Source of the DNA: Desulfatiglandales bacterium
Lineage (GTDB): Bacteria; Desulfobacterota; DSM-4660; Desulfatiglandales; Desulfatiglandaceae
DNA: 64,000 nt
Assembly: GCA_963662465.1 (NCBI GenBank)
Contig: OY759599.1
Location: 7,296,001-7,360,000 of the forward strand
Direction of reading: 5' to 3'
The translations under genes and the position numbers were made by a program. Position 1 is the first letter of the stretch, and the number at the start of each line of letters is the position of its first letter. Below the pieces are notes generated by a model, which did no database searches, was not told where the DNA came from, and saw nothing but the letters and a program-made list of their open reading frames with translations. This document shows, piece by piece, positions 1-64,000 of this stretch.

Positions 1-266
1 TTTGAAGCGGCTTTATAGATCTCACCGAAGTTGGTGGGACCGGAAAGCTTAATGTGTCGGAGGGTTATTTCTGAAGAGGTTTTTTTCTGTAGCCAGGATA
101 TGTAGTCCTCAGCAGTCTCTTTCTCCCAGTCATTGAGCAGCACCACCTCCAGATAAGCATAAACCTCAGACGCCTGCGCCACAGGCCCCAAACCTACATC
201 TTCCAAACCGGAAACCGCATCCAGATCCGTTTTTCCCAGCCAGCAAAGTAGTATTTTTTTCACCAT
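1..266 (-). CDS. Partial (N-terminus only) probable sigma-54-interacting transcriptional regulator, RtcR-like N-terminal domain
   Basis: Hand translation from ATG at 266 (MVKKILLCWLGKTDLDAVSGLEDVGLGPVAQA...LSGPTNFGEIYKAA) stays open to the window edge. W-x-G-x-T-D-L..GP and P-T-x-F-x-x-I-Y resemble this family from memory. Not in the ORF track. Confidence 0.55.
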   Translation of the reverse strand, partial: MVKKILLCWLGKTDLDAVSGLEDVGLGPVAQASEVYAYLEVVLLNDWEKETAEDYISWLQKKTSSEITLRHIKLSGPTNFGEIYKAAS

Positions 267-462
267 AATGAGCGCAAAATACAAAATTCCTTGCGAATAA
301 TCAAATTATTTTCTATACAAACCCATTCAATAAATTCAAATCTATGAATTTGTTTAGAAAAATTCATAGAATTTTTTTAAAGTATAGGGATTTCCATTTT
401 TGGATTGGCATATCAGATAGTTATTGCAATGATGGCATAGAATGTGTCAAAAAAAACACATT

Positions 463-711
463 ATGCAGGCGCCATCAATCCAGAAAATTGATAAGGAAAT
501 TTTCCGGACGATTTTTATTGATTATTGGGAATCATTCAAAGATCATCATTCGGGATATGATACTTCGCAATATGAAGATCCGGTTCAGAAGATGCTCGGT
601 TGCGGCAAGGAAAGCGAAGGCTATAGTGAACACCGGTGCAGGTTCATTTCTCACAACCTTTCAATCTCCTCAATTTTTGTCAACAACAACCCGGCTGAAA
701 AATGGAATTAA
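463..711 (+). pseudogene. IS91-family transposase zinc-binding N-terminal fragment
   Basis: IFRTIFIDYWESF...VQKMLGCG...GYSEHRC matches the transposase zinc-binding domain pattern; similarity ends after about 60 aa and there is no catalytic domain. Confidence 0.6.
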
Positions 712-795
712 TCTCAACGTTCGCCTAAACCCTCTAAGTGAATTGGGTGATTTGGAGAGGCGAATAGCAAATGAACCCATTTATCAATGATGCGT

Positions 796-2337
796 TTACG
801 TCAGCAAATCCTCATCTTCCGGGTGATGTTCCGCTTTTAGTTTTTCCGGTTTCCATGGAAAATGACTCAGAATGAAGGCGAGCAGGTGGGTTGCGAATAG
901 AATGCCGCCGCCGAACAAGAGCAGGGCTTTAACGGGATACCCTCCGTACGTTTCAGAGAATTCGCCGAGCAGGGCGCCGACGAGCATAATCAGTAGAAAC
1001 GCCGGTGTGATGAAGCGGATGCAGATGTCCCACAGCGGCAGTAGATGTACGCCGCCTGACGCGTTGATGTACCGTCGCATGACTTGTGATTTAAGTAGCC
1101 AGCCGATCAGAATACATTCAAGCAAGCCGCCGATGATGAGCGCGTAGTTGTTGATAAAGTGGTCGAAGATATCGAGGATAAACAGGCCGCCGCGACAGGT
1201 GAAGGGGATGGATCCAACAAGACCGATCGAACAGATGATCGTGACGGCTTTTTTGCGTTGTATGTTGAATTTATCGCAAATTGAGCAACTGAAGGCTTCT
1301 GTGAGAGAAATCATTGACGAGATGCCGGCAACGATCAGGACGAGGAAGAAGAGGGCGCCGAAAAGTTGGTTGAGCATTGGGAGCTGGTTAATGGCCTTCG
1401 GGTACACCACGAAAGCGAGGCCGGGGCCACTGGTGATCGCTTCATCAAATGGGACGCCTTTGGCGTTGGCCATAAAGCCGATGGTGCCGAAGACGGCGAA
1501 ACCGGCAATGATGGAATAAAGGCAGTTGAGGATGCAGATGGTTAGTGCGTTGCCAACAATGTCGGTTTTTTTCGGCAGATAACTGGCGTAGGTGATCATG
1601 ATGCCGAAGCCGAGAGAGAGTGTGAAGAAGATCTGTCCGAAAGCCGCCACCCACACTTTACGACCCGCGGCGGTGTTGATGGCGATTTTGGAGAGGTCCG
1701 CGGAGAGGTAGAATTCTTTTATGGCATCCCATGCACCGGGAAGCGTGATGGACCAACCGACAAGTACCAGAGTCAAAATCACCAGTAGCGGCATAAAGAT
1801 CATACTGGCTTTTTCGATGCCGCGGCTGACTTCGCGGAAGCAGATAGCCCAGCAGGTGATCCATGCGCCGGCTGTGGCAGCCAGAATCGGCCAGCGAATG
1901 CCGCCGAGGTTGAACGGGCTGTTGCTGACATGCAGAAAGGTTTCTTTGAAGAATGTATCAGTGTCCGCGCCCCAGCCCAAATTGAAGGAGAGGCCGAAAT
2001 AGTTGATGCACCAGCCGATGACAGCGGCGTAGAAGAGGTTGATGCCGAAAAAGGCGACGACGGGCATCCACCAACCGAGCGGTTCCCACAGCGGGTTGAT
2101 GCGGGCAAAGGCCAGCGGCGGTGAGGCTTTCTCGCGGTGCCCGAGCGAATATTCGAGAATCATCAGCGGGATACCGGCGCAGAGCAGGGCGACCAGGTAG
2201 GGAATCAGAAAGGCGCCGCCACCGTTTTCATACGCCATGTAGCTGAAGCGCCAGATATTGCCCAGTCCGACCGCCGAGCCGATTGCCGCCAGCAAAAAGC
2301 CGACTTTGCTCCCCCAGAGGCTTCTCTTTTCAGTCAT
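796..2337 (-). CDS. Sodium-dependent transporter, neurotransmitter:sodium symporter (NSS/SNF) family
   Basis: GSAVGLGNIWRF, NGGGAFLIPY and GQIFFTLSLGFG signatures; about 12 hydrophobic segments; start taken at MTEKR. Confidence 0.95.
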   Translation of the reverse strand: MTEKRSLWGSKVGFLLAAIGSAVGLGNIWRFSYMAYENGGGAFLIPYLVALLCAGIPLMILEYSLGHREKASPPLAFARINPLWEPLGWWMPVVAFFGINLFYAAVIGWCINYFGLSFNLGWGADTDTFFKETFLHVSNSPFNLGGIRWPILAATAGAWITCWAICFREVSRGIEKASMIFMPLLVILTLVLVGWSITLPGAWDAIKEFYLSADLSKIAINTAAGRKVWVAAFGQIFFTLSLGFGIMITYASYLPKKTDIVGNALTICILNCLYSIIAGFAVFGTIGFMANAKGVPFDEAITSGPGLAFVVYPKAINQLPMLNQLFGALFFLVLIVAGISSMISLTEAFSCSICDKFNIQRKKAVTIICSIGLVGSIPFTCRGGLFILDIFDHFINNYALIIGGLLECILIGWLLKSQVMRRYINASGGVHLLPLWDICIRFITPAFLLIMLVGALLGEFSETYGGYPVKALLLFGGGILFATHLLAFILSHFPWKPEKLKAEHHPEDEDLLT

Positions 2338-2416
2338 TGATTCACTCTGGACTTGGAGATTAGGTGACAAGAACTTGTTTTTCGAGGAAGAAATATATTG
2401 GAAACTGTCTTGGGGG

Positions 2417-2701
2417 TCAAGGAAAAACCCGACTGCGATGCTTGATGATCAGTTCTTTCATGATCCCTGTTTGGGTTTTGACATTATTAACACGTTCGGC
2501 ATTGCCTATCATTACACCGTTCCACTCAAAATCCTGTTCTGGAATCTGGGGTTTTTCGGGGCTAATTGTACCATTCGCTGCATCGCTGGACGAGCAGGAA
2601 ACACAAAATACCAATAAAATAAGCAAAGACAGTGCATGGCTGGATAACCTATTTGCTGATCTGATTATTTTCAAGAGATGGTGCGCCACATATTTTCGCA
2701 T
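2417..2701 (-). CDS. Possible small lipoprotein or gene fragment
   Basis: Hydrophobic stretch ending LVFCVSC followed by a polar linker; fills the intergenic gap; no family recognised. Confidence 0.3.
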   Translation of the reverse strand: MRKYVAHHLLKIIRSANRLSSHALSLLILLVFCVSCSSSDAANGTISPEKPQIPEQDFEWNGVMIGNAERVNNVKTQTGIMKELIIKHRSRVFP

Positions 2702-2872
2702 CCTACAAAGGTCGTTTCTATTCTTCTCGACACCAAGGCCCCGTTACGCTATATTCCACCCTTAAGAAAGCAAGTCCTTATTACCCTATTACCTATTGCA
2801 TTTTCTTACTTCTTGCACCAGTTAACCTGGAGGAAAGTCCGAAATTTTTGGTGTTCACAGGGGCGTGACGCT

Positions 2873-4087
2873 ATGAAAAGAGATCAAAGGCAAATCAAAT
2901 TTGCGGTTGGCGTATCCGGCAAGTGCATCATTGTTTCGGGAATGCTGATGCTTGTTTTACTCCTTGTTCTGGCGCTTGCCGGGTGCAAGCCTTCGTCTGG
3001 GGAAAGGCTTGTAAAGTGTGCCAAGCTCTTTGAAACTTATCGAATGCCTCATACCAAAAAAGAAGAAAACAAAATTTTCAATTTCTTTTACTGCACCGAC
3101 CGCGGGATAACAGCGTCTGAGGACCCGCTTCTTTCCTATGGCGCCGAGTTCGCTGATGAACTGCGACTGGGAACCTTTAAGGTTCATCTGGCGCCTGAAC
3201 GTGATTTAAGCGGTTATAATCCAGATAAATGGTCCGGAATTGAAGTGAGGAATGTAAAAGAGTTACCGGAAGAAACCTTTTTTAATCAATTACGATATGC
3301 GGTGGAATCCTCACCTCACCACTCGCTTGCCGTTTTGGTCTTCGGATACAGAAACTCTTTTAGGGATGCCTTGCTCAAGGGAGGCAAGCTGGCGGTCAGC
3401 GTTGATATCCATACCCCTTTTCTGATCTTTGATTGGCCGGCGGACCAGGGTTTGGGAATCGGCGGATACAAAAAGGCCTTCTCTTTTGCCAAGAGATCGG
3501 GTGTTCTTTTGGGAGAGCTCATGGCTGCCGTCATTCGGAAAGTAAAGCCGCAAAGATTGTGGCTTGGGGGTGGGAGCCTGGGGACCCAGGTCATATGCAA
3601 TGCTTTTGGGCAGATGATGACTCACCCCGATCTTGCCGATCGTGAAAAAGAAATCGATCATGTCTTCCTGGCGGCGCCGGATGTGGGTGATGATGAGTTC
3701 AATACACAATTCAAAGATGAGATAGCAGCACTTGCCCATGCCGTCACCGTGTATGTTTCATCTGATGACAAGGCACTGCTCTTAAGCGAATGGATCCATG
3801 GTGAAAAAAGACTGGGTCGAACCCGGGCGGAAAAGCAGGAGCAGTTTGAAGAAATGATTGATTTGCTGGAACTGGAGGCCAAGGGCGCCGAAGGAATTAC
3901 CGTGATCGATGTGACTCCGGTCAACCGGTCAACTTTGGGACACACTTTCTATATTGAATCATCAGAATTTTATGACGATCTTTACCAGCGCTTACTGAAT
4001 GCTCACCCTGTAAGAGCCAGGCGTCTTTATCGCACCGATTACAGGGACGGCGCAGCCTACTGGATCATGCGGGATGATGAAGAGTAG
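2873..4087 (+). CDS. Alpha/beta hydrolase, DUF900-like, probable lipoprotein
   Basis: LAGC lipobox; FYCTDR, FGYRNSF, FDWP, GGSLG elbow, LAAPDV, YVSSDDKAL and GHTF motifs. Confidence 0.8.
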   Translation: MKRDQRQIKFAVGVSGKCIIVSGMLMLVLLLVLALAGCKPSSGERLVKCAKLFETYRMPHTKKEENKIFNFFYCTDRGITASEDPLLSYGAEFADELRLGTFKVHLAPERDLSGYNPDKWSGIEVRNVKELPEETFFNQLRYAVESSPHHSLAVLVFGYRNSFRDALLKGGKLAVSVDIHTPFLIFDWPADQGLGIGGYKKAFSFAKRSGVLLGELMAAVIRKVKPQRLWLGGGSLGTQVICNAFGQMMTHPDLADREKEIDHVFLAAPDVGDDEFNTQFKDEIAALAHAVTVYVSSDDKALLLSEWIHGEKRLGRTRAEKQEQFEEMIDLLELEAKGAEGITVIDVTPVNRSTLGHTFYIESSEFYDDLYQRLLNAHPVRARRLYRTDYRDGAAYWIMRDDEE

Positions 4088-4119
4088 CCCCTTGTTTTAG
4101 AGTCTGTTGGAGAACTTGC

Positions 4120-5391
4120 ATGGGTAAAAAAAGGTTTGGTGAGACCAAAGATGAGAGAACTCCAGGCACAACGGGGTCTCACACGCGGATTTTGTCCATC
4201 GATGTCTATCGCGGATTTGCCCTTGTTTTTATGGTGCTGGTTCATTTCGGCATTTTCTATGGAAACGAGGATGCGGCTCACAGTTTTGCCATTTTCTTCT
4301 TTGATCATATTCTGGCCGACTGGGGAGCGGCGGCTTTCCTGATGATGATGGGCATGAGTCAGGTCCTGTCTGCAAAGAGAATCTGCAAGCCGGACAATCG
4401 GCTTCTGTTCAAGAGGGCTCTGGTGCGTGGCGCCTATATTTTTGTGGTGGGGCTTTTGATGCTGGTTCTGGCGTGGGGGCTGGATCAGATATGGTGGTGG
4501 GATATCCTCACGCTGATGGGGTTTGGAACCGTTGTTTTGTTCTTCTGTCGCTTTCTGCCGTCCTGGTCTCTGATCGGTCTCATTGGGGCCATCATGGTGC
4601 TGACCCCATGGCTTCGCGGCGCCTTCAATGTCGCGGCCGACTGGGGGTTTGCTGAACACCCAATCATCTCTCAATATTTGCCGGGAATGTATATCGAGCC
4701 GGAAGTTGCCTATCACCCGGCGATCGTCAAAGGCCTTTTTCTGTCCGGTTATTTTCCTGTTTTCCCATGGATCGCATTCATCATTATCGGGTTTGTTATG
4801 GGTCGACGCATTGTGGCGCAAAAGATGCGGCACGACCTGCCCATTTTGCTGGTGACAGGCGTTGTGCTTTCGTGCCTGGGATTTATTCTGGGTTACGCCG
4901 GTCGTACGCAACCTCCCATCTCGGCATCCATCGCATGGATATCCCCTTTATGCTTCTATCCGGACTCCTTTAGCCTGATCAACATACAGGCGGGCATTTC
5001 CATTATCGTTTTCAGCATGGTGTATTTCTTCTTCGATATCCGAAAGAAAGACAAAACAAAACTCGGCATTTTCAGCCGACTTTTTATCCAGACCAGTAAT
5101 TTCTCGTTAACCTTTTATTTTCTCCATTACATGTTGGTGGCATGGCCCCTCGCCATATTGTACCTGATCACCGGAAAGTACATGCTGAGCGATCTTATGG
5201 GTCCAGTGCTGGCTTTGCTCTGCGGTGTGGGAGCGGTCGCTTTTCTGGAAATCCTGATATTTTTCTGGGGGAAGGCCGGTTCCAGGTACAGCCTGGAATG
5301 GTTTCTTGTGAGGCTCACAAAACGGGTGGTCCCGGGCTATAAACGAAGCATATCAATGCCTGGGCGATTCTCCGAAAAATCGAACCCTTGA
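4120..5391 (+). CDS. DUF1624 / heparan-alpha-glucosaminide N-acetyltransferase-like membrane protein
   Basis: RILSIDVYRGFALVFMVLVH start, WDIL and YFPVFPW motifs, multiple TM segments. Confidence 0.8.
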   Translation: MGKKRFGETKDERTPGTTGSHTRILSIDVYRGFALVFMVLVHFGIFYGNEDAAHSFAIFFFDHILADWGAAAFLMMMGMSQVLSAKRICKPDNRLLFKRALVRGAYIFVVGLLMLVLAWGLDQIWWWDILTLMGFGTVVLFFCRFLPSWSLIGLIGAIMVLTPWLRGAFNVAADWGFAEHPIISQYLPGMYIEPEVAYHPAIVKGLFLSGYFPVFPWIAFIIIGFVMGRRIVAQKMRHDLPILLVTGVVLSCLGFILGYAGRTQPPISASIAWISPLCFYPDSFSLINIQAGISIIVFSMVYFFFDIRKKDKTKLGIFSRLFIQTSNFSLTFYFLHYMLVAWPLAILYLITGKYMLSDLMGPVLALLCGVGAVAFLEILIFFWGKAGSRYSLEWFLVRLTKRVVPGYKRSISMPGRFSEKSNP

Positions 5392-5541
5392 AATCATGTT
5401 CTGGGAAGGGGGGCAGGAACCAATTTGACGGGAGGCGCCATCCCCGTAAAGGGTGGAATTGTCGTGCATTTCTCCTGAATGAACCGGATACTGGATTTGG
5501 ATTCCGCGTTTCTGTCCATTATGAATGAAACCCAGGACCTG

Positions 5542-5832
5542 CTACGATTTCGTGGCGGAGGCCTTCTTGCTTTCGATGGTCGCCTGCTTGTCCCGGCGAT
5601 CATCAATCTTCAAATCCACCACCACCCGTTTGGCCCCTTCTTCCACATGGGCCGCATGGACGGCCTTGACCAGCTCAAACAACGCATCCAGGTCCGGCAC
5701 TTCAATGGATGTGCTCATGCCGCCCACTTCATATTTATAGCCGGACTGTTTGATTATGGCTACGCCTTTTCTGACAAACCGACCCAGGCTGGTCCCTTCC
5801 CCGATGGGATGAACCGATAATTGTGCAATCAT
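5542..5832 (-). CDS. MTH1187/YkoF-like thiamine-binding family protein
   Basis: MIAQLSVHPIGEGTS...MSTSIE...RVVVDLKIDDRRDK; AGGAG RBS upstream. Confidence 0.9.
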   Translation of the reverse strand: MIAQLSVHPIGEGTSLGRFVRKGVAIIKQSGYKYEVGGMSTSIEVPDLDALFELVKAVHAAHVEEGAKRVVVDLKIDDRRDKQATIESKKASATKS

Positions 5833-5864
5833 ATTTTTCTCCTTTACTGCTTGGCGGTACGGGT

Positions 5865-8189
5865 TCATTTGCATTCAGGGACATTTTTTTCAAATGATTT
5901 ACCTTCAGCCGCCGATCTCAGGGTTTTGGCGACAGTTTCCGCTGTTCGATCCCAACTGAATCGCGCCTGATAGACTTTCCGCTGACCCGAAATATATTGA
6001 CGAAGCTCAGTCTGGTGTCTGAGGGCGCGATCCAAAACAGTCATAAGTCCATAGACATCACCCGGAGGAAACAGATATCCATTCAAACCGTCCTCAACCA
6101 GCTCAGGTACGCCACCCATGCGGGGGCCGACCACCGGACACCCGGCCATGAGCGCTTCAGCCAGCACCATGCCGAAAGACTCTCCCGGCACAGTGCTGGA
6201 CAGGACCATTACAGCAGCGGATGCATACCAATCGGCCAGTTCTTTTCGAGACGCAACATAACCCATATATCTTATCCCCGTTTCTTCTGATTTACCGGAA
6301 CCCCTCCGGGTGTGGCCGATCACAACCAGCTCCAGTTCGGGCCATTGGTTTCGCAACTTGCGCCAGGCCCGCATTAGAATATCAAAGCCTTTGCTTTTTA
6401 AATCCGGTTTTCCAATAAACAGAAGGTATGGCTTCCGCTTAACACGGCGGCCCTCAGCCATGACGGGCTCCACACCCGGCGGCGCCGCAATGACTTTCAG
6501 ATTCAAGGTGCGAAGGTAAGCCGACTGAGCTGGAAAGGCCTGTGAAGACGCTAGAAAAGCATCACAGAGGGTGAAAGAGCGCTTGGCAAAGAACCGGTGA
6601 TAAAAAATTCCGGCGGTTTTCTTGAACCACCCCGGCCCCGTAACATCACTGTGGTACATTATGACGGCGGGGATATTCAAATCTGCGGCAGCGCGAAGCA
6701 GGAAATCACTAATCCACGGAACCGTGTGATGAACGTAGACCACGTGCGGCATGGTTTTTCGAAGGATGTTTCGGATCTCTTTCCGCCAGGCGGGGTGAAG
6801 CCCTGCCGACATGCACCTGAAAGACGCCGTCGACAGTTCGGGGGCGCCCAAACCATCGCCGGACAGATAGGAAAGCGCCATATGGTATTGGCCTTCCAGG
6901 CGTGAGCACACTTCGTAAATGTATTTTTCCGCCCCGCCCATTTTAATATCCAGAAATTGAGAACCAACCATCACCTTAAGCGGGCGTGTGGATTGGGGAG
7001 CGTCATTCGTGACCATAAAGAAGGACCGGTTCGTAAAAATCGATCTTTTTTCTGTTTTGCGAAGCGTCTGCTCAAAGGCACTGAAAGTTGTTTCAGCCGT
7101 TTTTTGCCACGAAAATCGACGAGATTGCACCAGTCCCTTTTCCACCCATTGGCGGCGGTGCAGGGGATTTCCGGCCAGGTCTTCCATTATCGCCGCAAGA
7201 CCTTCCGCATCGCTCGGATCTTTCATGTAGAGAGCGGCGTCTCCCGCCACTTCGGGCATGCTGGCCTCCCGGGTGGTCACCACCGGGCATCCACAGGCCA
7301 TGGCCTCCAGAATGGGAAGCCCGAATCCCTCGTAGTAACTGGGAAAAATTAATGCCAGGGCGCCGGAATACAGCAGTGCAAGATCCCCATCTCCCACATA
7401 ACCGAGAAACCGGACCTTCTCCCATGAGGTTTTTTGGAGCCATCCCGACCATCCCACCACCACCAAGGGCGTTGTAAGATCTGCCCGATCAAGGGCATCG
7501 GGGATAATGGTCATGTTTTTCCGCGGGTCCCCGCTCCCTACAAAGAGAAAATATCTTTCGGGGAGTCCGTAGCGAATCAGACAATCTTTAATTTCCATGG
7601 TCGGTCTGGGGTATAAAACCGCCGGATTATACCCCAAATAAGTAACGGTTGTATTTTGATGACTGATGTTCAGATGGACTTTCATCTCCTCTTTAATAAA
7701 GGATGAGATGGTCAGAAACTGTCTTACCCGTTTGCATCTGCGGTGAAAAAACAACCTTGAATAGAGTACCCGCTCCCGGGGGTGATGTTCTGGAAACCGA
7801 ATGAGGGAAAGATCCGTCAAAGTAAACACGGTTTTCACATGGTTCGGCGCCACAAAAGGGAAAAAGGCGGCTTCATGGTAAATATCAAAATTCCCCGCAA
7901 ATCTACGAAAGCGTCGCTCTTGGTCAAAATGAAACAGCAATCGAACCAATAAGCCGGGATAAGCCGGGAGTCGCCAGAAAAAGGAAATCAGATTGGACCA
8001 GCGGGTCAGATTTTCGGGCCCGGAAGGCATGATTGGGGAAACCCTCTTTCCATCGAAATATCCGATTTCCAACCTGTCGCCATAATCTTTTTCCAGGGTC
8101 TGGTACAAACAACGCAAATACCGTCCGATGCCGGTGTTGACATTGGCCATGGGAAAGGCATTGACCACAATTTTCATTTTAGGATTCAT
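5865..8189 (-). CDS. Two-domain glycosyltransferase (tandem GT4 fusion)
   Basis: Two GT-B modules with EGFGLPILEAMACG and ESFGMVLAEALMAG motifs. Confidence 0.9.
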   Translation of the reverse strand: MNPKMKIVVNAFPMANVNTGIGRYLRCLYQTLEKDYGDRLEIGYFDGKRVSPIMPSGPENLTRWSNLISFFWRLPAYPGLLVRLLFHFDQERRFRRFAGNFDIYHEAAFFPFVAPNHVKTVFTLTDLSLIRFPEHHPRERVLYSRLFFHRRCKRVRQFLTISSFIKEEMKVHLNISHQNTTVTYLGYNPAVLYPRPTMEIKDCLIRYGLPERYFLFVGSGDPRKNMTIIPDALDRADLTTPLVVVGWSGWLQKTSWEKVRFLGYVGDGDLALLYSGALALIFPSYYEGFGLPILEAMACGCPVVTTREASMPEVAGDAALYMKDPSDAEGLAAIMEDLAGNPLHRRQWVEKGLVQSRRFSWQKTAETTFSAFEQTLRKTEKRSIFTNRSFFMVTNDAPQSTRPLKVMVGSQFLDIKMGGAEKYIYEVCSRLEGQYHMALSYLSGDGLGAPELSTASFRCMSAGLHPAWRKEIRNILRKTMPHVVYVHHTVPWISDFLLRAAADLNIPAVIMYHSDVTGPGWFKKTAGIFYHRFFAKRSFTLCDAFLASSQAFPAQSAYLRTLNLKVIAAPPGVEPVMAEGRRVKRKPYLLFIGKPDLKSKGFDILMRAWRKLRNQWPELELVVIGHTRRGSGKSEETGIRYMGYVASRKELADWYASAAVMVLSSTVPGESFGMVLAEALMAGCPVVGPRMGGVPELVEDGLNGYLFPPGDVYGLMTVLDRALRHQTELRQYISGQRKVYQARFSWDRTAETVAKTLRSAAEGKSFEKNVPECK

Positions 8190-9388
8190 GGGTTGCGATT
8201 ATGCCCCATATGCCGCTTAAGTCCAAAAAACAGGACAACGGTCATGAAGATTTCGGTAACAATCGTGGCCCATGCCGCTCCTTTACCGCCATATTCGGGG
8301 ATTAGCAATAGATTGAGGGCAATGTTTAAAAGTGCCGAAAAACCGGCAAGCATTGCATAGGGCCGTTCAAGGTTCTGAGCGATTGCTCCCTGCGCCAGAA
8401 CCCCCTTGGGAAGAATAAAGATCAGCGCAAAGAGGAGCCATGGCAGTAATTGGGCTGATGCTCCGTAGGCTTTTCCAAAGGAGAAGTCCACAATTTTTTC
8501 GCAGAATGGCGTTGCCATTGCGGATACCAGACACCCCAACATTAGCATTAGTACGCACATTTTTCCAATCTGACGTTCAAACAGACGTTTATCCATCCAG
8601 ACCAACCGCAACTTTCTGAACCACACCTCACGCAATGGGGCTGTCATTAACACAATGCCGTCCATAAACCGGTAAGCCGCAGCATAATACCCCACCTCGT
8701 CATTATTTCCAGCCATAGCCAACAATATAATATCACAGCGATAATACACTGTTGTGGCCGCATCAATGGCCATAAATCCCAGGCAGGCGCGACGAATACC
8801 CTGAATGCTGAAACCCTTAAAGGCCGGCCTTTGAAGGGGAACCGGGGACCATAACAGGCACAACAAAAGACCGGTTGCCCAGCCGGCAAAGATGATCCAG
8901 ATATCCGTACCCACCAGGAAAAGGGCCGCTAAAATACCCAAAGCGCCAAAGGTCCGCACAAGAATCTGCCAAAACGCCTCCCGGGGAAACCGACCTTCGC
9001 TTTTCAGCGATGAAGAAATAAAGTCGGCCACTGCCTGAAGCCCAAAGTATAAAAAGGCCGCCAGAATGCCCATGCGATACTGAAATGGCAGTACTAGAAC
9101 GCAAAAAGCCCCTGCCCCGGTTGCAATCAGCGTATGACCAAGCGCCCATGGAAACAGGTGATCCTGATGCCGCGCCATGGCCAGGGTGGGGAGGGTCCTC
9201 TCGCGGAAAATAAGCATTTTGAAACCGCCATCCTGAACGATCAGGAAAAGGGCGGCCAGGGTCAATACATAACTGTAACGGCCAAATGCTTCGGGCCCGA
9301 GTACACGTCCCAGCAGAAACGTAAGGAACACGGATACGCCGGCCGTGTAGGTGGTGGCCATCCATTGGCTTATCAGGTTTTGTTTCAT
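8186..9388 (-). CDS. wzx: Polysaccharide flippase (MOP/Wzx family)
   Basis: RVLGPEAFGRYS, VGYYAAAYR and LNLLLIPEYGGKGAAWAT; start taken at MKQNL. Confidence 0.85.
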   Translation of the reverse strand: MKQNLISQWMATTYTAGVSVFLTFLLGRVLGPEAFGRYSYVLTLAALFLIVQDGGFKMLIFRERTLPTLAMARHQDHLFPWALGHTLIATGAGAFCVLVLPFQYRMGILAAFLYFGLQAVADFISSSLKSEGRFPREAFWQILVRTFGALGILAALFLVGTDIWIIFAGWATGLLLCLLWSPVPLQRPAFKGFSIQGIRRACLGFMAIDAATTVYYRCDIILLAMAGNNDEVGYYAAAYRFMDGIVLMTAPLREVWFRKLRLVWMDKRLFERQIGKMCVLMLMLGCLVSAMATPFCEKIVDFSFGKAYGASAQLLPWLLFALIFILPKGVLAQGAIAQNLERPYAMLAGFSALLNIALNLLLIPEYGGKGAAWATIVTEIFMTVVLFFGLKRHMGHNRNP

Positions 9389-9669
9389 TGCAAAACAGGA
9401 TACGATATTGCATCTCTTTCCCGTTAGATCATAACGCACTGACTTGTTTATATGTTTCCACTGTTTTATTGACGTGGTTATTCCACCTGAATTTTTTATA
9501 CTCATCCGGATGCTGTGGTGATATGCGGAGAGCTGATATTTTTTGAAAGAAAGCGATGGGACCTGGCGATTGTGGGAATATTTCAGCACGGAAGAAGTTA
9601 TAGCAATTAAGTCAACCCAGGTTGAGGCAGCTATAAAAGAAATATATGTGAGAATTACCGCAACGCTAA

Positions 9670-11638
9670 CCTGAGTTTACGAATTAGCAAAAGTCAATCT
9701 TGTAACTTGCTGTTATGTCTAAAAAATTTCACCACCATTTGTACCCCCTAACTTAGCAAATATTGTTCCATTTTGAATAGATCGAAAAGCCGTTTTTGGA
9801 CTTCATCCATCTTGGAAACAACCGATTGCGCTGGCTGTTTATTTTTTCGTTTCGGAAATACATTGAGAACTTCTCGTATTCCGAAAAGTTTATCATGTAG
9901 TCTATTTATGGACATAGGCATTGATGCTTCCTGAGTCCTTTTCATTATCAAGGCTCGAAGAAGCAAGGATAATGAACAATATAGTCCATGAACCTTTATC
10001 TTCTGGTCTGTCCAATGAAACATGGGCCACCAGGTTCCAGTTTTTCTGTCTTTCATTTGTTTAAAAACGTTCTCAATAACATACTGGCTTCGATAAGTAA
10101 CTATAATATCTTCTGTCGACCAGCTATGGTTGTCTGTTATGATGATATTTTTCCCCAAATATGTATCGGAAAGCTCAGCATAAGAGTTGGTGTCTAAATT
10201 ATAGGCAAGAACCGGAATACCATTATGTTCAGTAACAGTTGCTTTGATTAAAGTCTTCATATGTTGACCGGAAAGAGTTGATGCTACTTGTTTTTTTATG
10301 GATTCCTTGGTCGGTGTTTTTCCTTTGGTGATTCTTCCCGCAACACGGTCTTCTAATTTGGTAGAAATAACTAAAAGTTTGCCAAGACATTTATTTATTT
10401 CATTATTAATGGATTTTATTTGTGAAGTATAAAGATTGTTGTTGAAGGAAACCACAACAGTCAGGTCTTTTCCATATATTTTTTTCTGTGTGCGAAATGC
10501 CTTAACCTGATCCAATTTGGGATGTGAGAGGGGAACAAGACATTTATCGTTATTGGAAATTAAAGCTAAATCCTTATGATCATCCGGCTTGACTGAACCG
10601 ACAAAATGAAAACCGGAGTCCCCTACGAATTTATTTAGGTTTTCTTGAGAGTTATTGCCTTTATCAAATACGATTGTTAAGCCATCGTTATTTGGTTTCC
10701 TATCTTTAAAGGCACGGAAAAAGTTTTCAATTACTATTCCAAACTCTTTCGAATCATGCGTGTTGCCTTCAAACACATCAAAGTATAATGGAAAATGGTC
10801 CTTGCGTGTGCAAAACAATGCATAATTGATTTGTCTGAGGTTACCGCGCCCCTGTTTATTTTTTCCTCTTTTTGCAAGAGAGCAACGTGTATTGAAAGAT
10901 CCAATGAAAGAATAGAAATTAGTTCCATCATAAGATGCGCAAGACAAATCAATATCTTCTCGATCCAAGATTGAATTTACAAGTTTTAACCATGTTATTA
11001 TTATTTTATCCTCCTTAATGGAAGACATGTTATCCCAAAAACGTTGGGAACTCAGAGACGTTTTATCCGCTTCAGGAAATACTCGAAAAAGAATAGTATC
11101 CTGAAACCATTTCCACATAGAACGTTTACTAACAGCCTCTATTCCACGGTTTATCGCAGCCAAAGTCAAATAGAACCCAACAGATAATCCTTGATTTCGT
11201 TTAGGTAAAACACTATCAAGAATCGAGATCATATTGATTTCTTCAGCAATGTTTAAATAGGCTGCGGGACCACCAAGCTGAAATATCTCTGCATATGTCG
11301 GTTTTGGAGGTATCCCCTCTACGGCTGCAATTATTTTCGGTAAAGATCCTAAATATTTCTGCCATTTTCGTCGAGGCTTCCCATCTACCCGCTCACTTTC
11401 CTCAGCGTAATAATAGGTGATGCCTTTGATCTGTTTGCGAGTAATATATGCCATAAAACATGTATTCCCTCTCAAAGAATGCATTATTAGGGGGTACAAA
11501 TATCACAAAAAACACGTTTATGTCAAGCTATACCTGCATTTCATGGTTCATTAAAGTTAGGGGGTACACTTTAAATCTGTAACTATCAAAAAATACACGA
11601 TTTATTTGATTAAGGTGCGGTTATTTCGTAAACTCACG
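9670..11638 (-). mobile_element. IS1634-family insertion sequence, apparently intact
   Basis: Terminal IRs CCTGAGTTTACGAA (9670) and TTCGTAAACTCACG (ends 11638), CTAA on both flanks (exact boundary ambiguous by up to 3 bp); AT-rich relative to the flanks. Confidence 0.9.
9748..11454 (-). CDS. IS1634-family DDE transposase
   Basis: YDGTNFY, RGKNKQGR, VFDKGNNS and YRSQYVIENVFKQMK motifs. Confidence 0.92.
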   Translation of the reverse strand: MAYITRKQIKGITYYYAEESERVDGKPRRKWQKYLGSLPKIIAAVEGIPPKPTYAEIFQLGGPAAYLNIAEEINMISILDSVLPKRNQGLSVGFYLTLAAINRGIEAVSKRSMWKWFQDTILFRVFPEADKTSLSSQRFWDNMSSIKEDKIIITWLKLVNSILDREDIDLSCASYDGTNFYSFIGSFNTRCSLAKRGKNKQGRGNLRQINYALFCTRKDHFPLYFDVFEGNTHDSKEFGIVIENFFRAFKDRKPNNDGLTIVFDKGNNSQENLNKFVGDSGFHFVGSVKPDDHKDLALISNNDKCLVPLSHPKLDQVKAFRTQKKIYGKDLTVVVSFNNNLYTSQIKSINNEINKCLGKLLVISTKLEDRVAGRITKGKTPTKESIKKQVASTLSGQHMKTLIKATVTEHNGIPVLAYNLDTNSYAELSDTYLGKNIIITDNHSWSTEDIIVTYRSQYVIENVFKQMKDRKTGTWWPMFHWTDQKIKVHGLYCSLSLLLRALIMKRTQEASMPMSINRLHDKLFGIREVLNVFPKRKNKQPAQSVVSKMDEVQKRLFDLFKMEQYLLS

Positions 11639-11685
11639 CTAAAAGGGAAACTTAAACCATAATTTCAAGTCAAACCCGGAAATCT

Positions 11686-11741
11686 ATCTCGTGCAAAGGC
11701 GCAAGAAAACGGTGCTTAAACCTTTGCGTCTTTGCGCGAGA
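11686..11741. repeat. Palindromic CGCAAAGA-type repeat downstream of flxA
   Basis: TCTCGTGCAAAGGCGCAAG ... CTTTGCGTCTTTGCGCGAGA inverted pair; the same motif occurs at 58419-58447 and near 59170. Confidence 0.65.
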
Positions 11742-11772
11742 CTTTTTTGGGTTACGGCTACGTCGTCTTAGC

Positions 11773-12615
11773 CTAATACTCCCCCGGCATGGTTTTGAGC
11801 TTTGCCAAGGGAAAAACCGGACCATCTTTGCATACATACTGGTCGCCGATGTTGCAGCGTCCGCAGATGCCGATGCCGCATTTCATGCGCATTTCAAGAC
11901 TAAGAATAATCCGGTCCGGCGAAAATCCCAGCTTTTCCAGGACCGGCTGGGTGAATTTGATCATGATGGGCGGCCCGCAAACGATGGCAATGGCGTTTTC
12001 CGCGCTGGTGATTTTCTGCTCGGTAATGGTGGGAACGAACCCAACATTGTATTTCCAGTCCGGATCATCTGTGCCGTCCACGGTGATGTGCATGTTGATG
12101 TCATCCCGCTGTTCCCATGCGGCCAGCTCGTCCTTGTAGAGGAGCATACCGGGACTTCTGGCGCCGTACACGACCGAGATGTCCGCAAATTTGGGCCTGT
12201 TTTCAGGGTCCAGCATATAGATGATGCTGGAACGCAGGGTGGTGAAAGCGAACCCGCCCCCCACGATGACCACATGCTTGCCTTCCATCTCGTCCCAGGG
12301 ATACCAGTTGCCCAAAGGGCCCCGAATCCCCATGATATCCCCTTCTTTCATGTTGTGCAGATGGGTGGTGACCAGTCCCACTTTGTTCACCGTAAAGGCC
12401 ACAAACCCCTTTTCCGTGGGCGAAGATGCGATGCCGATGGGAATCTCTCCCTTTCCGGCAATAGACAATTCGCCGAATTGCCCCGGTGTATAGGCGAATT
12501 TTTTTTCGTCTTCCGGGTTGATAAACACAAACCGGAAAGTTTTGAGGTTTTTATCCTCTGTTTCCGTGACAATCCTGTCAATGCGAACAGGATAGGGTAA
12601 ATAAGGATTTCCCAA
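11773..12615 (-). CDS. flxA: FAD/NAD(P)-binding flavin oxidoreductase subunit (FlxA, AsrB-like)
   Basis: PGQF, RGPLGN, GGG, VCGPPIM and MKCGIGICGRC...CKDGPVF; TTG start behind a G-rich RBS. Confidence 0.9.
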   Translation of the reverse strand: MGNPYLPYPVRIDRIVTETEDKNLKTFRFVFINPEDEKKFAYTPGQFGELSIAGKGEIPIGIASSPTEKGFVAFTVNKVGLVTTHLHNMKEGDIMGIRGPLGNWYPWDEMEGKHVVIVGGGFAFTTLRSSIIYMLDPENRPKFADISVVYGARSPGMLLYKDELAAWEQRDDINMHITVDGTDDPDWKYNVGFVPTITEQKITSAENAIAIVCGPPIMIKFTQPVLEKLGFSPDRIILSLEMRMKCGIGICGRCNIGDQYVCKDGPVFPLAKLKTMPGEY

Positions 12616-12691
12616 TTGAATCCCCCCTCTATTATATGCGCCGAACACCTATCCGCTCGGCGTTTAATTTTTCAACAGGTACGCGGTTGCC

Positions 12692-13732
12692 CTATGCAAA
12701 GTCATTCATCAACTTGCAGACTTCCCGGATATCGATGTTTACCGGACAATACCGGACGCAACGACCACACCCGGAGCATTGAACCCCGTTTTCGTATTTA
12801 TCCACATAATACTTGAGTTTATGCATGAAACGCTGTCGCACCCGCTGGAATTTGTTGGCTCTTGGGTTATGGCCCGACCCATGCAGGGAAAAGAGGGGGA
12901 ACATGCACGAATCCCAGTTGCGAATCCGATCGCCCTGTTTCCCCAAAACTTCATCCTGGATGTCGAAACACCAGCAGGTGGGACAGAGATAGGTGCAGGT
13001 GCCGCAGTTAAGGCAGGCAAAAGCGACATCCTGCCAGAAAGGAGCGTCAAAAAGTTCGGTGGTCACTTTTTCTTTCAATTGGTCCGTGGGAACGACGGCC
13101 GTGATCTTTTCCCGGGCCGGCCCTTTCAGGGCTTCGGCCGCCGCAAGCGTCCCATCGTCTGCGGCATTCCCGCCAGGCGCTTTTTCCAGGAATGCTTCTC
13201 CTTTATCGGTAATAGCTTTTGCCAGGAACCTTTCCCCCAGATCAAAGAGCAGTACATCCAGCCCATTTTCATTGAAGGGGTCGCCTCCCACCTGGGTGCA
13301 GAAACATGTGGTGCAGGGGTCGTTGCAACCGAGACCCACCAGGGTGGTGGATTCAAAATGTCCTGTCCACCAGGGATCCTGGTATTCGGGACTGTCGAAG
13401 TTGCGTTTTACGATCTGAAAGGCATGGGCATCGCAGGGTCTGATGCCCACAATTGCACAGGGTGAATAGTCCTTGGGTGATTCCTTCAGAATATGGGCAT
13501 CGTCGTCTGTTTCATCCAGGGAGTATTCAAACATTCGCTCCGATTCCGGATAAATTACGGATTTGGGAGGGAGTCTGCTGTTTTCATAATCAAAGTCCGG
13601 CTTTTTGTCTCCGTTAAGGAGCATAAAGGTGTGAAAATCTCCATCCTTCACCGGGCCAAAGATTCTATAGAACTCCTCTAAGCCCTTCATGGCCCCCAGC
13701 CATTCTTCCTTGGTGAATATTTTTTCCGTCAT
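12692..13732 (-). CDS. flxB: 4Fe-4S dicluster protein (FlxB, AsrA-like)
   Basis: GIRPCD, CLNCGTCTYLCPTCWC, RQRFMHK and CSGCGRCVRYCP. Confidence 0.9.
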   Translation of the reverse strand: MTEKIFTKEEWLGAMKGLEEFYRIFGPVKDGDFHTFMLLNGDKKPDFDYENSRLPPKSVIYPESERMFEYSLDETDDDAHILKESPKDYSPCAIVGIRPCDAHAFQIVKRNFDSPEYQDPWWTGHFESTTLVGLGCNDPCTTCFCTQVGGDPFNENGLDVLLFDLGERFLAKAITDKGEAFLEKAPGGNAADDGTLAAAEALKGPAREKITAVVPTDQLKEKVTTELFDAPFWQDVAFACLNCGTCTYLCPTCWCFDIQDEVLGKQGDRIRNWDSCMFPLFSLHGSGHNPRANKFQRVRQRFMHKLKYYVDKYENGVQCSGCGRCVRYCPVNIDIREVCKLMNDFA

Positions 13733-13773
13733 GGTAGATCCTTTGATGATATGCGTTAGTTGCCGGTTCCCGC

Positions 13774-14724
13774 CTATTTGATGAAGTCGTTGTAGTCATC
13801 GGGCCGGTAAACATCCAGGGGCGGGCGTTTTTCCGGGTCAAGCCCCGCCTCCCACGAGAAAAGCGCCTGGGTATCCTTATTGAGTTTTTTGGTAAACTGT
13901 CTCATGGAGATGCCCATGGGGCAGACTCGCTCACAGGCGCCGCAATCGGTACATCGTCCGGCACAATGATAAGCCCTTAAAAAATGAAAGGTCATGGTAT
14001 CCGTGGGATCGATGCTTTTCCCCACCCACTGGGGCGCGGATTCATCCACGAAACAGGTGGGGCAGTAACACAAGGGACAGGCATTCCGGCAGGCGTAGCA
14101 CCTGATGCATCGGCTGATGAGCCGTGTAAAAAATCCCTGCTTCTTTTCGGGATCCATGGCTTCGATTTTTTCCACATCCGTATAGGGGTTGACGCCTGTT
14201 TGTTCCACGACCGGGTCGCCCAGTATTTCATCGTACATAACGGGGTTGCGGTGGGTGCAGACCGCACAGTTGCTTTGAAGGAACTTTTGTTTCTCAAAGG
14301 TTTCCTCAAAATCTTTACCCTTGACCACAAATTTAGCCCCGTTCTGTTGGATATCAAGGATTTCCTTATTCTTGACCGCACGGGCCACGGCCCGATGGTC
14401 GATCATCCCTTCGCAGGGGATGCCCACAATGTAGAGCTGATCTCGCTTGATCTGATTTTCGATAATATGGGTGACAATGTTTCTCGAATTGCATCCATTG
14501 GCGATGATGCCGATTTTGTCGGTTCGCTTGGTCAGATAATTGCAGAGGTTCAGACCGCAAAAGTTGTCCCAGTAAAGCTGGTCCACTTTATCAGGATGGT
14601 TCACCAGCAGCGGCTCGTTCATCATGGGCACCGTTCCTTTTTGGTAGCCGATGAAAACCTCCACCTTTTCCTCTGTCAGCAACCTTTTGGCGGTTTCCCT
14701 GATTTTTTCAGTGTATTTGAGCAT
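13774..14724 (-). CDS. flxC: 4Fe-4S dicluster protein (FlxC)
   Basis: CIRCYACRNACPLCYC and CTDCGACERVCP; position in hdrA-flxDCBA. Confidence 0.88.
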   Translation of the reverse strand: MLKYTEKIRETAKRLLTEEKVEVFIGYQKGTVPMMNEPLLVNHPDKVDQLYWDNFCGLNLCNYLTKRTDKIGIIANGCNSRNIVTHIIENQIKRDQLYIVGIPCEGMIDHRAVARAVKNKEILDIQQNGAKFVVKGKDFEETFEKQKFLQSNCAVCTHRNPVMYDEILGDPVVEQTGVNPYTDVEKIEAMDPEKKQGFFTRLISRCIRCYACRNACPLCYCPTCFVDESAPQWVGKSIDPTDTMTFHFLRAYHCAGRCTDCGACERVCPMGISMRQFTKKLNKDTQALFSWEAGLDPEKRPPLDVYRPDDYNDFIK

Positions 14725-15155
14725 TATGCCACCTCGGCTCTCGATTTAATGAAATAACGGGTCGGGCCCAGGGCCTTTACTTCTTTCGCCACAGTGTTTG
14801 CTACGTCAACAAACTTGGTTGCTTCAGCTGACGATATCCAGGAAAAATGGAGTCTGCCCGGTTCAAGGCCGATATGTTCCAAAAGACCCTTTAAAAGTGC
14901 GAATTTCCGTCTTGCGTAGTAATTACCTTCCAGGTAATGGCAGTCGCCGGGGTGTCAGCCGGACACCCATACGCCGTCAGAACCGTGACGGAAGGCCGCC
15001 AGTACGAACTTCGGGGTTACCCGGGCTGAACAGGGCACCCGGATGATCCTGAAATTCGGCGGATATTGAAAGCGGCTCACACCCGCCAGGTCCGCTGCAC
15101 CGTAACTGCACCAGTTACAGAGAAAGGTTGTGATTTTTGGTTCCCAATCGCTCAT
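14724..15155 (-). CDS. flxD: MvhD-like [2Fe-2S] subunit (FlxD), selenoprotein, 143 aa
   Basis: FLCNWCSY...[20 protein letters not shown]; the frame continues to a TAA overlapping the flxC ATG; the TGA (14955-14957) sits at the conserved Cys of GCHPGDCHY. Confidence 0.93.
14921..14957 (-). promoter_or_regulatory. Putative SECIS element of flxD/mvhD
   Basis: UGA followed by the hairpin AUUACC-UGGAA-GGUAAU. Confidence 0.75.
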
Positions 15156-15346
15156 TCCCTCATCTCCTATTGTAGTTAAACATCGTTTCCAATGAAATTA
15201 GGTTTGGGGTGTAAGGCGTCAGGTTAATGATCAAGGTATTTTTCGCTCCTAACACCTAAAACTTAAAACTTAAAAAACCCCTATACCACATCCCGAATTC
15301 AAATATTAGAAAAAAATGCAATTTTTAAAACGCACCATCCAAACCT

Positions 15347-18300
15347 CTAAATCTGGTTGATCATGGCCATAATCTGTGCTTCCCCAAATCCCTTCAGGTT
15401 TAATGCGCCGGACCTGCAGGATGCTACGCAGAGGCCGCATCCCTTGCATAGGATAGGGTTGATCTCGGCTTTGCCCGCAAATCGTCCTTCTTCGAGGAAA
15501 GACGGGGCTGAATAGGGGCAAATGTCCGCACAGACCCCACAACCACTGCAAAACAGAGGATTGACCTGGGCAATGGCGCCGCTGACCTGGATTTTTTGCC
15601 GGGCCAACAGGGTGATGGCCCGGGAGGCTGCGGACTGGGCTTGCGCTACGGACTCATCAATGGGTTTGGGATAGTGGGCCATGCCGCATAGGAAAACACC
15701 ATCCGTGGCAAATTCAGAGGGCCCCAGTTTGGCATGAGCCTCCACAAAAAAACCGTCTTCATTCATGGGCACCTTAAAAAACTGGGCCAGTTGTTCATCC
15801 CTGTAGGGCACAATGGCCGTGGCCAGGGAAACCAGGTCAGGCTTGATCAAGACAGGCCGATTCAGGATGAAATCCATCGTCCTGACTTCAAGCCCATCGG
15901 GTCCGACGGCGATTTGGGGTTTTCGGTCCAGGGAGTATCGGATGAAAATGACCCCGGCGCGGCGGGCGTCCCGGTACAGGTATTCCCGTTCCCCATAGGT
16001 CCGAATATCCCGGTAGAGGACATAGATATTCATGGCGGGGTTGATCTTTTTCAGATGAAGTGCACTTTCAATGGTATGGGTGCAACAGACCCGGGAACAA
16101 TAGGGCCGCCCTGGTTCGCGGCTTCCCACGCACTGAATGAACAGGGCGGTATTGATTTTCTCAAGATCAGGATCCTGGTTGATGAGTTTTTGATCCAAGT
16201 CCAGGTGGGTCAATACTCTGGGGTCCTGACCGTACAGATATTCATCGGGCTTGTATTCTTCCGCGCCGGTGGCAAGTACCGCCACGCCGTGGTCAAAAAC
16301 CGTTTCTTTGCCGTCGGCTTGAAGGGTGGTTGTGAAATTGCCCACAAACCCTTCCACGTTTTTAAGGGTGGTTCCCAGGTGCAGGTGAATATGGTTGTCT
16401 GAACGTACCGATTCAATGAGGGTCGCCAGGTTTTGTTGAATCGACTCATTCTGCCAGGTTTGGTAAAGGCCGCGGGCCTGTCCCCCCAGTCGGTCCGAAC
16501 GTTCCACCAGAAAGACTTCGTAACCCTGTGCGGAAAGGCTGCGGGCGCAAGCCATCCCCGAAATTCCGCCGCCCACCACCATCGCTTTCTGGTCCACATC
16601 CACTTCAATTTCCTGAAGGGGTTCCAGGAGTGCCACCTTGGCCACTGCCATGCGCACCAGATCCTTGGCCTTTTCCGTGGCCATGGCCGGATTGTTTTTG
16701 TGTACCCACGAGTCCTGATTGCGGATGTTGGTCATTTCAAACAGGTATTTGTTCAAGCCCGCATTCACCAGTGTTTCCTGAAAAAGGGGCTCATGGGTCT
16801 TGGGGGTACAGGCCGCCACCACGATACGGTTGAGACGGTTTTCCTTGATGACCTGGGTGATGGCATCCTGGGTGTCCTGGGAGCAGGTGTAGAGGTTGTC
16901 GGCTACATATTCTACAAAGGGCAGGGAGGCGGCGTAATCCCTTACGCCGGGAACATCCACCACGCCGCCGATGTTGATGCCGCACTGGCAAACGAAAACC
17001 CCGACGCGGGGGCGTTGACCCGTGATGTTCTGTTCTTCGGGTGTTTGCCGGGTTCTGGTCAGGGTGTTCCTTGCCGTGCTCATGACGGCGCCGGCTTCCG
17101 CAGCTGCCGCGCCGGCTTCGATGACGGACTGGGGAATGTCTTTGGGACCGGTAAAAACACCGCAACTGAAAATTCCTTTTCTGCTGGCGGCCACCGGGTG
17201 AAAAGAACTGGTTTGGCAGAAATGACCCAGGGTCATGTCGATGCCTATCCGCTCAGCCAGATTGATGGCGTCCGGGTCGGTTTCAAATCCCACGGACAGC
17301 ACCACCAGATCAAAGTTTTCGGTAGTTGCATTTCCCTCTTCATCAGCGTATTGAATCGACACCTGGTTGTTTTCGTTAACGGAATCCAGTGTATGTACTC
17401 GCGATCGGATGAAGCGGACGCCGTGCTTTTCCTCGGCATCTTCATAGTATCGCTCAAAGTCTTTGCCGTGTGTGCGCATGTCCATGAAGAAAATGGCGCA
17501 ATCCAGTGCCTGGGTTGCATGCTCCTTGGCAATAACGGCTTCCTTAATGGCGTACATGCAGCAGGCCGCGGAGCAGTATCCGTTGCCGCATTGATTGACG
17601 TCCCGGCTTCCGATACACTGAAGCCATGCAATTTTTTGGGGCGCCTGATGGTCGGAGAGTCGGACCAGATGTCCCAGGGTGGGCCCCGAGGCGGATAGAA
17701 TTCTCTCAAATTCCATTGATGTAATGACGTTGGGGTGCGTCGAATAGTTGTAGCTTTTGAGCCGACTGGGATCAAAGGGGCGATATCCCGGGGATAGAAT
17801 AATGGCGCCCACTTCCAGCTCAAGCTTCTCGGGCATCTGGGAATGGGTAGCCAAGGTGACGGCGTCAGCGCCGCATGCTTCAACGCATTGAAAACACTCA
17901 CAGCAATAGCCGCAATTAAGACAGCGATCGGCTTCTTCCTTCCCCGCTTTTTCCCCAAGGCCCAGTTCTACTTCCTCGAAGTTGCTTTTTCTCCGGTTCA
18001 AATCGAGTTCGGGCATCCTGGCCCGGGCCATGGCAATGGTATTTTCGGGAATGGGACGATGGACCGGGTGTTCGTTGACCATGGGGGTTCGGTTTTCAGC
18101 CATGTCTTCTTTGTTGAGGTAGCGAACCATGGATTCGGCCGCTTCACGACCCGCCGCAATGGCGCCGATGGCGATCCAGGGACCGGTCTGGAGATCGCCG
18201 CCGGCAAAAACGCCTTTTCTTCCGGTTTCGTAGGTCACCGGGTCCACTTCAACGGTGCCCCATCGGGTGAATTTAAGACCTTCGACGTCTTTCAGGGTGG

Positions 18301-19783
18301 AAAGGTCGGGGCGTTGTCCGATGGCCGGGATGAGTTGATCGATATCCATATCAAAATCACTGCCCGGAATGGGGACGGGCCGTCGCCTGCCCGATGCATC
18401 GGGTTCGCCCAGTTCCATGCGGATGCAGCGCAGCCCGGCCAGTCGGCCATTCTCCACCAAGGCAGCCTGTGGTGCGCAAAGGTAGGTCAGCGATACCCCT
18501 TCGGCCTCCGCCGCCTGGATTTCTTCTTCCCAGGCCGGCATTTCAGCCCGGGTTCGGCGATATAGAATCGTGACGGACTCGGCCCCCAGCCTGATGGCTG
18601 CGCGGGATACGTCAATGGCCACATTGCCGCCCCCCACAATGGCCACTCGTTTGCCCACCGGTGCTGTCCCTTCAAGGTTTACTTCTCTAAGAAAATCAAC
18701 GCCCTGTCGAATGCCATCCGTCTCTTCTCCGGTAATGCCGAGGCCAATGCCCTTGTGGGCGCCGAGGGCCAGGTAAACCGCTTTGTAGCCTTTATTGAGA
18801 AGGTCGTCCACGCACAGGTCCGGCCCCAGGGGCGTATGGGTTTTGATTTCCACTCCCAGGCGGGTAATGATTTCGATCTCTCGATCCAGGATGTTTGGAG
18901 GCAGGCGATGGTCGGGAATGCCCACCCGCAGCATGCCGCCGGGTTTGGGCAGGGCTTCAAAAATAGTGGATAAAACGCCGTTTCGGGCCAGGTGATAGGC
19001 AGCGGAGAGCCCGGCGGGACCGGCGCCGATAATGGCTACTTTTTCTTCCCTCGGGGGGAGGCAGGGGATCTCTATGGTTCTGGGATCCACCTGGTCGGCG
19101 GCGAGTCTTTTGAGGTCCCGAATGGCGACGGGTTCATCCACCTGTGCTCTTCTGCAGGCATCTTCGCAACCATGGGGACAGATGCGGCCCAGGACGCCGG
19201 GCAGGGGTAGATCCGCCATAATAATCTTGAGGGCTTCCTCATATTTGCCCTGACCCACCATCTGCACATAACCCTGCACATTCAATCCGGCCGGGCAGGC
19301 CAACCGGCAGGGCGCCTTATCCGTCTTCTGGATGGAAAAGCTGCCCGGAATGGCCTGTGCGTATTTTTTAAAGGTGGCTTTTCGTGCAACCAGACCCTGA
19401 TCATATTCGCTGGGCAGGGAAACGGGGCAGGCCTCGGCGCAATCACCGCAGGCCGTACATTTATTGGGGTCAATATAGCGCGGGGTTTTTTGAATGGTAA
19501 CCTTGAAATTTCCCGTGGAACCCGTAACCTCTTCCACCGTCGCGCAGGTGATCAGGTTGATGTTCAGATGCCGGCCGACCTCGACCAGTTTAGGGGAAAT
19601 GATTCACATGGCGCAGTCATTGGTGGGAAAGGTCTTATCCAGTTCACTCATGACCCCGCCGATGGCCGAGGATTTTTCCACTAAATGAACAAGGTATCCC
19701 GAATCGGCCAGGTCAAGAGCCGACTGCATTCCCGCAATGCCGCCTCCGACGACCAATGCGGAACCGATGGTTTTATTGGGCAT
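15347..19783 (-). CDS. hdrA: Large heterodisulfide reductase A-like flavoprotein with inserted GltD-like NAD(P)H-binding module (HdrL type), selenoprotein, about 1478 aa
   Basis: ORFs 19604-19858 and 15347-19537 join in-frame through TGA 19604-19606 ([24 protein letters not shown]); [34 protein letters not shown] and ferredoxin motifs; GGAGG RBS before MPNKT. Confidence 0.93.
19571..19606 (-). promoter_or_regulatory. Putative SECIS element of hdrL
   Basis: UGA followed after about 14 nt by the stem-loop CUGGUCG-AGGU-CGGCCGG. Confidence 0.7.
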
Positions 19784-20187
19784 GAAAGGTTCCTCCGATG
19801 CGCTTTTAACAGGGTTGTTAGACCGCAAATTCATACCTTCGAGAACCGTTACGCGCAAAAATCCTGCGTACGCCGTTAAAACGACGGTTTATGACGTGCT
19901 ACCTGTTTAACGTCTTTATTTTTATATTCTTTTAGTGCCGAAACAGTTTCGAAAAATATGCCGAACAAATCAAATTCGATATTCTATCATGCGCTTGACG
20001 AAAGTATCTTTCCCACTATTTCCAGGATCTGTCAATAAAAAATTTTCTGGTTTTTTGCCGTTTCGGGTTGTGTAATCGTTAATGGCCGCCGGTTTTTCCC
20101 TGGGATCTTGAACCTGATATGAAGGGATGCTACACTCGTACAATTTTTATTTGTTTTCGTCGGTTTTTAACGAAAGGAACCTATAAT

Positions 20188-21402
20188 ATGGTATCAACCA
20201 TTCGGGAGAAGGCTCTGGCGGAGCGTACCCGAGAGTTGGCAACGGTATTGAACGGGATTCAGGATTTTATTCTGGTGATGACCCCGGATCGAAAAATCGT
20301 GGACGTTAATGAGGCGTTTCTGGAAAAGATGGGGTATACCCGGGACGAGATCCTGGGAAGAACTTGCCATGAGGTGTTTTTGGATATGGCATCCCCCTGT
20401 GAACCCGGGGACAGCGTCTGCCCCCTGAATGAGGCGATTCAACATCGGAAAAGTACGCAACAGGTCATGATCCGGCTGGATCACCAGGGCAATCGGCGTT
20501 ATATTGAAGTCTCCATTTACCCCATATGGGAAACCAACGGCGAAATTGTGAGATTTATTGAAATCAGCCGGGATATTACCAAGCGAAAAATGCAGGAAGA
20601 AGAAATGACCCAACGCCTGGAGCAGATGGTGGCGGAACGTACCCGGGAGTTGGAAGAGACCCATGTGAAACTGCTCCATCAGGATAAAATGGCGTCGCTC
20701 GGGAAACTTTCCGCATCGGTGGTTCATGAAATCAACAACCCCATTGCCGGGATTTTGAACCTCCTCATGCTCATGAAAAGAATTATCCGCGAAGATGGGG
20801 TGGATGACCGGAGCGTTTTGAAATTCCGGAGGTATGTGGAACTGATGGAGACCGAGACCCGCCGTGTGGGTCGAATCGTTTCCAACCTCCTGCTTTTTTC
20901 GAGGCAATCCAGGGCTGCCAAGACCCCGGTGAATTTGAATCCCATTATTGAGCGGGCCCTTGCGTTGAATGCCAATCTTCTGGAAGTCCGCCATATTCGG
21001 GTGAAATCCGATCTGGATGCGCATTTGCCCCGGGTGTATGGATCCGAAGATCAGCTTCAACAGGTGTTCATGAACCTGATTTCCAATGCGGTTGAGGCTA
21101 TGGAGGGACTTCAGAAGGGAATCCTGAGTTTGAAGACCGAATATTTGTCTGAAGCGGATGTTGTTCAAGCGAGTGTTGAGGATAGCGGGACCGGTATTTC
21201 AAGTGAAAACCTGGACCGGATCTTTGATCCCTTTTTTACGACGAAAAAGCGGGGCAAGGGTGTCGGTCTGGGACTGTCCATTGTATATGGGATTATTGAA
21301 GAGCAGGGCGGCGACATCCAGGCGACATCGCAGGAGGGCAGGGGCGCTGTTTTTAAGGTGCGGTTCCCCGTATATGGGGAAAGCGAAAAAGATAACGTTT
21401 AA
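20188..21402 (+). CDS. Cytoplasmic PAS-domain sensor histidine kinase
   Basis: PAS domain, H-box VVHEINNP, QVFMNLISNA, DSGTGI, FDPFFTTK and GVGLGL; no TM segment. Confidence 0.93.
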   Translation: MVSTIREKALAERTRELATVLNGIQDFILVMTPDRKIVDVNEAFLEKMGYTRDEILGRTCHEVFLDMASPCEPGDSVCPLNEAIQHRKSTQQVMIRLDHQGNRRYIEVSIYPIWETNGEIVRFIEISRDITKRKMQEEEMTQRLEQMVAERTRELEETHVKLLHQDKMASLGKLSASVVHEINNPIAGILNLLMLMKRIIREDGVDDRSVLKFRRYVELMETETRRVGRIVSNLLLFSRQSRAAKTPVNLNPIIERALALNANLLEVRHIRVKSDLDAHLPRVYGSEDQLQQVFMNLISNAVEAMEGLQKGILSLKTEYLSEADVVQASVEDSGTGISSENLDRIFDPFFTTKKRGKGVGLGLSIVYGIIEEQGGDIQATSQEGRGAVFKVRFPVYGESEKDNV

Positions 21403-21416
21403 GCCCGGGGTTTAAT

Positions 21417-22766
21417 ATGTCAAAGGCGAAGATTCTGATTGTTGATGATGAACTGATCATGCGGGAGTCTCTGGGCGAGTGGCTGGAAAGGGATGGCTAC
21501 TGGGTGATGAAGGCCGACAGCGGTGAAAGGGCCGTTGAAATGGTGCAAAAAACCATGTTTGATGTTCTTCTGGTGGACATGAAAATGGAGAAAATGAGCG
21601 GCCTTGAGGTGTTGCAGCATGTTAAACGTCATGATCCTGAAGTGGCTGTGGTGATTATTACGGCATACGGCTCCATTTCCGGCGCCGTCGACGCCATGAA
21701 ACATGGTGCATGGGATTATCTTTTGAAGCCTTTTGATCCCGCTGAGTTGGGAATGCTCATTCAAAAAATCCTGCGACACCAGGCCCAGAACCGGGAAAAT
21801 CAGTTTTTGAAGGCCCAGGACCGGGACAGAACACGGTTTGAAAGCCTTATCGGCCAAACTTCCGCCATGCAGGCGGTTTTCAATTTGATAGAGGACGTGG
21901 CCCGGGCCCAGTCCACGGTTTTGATTAACGGGGAGACCGGTACGGGAAAGGGACTGGCCGCCAAGGCGATCCATGCCAAAAGTTCCCGCGCCAAAGGCCC
22001 TTTTGCCGTGGTCAATTGCGGCGCATTTCCCGAACGTCTTCTGGAAAGTGAACTCTTCGGGTTTCAAAAAGGGGCTTTTACCGATGCCAAAACCACCAAG
22101 AAGGGACGACTGGAACTGGCCCACGGGGGAACCCTGTTTCTGGATGAAATCGGTGAAATCAGTCCGAGAATGCAGGTGGACTTGTTGCGTGTTCTGGAAG
22201 ACCGGGTGTTCTACCGCCTTGGCGGTACTCAGCCCATTGAGGCGGATTTTAGAATCATTGCCGCCACCAATCGGGATCTGGAAAAGGCCATCCGTGAAAA
22301 GGCTTTCCGGGAAGATTTCTATTATCGCCTCAATGTGATCTCTTTTTCCATGCCCCCCCTGCGGGACCGAAAGGCGGATCTTCCACTCCTTTCCCTGCAT
22401 TTTCTGAAGCGATTCGCACGGGAAACCAACGGGGTCATGGCGCACATCAGCCGAAGGGCCATGGCGGTGATGATGCGTTACGACTGGCCCGGAAATGTTC
22501 GGGAACTGGAAAATGCCATTGAGCGGGCGGTGGTGGTGGGTAAAGGCAAGCGCATGATGCCTGAAGATCTTCCCATGTTCCGCTCCGAACATATGTTGTC
22601 CGCTGAAAATCTTTCCCTTAAGGAAGTGGAAAGAGAACACATCAAACGGATTTTAGCGGTTCACGACTGGAATATTTCTAAAACCGCAGCAACACTCTGT
22701 ATTGATCGTTCAACCCTTTATACCAAGATTCGTCGCTATCGGCTGGAGAGGTCGGGTGATGTGTAG
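21417..22766 (+). CDS. Sigma-54-dependent response regulator (NtrC family)
   Basis: Receiver domain, GETGTGK, GAFTDA, LFLDEIGE, WPGNVRELEN and Fis-type HTH. Confidence 0.95.
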   Translation: MSKAKILIVDDELIMRESLGEWLERDGYWVMKADSGERAVEMVQKTMFDVLLVDMKMEKMSGLEVLQHVKRHDPEVAVVIITAYGSISGAVDAMKHGAWDYLLKPFDPAELGMLIQKILRHQAQNRENQFLKAQDRDRTRFESLIGQTSAMQAVFNLIEDVARAQSTVLINGETGTGKGLAAKAIHAKSSRAKGPFAVVNCGAFPERLLESELFGFQKGAFTDAKTTKKGRLELAHGGTLFLDEIGEISPRMQVDLLRVLEDRVFYRLGGTQPIEADFRIIAATNRDLEKAIREKAFREDFYYRLNVISFSMPPLRDRKADLPLLSLHFLKRFARETNGVMAHISRRAMAVMMRYDWPGNVRELENAIERAVVVGKGKRMMPEDLPMFRSEHMLSAENLSLKEVEREHIKRILAVHDWNISKTAATLCIDRSTLYTKIRRYRLERSGDV

Positions 22767-22792
22767 TCGGGCGGACACGCAGGTCCGCCCGA
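22763..22792. repeat. REP-like hairpin at the end of the regulator gene
   Basis: GTAGTCGGGCGGACACGCAGGTCCGCCCCG: GTAG followed by a GGGCGGAC/GTCCGCCC stem. Confidence 0.5.
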
Positions 22793-23449
22793 TTCGTCAA
22801 CAGAGTTTTTGCGTCTCCGCCGGTTTGTCCGGTTTGACCATCCAGATTTGTCCTCTCAATACCGTTCCGATGGCGGTGTTTTTTATCAAATCGGCACATT
22901 TTCCTCTCCGGTATATGGATCCGTAACCGATGTTGGTTCTTTTGGTTTCATGGGTGATTATCGGCATATTCAAATAACTCCTTTTTGATTGTTTTGGGTT
23001 AATGGCGTATTTTTTATTGTAAATCCTGAATTTTACAACTACTCAGCAAAAACGGCGCCAAATTTCCATGATGCTCAGCCAAAACAAGACAATTGGCTGA
23101 AAATTAAAAATAAAAAAAATCTTTATCCCTGTTTGTTATTGGGTAGTCGGGATTTTCATGTTGTATTTTTCAACAGTGCCGTCTTGTCTCACAAGCGACA
23201 CTTCGTAATCCGAGGCGCGGCACCCTGATGATAAGCGAAAATTTATTCGTTGTAGGAAAATGCAACGCTTCGTCTGATTTTCCTACACTTTCGGGTTGCG
23301 TTTATTGAGGAGCGAATCGACACGAACAGGGTTGACACTTGAATCTCATTTCTTTATCCTCCCACTGGTTCGATTGCGATATACGCCATATATTTTTTTC
23401 CACTTTGCGCTTTAGTTTTTCGGTTTAGCGCTTGTATCGAGGTCCACCC

Positions 23450-24790
23450 ATGGAAATTGACGATCTGAGTTTGGAAATAGAGAAATTGGGCGAATGCCGC
23501 GTGCCATCGCCTTTAGGTGTGGGGCAGTTCGTGGACGATGAGGATCGCGTGTTGTATAGCGGTACCCGGAAAGAGGCAGAGGCGTATATTCGAGCCGGAA
23601 AGGCCTTGCCGAGTTTCGAGATGGCCGGGCCGAGGGAAAAAATTTACTTTGACCCGTCAAAACTCAAGTGCGGGATTGTGACCTGCGGCGGCATCTGTCC
23701 CGGTCTGAACGATGTGATTCGGGCCATCGTGCTGAGTCTTCACTACCATTATAAGGTCAACACGGTTTTCGGATTTCGCTACGGGTACGAGGGTATTTCG
23801 CCCAAATATCGGCATGCCCCCATTGAATTAGATCCGAGTGTTGTAGCGGATATCCATCAAAAAGGGGGGACGATTCTCGGTTCATCCCGAGGTCCTCAGG
23901 ATGTGGCTGAAATGGTGGATACACTGGAGCGTATGAACGTAAGGCTCCTTTTTACCATTGGCGGCGACGGCACCCTGCGGGGGGCCCAGGCCATTTCCGA
24001 GGAGATCGGCCGGCGTAACCTCAAGATCGCTGTGGTGGGCATTCCCAAAACCATTGATAACGATATCTCCCATATGGACGAGTCTTTTGGGTTTCAGACA
24101 GCGGTTTCCATGGCCAGGCCCTCCATTTATGCGGCCCACGTGGAGGCGAAGGGGGCGAGAAACGGCGTGGGTCTGGTAAAATTGATGGGCCGGGAATCCG
24201 GGTTTATCGCGGCTTACGCGGCGCTTGCCACCAGTGATGTCAATTTTTGCCTGGTGCCGGAGGTGCCGTTCAGCCTTGAGCGTTTTCTCCCCGTCCTGAA
24301 AGCGAAACTGGAAAAGACCAGCCATGCGGTGATTGTGGCGGCTGAAGGCGCGGGTCAGGATTTGCTGGGAAAGGGGCGGGAATGCGATGCTTCCGGGAAC
24401 CCCCGGTTCGGCGATATCGGCATTTTCCTGCGCGACGAAATCAAGGCCTATTTCAAGCGGGAAGGGGTCGAAATTCAGCTGAAATATATCGATCCCAGCT
24501 ATATTATCCGCAGCGTTCCCGCAAACCCCAAGGATTCCGTTTTCTGTTTGCTGCTGGGGCATAATGCCGTGCATGCGGGCATGGCGGGCCGAACCAATAT
24601 GGTGGTGGGTTACTGGGACTCTGAATACACACACGTGCCGATTCCCCTGGCAGTTTCAAGGCGTAAGAGAATCGAGCCCGGCGGCAGGCTTTGGAGCAGC
24701 GTGCTGGAATCTACCGGGCAGCCCAAGGATTTGGCGGAGCCCGGCGGAAAGGGTGAAAATGTGTGTTCAACCCCCTCGGAAAACCCATGA
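23450..24790 (+). CDS. pfkA: ATP-dependent 6-phosphofructokinase
   Basis: TCGGICPGLN, GGDGT (Gly form, ATP-type), PKTIDND, MGRESG and YIDPSYIIRS. Confidence 0.92.
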   Translation: MEIDDLSLEIEKLGECRVPSPLGVGQFVDDEDRVLYSGTRKEAEAYIRAGKALPSFEMAGPREKIYFDPSKLKCGIVTCGGICPGLNDVIRAIVLSLHYHYKVNTVFGFRYGYEGISPKYRHAPIELDPSVVADIHQKGGTILGSSRGPQDVAEMVDTLERMNVRLLFTIGGDGTLRGAQAISEEIGRRNLKIAVVGIPKTIDNDISHMDESFGFQTAVSMARPSIYAAHVEAKGARNGVGLVKLMGRESGFIAAYAALATSDVNFCLVPEVPFSLERFLPVLKAKLEKTSHAVIVAAEGAGQDLLGKGRECDASGNPRFGDIGIFLRDEIKAYFKREGVEIQLKYIDPSYIIRSVPANPKDSVFCLLLGHNAVHAGMAGRTNMVVGYWDSEYTHVPIPLAVSRRKRIEPGGRLWSSVLESTGQPKDLAEPGGKGENVCSTPSENP

Positions 24791-24925
24791 GGGGCGCTGC
24801 TTCTGGGAAATATAAATTATTCCGTATTAACAGTTACTTGGTCCTTTTGATCCTCTGACCATTAAGCGGATGGAAGCCGTTCCCGCAATTTTTTTGATAA
24901 TCTTGAAACAATTGATCATTTTTTC

Positions 24926-24953
24926 TTGACACCTCAATGAAATTGGATATAAA
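24926..24953 (+). promoter_or_regulatory. Putative sigma-70 promoter of aprBA
   Basis: TTGACA (24926) followed after 16 bp by TATAAA (24948). Confidence 0.5.
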
Positions 24954-25240
24954 TGTGCTTGTTCCAAAATGCACAAAGTATTTTCAAGAACGAAGTTTAA
25001 GTGCGCGGCGCCGATTTTGCGAAATGACAACGCCATCGGGAAGCGCCGGGCAAGGGGTGAATTTGAGAGGCATGGACAACGATTTTTGGTTGGAGATGAT
25101 AGGAATTGTCTCAGCCGACGTCTGTTTGAACCTTATTACAGAGAAAGGAGGTGTAAGCGTAACGCTTTTTCGGATCAATCGTTTTTTTTGATCGTATCAT
25201 CGTTTACCGTTTTTAAATTGTTGAATCAGGAGGTATACTA

Positions 25241-25675
25241 ATGCCAAGTTTCGTAATTGCAGAAAAATGCGATGGTTGTAAAGGGCAGGACAAGACCGCG
25301 TGTATGTATATTTGCCCCAACGACCTCATGGTGCTGGATAAAGAAAAGATGAAGGCATATAACCGTGATCCTTCCATGTGCTGGGAATGCCAGTGCTGCG
25401 TCAAGATTTGCCCGCAGCAGGCCATGGATGTTCGTGGTTACGCCGATTTTATTCCCTTGGGCGCAAGCTGTACGCCGCTTCGCGGTTCCGAGGATATTAT
25501 GTGGACCGTCAAGTTTCGCGACGGCAGCTTGAAGAGATTTAAATTCCCCATCCGGACAACTGAAGAAGGTTCCGCGGATCCATTGGGCGGTTTTGCAACC
25601 AATGACGATCTGAACAACGAAGCCTTGGCAACCGAGCCTGCATCCCTGGGTCTCGATGCAGTTCCCACATTCTAG
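25241..25675 (+). CDS. aprB: Adenylylsulfate reductase beta subunit
   Basis: CDGCKGQDKTACMYICPNDLM, CWECQCCVKICP and RFKFPIRTT. Confidence 0.98.
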   Translation: MPSFVIAEKCDGCKGQDKTACMYICPNDLMVLDKEKMKAYNRDPSMCWECQCCVKICPQQAMDVRGYADFIPLGASCTPLRGSEDIMWTVKFRDGSLKRFKFPIRTTEEGSADPLGGFATNDDLNNEALATEPASLGLDAVPTF

Positions 25676-25695
25676 AGAGAGGAGGTAACTTAGAT

Positions 25696-27579
25696 ATGGC
25701 AAATTTTGAAACAGTAGAAGTAAGCACGGACCTCCTGATTCTTGGTGGGGGTTTTTCAGCCTGTGGCGTGGCCACGGAAGCCGCCTATTGGGCAAAGAAA
25801 AATGGTCTTAAGGTCACCTTGGTGGACAAAGCCGCATTGGATCGAAGCGGCGCCGTAGCCATGGGTCTTTCCGCCATCAATCAGTACGTGGGCGTAAAAG
25901 ACGGCGACAATACCCTCGAAGACTACGTTCGTTATGTGCGTCAGGACCTCATGGGTGTTTCCAGGGAAGATCTGGTTTACAACATCGCCCGTCACGTGGA
26001 CTCCTCGGTTCATCTGTTTGAAAAATGGGGTCTTAAAATCTGGTTGGATGAAAACGGCAAGTACGTGCATGAAGGTCGTTGGCAGCTCATGATTAACGGC
26101 GAGTCCTACAAGATTCTCGTCGCGGAAGCCGCCAAAAACGCCATTGCCGAAGCGGGTGGTGAAATCTTTGAAAGGATTTTCATTGTCGAACCGCTGTTGG
26201 ACGGCAACAAGTGCGTGGGCGCCGTCGGTTTCAGCACCCGTGAAGAAAAATTCTACGTGTTCAAGGCCAAGGCAACGGTCGCAACCATGGGCGGCGCGGT
26301 ACACGTATTCCGTCCCAGGTCCGTTGGCGAAGGTTTTGGACGTTCCTGGTATCCTCCGTTTAACACCGGTTCCAGCGCCTACTTTACCATTAAGGCCGGC
26401 GCCGAAATGACCTGCCAGGAAGTGCGTTTTATTCCCGTCCGATTCAAGGATGCGTACGGTCCCGTGGGCGCATGGTTCCTGCTGTTTAAATCCCGCGCCA
26501 TCAGCGCGGTGGGCGGCGAGTATATGTCGGTGAGGAAAGAGGAGCTGCAGAACTGGGCCCCCTATGGCCTCGCCAAACCCATTCCGGCCAACCTCAGGAA
26601 TTACCTGGGTATGCTGGATATTGATGAAGGCTTAGGTCCCTTGTACATGGAGACCGCTGAGGCCATGGGCAAGATCGCCGATGCTTTTAAGGATGACCCC
26701 AAGGGTTACAAGAAGAAAGTGAAGGAACTGGAGTCCGAAGCATGGGAAGATTTTCTGGATATGACCATTTCCCAGGCGCACCTCTGGGCTGCCATGAACG
26801 TCAAACCCGAAGAGAAACATTCCGAAATTGCCGCTTGTGAGCCTTACTTCATTGGTTCCCACTCCGGCGCTTCCGGTGCATGGGTGAGTGGTCCTGAAGA
26901 TCTGGATACCCCCTACAAATGGGGTTACGCCAACATGACAACGGTGGATGGTTTGTTTGCGGCCGGCGACGCTTCCGGCGCTTCCAGCCATAAGTTTTCC
27001 TCCGGTTCCCACGCGGAAGGTCGTTATACCGGTAAAGCCGCCATTAAGTACATCGTGGAAAAGGGTGCAGAGCCCAACGTCGATGCGGCCGTGGTGGAAG
27101 ACCTGAGAGCAAAGATCCTGGCGCCTCTGGATCGCTACCAGGAATTCTGCAACATTACCACCGAGCCCTCCGTCAACCCCAACTACATTCTGTGGCGTCC
27201 CTTTATGGATCGTATGCAGAAGATCATGGATGAGTATGCAGGCGGTGTGACCGCGGGCTTCAAGACCAGCAAACCGAATCTTGAGAGAGCCATGGAGCTG
27301 TTCGTGTTTCTGCAGGAAGATGCCGAGAAACTGGCTGCTCAGGGTATTTACGAACTGGAAAGGTGCTGGGAGAATATGCACCGCATGGCGCAGGCGGAAG
27401 CCCATGTGCGCACCATGCTGTTCCGTGATGAGACCCGTTGGCCTGGATACTACTTCAGGGCCGATACGCCGACCATGGACGAAGAAAACTGGCACTGCTT
27501 TGCCAACTGCAGGCGTGATGCTGCAACCGGCGAGTGGGAAATGTCCAAGAAAGATATTTGGAACATCCCCGGTGTATAA
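25696..27579 (+). CDS. aprA: Adenylylsulfate reductase alpha subunit
   Basis: RSGAVAMGLSAIN, WQLMINGESYK, HKFSSGSHAEGR and ETRWPGYYFRAD. Confidence 0.98.
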   Translation: MANFETVEVSTDLLILGGGFSACGVATEAAYWAKKNGLKVTLVDKAALDRSGAVAMGLSAINQYVGVKDGDNTLEDYVRYVRQDLMGVSREDLVYNIARHVDSSVHLFEKWGLKIWLDENGKYVHEGRWQLMINGESYKILVAEAAKNAIAEAGGEIFERIFIVEPLLDGNKCVGAVGFSTREEKFYVFKAKATVATMGGAVHVFRPRSVGEGFGRSWYPPFNTGSSAYFTIKAGAEMTCQEVRFIPVRFKDAYGPVGAWFLLFKSRAISAVGGEYMSVRKEELQNWAPYGLAKPIPANLRNYLGMLDIDEGLGPLYMETAEAMGKIADAFKDDPKGYKKKVKELESEAWEDFLDMTISQAHLWAAMNVKPEEKHSEIAACEPYFIGSHSGASGAWVSGPEDLDTPYKWGYANMTTVDGLFAAGDASGASSHKFSSGSHAEGRYTGKAAIKYIVEKGAEPNVDAAVVEDLRAKILAPLDRYQEFCNITTEPSVNPNYILWRPFMDRMQKIMDEYAGGVTAGFKTSKPNLERAMELFVFLQEDAEKLAAQGIYELERCWENMHRMAQAEAHVRTMLFRDETRWPGYYFRADTPTMDEENWHCFANCRRDAATGEWEMSKKDIWNIPGV

Positions 27580-27600
27580 TCATTAACCGTTGTTAACCAT

Positions 27601-27637
27601 TGCTCCAGGCGTCTTTATGATGCCTGGAGCATTTTGT
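27601..27637 (+). terminator. Hairpin/terminator after aprA
   Basis: TGCTCCAGGCGTC-TTTAT-GATGCCTGGAGCA followed by TTTTGTT. Confidence 0.7.
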
Positions 27638-27642
27638 TATCA

Positions 27643-27800
27643 GTTTTACGTTTTATGTTTTAAGTTTTAAGCATTTATGGGACCTTTGAGAATCTTAAAA
27701 CTTAAAACTTAAAACTTGGTGAATTGGCGTTTTTGAAGCATTCATCAAAGATATTAGGGCACTAACAGCTAACAGCTAACAGCTAATAGCTAACAGCTAA
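27643..27800. repeat. Heptamer tandem arrays: (GTTTTAA)-like x4, inverted (CTTAAAA)x3, then (CTAACAG)x5
   Basis: Read directly at 27643-27671, 27694-27717 and 27762-27800. Confidence 0.9.
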
Positions 27801-27823
27801 AAACAATAATGCTGGAGGAGACA

Positions 27824-29092
27824 ATGGCAGATGTACAAACGACAAACCAGAGTATACTGGTGGTTGGCGGAGGCATGAGTGGGATTACGGCTGCCCTGGA
27901 AGCGGCCGAAGCCGGTTATGACGTAGTGCTGGTTGAAAAGAATCCCTACCTGGGTGGGCGTGTGACCCAGTTTTATCAGTATTTTCCAAAGCTGTGTCCG
28001 CCCAATTGCGGTCTTGAGATTAATTTCCGGCGCATGAGGCAAAATCCGAAGGTGCGCTTTTTTACCATGGCGGAAGTGGCGAACATTTCGGGGACGGAAG
28101 GTAATTATGACGTCGCTATTAAACTGTCTCCCCGTTATGTAACTGATAAGTGTACTTGTTGCGGCAAATGCAGTGAAGTTTGTGAAACGGAAATCGACAA
28201 TCCATTCAATTACGGTATTGACAAGATCAAGGCTGCCTATCTTCCCCAGGAATTTGCATTTCCCATGCGGTATGTGATCGATCCTTCCATCGTGGGAACC
28301 GAAGACGGTAAGAAGTGTCAGGAAGCCTGTGAATATGGCGCGGTGGATCTGGAAATGAAGGAAACTACCTTTGATCTTAAGGTGGGGGCCATTATTTGGG
28401 CCGCGGGTTGGACACCCTATGATGCCGCAAAAATTGACTACTACGGCTTTGGCGAATATAAGAATGTGGTCACCAACGTGATGATGGAGCGCATGGCGTC
28501 CCCGAACGGACCCACCGGGGGAAAGATTCTCCGGCCCTCGGACGGCAAGGAAGTCAAGAATATCGCCTTTGTCCAGTGTGCGGGATCGAGGGACGAAAAT
28601 CACCTGCCTTACTGCTCCGGCATCTGCTGCCTGGCGTCCATGAAACAGGCCACCTATGTGCGGGAACGACACCCCGATTGCGACATCAGCATATTTTTTA
28701 TTGACATCCGCGCTCTGGATCGACTGGAAGACTTTTACACCAAGGTTCAGGAAGATGAAAAAATTGAATTCATCAAAAGCAAGATTGCAAATATCTCGGA
28801 GGATGAGGCGACGGGCGACCTGTTGCTGGAAGGTGAGAATACACGGACGGGTGAGCAGCTTCGCATGACCTTTGACATGGCGGTTCTGGCCACCGGCATG
28901 GTTCCCAACAAGATCGACATCGCCGGCGCACCCGACGTGGCGGCCGACGAATACGGTTTCGTGGTCAATGATCCGCAAAAACCCGGCATATACGGCGCCG
29001 GTTGCGTCAGAAGACCCACGGATGTCGCTTCATCCGTGCAGGACGCCACATCATCCGCCTTGAAGGCTATCCAATCAATCGCGAGGAGGTAA
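27824..29092 (+). CDS. qmoA: QmoA (HdrA-like flavoprotein)
   Basis: YFPKLCPPNCGLEIN and QCAGSRDENHLPYCS; directly after aprA; GGAGGAG RBS. Confidence 0.95.
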   Translation: MADVQTTNQSILVVGGGMSGITAALEAAEAGYDVVLVEKNPYLGGRVTQFYQYFPKLCPPNCGLEINFRRMRQNPKVRFFTMAEVANISGTEGNYDVAIKLSPRYVTDKCTCCGKCSEVCETEIDNPFNYGIDKIKAAYLPQEFAFPMRYVIDPSIVGTEDGKKCQEACEYGAVDLEMKETTFDLKVGAIIWAAGWTPYDAAKIDYYGFGEYKNVVTNVMMERMASPNGPTGGKILRPSDGKEVKNIAFVQCAGSRDENHLPYCSGICCLASMKQATYVRERHPDCDISIFFIDIRALDRLEDFYTKVQEDEKIEFIKSKIANISEDEATGDLLLEGENTRTGEQLRMTFDMAVLATGMVPNKIDIAGAPDVAADEYGFVVNDPQKPGIYGAGCVRRPTDVASSVQDATSSALKAIQSIARR

Positions 29093-29096
29093 CTCG

Positions 29097-31325
29097 ATGG
29101 ACAAGAAGACAGCAGTTTATTTATGCACCGGGTGCGGCATTGGAGATGCCCTGGACATTGAACAGCTCAAGGAGGAGGGGACCGAAGACTTCAAAATTGA
29201 TGTCTCTAAGGATCATCCCTGCCTGTGCGGCGCCGAAGGGCTCGAGCTGATTAAAAAAGATATTGCCGACGGTGTCAATACGGTGATCCTCGGCGCCTGT
29301 TCCTACCGGGTTAATTACGACGTATTTAATTTTGGTCCTGGTGTGATCGTTGAGCGGGTGAACCTGCGTGAGCAGGTGGCCTGGGTTATGCCCCCCAAGG
29401 AGGAAAATACCCAGGAACTGGCCCAGGACAACCTGCGCATGGGGTGTTCCAAGGCCAAAGATACGCAATTGCCGGAACCCTTTAAGGCGGAAGAAGAATA
29501 TTCCAAGGATGTGCTGGTGGTGGGCGGGGGTCTTGCCGGTATGACGGCGGCCCTGGAAACGGCGAAAGCCGGTTACCAGGCGATTCTGGTGGAAAAGGAA
29601 GAAAACCTGGGCGGTTTCCTGGGCAGGATGAAAAAGACCATCACCCTTCCCTATAAAGAGTTGTCGGAAACCGGTGCTCAGGACCTGATCAAGGCTGTTT
29701 CGGAAGAGCCCAGGATTAAAGTATTTACCGGTTCAACCGTTGAAAAGATCAGCGGTGCTCCAGGTTTGTTCTCCGTGGATATCAAGCAAAACGGCAATGT
29801 GGTCACTGAAAGGGCAGGCGCCGTGGTGCAGGCCACCGGATGGGTTCCCTATGATGCCAACAAGCTGGGGCATCTGGGGTATGGACAGTTCAAGGACGTC
29901 ATCACCAATGTGGAAATGGAAGAGATGGCCGCAGCCGGTAAGATTACCCGGCCCTCCGACGGCAGCCCGGTCAAAAATGTGCTGTTCATTCAGTGTGCCG
30001 GTTCCAGGGATCCGGAACACCTGCCCTATTGTTCCGGCGCTTGTTGCCTGGTTTCCATGAAACAGGCCGCCTATGTGAAAGAGCAGGATGCGGAAGCGGT
30101 GAACTATGTCCTGTATAAGGATGTGCGCACGGTGGGTCAGGCGGAAGATTTTTACCGAAAGTCCCAGGAAGCTGGTAGTGTATTTATCCGCGGCGCCGCC
30201 ACGGAAGTGGGCGAGTCTGGTGGAAAACTCTTCGTGGAAGCGGATGATGAACTTCTGGGAGAGAAAGTCAAGATTGAAGAATTGGATCTGGTCGTTTTGG
30301 CGGTCGGTATGGTGCCCGCTTCGAAACCGGAAGTGGCGCCTAGAATCAAGGCGCCGGCTGATACGGCAGGCGCCGATGAAGAAGGGATGATCGAAGTGGT
30401 TCCGGATTCCGGCTTTTTTGCCAATTCCGCCTTGAACCTGGCATATCGACAGGGACCGGAGCTGCCCACCCTGAAATACGGCTTTCCCGATTCCCATTTC
30501 ATCTGTTTTCCCTATGAAACCAGACGAACCGGCATTTACAGCGCGGGATGCGTTAAGCGGCCCATGGAAACGGCAAAGGTTTTGGATGATGCGACGGGCG
30601 CCGCCATGAAAGCCATTCAGTGTACCGAATTGACCGCTGAAGGAAAGGCCGTTCATCCCAGGGCAGGGGACATGACCTTCCCTGAATTCAACATGAACCG
30701 ATGCACCCAGTGTAAGCGGTGTACGGAAGAATGTCCCTTTGGCGCCATCAATGAGGATGAAAAAGGCAATCCCCTTCCCAATCCGACCCGGTGCCGTCGA
30801 TGCGGCGTGTGCATGGGCGCTTGCCCGGAGCGGATTATCTCCTTCAAGAATTACTCCGTGGGCATGATCGGAAACATGGTTAAGTCGATAAATGTTCCCG
30901 AAGAGGATGAGGAGAAACCGAGAGTGCTCTGCCTCATCTGCGAGAACGATGCGCTGCCGGCCCTGGATATGGCGGGCATCAAGCGCATGAAGTGGAGTCC
31001 CTATGTGCGGTTTGTTCCCCTCAGGTGTTTGGGTTCCATGAACCTGGTGTGGATTGCGGACTCCCTGTCGCGCGGCATTGACGGCATTCTGCTCATGGGA
31101 TGCCGCCACGGCGATGATTACCAGTGCCATTTCGTCAAAGGGAGTGAACTGGCCAATACGCGACTCGGCAAGGTATCCGAAACCCTGGACCGCCTGGCCC
31201 TGGAGTCTGATCGTGTGAAGTTTGTGGAAGTGGGCATTACGGATTACGACAAGATCCCCAAGATTATCGATGATTTTATGGAAACCATTGAGGAAGTGGG
31301 TCCCAACCCGTATAAAGGCTGGTAA
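29097..31325 (+). CDS. qmoB: QmoB (HdrA-MvhD fusion)
   Basis: SHFICFPYETRRTGIY, CTQCKRCTEECPFG and C-terminal MvhD-like CENDA...GDDYQCHF. Confidence 0.96.
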   Translation: MDKKTAVYLCTGCGIGDALDIEQLKEEGTEDFKIDVSKDHPCLCGAEGLELIKKDIADGVNTVILGACSYRVNYDVFNFGPGVIVERVNLREQVAWVMPPKEENTQELAQDNLRMGCSKAKDTQLPEPFKAEEEYSKDVLVVGGGLAGMTAALETAKAGYQAILVEKEENLGGFLGRMKKTITLPYKELSETGAQDLIKAVSEEPRIKVFTGSTVEKISGAPGLFSVDIKQNGNVVTERAGAVVQATGWVPYDANKLGHLGYGQFKDVITNVEMEEMAAAGKITRPSDGSPVKNVLFIQCAGSRDPEHLPYCSGACCLVSMKQAAYVKEQDAEAVNYVLYKDVRTVGQAEDFYRKSQEAGSVFIRGAATEVGESGGKLFVEADDELLGEKVKIEELDLVVLAVGMVPASKPEVAPRIKAPADTAGADEEGMIEVVPDSGFFANSALNLAYRQGPELPTLKYGFPDSHFICFPYETRRTGIYSAGCVKRPMETAKVLDDATGAAMKAIQCTELTAEGKAVHPRAGDMTFPEFNMNRCTQCKRCTEECPFGAINEDEKGNPLPNPTRCRRCGVCMGACPERIISFKNYSVGMIGNMVKSINVPEEDEEKPRVLCLICENDALPALDMAGIKRMKWSPYVRFVPLRCLGSMNLVWIADSLSRGIDGILLMGCRHGDDYQCHFVKGSELANTRLGKVSETLDRLALESDRVKFVEVGITDYDKIPKIIDDFMETIEEVGPNPYKGW

Positions 31326-31339
31326 GGGAGAGGATTTTT

Positions 31340-31930
31340 ATGGAAAAGTTGGTGGGCTATGATCCCTCCTTTGCCGAGGAGGTTTTCCAGAATGTGGATT
31401 CTGGGGATGAAATCAAAATGTGCATGAATTGCGGCGTTTGCGCGGCATCCTGCCCATTGCGGGAGCATATGGATTACCCGCCGAGGCAGATATTCTCTCT
31501 GATTCGGGCCGGCAAACGAGAACTGGTCCTTGGCAGCAAGGCTATCATGCTATGTACCTCCTGTTACACGTGCGCGGTGAAGTGCCCCAGGTCTATCCCG
31601 GTGATAGATGTGATGCATGGGTTGGCCCACTATGCCCTCAAGAAGGGGTATATGCCGCGGGTGGAAACGGCCCGGTTCGGAAAAGAATTCTGGAATCAGG
31701 TGTACCGACTGGGTCGTGTGGACGAAAAAGATCTTCCCAGGCGGGTGTTTTTTGCCGGTGGATTTGCGGAAGGAATTAAAAAGATGCTCAACTTCATGGA
31801 TATCGGCATCAAATTGATGCTTCACCGGCGTATGAAGTTGCTGCCCGAACGAAAAATAAAGGGGATAAACTCCTTGCAGAAGATGCTGGATAAGGCGGAA
31901 CGGATGGGTAAAGGGGGGGCCGTGCGATGA
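31340..31930 (+). CDS. hdrC: Heterodisulfide reductase subunit C-like 2x[4Fe-4S] protein
   Basis: CMNCGVCAASCP and CTSCYTCAVKCP; 196 aa with no membrane/heme domain, so not QmoC. Confidence 0.92.
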   Translation: MEKLVGYDPSFAEEVFQNVDSGDEIKMCMNCGVCAASCPLREHMDYPPRQIFSLIRAGKRELVLGSKAIMLCTSCYTCAVKCPRSIPVIDVMHGLAHYALKKGYMPRVETARFGKEFWNQVYRLGRVDEKDLPRRVFFAGGFAEGIKKMLNFMDIGIKLMLHRRMKLLPERKIKGINSLQKMLDKAERMGKGGAVR

Positions 31931-32805
31931 AATATTTTTTGTATTGGGGATGCAGCCTGGAAGGTAGCGGCGCCAATTTTCTGGTTTCCCTGAAACCCCC
32001 CTGTGAAGCCCTGGGCATGGAGTTCCTGGAGATAGAAGACTGGAACTGCTGCGGGGCCAGCGTATCTTATGCGGGGGCCGGTGATCTGGCCATCAAAGTG
32101 TTGAATGCGCGGAACCTGGCCCTTGCTGAAGCCGAGGGCGGTTACGATGTGGTGGCGCCTTGCAGCTCGTGCTATATTCAAATGATCAAGGTGAACCACG
32201 AGATCAAGGAAAACCCCAAACTGTTGGACGAGGTGAATGCCTGCCTCTCGGAAGGGGGGCTCCGGTACAACGGAAACCTGAATGTACGTCATATTCAAGA
32301 TGTGCTGTTTAATGACATCGGCGTCGACAAGATTAAGGAAAGGGTGGTTAAACCTTTGAACGGACTCAAAGTGGCCGGATATGTGGGTTGCCAGTCCGTC
32401 CGTCCCTATGGGGAATACGACAGCATGAATAAACCGGTGGTCCAGGATCGTCTTCTCGAGGCCCTGGGCGCGGAAGCGGTGCCGTTTCCCAGCAAAATAA
32501 AGTGCTGCGGATCAGGAATTTTCCTGCCTGAAATGGATTACTGCATGGAACTGGTGAAGAATATCCTGGAAGACGCGCTTAATCACGGCGCCGATCTCAT
32601 TTCCACGGTCTGTCCCATGTGCGCCATGAACCTGGAGCTTTATCAGGGTCGCATCAACGACAAATATGGAACGAATTTTGATGTTCCCATCGTCTATTTA
32701 ACCCAGCTGATGGCCGTTGCCTTCGGTATGGATATGAAAAAGGACGCTGCCCTGAATTATAATGTGATTCCACCGGAAGGCGTGATACGGGCGGCCATCG
32801 GTTGA
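31927..32805 (+). CDS. hdrB: Heterodisulfide reductase subunit B-like CCG-domain protein
   Basis: GC..DWNCCGA..PCSSC and GC..KCCG..CPMC. Confidence 0.93.
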   Translation: MKYFLYWGCSLEGSGANFLVSLKPPCEALGMEFLEIEDWNCCGASVSYAGAGDLAIKVLNARNLALAEAEGGYDVVAPCSSCYIQMIKVNHEIKENPKLLDEVNACLSEGGLRYNGNLNVRHIQDVLFNDIGVDKIKERVVKPLNGLKVAGYVGCQSVRPYGEYDSMNKPVVQDRLLEALGAEAVPFPSKIKCCGSGIFLPEMDYCMELVKNILEDALNHGADLISTVCPMCAMNLELYQGRINDKYGTNFDVPIVYLTQLMAVAFGMDMKKDAALNYNVIPPEGVIRAAIG

Positions 32806-32832
32806 CTGCCGGAAACACCTTAATATCATACG

Positions 32833-32882
32833 AAACCAAATCCTCGGCGGGATGTTGCATTCGAGGGTTTGGTTTTTCTTTT
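32833..32882 (+). terminator. Hairpin/terminator after hdrB
   Basis: AAACCAAATCCTCG ... CGAGGGTTTGGTTT followed by a T-rich tail. Confidence 0.55.
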
Positions 32883-32900
32883 ATATAATGGAGACAAAAC

Positions 32901-33170
32901 ATGACAGATCAGGAAACGCCTAAATGCCATTATTGTGGCAGCGAAATGAAAAAATGGGGTGTGCCCCCCGATTCCACATGGGGATGCGAGTTCCTGTGGG
33001 TATGCTTTAATGATGACTGCGCTTACTTTCAACGGGGCTGGGATCACATGATGAAAACCCAGGAGGTCAAAGCCTCTTACCGAAACTGCGTGAGCCCTGA
33101 AACCGGAAACCGAAGTCCGCTTCCCTGCTGGTCGTACGATGCGTTGAAAGATAGAATTATTGAGGATTAG
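32901..33170 (+). CDS. Small zinc-ribbon-like protein
   Basis: CHYC...VCFNDDC; GGAGA RBS. Confidence 0.75.
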
Positions 33171-33178
33171 GCAACACC

Positions 33179-33946
33179 ATGAAAAAAATTGGACGAAACG
33201 ACCCCTGTCCCTGCGGCAGCGGTAAAAAATTTAAAAATTGCCATCTGGGCAAGGAAGATCAATTGACCCATGAAAGCGCCGCCGGTGAGTTTTCTCCCGA
33301 GGATAGCGCACGCATAACGGGTTTGCCGCGGGTCTCATACGGTCGATCCCGGGAGCTGCTTGACGGGTTGGACATTCAGAAACTCACGGGTTCTTCGGCG
33401 GGCGTAAAATTTATTGATTTGGCCGCCTATAAGGAACTCGACCTGGCGGATGCGCGGCGCTCTGAAAAGGATGGGACAGGCGAGGGCGGGGTTCTGATAA
33501 ACGTATTGAAAACCAAAATTACCGACCCGACCCATCTCTATCTGGCCATTTCTCCTGAAATCGGCGACAGCGCCCTCATCCACCAATTGGCCCATGTGCT
33601 GGACTATCTGGGCGGGTCAAAGCTTATGCCAGGCCTGGCAAAACCCCTCAGCTTTGATGTGGGCATTCCCGGGGAACACCTGGAGCATCCCTATGAGTAT
33701 GGTTACTGGCTGACCTACCTGCAAAAAGAATTTGATGTGCAACTGGACGCCGATGACGCCATTGTCGCCTTTTTATTCGAAAACGACATGCTGATTAAGG
33801 GCCGGGACATTGAACAACAGGATCAGGTTCTCTTGAGAGCCAAATCAGAGCGCATGATGCGGTTTATGAGCCAGAAAAGTGGGGAAATTGATGCGCTGAT
33901 TTGCGAACGTCCGGGATATATTGGGAGCCGGGTACATAAGGACTGA
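33179..33946 (+). CDS. SEC-C metal-binding motif protein
   Basis: N-terminal [18 protein letters not shown]; an HQLAH motif later. Confidence 0.85.
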
Positions 33947-34028
33947 ATCAGGTGGCAAGTATTTTTGCGTATAGCTCGGTAACATTTATCCAACAGAAGA
34001 CAACGAAATTTGTGTCGGCGAGAAATAT

Positions 34029-35270
34029 ATGGACAAAAACCAATCAGAGATTCAGCACGAGCAACGGGATACATACGATGATGAAATTGAGCTTATGGAT
34101 CTCCTTCAGGTTCTATGGAAGTGGAAGTATCTTATTGTGCTGGGAACATTTGCCTGTGTATTGATTGCTGGGATTGTTAGCTTTAGCATGACGAAGGTCT
34201 ACAGCATCAATACGGTTTTGATCCCCGGTATTGCCAGAGTCGATGCCAGTGGAAAAATCACCTATATCGGTTCTCCTCAGGAAATTAAGACATTGATCGA
34301 AACCGGAGCTTTTGAAAGCACTATTTTCAGTCGTCTGGGTGATTTTAAGAAAGAGGATTTGCCTGAGGATTTTCAATTTAAAGTGAAAGTCCCCAAGGGT
34401 TCAAATGTGTTGGAGGTTGCCTACGAAACGTCTCAAGTGGAGCTCGGTGTCCAGGTTTTGATCTACCTTAATCAGGCCCTACTGGAAAAATTTGATGGTA
34501 TTGTGAAATATTTCAAAGAAGAATACGCCGTGCAGATCGGCTTAAAGACCAGTGAGGCGTCCAAGACGATTGAGAAGATCGATACGGCAAGAAATGAGAT
34601 TTTAACCTCCGATGCGAAAACAAGGGCCGAGATAGAGGAAAAAAGGAATGGAATGCTTACCATCAAGTCTCAAATTGCGGCTAAACAGGCCCAGATAGGG
34701 AATTTGAAAAAAAGAATTGAGGAACTCCAATTAGAAATCAGCCGCATCAGCAGAAATACCGATTTGTTGATTGAGGAGAGAACCAAATTTCTGGGCAGGA
34801 AGACGACGGACGACAATGTTTTGTCAGCTGTCGTGTACAGCAATACGATTCAACAGAGCATCAGCTACTTGAATGAACTGCGTGGGGAAACCAGCCTCAT
34901 ACAGGATGAAATCTATAATTCCGAGGCCGATGTAGATGCCATGGGAAATAAAGTCAAAGATCTCCAAGCCCAAGTTGTTACTCTGAAAGAACTTACAACA
35001 TATAAAAAGGAAACGTTAAAAGCAGAGATTGCGGCTTTGGAAAGCGGAAAAACATTTATTATTGAAGAAATGAAAAATCTGGAATTCAAAAAGAACCATG
35101 TGCAGAATATCCAGGTCCTTCAGCCTCCCAAAAGCAGCTTTTATCCCGTTAAGCCCAAAAAGTTGCTTAATGTATTGCTGGCTGGCGTGGTGGGTCTGTT
35201 TTTGACTGTTTTCCTCGCTTTTTTCATTGAATATATTTCCAGGCACAAAAGTGATGAGTTCAATGGTTGA
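34029..35270 (+). CDS. wzz: Polysaccharide chain-length determinant (Wzz/PCP family)
   Basis: DDEIELMDLLQVLWKWK, TM - coiled coil - PVKPKK - TM architecture. Confidence 0.88.
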   Translation: MDKNQSEIQHEQRDTYDDEIELMDLLQVLWKWKYLIVLGTFACVLIAGIVSFSMTKVYSINTVLIPGIARVDASGKITYIGSPQEIKTLIETGAFESTIFSRLGDFKKEDLPEDFQFKVKVPKGSNVLEVAYETSQVELGVQVLIYLNQALLEKFDGIVKYFKEEYAVQIGLKTSEASKTIEKIDTARNEILTSDAKTRAEIEEKRNGMLTIKSQIAAKQAQIGNLKKRIEELQLEISRISRNTDLLIEERTKFLGRKTTDDNVLSAVVYSNTIQQSISYLNELRGETSLIQDEIYNSEADVDAMGNKVKDLQAQVVTLKELTTYKKETLKAEIAALESGKTFIIEEMKNLEFKKNHVQNIQVLQPPKSSFYPVKPKKLLNVLLAGVVGLFLTVFLAFFIEYISRHKSDEFNG

Positions 35271-35302
35271 ATTTTGAAAAACGGTTTTCGCTTAGAAAGG
35301 AC

Positions 35303-35457
35303 GGCTCATCGTGGATTCGCGTGAGATTTGGCTTCTGAGCCGATTGTAGGTGCGACTTCAGTCGCACATTAAGCCGACCCTGTGCGACTGAAGTCGCACC
35401 TACAGCCCGAACCGAAACAATCTCAAAGCGCGATTTCACGTTAATCCGCGATGAACC
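35303..35457. mobile_element. MITE (83-bp core) with 8-bp target duplication, carrying an inserted REP doublet
   Basis: Ends GGCTCATCG/CGATGAACC; GAAAGGAC on both flanks; an uninterrupted inverted copy lies at 63372-63454. Confidence 0.85.
35345..35404. repeat. REP doublet (REPIN-like)
   Basis: TGTAGGTGCGACTTCAGTCGCACA ... TGTGCGACTGAAGTCGCACCTACA: perfect inverted pair, each with GTAG plus an internal hairpin. Confidence 0.85.
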
Positions 35458-35471
35458 GAAAGGACAATAGA

Positions 35472-36617
35472 ATGAAAGTTCCACTGCTTGATCTAAAGGC
35501 GCAATTGAATTCAATTGAAAATGAAGTAAAGGATGCCGTTAATGAAGTCATCGATTCCACCCGTTATATTATGGGACCCAAGGTGGAAGCCTTGGAGAGT
35601 CAAATTGCCGCCTATACGGGTGTGAAATATGGCATAGGCGTTTCATCCGGTACAGATGCGCTGCTGGTTTCCCTCATGGCTTTGGATGTTAAACCTGGCG
35701 ATCTGGTGGTTACCACTCCCTTTTCGTTTTTCGCTACGGCAGGCGTTATCGCCAGGTTGAACGCCGTGCCGGTGTTTGTGGACATTGACCCAGACACCTA
35801 CAATATGAGTCCCCTTGCATTGCGACGATGGTTTGAAAAGCACCCGGAAGAAGCCCACCGTGTCAAAGCCATTATTCCCGTTCATCTTTACGGCCAGTGC
35901 GCCCAAATGGATCCCATCTGTGAACTGGCGAATACCCATGGCATCCCCATTGTTGAAGACGCAGCGCAAGCCATTGGAGCAGAATACCCCTCTAAATCGG
36001 GACCCAAAAAAGCGGGTAGCATGGGGACTCTCGGTTGTTTTTCCTTTTTCCCCAGTAAGAACCTGGGTGGCATGGGAGACGGAGGTATGGTGGTCACTGA
36101 TGACCCCGGGTTGCATGAAAAATTGAAAATGCTGCGAAACCATGGCGCCAATCCAAAATATTATCATGCCATGATCGGCGGCAATTTTCGTCTGGACCCC
36201 ATACAGGCGGCGGTTCTTTTAGTGAAACTGCCCTACCTGGACCAATGGCACGCCATGAGACAGCAGAATGCCGCCTATTATGATGAAAAACAAAAGGATC
36301 TTGTCGTCAAGACGCCGGTCATCGCCTATCAGCGGCAGAGCCACATCTACAACCAGTATGTGATTTCAGTTCCCGAAAAGCGGGATGAGCTGAGACAATT
36401 CCTGGCCGACAACGATGTCAACACCGAAATTTACTACCCGGTCTCCTTTCACATGCAGGCCTGTTTCAGTGAATTGGGTTACCGGGAAGGTGATTTTCCC
36501 GAAAGTGAATATGCAGCCCAGCATACCATCGCCCTGCCGGTTTACCCTGAATTGACGGATGAGATGCAGGATTACGTGGTGGACAGAATAGAAGCTGGCT
36601 TTGACTACCGCCCTTAG
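35472..36617 (+). CDS. DegT/DnrJ/EryC1/StrS aminotransferase
   Basis: SSGTDAL, PVHLYGQ, EDAAQAIG and SFFPSKNLG. Confidence 0.95.
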   Translation: MKVPLLDLKAQLNSIENEVKDAVNEVIDSTRYIMGPKVEALESQIAAYTGVKYGIGVSSGTDALLVSLMALDVKPGDLVVTTPFSFFATAGVIARLNAVPVFVDIDPDTYNMSPLALRRWFEKHPEEAHRVKAIIPVHLYGQCAQMDPICELANTHGIPIVEDAAQAIGAEYPSKSGPKKAGSMGTLGCFSFFPSKNLGGMGDGGMVVTDDPGLHEKLKMLRNHGANPKYYHAMIGGNFRLDPIQAAVLLVKLPYLDQWHAMRQQNAAYYDEKQKDLVVKTPVIAYQRQSHIYNQYVISVPEKRDELRQFLADNDVNTEIYYPVSFHMQACFSELGYREGDFPESEYAAQHTIALPVYPELTDEMQDYVVDRIEAGFDYRP

Positions 36618-36715
36618 CCCATTTTGATGCCTCGGAAGTGTCTATCGGCAAATGCTTTGATGTTGTTTCACCGGAAGTATTGCCTGCTTTAAACATAAAA
36701 TAAATGAGGTAGACC

Positions 36716-37150
36716 ATGGAAGAGTTGTTTGAACTGAAATCTTATATACAACAGGGAAATTATGCTGCGGCTTTGAATTTGCTGGGAGAGATGGAAGAGA
36801 TGAGCCGTGACGACAAGATCAATAAAATATTCAGTTATGCCGAGGTCCTGCTTATCCACCTGATCAAACAAAATGCCGAAAAAAGATCAACCCGGTCCTG
36901 GGAGGCTTCCATAAGAAATTCGGTTTATCGTATCGGTTACACAAATAAACGCAGAAAATCCGGAGGATGCTACCTCAGCCGGGAAGATCTGGAAGAAGTC
37001 ATCCAGGATGCCTGGCCCACTGCCTTGATTTCCGCATCTCTGGAAACCTTGGAAGGGCGATATGATGATGAATCGCTTGCCCTTGTGATAGATGAAAAAG
37101 AAATTAAAAAAAATGCGTTAAAATTCGTATTGGATACAACCGGCAGATGA
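36716..37150 (+). CDS. DUF29-family protein
   Basis: EMEEMSRDD..LLIHLIK..RSWEASIRN pattern. Confidence 0.75.
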   Translation: MEELFELKSYIQQGNYAAALNLLGEMEEMSRDDKINKIFSYAEVLLIHLIKQNAEKRSTRSWEASIRNSVYRIGYTNKRRKSGGCYLSREDLEEVIQDAWPTALISASLETLEGRYDDESLALVIDEKEIKKNALKFVLDTTGR

Positions 37151-39352
37151 TTGGGTTTAGATCTTATCGTTCGCGTTTTAAATTTGCACTTCGATGAATT
37201 TCAAAATTTGGTAGAATGTACACTCGACACAGGGGATGATGTTCCGAAAACTGTGGATATGGAACCCCGTGTCGTCGTACTTGTCGAATAGTAATTCATG
37301 AATCTATCCCAAAAATCCATTTTGCAATATTATTAGGCTTTACCATCAAAAACGTTAGAAAAATTTACGTTTTTTAACTTTCATGAAATCATTGCAAGCT
37401 CCTGAGTTAACAGCCCTAATCCTTTATTGAGGAGTGAGTAAGCAGCTTCAATTTGAGATGGTTGCTCGGCGCCCTTGATAGGTTGCTTTTTGATAACCCC
37501 TGAAATCATTGGGTTTTTGAAATGGAGTTCAGAGCAAATTGAGAGCCATAGCCATTTCCAGCCTGTGTCCGTAACCCTATAGAATGACATGTTATTCTTC
37601 TTTTCGACAATTCCCCGGACCCTCAATTTGTTCATTTCATACCGGATTTGTGCAGGATTTCGAAAAGATTGGGGGAGGCTGTTGAGAAGATCCACTGTCC
37701 TGAAGCCATATGCATGGTATTTTGGCTTTAGAAGCTCTTGGGCCAGGGCGGTCTGACGATCTTTTCTGAAGTCCGGTGGGGTCACGTTGCGGCCAAGATG
37801 ATCTGAGACAGGCTTTTTGTAACGCTCCTCTTCTCCTTCTGAAATAGAGGCGATATCCACATCGGCACAGCATTCTAAAAATCGATCATTACATTCCACG
37901 CCTTCCCAAAGATAGGCCTGTAGATAGAGGACAGGTTTTTTAAGCCCCAGCGATTTGGGGTTATTGATGGTGGTCTCGGTGCGGATGTAATACCCGGTTT
38001 TGTTGTATTGCTTGATGGAGTTGCCTCGGAACCAGTGTTTGATGCACGCATTATTGTCATATAGCCGCCAGAAGGTCTTGGATGTTGATCGGCGATGGAG
38101 CCGACGATTGAAAATCTGAGCAATGGTCTCGGGCAATCCGAGACTGTGGAACTTATCCAAGAGCCTTTCAAAGAGGCTGGTGCAAAAACGCGCGGAACGA
38201 AACACAATATTAGAAGAAACTTCGACCTGGCTTGAATACCAGTCGTGATAAAGGAATTTGGATCGCCCAAGTCGGGTTGACATTTCCTTTGTCGAATTTG
38301 AAGAAAATATTCATCCAGTAGTTGATCCTGTTAAGTACAGCTCTGCCAGTGAGAGACGCAGCGGCTTTTTGAAGGGCCTCTGGATTTTCAACGTCAACAA
38401 ATGCGTTTTCGCTGAGCCTATATTTGATGCCAGCAATTCCCGCTCACCCTTGAAAGGCCTGAAAACAGTACATTTTGGTATTTCCTTTTCGTAAAGGTTT
38501 ACATTGAATGAATAACCCAGAAAGGCTTTTTTCTCAAATTTTCAAAAGAAATAAAAAAAAATTGGCATCTTTCAGGAAAAACTGGACTTTGGGAGCAACT
38601 TGAACGATGATTACTCCCTATGGGAATCACACGCCAAGAAAGAAAAAAACAAAAGGGCAAGATTGGAATTCGCAAGCATCTAAATGCAGACGCAATGCTC
38701 AAACGTTTGCATAAAGATTTTTCGGAGGTGTCTGACTATCGTGAGGATCCCGAAATCCCAATGGCGGATGCACTGATGTCCGGGTTTTCAATGTTTTCGC
38801 TCAAGGATCCCTCATTGCTTGCTTTTGATGGAAGAAGAAAAACCGATAGTAATCTGGCTGGAATATACCATATAGGAAAAGTTCCTTGCGACAGTCAGAT
38901 GCGCACTATTCTTGATGAAGTACTCGCAGAAGAACTTCGGAAACCGTTTAGGAATATCTTCTGGGAACTGCAAAGAGGAAAAGTGCTTGAACGTATGACT
39001 TTTTTCGAAGGATGTTATCTTCTATCTTTGGATGGAACGGGCTTTTTCTCTTCGAAAAAGCTCTACTCTGATAATTGTTTGGTAAAAGTATCGAAAAAAA
39101 CCCTTCAACGCTAATCAAAACTGAACCAAGTTTGCTAATGGAAATTGAACCATTGGCTGTCACCGCCAGTGAGTACGGCCCTCAGGTATAGCGGACGATG
39201 AGGGATCCATAAGTGGCGGCAAAGGAGTCGTTGATGTAGATTTACTTTTCAATAAATTTTTATAAAATCTATTTTCTTTGGATTTGGTTTTCTTCTTCCA
39301 AGACAGAGGCTTGGTTAAGTGGAAATGCGATTTACTTTGTAGAATGGATGGT

Positions 39353-39388
39353 GAAGGCCCGAAGTAGCCGCTTCGGGCCTTCTTTTTT
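39353..39388 (+). terminator. Intrinsic terminator inside the transposon left end
   Basis: GAAGGCCCGAAG-TAGCCG-CTTCGGGCCTTC-TTTTTT. Confidence 0.8.
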
Positions 39389-39464
39389 GACCACCGGATA
39401 GAGCCGGAAGCCACACACACGCCAATTTTATATAAGTGTGTTTCCGGCCAATTGCAAGGCCGGA

Positions 39465-39881
39465 ATGATGGGAGATGTCCTTTTAAGAGTGGTTCAATGC
39501 CGATGTTGTGGTTGCTTTTTTCACGTCTGTCGGTCGTGTTGGCGTGGCCAGGCCTATTGTGGGGAACGATGTCGCAGGATACGCCAAAGACAGCTGCACC
39601 GGAAAGCTCAGGGGAAATACCGCAATTCGAAAAAAGGGAAAGAGCGCCGTCGTTTGTACGAAAAAACAAAAAAATCCAAAAAAAATGGACTGAACCCTGG
39701 TGATGATAGTTCAACACCTCAAAAAGACTGTGATATTGAACCCAAAAAGCGGTCGGGGAACCGACCCAGCTGTCTTTTTTGCGGGTCGATCGGGGTTGTT
39801 GTGGACCATTTTCCTCGCCGTGCTTATGCAGGGAGGGTTTTTTCAGATGTAACAGGCTTTGAGAAAACCCCATATCCATGA
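39465..39881 (+). CDS. Cys-rich basic hypothetical protein (putative zinc finger)
   Basis: CRCCG..CRSCWRGQAYC..C, a basic helix and C-terminal CLFC; first gene of a tightly packed operon. Confidence 0.7.
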   Translation: MMGDVLLRVVQCRCCGCFFHVCRSCWRGQAYCGERCRRIRQRQLHRKAQGKYRNSKKGKERRRLYEKTKKSKKNGLNPGDDSSTPQKDCDIEPKKRSGNRPSCLFCGSIGVVVDHFPRRAYAGRVFSDVTGFEKTPYP

Positions 39882-39893
39882 CAGGAGAAAAAA

Positions 39894-40313
39894 ATGATCA
39901 AAAAAAGAGTCCTTTTTCCCGAAAGAGTGCGTGTCATCAATGGAAGCTTCGGCTTTCTGGAGCATCGTTTTTTGAGAAACGGCTTTTGGGAGAGCCTGAA
40001 TCATCATGAGCTGCTGCTCTACATTTTTCTGGTGTTGGTATCTGACAAAAACGGGCTCTCTTATTATGGTTACGACAGAATCTGCCGGATTTTAAAGGTG
40101 CATTTGGATCAATATATCGATGCCCGCGATGGCTTGTTGGACAAGGATCTGATTGGGTTTGATGGCCGTCTGTTTCAGGTTCTTTCGCTTCCCAGACGTC
40201 CTGTGATTGTGAAACAGGTAAAGGAGATCCGGCAAGGAAATTGGGTCAGTCTTGGAGAAACCATAGAGGAAATCTTTCGGGAGACTGGGTATGGAATCCA
40301 TCCGAACCGTTGA
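39894..40313 (+). CDS. Hypothetical winged-helix protein (replication-initiator N-terminus-like)
   Basis: AGGAG RBS; LNHHELLLYIFL..GLSYYGYDRICRIL..ARDGLLDKDLI pattern. Confidence 0.7.
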   Translation: MIKKRVLFPERVRVINGSFGFLEHRFLRNGFWESLNHHELLLYIFLVLVSDKNGLSYYGYDRICRILKVHLDQYIDARDGLLDKDLIGFDGRLFQVLSLPRRPVIVKQVKEIRQGNWVSLGETIEEIFRETGYGIHPNR

Positions 40314-41175
40314 TATTCATTTGCTGGAGTTGCGTTACGCTCATTGCCGGATAATGAATCACCAGGCTTTAAAGCGATTGAGGGATTCCATCGAAACTTA
40401 CGGGCAGATCGTTCCGGCCCTGGCTATTGAAGAAAAAGACAAACTGATTCTGATTGATGGCTACCTGCGTGTTCGAGCGCTTTGTGCTTGTGGAAAGGAC
40501 CGGATATGTGTCCAATTCTCAAAAGAAAACGAACAAAATGCCATGTTTTCGCTTTTAACCAAGGCCAATGAACGGCAATGGGAAGTCATTGAGCAGTCTG
40601 TTTTACTTCAGGAATTACATCGGCGTTTTGGGTGCAGCCTCTCCCATATTGCAACCCGAATAGGGCGCGACAAGAGTTTTGTAAAACGGCGGCTGGACCT
40701 GGTTGAAGCCCTGCCGGAAAATATTTTGAGAACCGTGATTGCAGGCTCACTTTCAACCTGGGCTGCCAGCCGTGTCATGGCGCCGTTGGCGCGCGCCAAC
40801 GGTGAAGACGCACAAAAACTGTTGGCCCACCTGGAAAAAGAACCTCTATCCACAAGGGAACTGGCCCGTTTCTACGCACATTACCAGAAAAGCAACCGGT
40901 CTGTTCGAGACCACATGCTGGAAAATCCATCCCTTTTCATAAAAGTTCTCGAACAAAGAACCCAGTCTAAACAAGCCAAAGAAGTTCATGATGGACCGGA
41001 AGGCAAATGGTTCAAGGATATTGAAATGGTATATGCGGTTCTCAAACGTCTGGTGAAAACCGTTTCGCATGTCCATTACCCAAAAAGCGATCAGTTGAAG
41101 AAACAAACGCTCAAAACCTGGGTGAAAAAGATAGAAAAACAAGCACTGGAACTCAAGAAAGCGACCCAATTATGA
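40291..41175 (+). CDS. ParB/Spo0J-like protein
   Basis: LRDSIETYGQIVP..LIDGYLRVRAL (ParB N-domain GxxR motif) and HTH IATRIGRDKSFVKRRL. Confidence 0.85.
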   Translation: MESIRTVDIHLLELRYAHCRIMNHQALKRLRDSIETYGQIVPALAIEEKDKLILIDGYLRVRALCACGKDRICVQFSKENEQNAMFSLLTKANERQWEVIEQSVLLQELHRRFGCSLSHIATRIGRDKSFVKRRLDLVEALPENILRTVIAGSLSTWAASRVMAPLARANGEDAQKLLAHLEKEPLSTRELARFYAHYQKSNRSVRDHMLENPSLFIKVLEQRTQSKQAKEVHDGPEGKWFKDIEMVYAVLKRLVKTVSHVHYPKSDQLKKQTLKTWVKKIEKQALELKKATQL

Positions 41176-42554
41176 TCCGACAATCCAAAAAAGATGCCAT
41201 TGTGGAATTGAAAAAAACCGGCATGAGTTTGCGCGACATCGCCAAAACCCTGAAGGCCGGTCGCAATACCGTCACGAAGGTTTTAGATGATCATGACGAA
41301 GAGGCGGTACCCCAAAGGAACTCCCGGTATGAAGAACATGTCCCGTTGATCCGCGAGCTTTTCAAGGAATGTAAAGGAAATGCCGTGCGAGTAGCCGAGG
41401 AACTGGAAAGCCGCCAACAGATCAAAATCCCTTATCAGAGTCTGACCTGGATTATGAGAAAGTACGAGATCCGGGAACGTAAAAAAAGACGGGCGGGCCA
41501 ATACCATTTTAAACCCGGTCAGGAGATGCAGCATGATACGTCACCCCATCTGGTTGTCATTAATGGGAAAAAAATGTCGACCCAGTGCGCGTCCCTGACC
41601 CTGGCCTTTTGCCGAAGGATTTTTATTCAGTATTACCCCTGTTTTACCCGGTTTGAGTGCAAGGTTTTCCTAAAAAAAGCATTCGAGTTTATGGACGGGG
41701 TGTGTTCCCGGTGCATGGTTGACAACACCAATGTTATTGTGGCCGGCGGCACCGGGCCTGATGCATTGATTGCGCCTGAAATGAAATACTTCGGCGATAT
41801 GTATGGAACCCGGTTTGAGGCCCATGCTGTAGGAGACGCCAATCGAAGTGCCCGTGTGGAAAGGCCTTTTCATTTTGTGGAAAACAATTTTCTTCCCGGT
41901 AGAACATTTGTTAGCTGGCAGGATTTGAACCGGCAGGCAATCGACTGGTGCCGGAATACAAGCGATAAAAAGTTTAAACGGGCTTTAGGGATGACGCCGG
42001 ATGAGGCCTATGTCATTGAAAAGCCATATCTCATTGATTTACCGGCATACCAGCCGCCAGTCTATGTGGCAGAACACAGGGTAGCCGATGTTCAGGGATA
42101 TGTGCACTTGGACACCAACCGCTATTCAGTCCCTGAAGCGCTGATTGGGAACTCCCTGGAAGTACAGAAACATTGGCTCAAGGTCATCGTTTACGACAAA
42201 AACACAAAAGTGGCGGAACATGACCGCATACTGGATAAACGCAACACCCGAACAACCCTGCCCGGTCACCATGTTCCCATTCGAAGAAAAAAAGATCCCC
42301 GAATCCCTTCAAAAGAAGAACAGCTGTTGACGGGAGAGGATGCCATCCTGGATGAGTATGTGGCTGAACTGAAGAAAAGAAGTCACGGTCGCGGTGTGGT
42401 CAAGTTACGTCGGTTGCTTCATCTGAAACGCACTTATCCCGGGGAACCTTTTTTGAAAGCCATAACACAGGCGCTTAAATATGGACTTTTTGATTTGTCG
42501 CGTCTGGAAAACATTATTCTCGATTATATCGCGGGAGACTTTTTTGATCTATGA
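41172..42554 (+). CDS. istA: IS21-family transposase
   Basis: N-terminal HTH, PGQEMQHD, VDN, RVERPFHFVENNF and NRYSVP. Confidence 0.9.
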   Translation: MIRQSKKDAIVELKKTGMSLRDIAKTLKAGRNTVTKVLDDHDEEAVPQRNSRYEEHVPLIRELFKECKGNAVRVAEELESRQQIKIPYQSLTWIMRKYEIRERKKRRAGQYHFKPGQEMQHDTSPHLVVINGKKMSTQCASLTLAFCRRIFIQYYPCFTRFECKVFLKKAFEFMDGVCSRCMVDNTNVIVAGGTGPDALIAPEMKYFGDMYGTRFEAHAVGDANRSARVERPFHFVENNFLPGRTFVSWQDLNRQAIDWCRNTSDKKFKRALGMTPDEAYVIEKPYLIDLPAYQPPVYVAEHRVADVQGYVHLDTNRYSVPEALIGNSLEVQKHWLKVIVYDKNTKVAEHDRILDKRNTRTTLPGHHVPIRRKKDPRIPSKEEQLLTGEDAILDEYVAELKKRSHGRGVVKLRRLLHLKRTYPGEPFLKAITQALKYGLFDLSRLENIILDYIAGDFFDL

Positions 42555-43270
42555 AAAAGAAAATTGAACAGTTACTCATTGATTTGAAGTTTAAAGGCAT
42601 GCTGAAGGCTCTCGAAGAACAGTTGGCTTCGGCTGAAAAGAACGGTTTTTCCATTCACGAGGTCATCTACAATCTCCTGGCTGAGGAATTACGTTTCCGG
42701 CAGGAGCGCAGCATGATCTATCGGGTCCAGATTGCAAAGCTTCCATGGGAATGGACCCTCAACTCCTTTCCGTTTGATCTTCAGCCGGGAATACAGAAGA
42801 GCCGGATCATGACGTTGTCCGGCCTTGACTTTATCAGCCGAAGAGAAAACATCGTGTTCCATGGAAAAACCGGCGTCGGCAAAACGGGATTGGCCGTGGG
42901 GATCCTTCGTCAAGCCATTATTGCCGGGTACCGGGGGCGTTTTTATAATGTTCAGGATTTGCTGGATCAGCTCTATGCGTCTTTGGCAGATCGGTCCACC
43001 CCGAAACTCCTCAATGCCCTTTGCAGATATGACCTGCTTCTGCTCGATGAACTGGGATACCTGACCCTCAAAAAAGAGCAGATGAACGCCTTTTTTAAAC
43101 TCATGAAAGATCGCTATGAAGCCGGTCGGTCCACAATTATTACGACCAATCTTCAACCTGAACAATGGTATTCGCTGCTTGAACCAAAGGACATGGTCGA
43201 TGCCTTGCTGGATCGTCTCAACCATCGCTGCATCAACATTCATATTGATGGTCCTTCCCTCAGAAAATGA
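42551..43270 (+). CDS. istB: IS21 helper AAA+ ATPase
   Basis: GKTGVGKT, LLLLDELGY, IITTN, ALLDRL and GPSLR. Confidence 0.95.
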   Translation: MKKKIEQLLIDLKFKGMLKALEEQLASAEKNGFSIHEVIYNLLAEELRFRQERSMIYRVQIAKLPWEWTLNSFPFDLQPGIQKSRIMTLSGLDFISRRENIVFHGKTGVGKTGLAVGILRQAIIAGYRGRFYNVQDLLDQLYASLADRSTPKLLNALCRYDLLLLDELGYLTLKKEQMNAFFKLMKDRYEAGRSTIITTNLQPEQWYSLLEPKDMVDALLDRLNHRCINIHIDGPSLRK

Positions 43271-43368
43271 GATGTTCGCCAAAGGGCCGGTTTTGAGGTC
43301 TGAATATCACCGGTCTGTTTGAATCTCGTTACACGAATATCAGAAATTACCTTGTCTTGGAGCTTGAA

Positions 43369-43566
43369 ATGAGAGGTGGAAAACGGGTAGGCGCCGGCCG
43401 AAGAAAGAAACCGGAACATTTGAGACGTGAACTGCTCACCATTCGTCTCCCCAAATGGATGATTCTACAGCTGAAAAAAAACGGGGAAATTGGATATTTG
43501 ATTGAGGATCAATTGGCGAAGGGAGGCCTCCTGAATTTACCGGACGACTATGACATAGACAAATAG
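43369..43566 (+). CDS. Small putative DNA-binding protein
   Basis: RGGKRVGAGRRK basic motif followed by TIRLP (ribbon-helix-like); GGAG RBS. Confidence 0.55.
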   Translation: MRGGKRVGAGRRKKPEHLRRELLTIRLPKWMILQLKKNGEIGYLIEDQLAKGGLLNLPDDYDIDK

Positions 43567-45771
43567 TTCCTCAATAAGCATTGCCCTTAACCGAAAAATC
43601 TAATCCCCTCTTCTCTGCCATCACCATATTGATGGTATCCTCATCACTGATTCTTCAACCAGAACGCTACGTGTCTCACCAGCATTTTTAAAATACCATC
43701 TGATATACTCTTTCATGCAACCTCTAACAAATTTACAAGAAAACCCTTCTAAAAGGAAAAGACCAGTGCGCAATATCTGGTTCCGTTTGGAGTAGCAAAA
43801 CTGGTTCCATTTTGGTTAGCGCCCAAGAAAAAACCGGCGAAAAGACCTATTACCAGCAGATGCTGGGGGCAGCGATTGTGCATCCCGATTTCAAAGAGGT
43901 CATTCCGCTTGCTCCGGAATTCATAGTAAAGCAGGACGGCCAAAGCAAAAACGACTGTGAGCGTAATGCAGCGAAACGTTTCTTGAGTAAGCTGAAAAGG
44001 GATCATCCGCATCTGTCTCTCATCATTACAGAAGACGCGTTAAGTTCGAATGCACCCCATATAGAGGAAATACAAAAGCAAAACTTTCATTATATTCTGG
44101 GAGTTAAACGAGGCGATCATCCTTTCTTATTTAATCATGTCGAACAAGCGCGGGTAAATGGTGGCGTTACTGAATTCGAATTGGTCGACAAAGAGGATCC
44201 GGAAAAAACGCATCGCTTCCGATTCCTTAACCATGTACCTCTCAACGCCTCTAACAAGGATGTACTGGTTAACTTTCTGGAATATTGGGAAATTACACCG
44301 GAAAAAACACAGCATTTCAGTTGGGTGACTGATTTTATCATAGAAAAGGACAATGCATACGAGCTGATGCGAGGCGGTCGTGCGAGATGGAAGATCGAAA
44401 ATGAAACCTTCAATACTCTTAAAAACCAAGGTTATCATTTTGAACATAACTTCGGCCTTGGCAAGAAGAATCTGAGTGTTGTTTTCGCGATGCTCATGAT
44501 GATTGCATTTCTGGTTGATCAAACGCAGCAGCTTTGTTGTCCCTTATTTCGAGCTGCATGGCAGAAACTCGGTTCCAAAAGAGAATTATGGGAACGTATG
44601 AGAGCTCTGTTTAAAGATTTTGAATTCAAATCCATGAGGATGCTCTATGAAGCTCTCTATTATGGTGTGAAATTCCAAGCGCCAGTCATTTTGTATGACA
44701 CTGGGTGAATTTGCGATGTCCAATTTGCATACAAGAGTGCTCTCAATAAAAAATCTGGAGTTTCCGGAAATGGATATCTCTGTCCTGACTCAGATCTTTT
44801 TACGTTCTTTCTCTTCTGGAAAGCCTCAATCTGTGAAAAATCGAAGGAGCCAACAGTGAATTTGGAGTAATCTTCTGAAAAGTTTTTGATCTCACCGTTT
44901 ATTTTTCAAATTTGTGTTACAAACTCGGTGAGTAAATTCCTGAGCGGGAATTGCTGATTTGATGCCTTGTTTGTCGAGCTGGAGTTGAATGGCATTGTGG
45001 CCGTTGAAATAGAATTCTGCACGAAAAGGAAGGTAGGAAGAGATTTTGAGGTAGCAGAGGCCACCGAGAAGGGCATCGTGCAAGTAGATGTAATACTGCT
45101 TCACCGGCTTTCTGCAGTCATAGATTCGTTCATAGGGCTTTCCGGCTTTTGAAGTGAGTTGCCTGCAGGCAAATGTTCTAACCGGTTCTTTGTCCGTAAG
45201 GATGCAAAACACATGGTTTCCTTTTCCTGTAAAGGCCTTGGCGTATTTTTGTTCCACGAATTTTGATTTTGCGCCGTCAGTGCCACCCCCTTCAGAGGGC
45301 CACCAGTGAATGGGGATATTGTTGTTCCGGGCTACCTTTTGAATATGACCATTGAGTTGGTCGGTTAGAATCCTCATTACACCGTTTGACAATCCTTTGA
45401 ATCCGAGAGTCCTGAGGAGCCTGACAATGCCTGCTGGAGAAAAGAGGGAGAGAATGTAGCCTCGAATAATAACCCGATCGAAGCAGAAATATTTGAACTT
45501 GATATTTTCTGAGAATTGATTCAAAAATGAATTCTTCATGGGTGTATCCTCCGGTGAGGGAATGTTAGCTAAACAATCCATACCGGATCACCCATGAAAT
45601 TTCAAATCAAAGAATGGGATTTTAGGCAGGGGGTTAAGAGACTTCAGGATGGTCAGATGACGCCAAAAGCTTCATCAACTTTAATATCCGGGATTTGCCC
45701 CGGCCAAAAATATAACCATCATGTCATTAGCCCCCTGCCTACAGCCCTTTTCGGAACTTTAGTTTGGTAAA

Positions 45772-46153
45772 TATATGAGGCTTTTCCAGAATTGTCCGAT
45801 TCCTGATGGAGCTTTTTGACCCCCGGCATTTTCTCGGCTTCCTTGCTGATTTTGATGCCATCGCCAGCCAATAGCAATCGGCCATCAATCTTAACCAGTG
45901 GGCAACTGGAGAGAACAATTTTCCACCAGCGGTGCATGATGGTTTTCAATTCCCAGGACGATGCTCTGAAAAACCCGAGAAGAGACGTGTAAAACCGAGG
46001 TTCAATGCCCAACCATCGGATAAAAGAGCTGACGCCATATTGGTCCAGCCTGACGGTAAAGCCAAAAATTACAATCACGAACCAGTCAAAAGTTGCCCTG
46101 CGGCTGAAACAGGATCTGAATTGTTCGAGTATCCAACTGATCTCGCTTATCAT
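45772..46153 (-). pseudogene. IS701/IS4-superfamily transposase, N-terminal fragment
   Basis: FRSCFSRRATFDWF..AGDGIKISKEAEKMPGVKKLHQESDNSGK, cut off at the IR of the next element. Confidence 0.75.
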
Positions 46154-46486
46154 AACGCCCTCCTTTGTCGCTCAGTGTATGACCGTAAAGCGAATGTATT
46201 CGGGGCTGTCCTGGTAAACGTCTGGCTGGCTTTAGCCTTTTTTAAAATGGCCGAAACAATAGAGTCACGGTCCAGATCTACATCGTAAACCTCTTTGGCC
46301 AATCGGACGATGTCGGTCACATGCAAGGGCTTTCCGGCATCATAAAGTACGTTGTGGGCGATCTCAATCTTTGACGTACGTTTTTTTAGGCCTTGTCCTA
46401 TCTCCTTTTTGGAATTGTTCGATAACTTTGAGCTCTGATTCTACAACTTCTTTTTTAAACTGAAGATATTGCTTAAATTGATCCAT
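46150..46486 (-). pseudogene. HTH accessory gene of the IS701-like element, frameshifted in an A7 run (46381-46387)
   Basis: AGGAGG RBS; MDQFKQY..RPKK then, with one A removed, RTSKIEIAHNVLYDAGKPLHVTDIV..TAPNTFAL; its stop overlaps the transposase ATG. Confidence 0.7.
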
Positions 46487-47106
46487 AGTGATACCCTCCT
46501 TTTATCGTGAACTAGAAGAAGGATACAGGGAAACATAATGTATGTCAATAATTTTTTAATGTACGTTGATATATTTTTTAGAAACATAAAATTTAAAGGT
46601 TATTATACGGTTTTCATGTTCGCAGTCAACGTACATAATAGAGAAAGTTACGTAGTGCTATTGGGATCAGCAGCCTGCGAAGAACACTAGACTCTCAAGA
46701 TATAATACATCGATTTTGAAAAGGAAGTTAACCGAAAATTATTTTTCGGATAAATTCAGGAAAGTATTTTTAAGGACCTGAGTGATCTGGCATCGGCTAC
46801 TAACTAAAAAAGGGAAACCCTTCATTATTTTCTTGCAATTCTTGAGAGAAGTTGATAATCAAAAATTCAATAATGAAGAAAATAAACCAGAAACTCATCT
46901 TAAAAACCCAGATTGATGGAGCCGAAAAACAAAGGTCGGAATGGAGTTCGGGTAACGAGAACCAGGAACGCCTGAAGGTTTTCGAGTGGGAGGCTTTTCA
47001 GGGAAACCGTAAATTCTTAAACTGTTAGGAATTAAGAGGTTCTGGTAGGTATTTTTGGCATTATTTAAACCCCATTAATTTTTATTTTTATAAGGAGGAA
47101 TTGACC

Positions 47107-48363
47107 ATGTATAAGAAGCTATTTCCTGTCATCGTGATTGGCCTTTTGATGTTTCTTGTTCCACTCTCAGCCCAATCGGAGGGGATTCCTCTCCAGAAAG
47201 ATGTGTTCCTCGGTTCTCCAATTCTGGCGCCTGAGGACCTCCCAGGGGAGATTACATTTACTCTCTATGATTCAAAAACGGGGATTGAGTCTCTCGGATC
47301 TCAATCTTTTGTTCGCGGTCAGTACACCGTCGAGTTTGAATTCAGTAAATCAGATGGGATCTCAAGCGGCAACATTGCAAGGATAAACGCCAATTTTACC
47401 AATACACTGAATCTTAAGGATGCTGAAGGAAATGTTCTTCGGCCCAAAGAAATCTGGGCGGCGCTCGAAGTGGCCGGTGCTGAAGTTGGCGAGCGAAGCA
47501 AAGTTTCAGATGATACTTTGGTGCAGCTTCTTTTGGCCAGCGATGCCTCAATTGCGACGTATCTGACTTTGGCCTATGAGGGGGATGATAACCCAATCAC
47601 GACGATTTATAAAAGTTTGCCTATTTCTTCTGTGGCCGGTGATAATGCTACTTCGCTGAGTGATTATTTTAGTGTTATTGCGGCTGGTGGTCAGGTGATT
47701 GCTAGCGCGGATGCGAGGGAAAATGCTTATTGGACGCTTGGCGCCAGTAGTTCTGCATACTACAATAGCGGCAATGTTGGCATTGGGACATCAAGCCCCA
47801 GTGCCAAGCTTGATGTAGATCGTGGGAATATCGAATTGACTCCAGGCCAGGGACTTGTCTCTACCAGCAGCTCTACCGCTTATTTGTTCCGATATGGATT
47901 AGATTACTTCACGTTGTATACTGTTCCAGGGGATGGGAGCGGTGGGTTTAAAATTTTTGACAGGTTTCGCTCTACGGATATGGCTGTCTTCAAAGAAGGC
48001 GGTTTCGTCGGGATTGGTACCACTAATCCGGAGTATATGCTTACGGTAAACGGTTCTATCGGATGTAAGGAGTTGACGGTTAGTTCAGATTTGACTAGAT
48101 GGGCTGATTTTGTTTTCCAGGAAAGCTATCGATTACTTCCTTTGGAGGAGGTTGAAACCTTTATCGGTGAGAATAAGCATCTACCGGGGATTCCATCAGA
48201 AGTCGAAGTGAAAAAAATGGGAATCAATCTCGGGGAGATAAGCTCGAAATTGTTGCAGAAAATTGAAGAACTGACATTGTATATGATTGAATTGAAAAAG
48301 GAGAACGAGGCACTGAAAAGTCAAATGGGGAGAATTGAGGGACAGTTGTTGGATAGTAAGTAG
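47107..48363 (+). CDS. Secreted protein with GNVGIGT repeats and a tail-fibre/S74-chaperone-like C-terminus
   Basis: Signal peptide; GNVGIGTSSP, GFVGIGTTNP; WADFVF..HLPGIPS..LLQKIEELTLY plus a coiled coil. Confidence 0.75.
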   Translation: MYKKLFPVIVIGLLMFLVPLSAQSEGIPLQKDVFLGSPILAPEDLPGEITFTLYDSKTGIESLGSQSFVRGQYTVEFEFSKSDGISSGNIARINANFTNTLNLKDAEGNVLRPKEIWAALEVAGAEVGERSKVSDDTLVQLLLASDASIATYLTLAYEGDDNPITTIYKSLPISSVAGDNATSLSDYFSVIAAGGQVIASADARENAYWTLGASSSAYYNSGNVGIGTSSPSAKLDVDRGNIELTPGQGLVSTSSSTAYLFRYGLDYFTLYTVPGDGSGGFKIFDRFRSTDMAVFKEGGFVGIGTTNPEYMLTVNGSIGCKELTVSSDLTRWADFVFQESYRLLPLEEVETFIGENKHLPGIPSEVEVKKMGINLGEISSKLLQKIEELTLYMIELKKENEALKSQMGRIEGQLLDSK

Positions 48364-48677
48364 TAAGGAGGTGTTGCTTTCCATCGGGAAAGTGGGAGTC
48401 TCTGTTTGAAGAGGGATCGGCAAGCGCCCATGAGTTTGGATGAGTTGGGTGCTTGCCTTTTTTTTTTGTTGGCTTAGTTTGATGAGTTTGAAAGAGCTTC
48501 GGGATAAGATTTTCACCTTCTTGTGTTTTAAGAACTCCAGAATATTCGGTATCCTTCAAAGAGGTGTAAAAGTATTTTACACTTTCTGTAGGTGCAGCTA
48601 AAGCTCCCCCAGCAGATAGTACAAATGTTTGGAAATCCCCCAAGTGAAGGCGTTTCATTGGAATAATATACGGAGCC

Positions 48678-49892
48678 ATGATTATGAGGGAAATTTTAGT
48701 GTTTAGCCCCAACGTTTTTCAGAGTTACGGCCATAATTCTGATTATGTGAGTGGATTGGTTGGCGGCTTTGAAAAAATGGGATTTTCGATTCGGATCGTT
48801 GCGTACGAAGGTGATCATTGTTTATCGACAAAAAATAGTGCAAAAATTCAAACTTTAAAGCGAGACCATTTTCAGAATTCAAGAACCCATCTAGGGATGC
48901 TAGGAAATGTTATTTGGGGGCTAAACAGGTTTAAACATGAGAAAAAACTTTATGAAATGCTTCATGGTATTTTAGCTGATAACGATGATATTGTCATAAT
49001 TTTCGAAAGTTTTGAGTATATTTGTTTGTATGCATTTTTAAAAAAAAATAGATTTAATAATCAATATTGCTGTATATTTCATGATACGAATTTCAGCTTT
49101 TCCCAAACATCATTGATTGCTTCAGTGTATAAAACTTTCGTAAAACATATGGTAAGAGCAATCATCAGAAATTCCAGATGTGTTTTTGTCCATGGTTCAT
49201 ATATGCAAAAGAATTTGGTGGCTTTGCTAAAACTCAAAGAATTTAATTGCGAGAAAAAGGTTTCTGTAATTCCCTACGGCAGCCAGCTTCCTGATTACCG
49301 GAAAATTGCAGATTATAATGATTCAAAAGCAAAGTTGGGTTTACCTGCAGATAAGAGAATCTTGTTGGCTTTTGGAACAATTAGAAGCGATAAGCAGTAT
49401 GATTTGCTTCTTGACCAATTTTCTCAAACGGAAGGATGGGTTTTGCACATCGCCGGGCCTGAAGGAGATTTGACATATGGTTACCTGCAAAATATTATTC
49501 GCGGACGCAGTTTGGATGGTAAGGTTTTTCTCTCCAATAAATTTGTTGATGCACTGGAACAGCAAACGTATTTCGGCGCTTCGGATCTTGTCGTTAATAT
49601 TTATGCGGATGAGATCAGGCATGAAAGCGGTACCGCACAGCTAGCAAGAGCCTTTCTAAAGCCGATTATTGTGGCAGGTCCACCCGATCTGGTAGAATAT
49701 GTTCATCGGAATAGGATCGGTTGGTCCCTTGATGGTTCGGTAGGAAATTCTCTTAAAAGCATATTGAATGAATTTTCGTGTATGGATGAAAAGAAACGAA
49801 GGCGTTTGTATAAAAGCATTGAAACGTGTTCGATTGAAAGATCCTGGAACAAGGTGACAGAGAAAATTTTGAGTGAAATTTCGGGTCGCTAA
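48678..49892 (+). CDS. Glycosyltransferase (GT4-like)
   Basis: FGTIRSDKQY, YFGASDLVV..ESG..FLKPIIV. Confidence 0.8.
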   Translation: MIMREILVFSPNVFQSYGHNSDYVSGLVGGFEKMGFSIRIVAYEGDHCLSTKNSAKIQTLKRDHFQNSRTHLGMLGNVIWGLNRFKHEKKLYEMLHGILADNDDIVIIFESFEYICLYAFLKKNRFNNQYCCIFHDTNFSFSQTSLIASVYKTFVKHMVRAIIRNSRCVFVHGSYMQKNLVALLKLKEFNCEKKVSVIPYGSQLPDYRKIADYNDSKAKLGLPADKRILLAFGTIRSDKQYDLLLDQFSQTEGWVLHIAGPEGDLTYGYLQNIIRGRSLDGKVFLSNKFVDALEQQTYFGASDLVVNIYADEIRHESGTAQLARAFLKPIIVAGPPDLVEYVHRNRIGWSLDGSVGNSLKSILNEFSCMDEKKRRRLYKSIETCSIERSWNKVTEKILSEISGR

Positions 49893-49952
49893 ATTGTTGA
49901 GGGTCAAGGATGTGGTTCCAAAATTTCGTATAGAAATACTTATTTCAAACTG

Positions 49953-51452
49953 ATGATTAATCTTCGCCATAAAAACCATCACCCGTCTTTTGCCAAAGAC
50001 CTTATTTACTATTTGCCATCGAAAATTATTCCCGCACTTTTTGGTTTTTTACTGATCATTGTATTGACCCATAGTTTAGCGCCAAGCGGATATGGGCGAT
50101 ATGCATTTTTTTTGGCGTTGGTTAGACTGATGGATACATTGCTATTTTCATGGCTTCGACAGTCCATTCTTCGATATTTGCAAGAATACAATGCCAAAGG
50201 TCTGGGTGCTGAGTTCGAAAGGGATGTTTCCAGCCTTTTTTTGGTGGTCCTAGGAATTGAGGCCGTTGTTAGTTTAGCGATGATACCCGTGATGCGTATT
50301 TCTTTTGATGACGCTTTATTGATTATTGGGCTGTTTTTTCCTATTACAACTTTTGGATATTTATCGACTTTTTGCCAGGCGAAGCGGTTATCCGCTTTTT
50401 ACTCCGTGTCGAGTGTGATTCAGAGTGGGGTCCAAATGCTGTGGGTAATATGTTTTGTTTATATTGCTCGCAAAGGATACCAGTTTGCCCTTTTGGCCAT
50501 CGGGGTAGGATATCTTTCGGGGGTAATTTATTTGATTGTAAAGGGAGTTCGCCCGGGGAAATTTGCATTGCATTTTTTTTTCTCCAAGGTGAAAAGAGGC
50601 CTATACAAAGCACTTTTTGCCTATGGTCTTCCCATGGCGGGATGGCTTTTAGCATTTCAGCTCATTTTTCAGAGCAATCGAATCTTTTTAGAAAAATTTC
50701 GCTCTGCAACCGAGGTCGGTCTTTTTGCTTCTGCCTACGATCTGATAAATGGGTCGCTCAGCTTATTGATGACGCCATTTTTGTTGGCTACCCACCCAGT
50801 AGTGATGCAGCTATGGGCAAAAGACCGAGATAAAATTGGCATAGAGAGACTGCTTGAAAGAGTGTCGAGGTATCTTCTGCTTTTCTTTGTACCGGTTTTT
50901 TTCTTTATTTTGGTTTTCCAGGAGAAGACATTCGCAGTATTGGGCAAAGGGTATGGGGTTGTGGGGTGGGTTGTTCCCATTATGGTCTTAAGTTCCTTTA
51001 TTGCTCAGTTCTCAATGTATACTCACAAAGGTCTTGAAGTCATGGGGAGAACCAAAACGATGTTAACCGTAGGGGTTATGACCGTATTTTTTCATATTGT
51101 TTTGAGCTTTATTTTTGTGAAGGATTATGGCTATCCGGCGTGTGCAGTTATTTCCCTTGCTTCTTATTTATTCTATATTGTGATTATTTACGGGTTTTCA
51201 AAACGCTACATAAGGCTTCGAATTTCCTGCTCGTCATTATGTAAAATGTGTTTTACAGCGGGTATTTTATCGATTATGATGAAATATGGCGGCATATCCG
51301 GTTGGGCTTGCAAAGGAATATTGGAAACCTGCCTTGTGAGTGTGGTGTATGTGCTGATTTACGGGATGATTTTGCTTGTCATTGGCGAACTCTATGAAGA
51401 GAAGCGGAGTGTTGTAGCTTATTTTAAACGTTCGATTGTCAGAAAGGTTTAA
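49953..51452 (+). CDS. wzx: Polysaccharide flippase
   Basis: YLPSKIIPA, LAPSGYG, YGLP, NRIFL..VGLFASAY; 12-14 TM segments. Confidence 0.85.
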   Translation: MINLRHKNHHPSFAKDLIYYLPSKIIPALFGFLLIIVLTHSLAPSGYGRYAFFLALVRLMDTLLFSWLRQSILRYLQEYNAKGLGAEFERDVSSLFLVVLGIEAVVSLAMIPVMRISFDDALLIIGLFFPITTFGYLSTFCQAKRLSAFYSVSSVIQSGVQMLWVICFVYIARKGYQFALLAIGVGYLSGVIYLIVKGVRPGKFALHFFFSKVKRGLYKALFAYGLPMAGWLLAFQLIFQSNRIFLEKFRSATEVGLFASAYDLINGSLSLLMTPFLLATHPVVMQLWAKDRDKIGIERLLERVSRYLLLFFVPVFFFILVFQEKTFAVLGKGYGVVGWVVPIMVLSSFIAQFSMYTHKGLEVMGRTKTMLTVGVMTVFFHIVLSFIFVKDYGYPACAVISLASYLFYIVIIYGFSKRYIRLRISCSSLCKMCFTAGILSIMMKYGGISGWACKGILETCLVSVVYVLIYGMILLVIGELYEEKRSVVAYFKRSIVRKV

Positions 51453-51465
51453 AAAGTTTGCTATT

Positions 51466-52821
51466 ATGGATGTGGAATGGTTATTGAGCTTTGCGTCCTC
51501 GCTTTCTTTATTTTTTTTGGCGTGGTTTTTTCAGCGAATCTTTGGGAGTTGGCTTTCACCAAGTGCCTTTTTTGCAGGGTATTGGGCTGTTTGCTTGAGC
51601 GGCGCGTTGATTGTTGCACCTGAATTCGGTTTTTGGGTGCCGGCCGGTTGGGTTATTTTATGTTTCTGTACCGTTTTCGGCTTTGGCGAGGCATTGGTTT
51701 GTATGGTACTCAACCAAAAAAATGGGAAGTATTCAAAAATATCTACCGATGTTTATTGGATATTGCAGTGGGGAATGCCCATGTTGGTTATTTTGACGCT
51801 GGCAAGTTTTGCTTCATGTGTCATACTGATTATGGGGTCTTCCTATGCTTCAGAGGTATTTTCGCATCCCGGTAAACTCCTTGAGATCGGTCTTGAAAAC
51901 GCGAACAAACGGTATTTGTATCAGGAAACCAATCGGTTAGTTATTTTTGTTAATATGTTTATGTACTTGGGAGCGTTTACCGGGGGAGCCTGGGCTGCAA
52001 TGAAAAAGACATGGTGGGGCTTTTTTTTTGGCGGCGCTGTGTTGTTGCCCGGTTTGTTGCAGTCGCTACTGGTCAACGCGCGTACCGGAATGATGTGGCT
52101 TTTTATATTTTTTCTGGCTAGTTATTTGGCGGTCGCTGTTTTTAAAAATGAACATCGTATTTTTTTTACCCTGAAAAAGGGTTTTTTCAGTATTAGCATT
52201 GTCGTATTTTTTATCGCTTTGTTTTTTTCCCTCCAGTTAATTAGAGAAGGTGAGAACGCCTTTGAATCTGATGTTTCTCTAATAAAAACCAAAGTGTCCG
52301 TATGTTGTCCTCCGTACCTGTTTTCAAAGTGGTTACGCCAAAATTGGCATTCTGTTGAAGCTAGTTATGGGCTAAAAACATTTAATGGTTTTTTTTCACT
52401 GCTTGGCTTTCCTGATCCTCAAGCATTGGGATGGGAGGGGATAGAGATAGAAACGGCAGAAGGTGATTTTTCACCCAATGTGTATACGGCGTTTCGACAG
52501 CTCATTGAAGATTTTACGCTGCTCGGTTCATTTTTTTTCCTTTTTGCTTTGGGGGTTGCAACTGGAATTGCCTACCGAAGGGTGCTGATGGGCAAGTATT
52601 TCTGGTTTCCAATTCTTGCTTTATTTTACGCTGTAACTCTTGGAAGCTATTTATCAAACTGGCTTAATTATACATCCCTGTTGCTGGCCTGGGTGATGTT
52701 TTTTTGTGTAAATTGCTTTTTCTCCTTTTTGCCCTATTGTGTTACGCATGCCGAGGTTGAACCGAGGGTTGGTAAGGACCATAGTGTACTATGTACGAAT
52801 TGTAGTTGTGGGGGGGATTAA
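51466..52821 (+). CDS. wzy: O-antigen/oligosaccharide repeat-unit polymerase
   Basis: Polytopic membrane protein with NVYTAFRQLIEDF motif, located between wzx and GTs. Confidence 0.8.
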   Translation: MDVEWLLSFASSLSLFFLAWFFQRIFGSWLSPSAFFAGYWAVCLSGALIVAPEFGFWVPAGWVILCFCTVFGFGEALVCMVLNQKNGKYSKISTDVYWILQWGMPMLVILTLASFASCVILIMGSSYASEVFSHPGKLLEIGLENANKRYLYQETNRLVIFVNMFMYLGAFTGGAWAAMKKTWWGFFFGGAVLLPGLLQSLLVNARTGMMWLFIFFLASYLAVAVFKNEHRIFFTLKKGFFSISIVVFFIALFFSLQLIREGENAFESDVSLIKTKVSVCCPPYLFSKWLRQNWHSVEASYGLKTFNGFFSLLGFPDPQALGWEGIEIETAEGDFSPNVYTAFRQLIEDFTLLGSFFFLFALGVATGIAYRRVLMGKYFWFPILALFYAVTLGSYLSNWLNYTSLLLAWVMFFCVNCFFSFLPYCVTHAEVEPRVGKDHSVLCTNCSCGGD

Positions 52822-52822
52822 A

Positions 52823-53977
52823 ATGAGACGGTTACTTTTTTCAACAGGGTTCCCTCCTTTAGTGGGGGGGGTGCCGAGTTTTATGTATGCAAGATGCTTG
52901 GCGCATCCCGAGGGCCTGGATGTTATGGCAGCGGCATGCGAAGGCAGTGCTGCTTTTGACCAACGGCAGCCGTTTAATACCTTCCGGTTTCGCTATTTTT
53001 TTCACCCTGTTTATTCTTTCCTGGGACCGCTCAAGCGTATCTCACAACTTCTTCGTGCAATGAAGGCTTTGACTGTTCGTTTTCGGGCGCAGCAATATGA
53101 TGTTGTCGAGGTCGTGACGTTTTTTCCTGGAGTGTTAGCAGCGCTTTTATTTCGAAAAAGACGGAAATTTTCATTGGTTTGTTTTGCTCATGGTGACGAT
53201 GTGCTGAGGCCGCAACGGTTTTGGTATTCAAAAAAAGTTTTTGCATGGGGTCTCAGGACGGTTGATTTGTTTGTTGCAAATAGCAGATACACAAGGAATT
53301 TATTGATCCATGCCGGTGTTTCATCCAATAGGATTGTTATCATCCACCCGCCTTTGGATTTTGCGCGTTTCAGAAGACGCGGCAATCCTCTATCCATCAA
53401 AGCTGCCTTGCCACCGCATGATTTGATGCTTTTAACCATATGCAGGTTAACGCCGAAGAAGGGGATAGACCGGATTATTCAACTTATGCCCAGCCTCAAA
53501 AAGCGTTTTCCAAATTTGTTGTACGTAGTTGGAGGAGAGGGAGAGGATCTGCCCCGCCTGAAGATGCTGGCGGATGATTATGATGTAAAGGAAAGCGTCG
53601 TTTTTGTGGGTAAGATTTCGGAAGATAAAATTGTTGATACTTATGTTTGTGCAGATGTTTTTGTTATGCTGACGCGTCCGATTCCTCGTGGGGACGCCGT
53701 AGAGGGTTTCGGTATCGTTTTTCTTGAGGCGGGTTCTCAGCGTGTTTCGGTCGTTGGCCCCAATATAGGGGGTAGTGGTGATGCAATTATCGATGGTGAG
53801 ACTGGTTACCTGGTTAATCCAAATGATTTGAATGAAATCAAAAGCCGTCTTGTGGCTTTGTTGGGTAACCCTGCGCTTCGAAAAAGTATGGGTGAGGCTG
53901 GAAGGAAACGTGCTTTTGTTGAATCCAATTGGCAACCTTTATTAAGCAACTCTTTTTTGAAAAATCGGCGTCGATGA
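52823..53977 (+). CDS. Glycosyltransferase family 4
   Basis: FPPLVGGV, RLTPKKG and EGFGIVFLEA. Confidence 0.9.
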   Translation: MRRLLFSTGFPPLVGGVPSFMYARCLAHPEGLDVMAAACEGSAAFDQRQPFNTFRFRYFFHPVYSFLGPLKRISQLLRAMKALTVRFRAQQYDVVEVVTFFPGVLAALLFRKRRKFSLVCFAHGDDVLRPQRFWYSKKVFAWGLRTVDLFVANSRYTRNLLIHAGVSSNRIVIIHPPLDFARFRRRGNPLSIKAALPPHDLMLLTICRLTPKKGIDRIIQLMPSLKKRFPNLLYVVGGEGEDLPRLKMLADDYDVKESVVFVGKISEDKIVDTYVCADVFVMLTRPIPRGDAVEGFGIVFLEAGSQRVSVVGPNIGGSGDAIIDGETGYLVNPNDLNEIKSRLVALLGNPALRKSMGEAGRKRAFVESNWQPLLSNSFLKNRRR

Positions 53978-54065
53978 TTTTTCATGATTGATTTTGACGA
54001 CAAAGGTTCCGAAACCCAACATTCACAACGATAAAAACGGGGTTATTGTACGCTATGGTTCACTT

Positions 54066-55286
54066 ATGAATATTCTATATATCCATCAGTATTTCTGTAC
54101 GCCGGCAGCGGGGGGCGGCGTTAGAAGTTATGAATTTGCTAAGCGATGGGTTAAATTAGGCCATCATGTTAGCGTCATAACGAGTATTGGTTACGATGAA
54201 TCTTTGAAACCGCATAAAACAGTAACCATTGATGGGATTCGTGTAACGACCATTGGGGGTAAGTATTCTCCGTACATGGGTTTTGTAAGGAGAATCGTGT
54301 CGTTTTGTTTCTTTGCCCTTCATTCTTGTGGAATTGCGGCAAAAGCAAGACATTATGATGTCGTTTTGGCGACGAGTACTCCCCTGACGGTAGCATTTCC
54401 GGCGATTATCGCAAGAATTTTTGCAAAAAGAACCACAGTGTTTGAGGTTCGTGATGTTTGGCCTGATGCAGCTATCGAGGCAGGCGTGTTGAAAAATCAT
54501 CTGATCATTTTATTAGCGAGGTTACTTGAAAAATTGGCTTATCGCTACTGCGATCATATTGTGCCGCTCTCAACGGGAATGTTGAATAGGATTAAGAATA
54601 AAGGGATTCCCGCAAACAAAATGACGGTTCTCTCGAATTGTTCTGATATGGATAGATTTGATCCGGAAAAATATGACAGATGTACTTTAAGAAGAAATTT
54701 TGGCGTCGCCGATCACTTTGTATTACTGTATTTGGGCGCTATTGGTCTTACAAACGATATGCCGTTTCTTGCAAAGGCAATGGAGGCTTTGAAAGGCGAC
54801 GATCGTATTGTTTGGTGGTTTGTGGGTGATGGCAATCGTCTTGATTATTTAATTGAAAAGGTGCGGTGTTTAGCGGTTCCCAATGTTCATTTTTTTGGAA
54901 AAGTAGCTAAATCAGAGGTGACAAAATATGTGAGTGCGTCAGATATTGGAATTGTTTCTTTTATAAATAAGCCGGTTTACTACGAAAATTCTCCGAACAA
55001 ATTTTTTGACTATTGTGCCGGAGGTTTGCCGTCCATTTTTACACGAACTACTTGGCTATCCCCCTATCTTTCCCATTATGGTGCTGGTTTTGTTTGTGAA
55101 AATAATGATATCGAAGAACTGTGTAAATTTATCCGCATGTTGCGGAACGACCCAGGCTTGTGTAAAAAAATGGGGAGCAATGCAAGAAAACTGGCACACA
55201 AGGAGTTTTCCCGAGATGTCATTTCAAATCGGTATCTTTCTTTGCTCAAAGGATTGAGTTCAGAAAAAAAAAGATCATCCGATTAA
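54066..55286 (+). CDS. Glycosyltransferase family 4 (WbuB-like)
   Basis: ILYIHQYF, TSTPL, FEVRDVWP and SPNKFFDY. Confidence 0.9.
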   Translation: MNILYIHQYFCTPAAGGGVRSYEFAKRWVKLGHHVSVITSIGYDESLKPHKTVTIDGIRVTTIGGKYSPYMGFVRRIVSFCFFALHSCGIAAKARHYDVVLATSTPLTVAFPAIIARIFAKRTTVFEVRDVWPDAAIEAGVLKNHLIILLARLLEKLAYRYCDHIVPLSTGMLNRIKNKGIPANKMTVLSNCSDMDRFDPEKYDRCTLRRNFGVADHFVLLYLGAIGLTNDMPFLAKAMEALKGDDRIVWWFVGDGNRLDYLIEKVRCLAVPNVHFFGKVAKSEVTKYVSASDIGIVSFINKPVYYENSPNKFFDYCAGGLPSIFTRTTWLSPYLSHYGAGFVCENNDIEELCKFIRMLRNDPGLCKKMGSNARKLAHKEFSRDVISNRYLSLLKGLSSEKKRSSD

Positions 55287-55421
55287 CCGGCGTTTTACCT
55301 GCTGAAGGGGCTTTATATTGTGTTTGAAATTTCCTAGTGGTACATGAATGCCAAAAAGAATCAAAAAGCTGATCTTTTATAGAATCTCAAAAATTTCTAC
55401 GGACGGCCTTAAATTTTTCCT

Positions 55422-56015
55422 ATGAAACGTTTCTTTGATATTCTTTTAGCATTTGCGGCTTCCGTTGTATTATTGCCTCTCATTGTTTGTACGTATCTGA
55501 CCATACTTCTTACCATGGGCCAGCCTGTTTTTTTCCGTCAGACCAGACCTGGATTGCAAGGCAAGCTCTTTTCTTTAATCAAGTTTCGAACGATGTCCAA
55601 CGCACGTGATCAGAACGGTGAAGTTCTTCTTGATGAGCAGCGCTTAAATGGATTGGGACGTGTACTCAGAGCCATATCTATAGATGAATTGCCCGAGCTT
55701 ATAAATGTGTTTAAAGGTGACATGAGCATTGTAGGCCCAAGGCCGTTGTTGACGCAATACCTGGACCGGTATACACAGGAGCAGGCCCGCCGGCATGAAG
55801 TAAAGCCTGGACTGACGGGGTGGGCGCAGGTGAACGGTAGGAACTCTCTTAGCTGGGACGATAAATTTAAGCTAGATGTTTGGTATGTGGATAACTGGTC
55901 GTTCCGATTGGATTTGAGGATTATCGGGATGACCCTTCGGATCGCACTGAGGCGGGAAGGGATCAGCGCTGAAGGGGAAGCGACGATGTCCGAGTTTATG
56001 GGCTCTCAAGGATAG
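55422..56015 (+). CDS. Undecaprenyl-phosphate sugar phosphotransferase (PglC-like)
   Basis: KRFFD, KFRTM, SIDELP, GDMSIVGPRP and PGLTGWAQVNGRN. Confidence 0.93.
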   Translation: MKRFFDILLAFAASVVLLPLIVCTYLTILLTMGQPVFFRQTRPGLQGKLFSLIKFRTMSNARDQNGEVLLDEQRLNGLGRVLRAISIDELPELINVFKGDMSIVGPRPLLTQYLDRYTQEQARRHEVKPGLTGWAQVNGRNSLSWDDKFKLDVWYVDNWSFRLDLRIIGMTLRIALRREGISAEGEATMSEFMGSQG

Positions 56016-56071
56016 GCACTCCTGAGTTGTGAACAGACTGTTATCTCGGCGTTTTTGTGTGAGGTTGAACA

Positions 56072-56461
56072 ATGGTTGAGAGATTTGACGGCTGGAAATT
56101 TCCTGAGATTGAAGAGGGGAAGCCAACAAAATACAATTGGGTCGTCCAACATAAAAGCAATTTGAGGCTTGGATGCAAAACAGATATCGGGGCGTTTACG
56201 TACATCAACGCAAAGTTTGGGGTGACCATCGAAGATGAGGTGCAGATCGGTTCGCACTGCTCAATCTATTCGGTCTCAACGATTGATGATAAGGTTGGGG
56301 AAGTGGTGCTGAAAAAAAAATGCAGGGTTGGAACCCATAGCACGGTTATGCCGGGTGTGACGGTGGGAGAGAATGCTGTGGTTGGGGCGCATAGTTTTGT
56401 GAATAGAGATGTACCGGATGGGGCGACGGTGGTGGGGGTACCGGCGAAACGAATTAGATGA
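56072..56461 (+). CDS. Hexapeptide-repeat acetyltransferase
   Basis: PGVTVGENAVVGAHSFVNRDVP..GVPAK. Confidence 0.85.
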   Translation: MVERFDGWKFPEIEEGKPTKYNWVVQHKSNLRLGCKTDIGAFTYINAKFGVTIEDEVQIGSHCSIYSVSTIDDKVGEVVLKKKCRVGTHSTVMPGVTVGENAVVGAHSFVNRDVPDGATVVGVPAKRIR

Positions 56462-56801
56462 CACCTGAATACATATTTTATGATATGTACCGTTCGTAAA
56501 TCTTTAAGATTTTTAGGACGTTGAAGGTTTTCTAATACCGGAAAACTTTTGTTCAGGTACTTATGCCTCCCTTTGCCCAGGTTGTCTGCGAAAATGGCGC
56601 CCACTTTGTGGTCGAGATCAATAAATTTCAAGTTCAGGTCTCTAAACCGGCGGCGCTGGAGTAGAAAAGGGATTTGCCGGATATGACCACTGTCTACTTG
56701 CAATTGCTCCCCCATGTGACGAATCTATCCGAAAAATAATTTTCGGTTCATTTCCTTTTCAAAATCGATGTATTATATTGATCCAAAGGAGGAATTTAAC
56801 C

Positions 56802-57619
56802 ATGTGGAAAAGATTCGAAGGACTCATTCAGGCTGAGTATAAATTTTTTGAAACTTTTTTTCCGTCTCAGCAAACCGGACGGGGCAGACTGTACGCTGAA
56901 TTTATCAAAGTACTGAATACGATCATCTGGATTTTACTTAACGGAGCCAAATGGATTAATGTTCCAAAAGGCGGCGAGGAGTGGGCTCCCAAATCCACAG
57001 CTTATGACTGGCTCGGTAAATGGCAGGCTGACGGAACTTGGGAAAAGATACTATTCCACATAGTCGCTATTGCCGAATCAGCCGGGTTGATCAACTGGGA
57101 ACGTGCTTCCGTAGACGGTGCTTTTGTGGCGGGTAAGGGAGGGGAGGCGGTGAAGATGTGCAACACGGTTTCAAAGGCAAGGGACTTACCCTCCACTGTC
57201 TTATTGACGGAAATGGTATGCCGTTTGGTCTGAAATCAACCGGTGCTGCGGCAGGTGAACGGAAACAGGTCGGAATACTGCTGGATTACGCAAATGTCCG
57301 GACAGGTAAGGTCGGAAGACCCAGAAAACGGCCCGGTGAATTGCAAGCAGATAAGGGATATGATTCCCGTACTCTGAGAAACGCCATCCGCAAGCGGGGA
57401 ATCAGACCGATGATATCCCGCCGATCGTGGCTGGACAGGAAAGCTCCCAAAGGGAGACCGCCTAACGAACCGATTGACAGATGGAAAGTGGAGCGTACCT
57501 TTGCATGGTTGCAGAAGAAGTGTCGTCGCCTGGTTGTGCGTTGGGAGCGAAAAAATCAGTATTGGCTCGGCTTTGTTCTCGTCGCTTTATGTATGATGTG
57601 GATAGAAAAAATTTTGTAA
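56802..57619 (+). CDS. IS5-family transposase in two overlapping frames (-1 shift near 57135-57155)
   Basis: ORF1 LLNGAKW..W..DGTW..SVDG; ORF2 GFKGKG..DGNGMP..ADKGYDS..RWKVERTFAW. Programmed frameshift versus mutation cannot be resolved. Confidence 0.8.
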
Positions 57620-57628
57620 TAAATTCAG

Positions 57629-57874
57629 TCATGCCTATCCGGTTGACTTAGGGAACCACTATAGGTAGTAGTCCGTCCTTGTCGCGTTTTCCTGTTTTTG
57701 AGCGCGTATCTGCGGATGATTTCCGGTGTGGACCCATGCACCTGCTTCAAATTACTGACTATGAAGTGGACCATCGGAAGATACGCGGCGGTTTTTTCTC
57801 TTCGATGTGTGGAAAACTCGGGTATCACTCTACACTACCCACAGTGCCTTCTTGAGTCAACCGGATAGGCATGA
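57629..57874. mobile_element. ~246-bp MITE nested in the IS5 right end
   Basis: 20-bp perfect IR TCATGCCTATCCGGTTGACT / AGTCAACCGGATAGGCATGA; AATTCAG duplicated on both sides; non-coding. Confidence 0.88.
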
Positions 57875-57906
57875 AATTCAGAATGTACGATTTTTCGGAT
57901 AGATTC

Positions 57907-59187
57907 ATGAAAAACAAAAGACTGTTTCTTTCGCCGCCTCACATGGGTGGGGAGGAACTTATATTCATCAAAGAAGCGTTTGAAAGCAATTACATTGCGC
58001 CTCTGGGGCCCATGGTCAATGCTTTTGAAAAAGAGTTTTCAGAATTTGTCGGCATCAAGCATTGTGCGGCGGTCTCCAGTGGGACCGCCGCAATGCATTT
58101 GGGGCTCAGGCATTTGGGGGTGGGGCCAGGGGATGAGGTGCTGGCTTCAACCCTGACCTTTATCGGGAGTGTGACGCCGGTGGTGTTTGAGGGGGCGACT
58201 CCGGTGTTTATTGATTGCGACCGGGAAAGCTGGAATATGAATGTGGGGTTGCTGGAGGCGGAACTGGAAAGGTGTGCGGCAAATGGGAAACTGCCTAAAG
58301 CGGTTATTCCGACGGATCTGTATGGGCAGTGTTGTGAGCTGGGGAGGATAGTGGAAATTTGCGATCGGTATGGGGTGCCGGTGGTTTGTGATTCCGCAGA
58401 GTCTCTAGGAGGACGATATCTCGCGCAAAGACGCAAAGACGCAAAGAACAGAAGACGGAAGACAGAGGACGGAGAACAGAGGACTGAAGACAGAGGACGG
58501 AGGTCCGGGGAGGTCTGGGGCCATGCTGGCGCGGGCGCACGTGCTGCGGTGTTTTCGTTTAACGGGAATAAGATTATGACCACGTCGGGTGGGGGGATGC
58601 TGGCTTCGGATGATGAGGATTTGATTTTACATGCTAAGAAGCTTGCCCAGCAGGCGAGAGAGGATTTTCCGCATTATGAGCATGTGGAGATTGGGTTTAA
58701 TTACCGGATGAGCAATGTGCTGGCGGCGATCGGGCGGGGGCAGCTTAGGGTGATTGAGGAGCGGGTTCGGAGGAAAAGGGAGATATTTGATTATTATAAG
58801 GCGGCTTTGGGGGATTTGCCGGGGATTGAATTCATGTCGGAACCGGAGTGGTCGCGAGCCAATCGGTGGTTGACGGTGGTGCTGATTACGCCGGAAGCGT
58901 TTGGGGTGGATCGGGAACAGGTGCGGTTGGCGCTGGAGGGGGAGAATATTGAGGCGAGGCCGGTGTGGAAGCCGATGCATATGCAGCCGGTGTTCGACTG
59001 CGGAGGCCAGAGATCAGAGGTCAGAGGTCAGCAGGGAAAACAGCGATATCACTCTAGGGTAGTGGGTGGGCAGGTGGCGGAGGATTTGTTTGACAGGGGA
59101 TTGTGTTTGACTTCAGGGACGTCTATGGGGAATGAGGACTTGGATAAAGTGATTGAAACGATTTTGAATTCTCGCGCAAAGGTCTAG
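57907..59187 (+). CDS. DegT-family aminotransferase (PglE-like) with in-frame repeat insertions
   Basis: LSPPHMG, SSGTAAMHL, DSAESLG, SFNGNKIMTTSGGG and RPVWKPMH. Confidence 0.93.
   Translation: MKNKRLFLSPPHMGGEELIFIKEAFESNYIAPLGPMVNAFEKEFSEFVGIKHCAAVSSGTAAMHLGLRHLGVGPGDEVLASTLTFIGSVTPVVFEGATPVFIDCDRESWNMNVGLLEAELERCAANGKLPKAVIPTDLYGQCCELGRIVEICDRYGVPVVCDSAESLGGRYLAQRRKDAKNRRRKTEDGEQRTEDRGRRSGEVWGHAGAGARAAVFSFNGNKIMTTSGGGMLASDDEDLILHAKKLAQQAREDFPHYEHVEIGFNYRMSNVLAAIGRGQLRVIEERVRRKREIFDYYKAALGDLPGIEFMSEPEWSRANRWLTVVLITPEAFGVDREQVRLALEGENIEARPVWKPMHMQPVFDCGGQRSEVRGQQGKQRYHSRVVGGQVAEDLFDRGLCLTSGTSMGNEDLDKVIETILNSRAKV
58424..58504 (+). repeat. In-frame coding repeats: (CGCAAAGA)x3 plus eight CAGAGGA-like heptamers
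   Basis: Encodes QRRKDAKNRRRKTEDGEQRTEDRGR; similar heptamers at 59001-59031 and 60987-61035. Confidence 0.85.
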
Positions 59188-59254
59188 GAGTGAATAAAAA
59201 TGAGACAGGGAAGATTTCGAAATTGAATATGCAACCAGGGTTTGAACAGGGAAG

Positions 59255-61201
59255 ATGCTAAACATCATAACAAGACGAACTTTCTGGATCATGTTTATCG
59301 CGGATGCGCTTCTTGTGGGCTTGTCGTTTTATTTGGCTTATTTGTTGCGTTTTGATGGCGCTATTCCATCTCTTTATTTTGATGATTTTGTGAAGACTGT
59401 TTGCTGGGTTGTCCCTGTTAAACTGGCGGGTCTGGTTTTTTTTGGATCATATAAGGGCATGTGTCGATACACAGGACTCTATGACCTCGAAAACCTGGTC
59501 AAAGCGTGTGTTGTCAGCTCGGCGATTATTGTTTCCATCTTGGTGATCAAGGTTCGCTTCGTGGGTTTTCCTCGCAGCGTTTTTGCCATTGATCTGTTGC
59601 TGACCTTTCTCTTTTTGTCAGGAGTTCGAGTTTGTATTCGCCTTTTTTTGACCCCTGGGCATGGTCAAATCAAGATCCCTTTTCTTGGCAGGGTTGATAG
59701 GGATGGGGTAAGGGTTTTGGTTGTGGGCGCCGGGTCTGCCGGTGAGAAACTCCTCCGGGAAATCAAGGAAAACCCTGAAATTGATTATCAGGTTGCAGGG
59801 TGTATTGACGATGACGCTAAAAAGCTCAAGCAGACCATCCATGGGGTCCCTGTCCTGGGGTCTGTGGATGACATTAAGGAGATTTCAAAAAGAGAAGCGG
59901 TTGACGAAATTATCATTGCTATTTCTGCCGCCTCTGCCATGGAAATGAGGCGGGTTGTGGGTGCCTGTGAGGCAACAGGGCTTCCCTGTAAGACGGTCCC
60001 CGGTGTTGGAGAATTGATAGAGGGGAAGGTGTCGGTGCGATCCATCCGAAGGGTTCGGTATGAAGATCTCCTTGGGAGGAGGCAGGTTCAATTGAATCTG
60101 AAGCAGATAGGGGGCTATCTGACCGATAAACGGGTTATGGTGACCGGAGGGGTAGGCTCCATTGGGTCTGAGTTGTGTCGGCAGATTATTCGATTTACAC
60201 CTAAAAAACTGATTATTGTGGATATCAATGAGTCGGGCCTATATGATATGGAGATGGATTTCAAGTCTAAGTTGGCTGACACGGAGATCGTCCCTGTTTT
60301 ATGTCCCATTCAGGACCGACATGTGATGAGCCGTATTTTTGAGCGGGAAAATCCTGATGTGGTCTTTCATGCTGCGGCGTACAAGCATGTGCCCATGATG
60401 GAACTTCATCCCTGGGAGGCGGTGCTGAATAATATTGTGGGGACGCAGTGTATTTTGGATCTATGCGCCAGGATGGATGTGTGGAGATGCGTGGTGGTTT
60501 CCACGGATAAAGCGGTACGCCCCACCAATGTGATGGGTACTTCCAAACGGATTGGCGAATTGTTGGCACAGGCCTATGCAAGGGAATTGGGCGCACGAAA
60601 CATGTGTGTTCGTTTTGGAAATGTGATTTACAGTGTGGGAAGCGTGGTGCCGTTATTTAGGAAGCAGATCGAACGAGGGGGTCCCGTCACCCTGACCCAT
60701 AGAGATGTGATGCGATATTTCATGACTATTCCCGAAGCTTCCAGGTTAATTTTACAGGCAGGTGCCATTGGAAACGGGGGGGAGATTTTTATTTTGAAGA
60801 TGGGAACGCCTATCCGGATTGCGGATATGGCACGGGACCTGATCCGTTTATCGGGTTTTGAGCCCGATACGGAGATTGAGATTAAAGAGATTGGACTGAG
60901 GCCCGGGGAAAAGTTGATCGAGGAGTTGATTACGGAAGGGGAGGGGATTCAGGAGACTGAGCATGAGGAGATTATGGTGCTTAGGGCGGATGACAGCGGG
61001 CGGATGACAGAGGATGGAGGTCAGAGGACTGAAGAGAGCGTCAGGCGTAATGACGCTACGGGGCAGGGTGGGAGTGTGTTGACCTTGAAGGTGTTGCGGA
61101 AGCATATTAAGCGACTGGTGAATTTTGCGGAAGCGGGGGATGGGGATAAGATTCGAGAGGAGTTGAAACGGATTGTGCCGGAGTATGATCCGAAGGGATA
61201 G
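59255..61201 (+). CDS. Nucleoside-diphosphate sugar dehydratase (PglF/CapD-like)
   Basis: Four N-terminal TM segments, TGGVGSIGSEL, FHAAAYKHVP, STDKAVRPTNVMG, VRFGNV and GLRPGEKL. Confidence 0.93.
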   Translation: MLNIITRRTFWIMFIADALLVGLSFYLAYLLRFDGAIPSLYFDDFVKTVCWVVPVKLAGLVFFGSYKGMCRYTGLYDLENLVKACVVSSAIIVSILVIKVRFVGFPRSVFAIDLLLTFLFLSGVRVCIRLFLTPGHGQIKIPFLGRVDRDGVRVLVVGAGSAGEKLLREIKENPEIDYQVAGCIDDDAKKLKQTIHGVPVLGSVDDIKEISKREAVDEIIIAISAASAMEMRRVVGACEATGLPCKTVPGVGELIEGKVSVRSIRRVRYEDLLGRRQVQLNLKQIGGYLTDKRVMVTGGVGSIGSELCRQIIRFTPKKLIIVDINESGLYDMEMDFKSKLADTEIVPVLCPIQDRHVMSRIFERENPDVVFHAAAYKHVPMMELHPWEAVLNNIVGTQCILDLCARMDVWRCVVVSTDKAVRPTNVMGTSKRIGELLAQAYARELGARNMCVRFGNVIYSVGSVVPLFRKQIERGGPVTLTHRDVMRYFMTIPEASRLILQAGAIGNGGEIFILKMGTPIRIADMARDLIRLSGFEPDTEIEIKEIGLRPGEKLIEELITEGEGIQETEHEEIMVLRADDSGRMTEDGGQRTEESVRRNDATGQGGSVLTLKVLRKHIKRLVNFAEAGDGDKIREELKRIVPEYDPKG

Positions 61202-61482
61202 ATCACCACCGAGACACAGAGGACACGGAGAAAAATTTTTTTGACTGAAACAGAGATCACAGGTTTGCACTGCAGACCCACACGGATTGACACAGACTAA
61301 CGGCCACCCCGGTTGAACATATTCACAGGAAACCGAACATGAAGAAATTATGGTTTTGCGTGGTGAGGATAGCCTTTCCATGAAAGGGAATCCGAAAAGA
61401 ATTATAAAGGATTGTACTAGCGTATAATCTGGAAGGCGGGAAAAACACTTTGGTTGCCTATTATGAGCATTGGACTTAGAAT

Positions 61483-63162
61483 CAATACCCGTGAATGAAT
61501 TGGCTTCACTTTTTCTGAGGCCAATCCTCAGTAAAGATAATCGTCAAAATAAAAAGAAATTCTATATAAAAGCGAGAAAAAACGATCTAATAAGGCCATA
61601 CGGCTGATTTTAGCGAATAATGCCGCAATACGGAGCGGGACATTCGCTTCATACTCGTTTAAACTCTGATGGGTTCATGTAAAGACCAACTAATCAGAAA
61701 ACTTAGACGAGGATAGAGTCATGATCAAAAGGGTTTCAGAAATTTTTTCCAAAATTGAAAGTGATTTTGAGTTTGCTCCTTTTGAAAAAATTATTCAACC
61801 GATCATTGAGGATGCTCTCAAAGAACATCAGAAAGACAAATACAGGAAAGGCACGATTCTGACGCCGGTTGTTTTGGTTTGGCTATGCTTTGCATTAGCT
61901 TTGCGTCGAAACTTGAATTACGACAAAACTTTGAACTGGCTGGTCGCCGGTATGCGCTGGAAGGATTTGGATTTCCATGGAAAATTTGTAAAAGCAGGCA
62001 CGATTAGCCATGCTCGATCCAAAATGGGAATTGACGTCTTTCGTACCATTTTTTACAGATTTGCTTCGACTTTCAAAGACATTGAACCTCCTGATTTTCA
62101 TGGAATGAGAACCGCTATGTTTGATGGTACCTCCTTGACAATGCCGGACACTGAAAGCAATTGGCAAAAGTTTGGAAAACACAACTCGGGAAGAGGCTAC
62201 GGCGCATTCCCGCAAATGAGATTGGTTGCATTAATGGGTCTGACTGCCCGTCGAATTATAGATATTGCTTATGCTCCCTACAAAGGAAAAAAGACCGGCG
62301 AAAGAACCTTGATGTTTCAAATCCTGAAAAGATGTTCAATAGAAAGCGCATTATTGCTTTTTGATGCTGGATTTTACTCATTTGATTTGGCCAATTATAT
62401 GTTCGAGAATGGGATTCAACACATTATGAAAATAGCAAAATCGGGAAAATTAAAACCAATTCCTGGTTCCCAAATGCTTGACGGCAGTTATCTGAGCAAA
62501 ATTGACGGGAAAATCGTTGAATCGGAAGACCCGAAAACCGGCCGGAAAAAATGGAAAAAGGTTGAAATAATCGTTCGTGTAATTCATTTCCAAATTCCAG
62601 GTTTTCGACCTGTACGTTTAATTACAAGCCTCTTGGATTCAGATATCAGCGCAAAAGAGATTGTCACCCATTATCATAAGCGCTGGGATATAGAAATTGC
62701 TTTTGATGAAATTAAAACTCATCAGTGCGCTACTCTTAAAGGGCAAATGCCGACCATAATTCGTAGTAAACGCAGTGATTTGGTTGAACAGGAATTGTAT
62801 TCAATAATGATCGTATACAATCTGATTCGCTCTTTGATCCAAGAAGCAACAAACATGGAAGGCGGTGATCCTTTGTTGATCAGTTTCGTAGATACTGTCG
62901 ATCTTATCATACAAAGTGCCCCACTCATGAGTATGATAACGGGAAAGAGAAAAGAAAAGCGGTCTTTTCTGCTTAAAATGATCGCAGAATCAAAAATTGA
63001 TAGACCACGCAGACCCAGACGTAATCCACGGGTCATAAAAGTAAAAATGTCTAATTTCAAACGAAAGCGTAGCAAGGATAAATCGCAAACCGTCCATTTC
63101 AATCAAGATGTGGAAGTCCTGTACAAAAAGGCAGCATGAACATCATTCATTCACGGGTATTG
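61483..63162 (+). mobile_element. IS4-family insertion sequence, intact
   Basis: Perfect 18-bp IR CAATACCCGTGAATGAAT; 10-bp TSD GACTTAGAAT. Confidence 0.95.
61721..63139 (+). CDS. IS4-family DDE transposase
   Basis: FDGTSL, FPQMR, FDAGFYS and YHKRWDIEIAFDEIK (YREK). Confidence 0.95.
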   Translation: MIKRVSEIFSKIESDFEFAPFEKIIQPIIEDALKEHQKDKYRKGTILTPVVLVWLCFALALRRNLNYDKTLNWLVAGMRWKDLDFHGKFVKAGTISHARSKMGIDVFRTIFYRFASTFKDIEPPDFHGMRTAMFDGTSLTMPDTESNWQKFGKHNSGRGYGAFPQMRLVALMGLTARRIIDIAYAPYKGKKTGERTLMFQILKRCSIESALLLFDAGFYSFDLANYMFENGIQHIMKIAKSGKLKPIPGSQMLDGSYLSKIDGKIVESEDPKTGRKKWKKVEIIVRVIHFQIPGFRPVRLITSLLDSDISAKEIVTHYHKRWDIEIAFDEIKTHQCATLKGQMPTIIRSKRSDLVEQELYSIMIVYNLIRSLIQEATNMEGGDPLLISFVDTVDLIIQSAPLMSMITGKRKEKRSFLLKMIAESKIDRPRRPRRNPRVIKVKMSNFKRKRSKDKSQTVHFNQDVEVLYKKAA

Positions 63163-63371
63163 GACTTAGAATGGTTTTGGAGTTTGATTGAAAGGGCTTT
63201 GCAGCCATCAGTAGGTGCAGATGAAATGACGGATTCGTACAGAACAGCAATGAAAGCTTTAGAGAATTTTATCGAAGCGGCATATGAAGCCATATGTCGC
63301 TTTTTGGGTTTGTAGATATGTCCAAGCAGGCGAAAGCGCTCAACAGGAATCCTGCGCAATTTATAAATTTT

Positions 63372-63454
63372 GGTTCATCGCGGATTAACGTGAAATCGTG
63401 CTTTGAGATTGTTTCGGCTCAGAAGCCAAATCTCACATGAACCCACGATGAGCC
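63372..63454. mobile_element. 83-bp MITE, second copy (inverted, no insert)
   Basis: Reverse complement of 35303-35457 minus the REP insert; flanks TAAATTTT/TAAATTCT (7/8 match). Confidence 0.85.
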
Positions 63455-63477
63455 TAAATTCTAAAGGGATTCGAATT

Positions 63478-64000
63478 GTGTTTACCGGGATGGTGTGTTT
63501 TTTTTTGGGGGCCAATCTGCTATACCGTTTTTGTACAATATTTGGTTATAGTCATTTTGTGGGCGGCCTTTTCATATTCTTGGGAATGTGTTCTTTGTTT
63601 GTTATTTTGTTCCCAAAGTATTTGAGAACGTTTCTATTCTTTTTCGGAGGTTCTTTTTTTCTTTTTGGTTTTCGGTCGTACGATATACAGAGCCAGGTAT
63701 TTGAAACGAGTGTCGTGTTTGTGGCCATAGCCGCATTCATTGTCGGCCTGCGAAGTAGATCGAAAAGATCTGTAATTTCACCTCTGTTTGCATTCATTAT
63801 CTGCTATGCTGCCCTTTCCATGCTTTCAGTGCTGTTATTGCCCTTAGGGCATGTTATTCGAGATTTTTGGCTGTTTGGGTGGAAGACTTCACTTTTTCAA
63901 GTGGCGAACGCCTTTCCCGAAGTGCCGTGCTATTCTTTGGGTGGGATCAATCGCTTAATCCTTTTTTGCGTGCTGGCCCGGACGCTTTCAAGAATACCGA
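63478..64000 (+). CDS. Partial polytopic membrane protein (possibly O-antigen ligase-like)
   Basis: Hydrophobic frame open from GTG 63478/ATG 63490 to the window end; function guessed from context only. Confidence 0.5.
   Translation, partial: MFTGMVCFFLGANLLYRFCTIFGYSHFVGGLFIFLGMCSLFVILFPKYLRTFLFFFGGSFFLFGFRSYDIQSQVFETSVVFVAIAAFIVGLRSRSKRSVISPLFAFIICYAALSMLSVLLLPLGHVIRDFWLFGWKTSLFQVANAFPEVPCYSLGGINRLILFCVLARTLSRIP

Follow-up and report, generated by a model that had tools for sequence, protein, structure and literature searches.

The window analysed here, a stretch of 64,000 nucleotides from a Desulfatiglandales bacterium, contains an istA–istB pair that follows three genes encoding a Cys-rich, a winged-helix (wHTH) and a ParB-like protein. 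IS21 is a structurally solved model of ATPase-controlled transposition and is regarded as a two-protein system. The locus thus raises the question whether the additional genes are working parts of an IS21 element or passengers. A preliminary description had favoured the former and had suggested that the upstream proteins, among them a possible CTP-dependent clamp of the ParB family, may be core transposition or targeting factors.

Results and Discussion

The element and its family

The 4,725-bp unit (39103..43827) carries six ORFs between its ends, all on the plus strand, in the order Zn finger, wHTH, ParB-like protein, IstA, IstB and small basic protein (Table 1). The Cys-rich and wHTH genes are separated by 12 nt, those for wHTH and ParB overlap by 23 nt, and parB/istA as well as istA/istB are joined by ATGA overlaps. 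The ORFs bear out the gene order and tight coupling upstream of istAB reported before, together with the DGYLR motif and HTH of the ParB-like protein.

Table 1: Features of the element and its borders in the window.
Feature	Position	Strand	Remarks
Left target-duplication copy AAAAAACC	39095..39102	.	8 bp; inside DDE_Tnp_1-type host IS
Left end	39103..39153	+	begins CTT; two IstA-type repeats, spacing 24 bp
Terminator-like hairpin	39353..39382	.	sequence conserved in ZnB-type elements
Stem-loop	39442..39465	+	spans ribosome-binding region of first gene; covaries in relatives
Cys-rich zinc-finger protein, ZnB type	39465..39881	+	start uncertain: GTG 39438, ATG 39465 or 39468
Winged-helix protein	39894..40313	+	HTH_36, under curated cut-off; exchangeable
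ParB-like protein	40291..41175	+	ParB/Srx N-domain with DGxxR, HTH, helical C-terminus
Putative ParB site, perfect 16-bp palindrome GTTGGCGCGCGCCAAC	40785..40800	.	parB codons 165–171; parS-like
istA, DDE transposase	41172..42554	+	triad D122, D184, E230
istB, AAA+ helper ATPase	42551..43270	+	directly after istA
Small basic ORF	43369..43566 (alternative start 43357)	+	GGKRxGAGR motif; passenger
Right end	43777..43827	-	AAG-3' on plus strand
Right target-duplication copy AAAAAACC	43828..43835	.	

The ends (CTTCAACGCT on the left and CTTGGGCGCT, as reverse complement, on the right) form arms of 44 nt with 77% complementarity, each of which contains two repeats at a spacing of 24 bp. The host IS that the element interrupts also exists as an intact copy; this empty site has a single AAAAAACC and fixes the ends as CTT..AAG. 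We found 25 copies with both ends in the genome, 21 of them uninterrupted (99.5–100% identity) and four interrupted. All 25 terminate in CT..AG and 17 show a 7–8-bp target duplication (8 bp in eight copies, 7 bp in nine; 6 bp and 5 bp in one each, none in six). The element therefore moves as a single unit, as had been claimed. The inverted repeats of about 50 bp and the clean 8-bp duplication described for this copy are present, but over all copies the duplication is 7–8 bp and the repeat is imperfect at bases 4–6.

IS21 termini usually read TG..CA, although not universally. The deviating ends noted in the preliminary description are real and clade-wide, with a CT or CC start in 81 of 85 cases and TG in one, but they also occur as CC..GG in a ParB-less IS21 of the same genome; together with the one ParB element starting with TG this rules them out as a ParB-specific trait. 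The missing TG..CA makes the term canonical IS21 less fitting, but IstA and IstB still assign the element to the family. IstA shows a profile match to IS5376 IstA (E 2e-38) and matches NF033546 with an E value of 2e-37 and 129 bits, which is under the cut-off of 160, and its triad is invariant in 49 IstA sequences. IstB matches PF01695 (E 4e-59) and lies above the cut-off of NF038214.

The element shares with IS21 and IS5376, as described in PMC11208146 and in excerpts of PMC10122671, the DDE transposase IstA followed by the AAA+ protein IstB, inverted ends with two repeats each, a target duplication and the absence of a strong target sequence, all of which place it in the IS21 family. In contrast to these relatives it does not have the layout of istA and istB only, as three genes lie 5' of istA; it also differs in its internal palindrome, its length of 4.7 kb, its ends (CT/CC..AG/GG versus TG..CA) and a duplication of 7–8 bp versus the 5 bp given for IS5376 in the excerpts of PMC10122671. 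In related elements, istB is followed by a gene for a CHC2 zinc finger or for DUF3991-Toprim, and in another (third) IS21 of the genome Toprim is fused to IstA. One relative has these genes annotated in RefSeq, where no IS name is given. A description of a ParB-bearing IS21 was not found in the literature searched, which lay mostly outside subscription journals; the supplements of PMC12704722 may list such proteins.

Core and exchangeable genes

Among 80 metagenome loci selected by IstA, parB lies directly upstream in 74 and the remaining six begin at most 180 bp from a contig end, whereas a wHTH is present in only eight; a CHC2 or primase gene was found in none of the 80. Trees of IstA and ParB, built for 55 loci, agree in 22 of 29 supported splits with one conflict, those of IstA and IstB in 20 of 29, also with one conflict. 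The trees thus show that parB has been inherited along with istA, a congruence that is also expected from linkage alone. The idea that all upstream genes are passengers held by linkage applies to the small ORF, which is common to unrelated mobile elements of the same genome, and largely to the wHTH. For ParB it does not, as this protein is retained at 45–70% IstA identity and in a clade of 31% identity, is under purifying selection (dN/dS 0.20–0.27 against four relatives) and has a co-evolving DNA site, and we regard the passenger reading for the whole set as highly improbable.

The Cys-rich protein belongs to no Pfam or NCBIfam family and falls only into unnamed clusters of the ESM Atlas, where the wHTH is found in HTH_36 clusters; the wHTH had no match in viral contigs. 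The Zn-finger tree agrees poorly with that of IstA (r 0.11, five conflicts), which weakens a fixed partner role of the Zn finger. A fixed partnership of the ZnB type with the wHTH was ruled out by 11 hairpin-bearing ZnB loci without wHTH. Taken together, the data support ParB plus a Zn finger of some type as the core of an IS21 subgroup, while wHTH and small ORF are exchangeable. The earlier proposal that the upstream genes are core thus survives for ParB and some Zn finger and has to be given up for the wHTH and the small ORF.

The ParB-like protein and its palindrome

The structural model of the ParB-like protein (pLDDT 87) matches Myxococcus ParB in Foldseek (E 6e-10), a profile match to Spo0J was obtained (E 2.5e-15), and the N-domain, HTH and C-terminal helical domain follow the layout of ParB clamps. 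G57 and R60 of the Box II GxxR are present in 49 of 49 sequences and the nucleotide-binding R95 in 47 of 49. Where ParB clamps have a catalytic glutamine in Box I, a catalytic glutamate in Box II and EN in Box III, this protein has V41, Y58, K91 and A92. At the positions that correspond to Myxococcus Q52 and E93, which serve catalysis, and to R94, E126 and N127, which serve ring closure, other or varying residues are found; the near-invariant Q39 and D56 nearby could act as substitutes. Of the CTP-dependent clamp proposed before, GxxR and two nucleotide-binding arginines are kept. With several of the residues for ring closure and hydrolysis exchanged, such a clamp is unproven, and ParB may be a site-bound protein that does not slide. 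As regards CTP binding and clamp behaviour, specificity is described as not predictable from sequence in the excerpts of PMC12704722. The protein does not match a ParABS system, as the element has no ParA gene and a ParA-binding motif was found in none of 148 ParB cluster representatives. A tblastn search with ParB gave no plasmid match, and its profile recovered 462 clusters at 50% identity (E up to 1e-30), counted as protein matches irrespective of gene context.

Inside parB the codons of the palindrome are frozen (GCG for A167 and CGC for R168 in 100%, AAC for N170 in 97%, with medians elsewhere of about 50–60%). Each of the 49 loci examined has exactly one site, and 34 of them carry a perfect 16-mer, compared to a mean of 0.4 (maximum 4) after synonymous resampling; perfect palindromes number 56 in 60 kb of parB versus four in 156 kb of istA/istB. 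The palindrome changes on both arms, and in a distant clade with 22% ParB identity five of six genes examined have another palindrome, GTT(C/T)ATACGTAT(G/A)AAC, over these codons. The distant ParB L194 has no palindrome at that place, and palindrome matches in viruses stand in unrelated contexts.

In 69 genes Q128 is paired with an adenine at base 2 (16/16; non-Q 1/53) and R133 with a guanine at base 4 of the site (58/58; non-R 0/11), which corresponds to about six changes on the tree and ranks residue 128 first among all columns; as base 2 also alters residue 166, this covariation may be partly within-protein. Both helix residues are located at or beside ParB/Noc specificity positions, and residue 128 is aligned with Caulobacter R173, whose exchange to Q reads the adenine of the Noc site (excerpts of PMC7383237). 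On this comparative evidence we strongly infer that the palindrome is the putative binding site of the element's own ParB, a cognate 16-bp palindromic loading site like that of ParB clamps.

The element resembles ParB–parS and Noc–NBS (excerpts of PMC7383237) in the N-domain and HTH fold, the 16-bp palindrome and the Q-for-A pairing at the R173 equivalent, and is distinct from them in the sequence of the site, the one site per element, the missing ParA and ParA-binding motif and the replaced catalytic and ring-closure residues. KorB (RK2), VirB and BisD (ICEclc) are likewise ParB-fold proteins with palindromic sites within genes of the element that encodes them, as is the case for the bisS sites; they act, however, on much larger plasmids or ICEs (tens of kb), and their use of CTP has been shown (PMC12409273 and excerpts of PMC12704722). 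An orphan ParB regulator on an insertion sequence was not reported in the literature searched.

The left-end leader

The hairpin was detected in 15 of 17 ZnB loci and in none of 42 ZnA loci, and in most relatives its U-rich tail is on the minus strand. Covariation of the stem over the RBS was reached by none of 500 shuffles, and in its loop TTGCAA is conserved, possibly as the −35 of a promoter directed leftward. An opposite-strand small RNA is possible, with a promoter −10 that lacks its last T in most relatives. An antisense-triggered switch was ruled out, as blocking the predicted antisense-covered region left the RBS pairing unchanged in most of 14 leaders. Rfam gave a single chance-level match only, and viral matches of the hairpin are in unrelated contexts. 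Two metatranscriptome runs from one study cover the element and were given no weight, as DNA carry-over is possible. A terminator hairpin followed by an RBS-hiding stem-loop, possibly with a small opposite-strand RNA, is also found at the left end of IS200 (PMC4513863), from which the leader differs in its unrelated sequence and transposase, the lack of an Rfam match and in being known here from sequence.

Possible roles of ParB

The joint best explanation, for which we see even chances, is a ParB that acts in cis on its own palindrome and controls the operon of the element. A ParB dimer very probably binds the palindrome, and as this lies in parB every copy would carry its own docking site and ParB would work in cis on the donor. 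ParB would bind a nucleoside triphosphate via GxxR and, by analogy to KorB, VirB and BisD, would act from the palindrome to control the operon of the element at a distance, the Zn finger being its probable partner. As in IS200, the left-end terminator and the RBS-hiding stem would prevent read-through from activating the operon. IstA and IstB would then act on a 3'-G end with the chemistry usual for IS21, and wHTH and small ORF would be add-ons. Consistent with action in cis, 25 of the 26 sites in the genome are located within element copies and 36 of 36 sites in a relative within parB hits. This near confinement indicates that ParB probably is no target selector.

One exact site is non-coding and is located 256 bp into an orphan right-end-like sequence, a position more in keeping with a function at the ends than with the control of genes. 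It could therefore also be that site-bound ParB is a direct transposition cofactor, which marks the donor in cis and pairs the ends or recruits IstA in an enhancer-like manner, or mediates target immunity versus IstB. The translational coupling of parB to istA, its retention throughout the clade sample and the single site per element agree with this, but the orphan case is the only one and its left end was not found, IstA and IstB of IS5376 alone integrate pre-cleaved ends (excerpts of PMC10122671), and characterised orphan ParBs regulate gene expression or cell division (excerpts of PMC12704722), so that we consider a cofactor role possible but doubtful. It appears improbable that the accessory genes serve a replicative step or maintain an excised circle or a cointegrate, with ParB and its site as mini partition unit and the wHTH as RepA_N/DnaD-like initiator. 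The top folds for the wHTH are indeed RepA_N plasmid initiators (Z 8.2, rmsd 4.8, 94 aligned, E 0.01) and a DnaB primosome protein (Z 7.4), the CHC2, DUF3991-Toprim and Toprim–IstA genes of other elements point in the same direction, and two of the six copies without duplication swap one. However, such weak fold matches are typical of wHTH proteins in general, the wHTH and primase genes are rare or absent in the IstA-selected loci, and ParA and its binding motif are missing. An iteron array was not seen in the element, and end-to-end (circle) junctions were found neither in the genome nor in the contigs of four runs, where rare forms are dropped.

That ParB and its partners select the target, as had also been suggested, is very unlikely. 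A repeated flank is found at 15 of 25 copies versus 114 of 500 random sites and flank G+C is lower (0.464 versus 0.496), but the same enrichment occurs in other mobile families of the genome (9/12, 7/11, 5/10 and 7/10 in the only four control families with clean ends). The insertions have no target consensus and no fork bias (15/25 copies), and their clustering at host parS is not significant; targeting to repeats, low G+C, fork direction or host parS was ruled out as non-specific. Moreover, the cognate site is present off the element just once on the chromosome and no copy is inserted within 140 kb.

Conclusion

In summary, the element is an active member of the IS21 family with the core Zn finger–ParB–IstA–IstB, and a conserved third protein is retained across a broad IS21 branch, along with a DNA site of its own that co-evolves with it. 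The clade offers a natural series of ParB helix–site pairs that obey the ParB/Noc reading rule and might be used for specificity studies and as orthogonal DNA labels, and it also supplies DDE transposases working on non-CA ends. More speculatively, and rather unlikely in our view, a nucleotide-gated ParB loaded at an internal centromere-like site might license transposition in a large IS21 branch, mark the donor and bring or prime the ends, with a transposase joining 3'-G instead of CA-3'. If true, a ParB switch would be a working part of a DDE transposition machine.

Mobility and ends of the element

The positions of genes, ends and duplication in the preliminary description all agree with our re-analysis. 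Both ends are fixed because the element splits a DDE_Tnp_1-type IS, an intact copy of which carries a single AAAAAACC elsewhere. The genome (8.16 Mb, one contig) holds, besides fragments, 25 two-ended copies, 21 of them uninterrupted and 99.5–100% identical, confirming that the unit moves as one piece. All 25 copies end in CTTCAACGCTAA..TTAGCGCCCAAG and 19 are flanked by a duplication, yet the 8-bp length described for the window copy applies to only eight of them, the others showing 7 bp (nine copies), 6 bp (one), 5 bp (one) or none (six). Two of the latter, lying inverted, have exchanged a 7-mer duplication, which is the mark of a ~710-kb inversion; the inverted segment takes in the host parS and parB, and GC skew is flat there. 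In run X1 the contig depth was about 1,115–1,143 for the element versus 130 for the flank of the interrupted IS, and the empty-site joint was present. This IS itself interrupts another transposase-like gene, and the nested mobile DNA adjoins an IS701-like fragment inside a polysaccharide gene cluster.

As proposed before, the ends lie outside the TG..CA type. With a matrix blind to the first six bases we collected 85 distinct ends of the clade, 81 of which start with CT (51) or CC (30) and one each with TG, TT, CG and CA, and four other elements also show CT..AG with a duplication. IS5376 IstA attacks from a CA-3' end (PMC10122671), so the clade appears, judged by its termini, to work from G-3'. 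Such ends as a ParB-specific trait were rejected, a ParB-less IS21 of the genome ending in CC..GG. In Caballeronia, a Zn finger-wHTH element ends in TG and is flanked by a duplication of 5 bp.

Core genes and related elements

Loci were picked by IstA alone, with an alignment mostly from the element's own clade, and among the best 80 of 588 metagenome matches (45–70% identity) ParB stands immediately upstream of istA in 74, while in the remaining six istA starts at most 180 bp from a contig end. The wHTH was found in 8/80 and the small ORF in 1/80 of these loci, many contigs being short. ParB was absent from all 21 distant IstA loci on viral contigs (23–28% identity). For 55 loci the IstA tree shares 22 of 29 supported splits with the ParB tree and 20 of 29 with the IstB tree, each with one conflict, and the Zn-finger tree agrees poorly with that of IstA (41 loci, r 0.11, five conflicts), which may partly be noise from a short protein. 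Against relatives, dN/dS amounts to 0.20–0.27 for parB, 0.12–0.28 for the wHTH and 0.27–0.57 for the Zn finger. Of 28 wHTH loci in other genomes of the phylum, counted by eye, 17 lead directly into a ParB-less istA, one into ParB and one into a tyrosine-recombinase cluster, the rest being truncated or different; in the source genome, members of this wHTH family also stand, together with a Cys-rich ORF, at the head of two tyrosine-recombinase trios. Copies of the small ORF are present in two further IS21 elements and in elements with serine recombinases of the genome; the NaphS2 copies lack this ORF. From co-occurrence, trees, dN/dS and the distribution of wHTH and small ORF, the core is thus Zn finger-ParB-IstA-IstB, the window element representing a five-gene variant with a passenger. 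The suggestion that the upstream genes belong to the core consequently stands for ParB and a Zn finger but not for the wHTH.

A second ParB-bearing element of the genome is distant from the first (31% identity for IstA, 22% for ParB) and shares with a Desulforapulum plasmid element the order small upstream ORF of Zn-finger type, ParB, IstA, IstB and CHC2 finger. Several relatives carry small acidic ORFs (60–90 aa, two apparent families) between istB and the right end, and two carry a DUF3991-Toprim primase-like gene 3' of istB. An ORF near what is left of a related element's left end may be IscB-like. Among openly accessible papers, our search gave no account of a ParB-bearing IS21.

Coordinates of the features (G000:C1, the single contig of the source genome; L-numbers, locus labels of the analysis)
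Feature	Location	Remarks
Palindrome GTTGGCGCGCGCCAAC	window 40785-40800	perfect, 16 bp; parB codons 165-171
Possible leftward RNA	window 39340-39430, minus strand	about 75-85 nt, here about 78 nt; two hairpins
Nested mobile DNA	window 37381-46153	interrupted transposase-like gene: 44892-45581 + 37381-38283
Inversion	G000:C1:5347739-6067428	
Second ParB-bearing IS21	G000:C1:8094473-8099500 + 6813482-6822866	CT..AG ends, 7-bp duplication, own palindrome; includes a small ORF
Third IS21 (L187)	G000:C1:7835547-7839900	three copies; Toprim fused to IstA; CC..GG ends; small ORF twice
Orphan palindrome site (L253)	G000:C1:3732981-3733252	beside comM-like fragment and two BrxC/D-family ATPase genes
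Left-end relic	G000:C1:3458440-3461029	~1 kb from an ORF
Tyrosine-recombinase trios	G000:C1:284518-288273 and 3489873-3493976	
DUF3991-Toprim genes	L050:6141-7037; L075:2231-2792	the former inside the right end
Small acidic ORFs after istB	L112, L126, L127, L136, L139, L145, L148, L152, L156, L159	
ZnA-type gene with AKMD repeats	L050:2002-2469	example

Left-end leader

A hairpin is conserved at the left end of 15/17 elements with the Zn-finger type of the window element (ZnB) versus 0/42 with the other type (ZnA), and a second stem covers the ribosome-binding region of the first gene, its covariation being equalled by none of 500 shuffles. Structure at the start region (z < -2) was seen for the first gene in 18/55 cases versus 5/67 for parB, 1/81 for istA and 2/70 for istB. 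In their presumed working, hairpin and stem resemble the left end of IS200 (PMC4513863). Rfam gave no match for the leader, and an antisense switch there failed in folding tests. A leftward RNA is possible; in relatives, both G-U pairing and U tails point to the minus strand. The AKMD repeats of ZnA-type genes, which are repeats at the DNA level and possible binding sites, number two to four in 25/41 ZnA loci and were seen in none of the 16 ZnB loci.

ParB and the palindrome within its gene

The predicted ParB structure (pLDDT 87) matches ParB, Noc and KorB, its N-domain also sulfiredoxin. All 49 IstA-linked parB genes encode G57 and R60, and 47 of them R95; R60 and R95 align with Myxococcus R95 and R130, which bioRxiv 2021.05.05.442810 gives as required for nucleotide binding. 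The positions of the catalytic Q52 and E93 in that source are hydrophobic here, with near-invariant Q39 and D56 nearby, and at those of R94, E126 and N127, which ring closure requires there, the residues vary or are basic. From these residues ParB likely binds a nucleotide, although which one is not predictable from sequence for ParB-type proteins according to PMC12704722, whose main text holds neither 'transpos' nor 'IS21'. A sliding CTP clamp would be one candidate for its mode of action. The ParA-binding motif is missing from all 148 ParB representatives.

A perfect 16-mer palindrome occurs in 34 of the 49 genes (0.4 expected) and at least 7/8 pairs in 45; in a wider set of 70 the numbers are 52 and 66. 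It is conserved as DNA: its synonymous positions are frozen, Leu166 being TTG in 36/38 codons where CTG dominates elsewhere, and in variants both arms are altered together. In the distant clade, five of six parB genes carry another perfect palindrome in these codons, locus L194 having none. Bacillus spo0J contains a parS. In the source genome 25 of 26 sites lie in element copies. The last is in non-coding DNA, 256 bp within an orphan sequence that resembles a right end; no left end was found for it, and it may be a relic or a non-autonomous element. In one relative 36/36 sites fall within parB matches; 76 of 80 related genomes lack the palindrome, and three single-site genomes carry it in parB, once in a fragment.

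Across 69 non-redundant parB genes, A at site base 2 accompanies Gln in position 128 of the HTH (16/16 with Gln versus 1/53 without), and G at base 4 accompanies Arg133 (58/58 versus 0/11), the Fisher value being too strong as kin are not independent. The paired changes arise about six times on a tree made without the helix and site regions, and residue 128 ranks top of all columns. By alignment via Spo0J and conversion to Caulobacter numbering, it corresponds to Caulobacter R173. Gln at this position reads adenine in the Noc site, as stated in the text of PMC7383237. The simplest reading is that the element ParB reads GTTGGCGCGCGCCAAC.

Role of ParB

A role of the module in choosing the target, as suggested in the preliminary description, is very improbable, since insertions follow no consensus target, are not biased in fork direction and do not cluster at parS, and their surplus of repeated flanks is shared by other mobile families of the genome. 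Just as improbable are upstream genes that are passengers throughout; the wHTH would fit this, ParB would not. A service of ParB and its partners in replication or partition is unlikely. We are highly confident in inferring that ParB binds the palindrome in cis and would thus dock within its own gene. That it controls from there the element's own operon has, in our estimate, an even chance, the main alternative, plausible but less likely, being direct action of ParB on the donor ends. BisD acts from intragenic bisS sites, as PMC12409273 describes, and ParB with its palindrome may be likened to this control, by which the element would regulate itself from inside parB.

Follow-up and report, generated by a model that had tools for sequence, protein, structure and literature searches.

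A bacterial insertion sequence with a putative Rep_trans-like tyrosine nickase as its transposase

The window, that is, the whole stretch of 64,000 nucleotides analysed here from a Desulfatiglandales genome, contains a copy of a real and recently active insertion sequence, and this element is probably a new class of bacterial transposon. It is likely that this unnamed and widespread class, which inserts without duplication at sites mimicking its own circle junction and has gene-less derivatives, uses a TBP-fold tyrosine nickase of the Rep_trans type as its transposase and represents a second origin of rolling-circle transposition, independent of HUH enzymes. In a review of the field, Rep_trans proteins appear only as initiators of plasmids and phages and as relaxases of ICEs, and the rolling-circle transposons named are IS91 and the Helitrons (PMC5714925). 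A transposase with the Rep_trans fold, if true, would add one more chemistry to those of transposases. Because Pfam and NCBIfam do not detect the family and its copies are annotated as hypothetical proteins or ArsR, counts of insertion sequences and calls of gene disruption miss it. With one gene, a length of 1.8 kb and scarless insertion at a 3-nt target, such an element lends itself to simple tests and might prove useful as a tool.

The element in the window and its intact sister copy

The features of the element and its surroundings are as follows (positions in the window).

37334..37336, minus strand: target triplet CTA (an NTA), part of the flank, adjoining the gene-downstream end
37337..45770, minus strand: whole element, delimited by BLAST to the intact sister copy, ends across loci and an empty site
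37348..37374, no strand: subterminal palindrome AAAAACGT-11 nt-ACGTTTTT at the putative ori end, which the winged helix-turn-helix (wHTH) may bind
37381..38430, minus strand: transposase gene, 3' part (residues ~230-552), with the net +7 nt frameshift
37462..37845, minus strand: winged-helix domain, HxlR/PadR/MarR-like, residues ~399-526
37975..38013, minus strand: K343-x-Y345-x-K347...R353-x-E355, putative catalytic tyrosine and metal ligand (Y345 codon 38005-38007)
38221..38223, minus strand: E273, putative second metal ligand, its equivalence to the RepD D142 position suggested by strand order
38431..44956, plus strand: nested DDE insertion sequence, itself interrupted, with 16-bp inverted repeats and a 9-bp duplication
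39103..43827, plus strand: IS21-like element of 4725 bp within the DDE element, carrying istA and istB plus passenger genes (HTH, ParB-like)
44957..45581, minus strand: transposase gene, 5' part (residues 1 to ~208), after the duplication
45477-45479, minus strand: D35, putative first metal ligand, in the 5' part of the gene
45745..45770, minus strand: gene-upstream end (putative ter) TTACCAAACTAAAGTTCCGAAA, where homology begins in most loci
45771..46153, minus strand: IS701-family transposase gene, cut (NCBIfam IS701, E 1.1e-12)

Without its inserts the element measures about 1.9 kb, and an uninterrupted, intact copy of 1893 bp lies elsewhere in the same genome (G000:7566467-7568359). After 38431-44956 is taken out, the two remaining pieces are 96.8% and 99.1% identical to this sister copy by BLAST. 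The first-pass annotation had rebuilt one gene of about 540 codons with one frameshift by removing the insert, and the sister copy indeed has it as a single open frame of 552 codons (538 counted from the second ATG); the frameshift in the window is a net gain of 7 nt at about 38266-38280. This sole gene occupies 1659 of the 1893 bp (88%) of the intact element, in which other genes are absent, and we infer that its product is the agent of the element's own movement. To judge from its sequence, the window copy is dead, with a frameshift and two inserts, and the sister copy, whose frame is open, could act on it in trans.

The two inserts are mobile elements themselves. The nested DDE element has perfect 16-bp inverted repeats and a 9-bp duplication (ATTTGATGC), matches DDE_Tnp_1 of Pfam (E 2.9e-5; ISAs1 was below the cut-off), and is found in 12 other copies, both halves at 84-100%. 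The IS21-like element is flanked by an 8-bp duplication (AAAAAACC) and has 21 full-length copies in the genome, including that in the window. Outside the element, the proposed truncation of an IS701-like gene holds: the gene is cut at 45771, interrupted at TATAT^TTA, where uncut paralogues read on as TATTTACGGA / TATTTATGGG. Beyond the left end the DNA is not a continuation of the IS701 gene, so the two flanks of the window copy derive from different target sites; no orthologue joining them without the element was present in 5 genomes.

Compared across loci, the element ends on the gene strand are 5'-TTACC...AAAGC-3', and 25 of 29 gene-upstream ends start with T. The true ends in the window are 37337 and 45770, and not 37339 and 45771 as first annotated. 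The imperfect 24-bp inverted repeats described with those boundaries are a resemblance that does exist in the window copy (16/24 in that register; 15/23 in our test, matched by 14 of 2000 shuffles), but they are neither the true ends nor a terminal repeat of the family. The resemblance starts 3-4 nt inside the true end. When 15 elements were tested with 2000 shuffles and offsets up to 7, it was also seen in 3 close relatives (reached by 9-83 of 2000 shuffles), and the 11 remaining elements, all 3 distant ones among them, stood at chance level.

Mobility, target sites and junctions

The mobility that the first-pass annotation had read from the truncated gene is shown by empty sites, multicopy homologues and end-to-end junctions. 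The homologues are multicopy with conserved, sharp ends, rather than single-copy; one relative has 8 near-identical copies, insertions are polymorphic, gene-less derivatives exist, and both ends are usually precise across loci. The family counts 1902 representatives at 50% identity and is present in 19 of 401 genomes sampled from the phylum of the host. It also occurs on plasmids of Rhodococcus, Mycobacterium and Burkholderia, as inserts in replicons of 0.2-1.9 Mb.

At one empty site exactly 1893 bp are skipped (GC..AA), with no letters shared. At another, the filled site reads GATAGT-TTACC and the empty one GATAGT-GTAAA, which rules out a TA or NTA duplication; the target duplication that had not been visible in the window is therefore absent when empty sites are compared. 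In 10 genomes of the genus, no empty site orthologous to that of the sister copy was found. The insertion point lies 5' of NTA on the gene strand, without duplication, and 22 of 26 distinct flanks that follow an AAGC end start with NTA, N being variable (34 rows minus 3 junction rows, 4 flanks without the AAGC end and 1 empty flank). An NTA-type core also occurs once within the element, at its gene-upstream end.

Forms joined end to end were found in three junction contigs (L018, L108 and L111), although tandem copies would look alike. The junction motif was matched 7 times in metagenomes, and the 5 matches without a transposase nearby were not counted as circles. As a lead only, a promoter spanning the junction was called in L111 and none in L018. 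In the RNA runs X10 and X12, about 0.3 of the words were contained.

The subterminal palindrome downstream of the gene folds with an 8-bp stem, whose stability lies within that of shuffled sequences (z -0.6 and -1.0). Its sequence is conserved in relatives, and other subfamilies have unrelated palindromes in the same place. The gene-upstream end forms no stable hairpin (z +1.6 and +2.2).

The protein and its putative active site

The motif SIKQYNK-x5-RTETTIN, which had drawn attention to Rep_trans initiators, is present in the translated protein, and a fold search confirmed the C-terminal wHTH. Because the wHTH filled the fold searches of the whole protein, the putative nickase domain was refolded alone (residues 15-395). 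The model is confident (pLDDT 91.8, pTM 0.90) and shows a TBP-like antiparallel sheet; its best Foldseek matches, 4cwe and 4cij, are both Rep_trans structures, and the match is weak (E ~3e-3). The search could have pointed to an RNase H/DDE fold, but the sheet is of the TBP-like/Rep_trans kind and neither RNase H/DDE nor HUH structures are among the 50 fold matches listed.

In 101 relatives, the residues of the motif are almost invariant (Y345 in 99, K343 and K347 in 98 each, R353 and E355 in 100 each), as are E273 (99) and D35 (97, the remaining 4 being gaps). In the prediction, Y345 and K347 lie within the strand 340-347, R353 and E355 within the strand 351-358, and D35, E273 and E355 on three separate strands ordered as in Rep_trans. 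A second conserved patch (E132, Y164, Y166, N193, H195, N214) exists besides the K-x-Y-x-K / R-x-E region and may serve family-specific target capture. The lack of a HUH motif that had been reported stands, with H195 as the only histidine conserved in at least 90% of the 101 sequences; an HUH motif with a helical tyrosine does not fit, since the conserved Y345 sits in a strand.

The resemblance to Rep_trans proposed in the first-pass annotation is thus upheld by a weak-to-moderate fold match and by the order of conserved residues, but not at the profile level, where the profile-profile comparison with Rep_trans was not significant. On the fold match and the residue order, we regard the protein as a putative Rep_trans-like (TBP-fold) tyrosine nickase.

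Sequence databases gave little beyond the wHTH. Pfam and NCBIfam yielded only weak wHTH matches for 30 of the 101 aligned proteins, and PHROGs the same for 10 proteins. PDB returned nothing for the protein by sequence and only wHTH rows for its profile (E at least 0.2), and the ESM Atlas only clusters of 'hypothetical protein'. PF02486 matched none of 30 members (E 0.1) and nothing in the host genome, and PF25227 (DUF7845) none of the 30. No IS family model matched the 30 members, in agreement with the earlier placement outside the known IS families, and our literature search found no description of the family. Copies in databases are annotated as hypothetical, some as ArsR regulator.

Mode of movement and comparison with known systems

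It is quite likely that this unnamed IS family, with its Rep_trans-like tyrosine nickase and wHTH, moves by single-strand nicking and strand transfer via a circle, with the replicative manner of IS91 as the most probable mode. The wHTH would bind the palindrome downstream of the gene, and Y345, assisted by a metal that D35, E273 and E355 hold, would cut the non-coding strand (TAN^GCTTT) and remain attached to the 5' phosphate. Host replication would then displace the nicked strand up to a cut at the internal GGTAA^, and the 3'-OH from this cut would close the circle, in which the gene strand junction would read AAAGC-TTACC. The same reaction would open the circle into a junction-like target (A-rich^NTA).

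The same enzyme might instead act without replication, in the 'peel-and-paste' way of IS200/IS605, cutting both ends on single-stranded DNA at the fork, sealing the donor exactly and pasting the circle at NTA. The exact ends, short target, joined ends, subterminal palindromes and absence of duplication fit this equally, both ends are usually precise, and excision could have given rise to the empty allele in X1. However, the gene-upstream end has no stable hairpin and the palindrome of the other end is a weak one, and the characterised relatives of the fold all start rolling-circle replication (PMC5714925, PMC13107129); we consider this mode unlikely. It is improbable that the element is a minimal rolling-circle replicon, whose initiator amplifies a free circle and inserts it into chromosomes as a side activity of strand transfer at origin-like sites. 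Its TBP-fold nickase, MarR-like wHTH and palindrome downstream of the gene repeat the Rep-Arvir layout, targets resemble the junction and contigs that may be circular exist. Against this reading, neither 50,697 phage records nor the close viral contigs gave a match; on plasmids the family occurs as an insert in large replicons, and its many dispersed chromosomal copies and gene-less derivatives behave as an IS family.

Just as improbable is a double-strand, conservative site-specific recombination at a 3-nt core, with an IS110-like outcome, by a nuclease that shares only the TBP-like sheet and whose tyrosine need not be the nucleophile. An NTA/CTA core at both junctions, a target like the junction, the modest Rep_trans fold score and the second conserved patch, which could be a different active site, are consistent with it. 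In subfamily A, however, the core at one end is not that at the other, so it is not a shared homology core, and the strands bearing K-x-Y-x-K and R-x-E are ordered as in Rep_trans. A diverged DDE transposase (IS630-like, with imperfect inverted repeats and a TA or 3-bp duplication), or a passenger regulator moved by another element, is very improbable and largely refuted: a weak repeat-like resemblance near the ends in 4 of 15 elements, TA at both junctions and the ArsR names speak for it, but the model is a confident TBP-like sheet, the empty site excludes the duplication, no other gene accompanies the sole one, and the DDE hallmarks of terminal inverted repeats and target duplication are lacking.

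The element has points in common with several known systems. IS200/IS605 elements have no duplication, a short target, exact empty sites, subterminal palindromes and gene-less derivatives, in all of which our element is alike. Their TnpA is a small HUH protein, whereas the protein here has ~540 residues with a predicted TBP fold, and neither a hairpin at the upstream end nor tnpB accompanies it. IS91 has a short target beside one end and a copy of the target inside the other, and so does our element, but the target of subfamily A is a loose NTA and not a fixed tetramer. IS91 and Helitron enzymes are HUH proteins with helical tyrosines, in contrast to the modelled TBP fold with a strand tyrosine. 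Like IS91, ISCR and the Helitrons, the element has unlike ends without terminal inverted repeats, no duplication and putative circular forms (PMC5714925).

With Rep_trans (PF02486: RepD/RepDE, RepSTK1, MOBT relaxases) the predicted protein shares the TBP-like curved sheet, a strand tyrosine in basic-x-Y-x-K followed by R-x-E, and three acidic residues that each lie on a strand of their own and come in the same sequence; K343, Y345, K347, R353 and E355 match R189/Y191/K193/R212/E214 of RepD (PMC4797284). The end cores CTAA/CTAG of distant subfamilies also resemble the CT'AA nick. Motifs I (RxD) and II (T/SxY/ExG) of Rep_trans are not found, however: across the 101 relatives QxE stands in place of RxD and K/R-x-variable in the place of motif II, T/SxYxG being missing, and no E follows YxK. 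The domain of ~380 residues has inserts and the second conserved patch, the probable crossover is not T'A on the gene strand and its register differs in subfamily A, and the protein belongs to a multicopy IS, not to a replicon or ICE.

Rep-Arvir of archaeal viruses and plasmids (DUF7845/PF25227; RepSNJ2; PMC13107129) is similar in its Rep_trans-like TBP fold with a MarR-like wHTH and in a palindrome downstream of the gene, the layout being about equal; the same two BFVD entries (A0A2N9QVX7, A0A345MNV4) are among the matches, and kinship is visible by structure alone. The present family, however, is bacterial, falls outside PF25227 and has KxYxK where Rep-Arvir has KHYYM. Rep-Arvir elements replicate and integrate via a separate integrase, whereas our element multiplies in the chromosome and encodes no integrase.

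Nested anatomy of the window copy

Three elements are nested within one another at window positions 37337-45770:

37337-45770, minus strand: outer element, about 1.9 kb without its inserts
38431-44956: middle, a DDE element hosting the IS21-like element, with perfect 16-bp IRs and a 9-bp duplication
39103-43827: innermost, an IS21-like element of 4725 bp with istA, istB and HTH and ParB-like passengers, and an 8-bp duplication

The IS21-like element is present in 21 full copies in this genome (G000). Ahead of istA lie a small Cys-rich ORF and the genes for an HTH and a ParB-like protein, and a small ORF follows istB. IS21 IRs usually start with TG; those of this element start with CTTCAACGC and CTTGGGCGC, not TG.

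The outer pieces show 96.8% and 99.1% identity to a single uninterrupted element elsewhere in G000 (the sister copy, L001:2968-4860), which holds one open frame of 552 codons; its protein, P0001, was the reference for all protein work. This match, together with a net gain of 7 nt at about 38266-38280, bears out the first-pass annotation, in which removal of the insert rebuilt one gene with a frameshift. To judge from its sequence, the window copy is dead. G000 also carries two partial copies and one short end fragment. The truncation of an IS701-like gene, proposed at the same time, was found at the right flank, where that gene is cut at TATAT^TTA. The left flank starts with CTA and is DNA unrelated to the IS701 gene, and we therefore suggest a deletion, or recombination between copies, after insertion. 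The end (about 55 bp) of another repeated element at 37163-37221, with nine other matching places and divergence beyond, lies 115 bp away from the element's left end and may mark deletion of the remainder of the IS701 gene.

Mobility, ends and target

The elements constitute a real and recently active IS family; they move, and their ends are defined. In sequencing run X1, the sister copy's two flanks meet in one contig, from which exactly 1893 bases (GC..AA) are missing, with no letters shared at the join; the depth of this contig equals that of the flanks and its short side has 30 letters. Because X1 also contains the insert junction and the frameshift of the window copy, near-identical populations differ in whether they carry the sister-copy insertion. 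Loose ends running into other flanks occur at L001 position 2968 (runs X1 and X4) and at 4860/4861 (X1, X4 and X6). The gene interrupted by the intact copy, at the site empty in X1, appears by eye to be hexapeptide acetyltransferase-like, with glycosyltransferase-like neighbours.

Across 40 loci of named genomes, similarity is lost sharply at identical bases. On the gene strand the element starts with TTA(C/G)CAAACT(A/G)AAGTTC and finishes with a palindrome, then AAAGC. Among 29 upstream ends, two junction rows included, the first base is T in 25, and A is frequent in the flanks from -5 to -3 (20, 19 and 15 of 29). Five copies in one named genome (L007, L012, L023, L024 and L026) measure 1990-2130 bp; their frames are broken and they contain internal insertions of about 100 bp.

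After the AAGC end, NTA comes first in 22 of 26 distinct non-junction flanks (N being A in 11, T in 7, G in 2 and C in 2), compared with TA at 3.7% of genome positions. The filled site of L002 reads GATAGT|TTACC, whereas two empty paralogues read GATAGT|GTAAA, and the 5' T therefore belongs to the element; in L026 and L012, empty paralogues assign the first base past the 3' end to the target. With the register set in this way, neither TA nor NTA is duplicated, and the earlier reading of no TSD holds. The inverted repeats assigned to the element at first pass exceed chance in only 4 of 15 elements and do not mark its termini, being set back from the true end.

Distant subfamilies and joined ends

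In G004, a relative genome, a related element occurs in eight copies, 97-100% alike with differing flanks; all eight start with CTAGCC and are followed by CTAA after the downstream end. Burkholderia-group copies start with CTAACG and have CTAG after the end (3/3), and of five Rhodococcus copies listed, three end at CTAG, one has a CTAG tandem and one is different. Two empty orthologues of the Caballeronia copy show a gene start that carries one core. The palindrome near the downstream end is distinct in each subfamily. Compared with shuffled sequences, it folds more stably than expected in G004 (z -2.8) but not in the window copy, so that it is a candidate protein-binding site, which is likelier than a hairpin. 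A search of G000 with the G004-type upstream end gave 12 matches, six of which are gene-less elements (about 105-190 bp) in which both the palindrome and the downstream end are retained:

G000:C1 391513, 974732, 4016002, 5880591, 6353549, 6398643: gene-less elements L102-L107

No autonomous copy of this subfamily was found in G000, despite these gene-less elements with both its ends. At window 35345-35404 there is a perfect 24-bp inverted repeat from TGTAG, a REP-like motif with 112 matches in the genome, one copy of which sits within an element with a G004-type end.

Joined ends occur in three contigs, with one core per junction. L018 (1942 bp) has a terminal overlap of 55 bases and reads AAAGC|TTACC at the junction; L111, a circular contig, has an overlap of 123 bases and an extra piece of 93 bases; and L108 opens with the 15 bases that end its own element, joined to those that begin it. 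These are either circles or tandem copies, the assemblies being compatible with both. In L111 a sigma-70-like promoter, TTGAAA-17-TAAAGT, lies across the end-to-end junction (1789-1817), and none was called across that of L018; as a lead only, the circular form might activate its own gene in this way. A Mycobacterium plasmid (L089:1-3153) has two divergent family members arranged head to tail, and in L029 one 3' end is inserted beside another; family elements may target each other's ends.

Proposed mechanism and comparison with known systems

The wHTH (the C-terminal winged-helix domain) would bind the downstream palindrome, and Y345, the putative catalytic tyrosine, would nick the non-coding strand at TAN^GCTTT, the choice of strand being by analogy only. 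Replication would displace the nicked strand as far as GGTAA^, and this strand would close into a circle, which would then open into an A-rich^NTA site. That a tyrosine-type enzyme of TBP fold moves this IS we regard as very probable; the replicative, IS91-like version of its action is likely, with peel-and-paste transposition as the main rival.

The enzyme resembles Rep_trans, the rolling-circle initiators of TBP-like fold, but fails their family model; likewise, it is similar in layout to archaeal Rep-Arvir, as described in PMC13107129, but fails that family model. The cores CTAA and CTAG are reminiscent of CT'AA, where MOBT and Rep_trans enzymes nick (PMC9371924). However, the crossover in the subfamily of the window element falls before N and not at T'A, and this likeness is therefore a lead only. 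No description of a Rep_trans-like transposase was found in the open literature; the enzyme is apparently a new kind of transposase, with predicted chemistry. The likening to IS91 draws on the position of the IS91 ori and on its target tetramer. We infer an IS91 pattern, by comparison with the transposition model of PMC5714925, because a short target by the downstream end, a copy of the motif within the other end, the lack of duplication and the joined ends are common to both. The element would act like IS91, yet its enzyme is not HUH.
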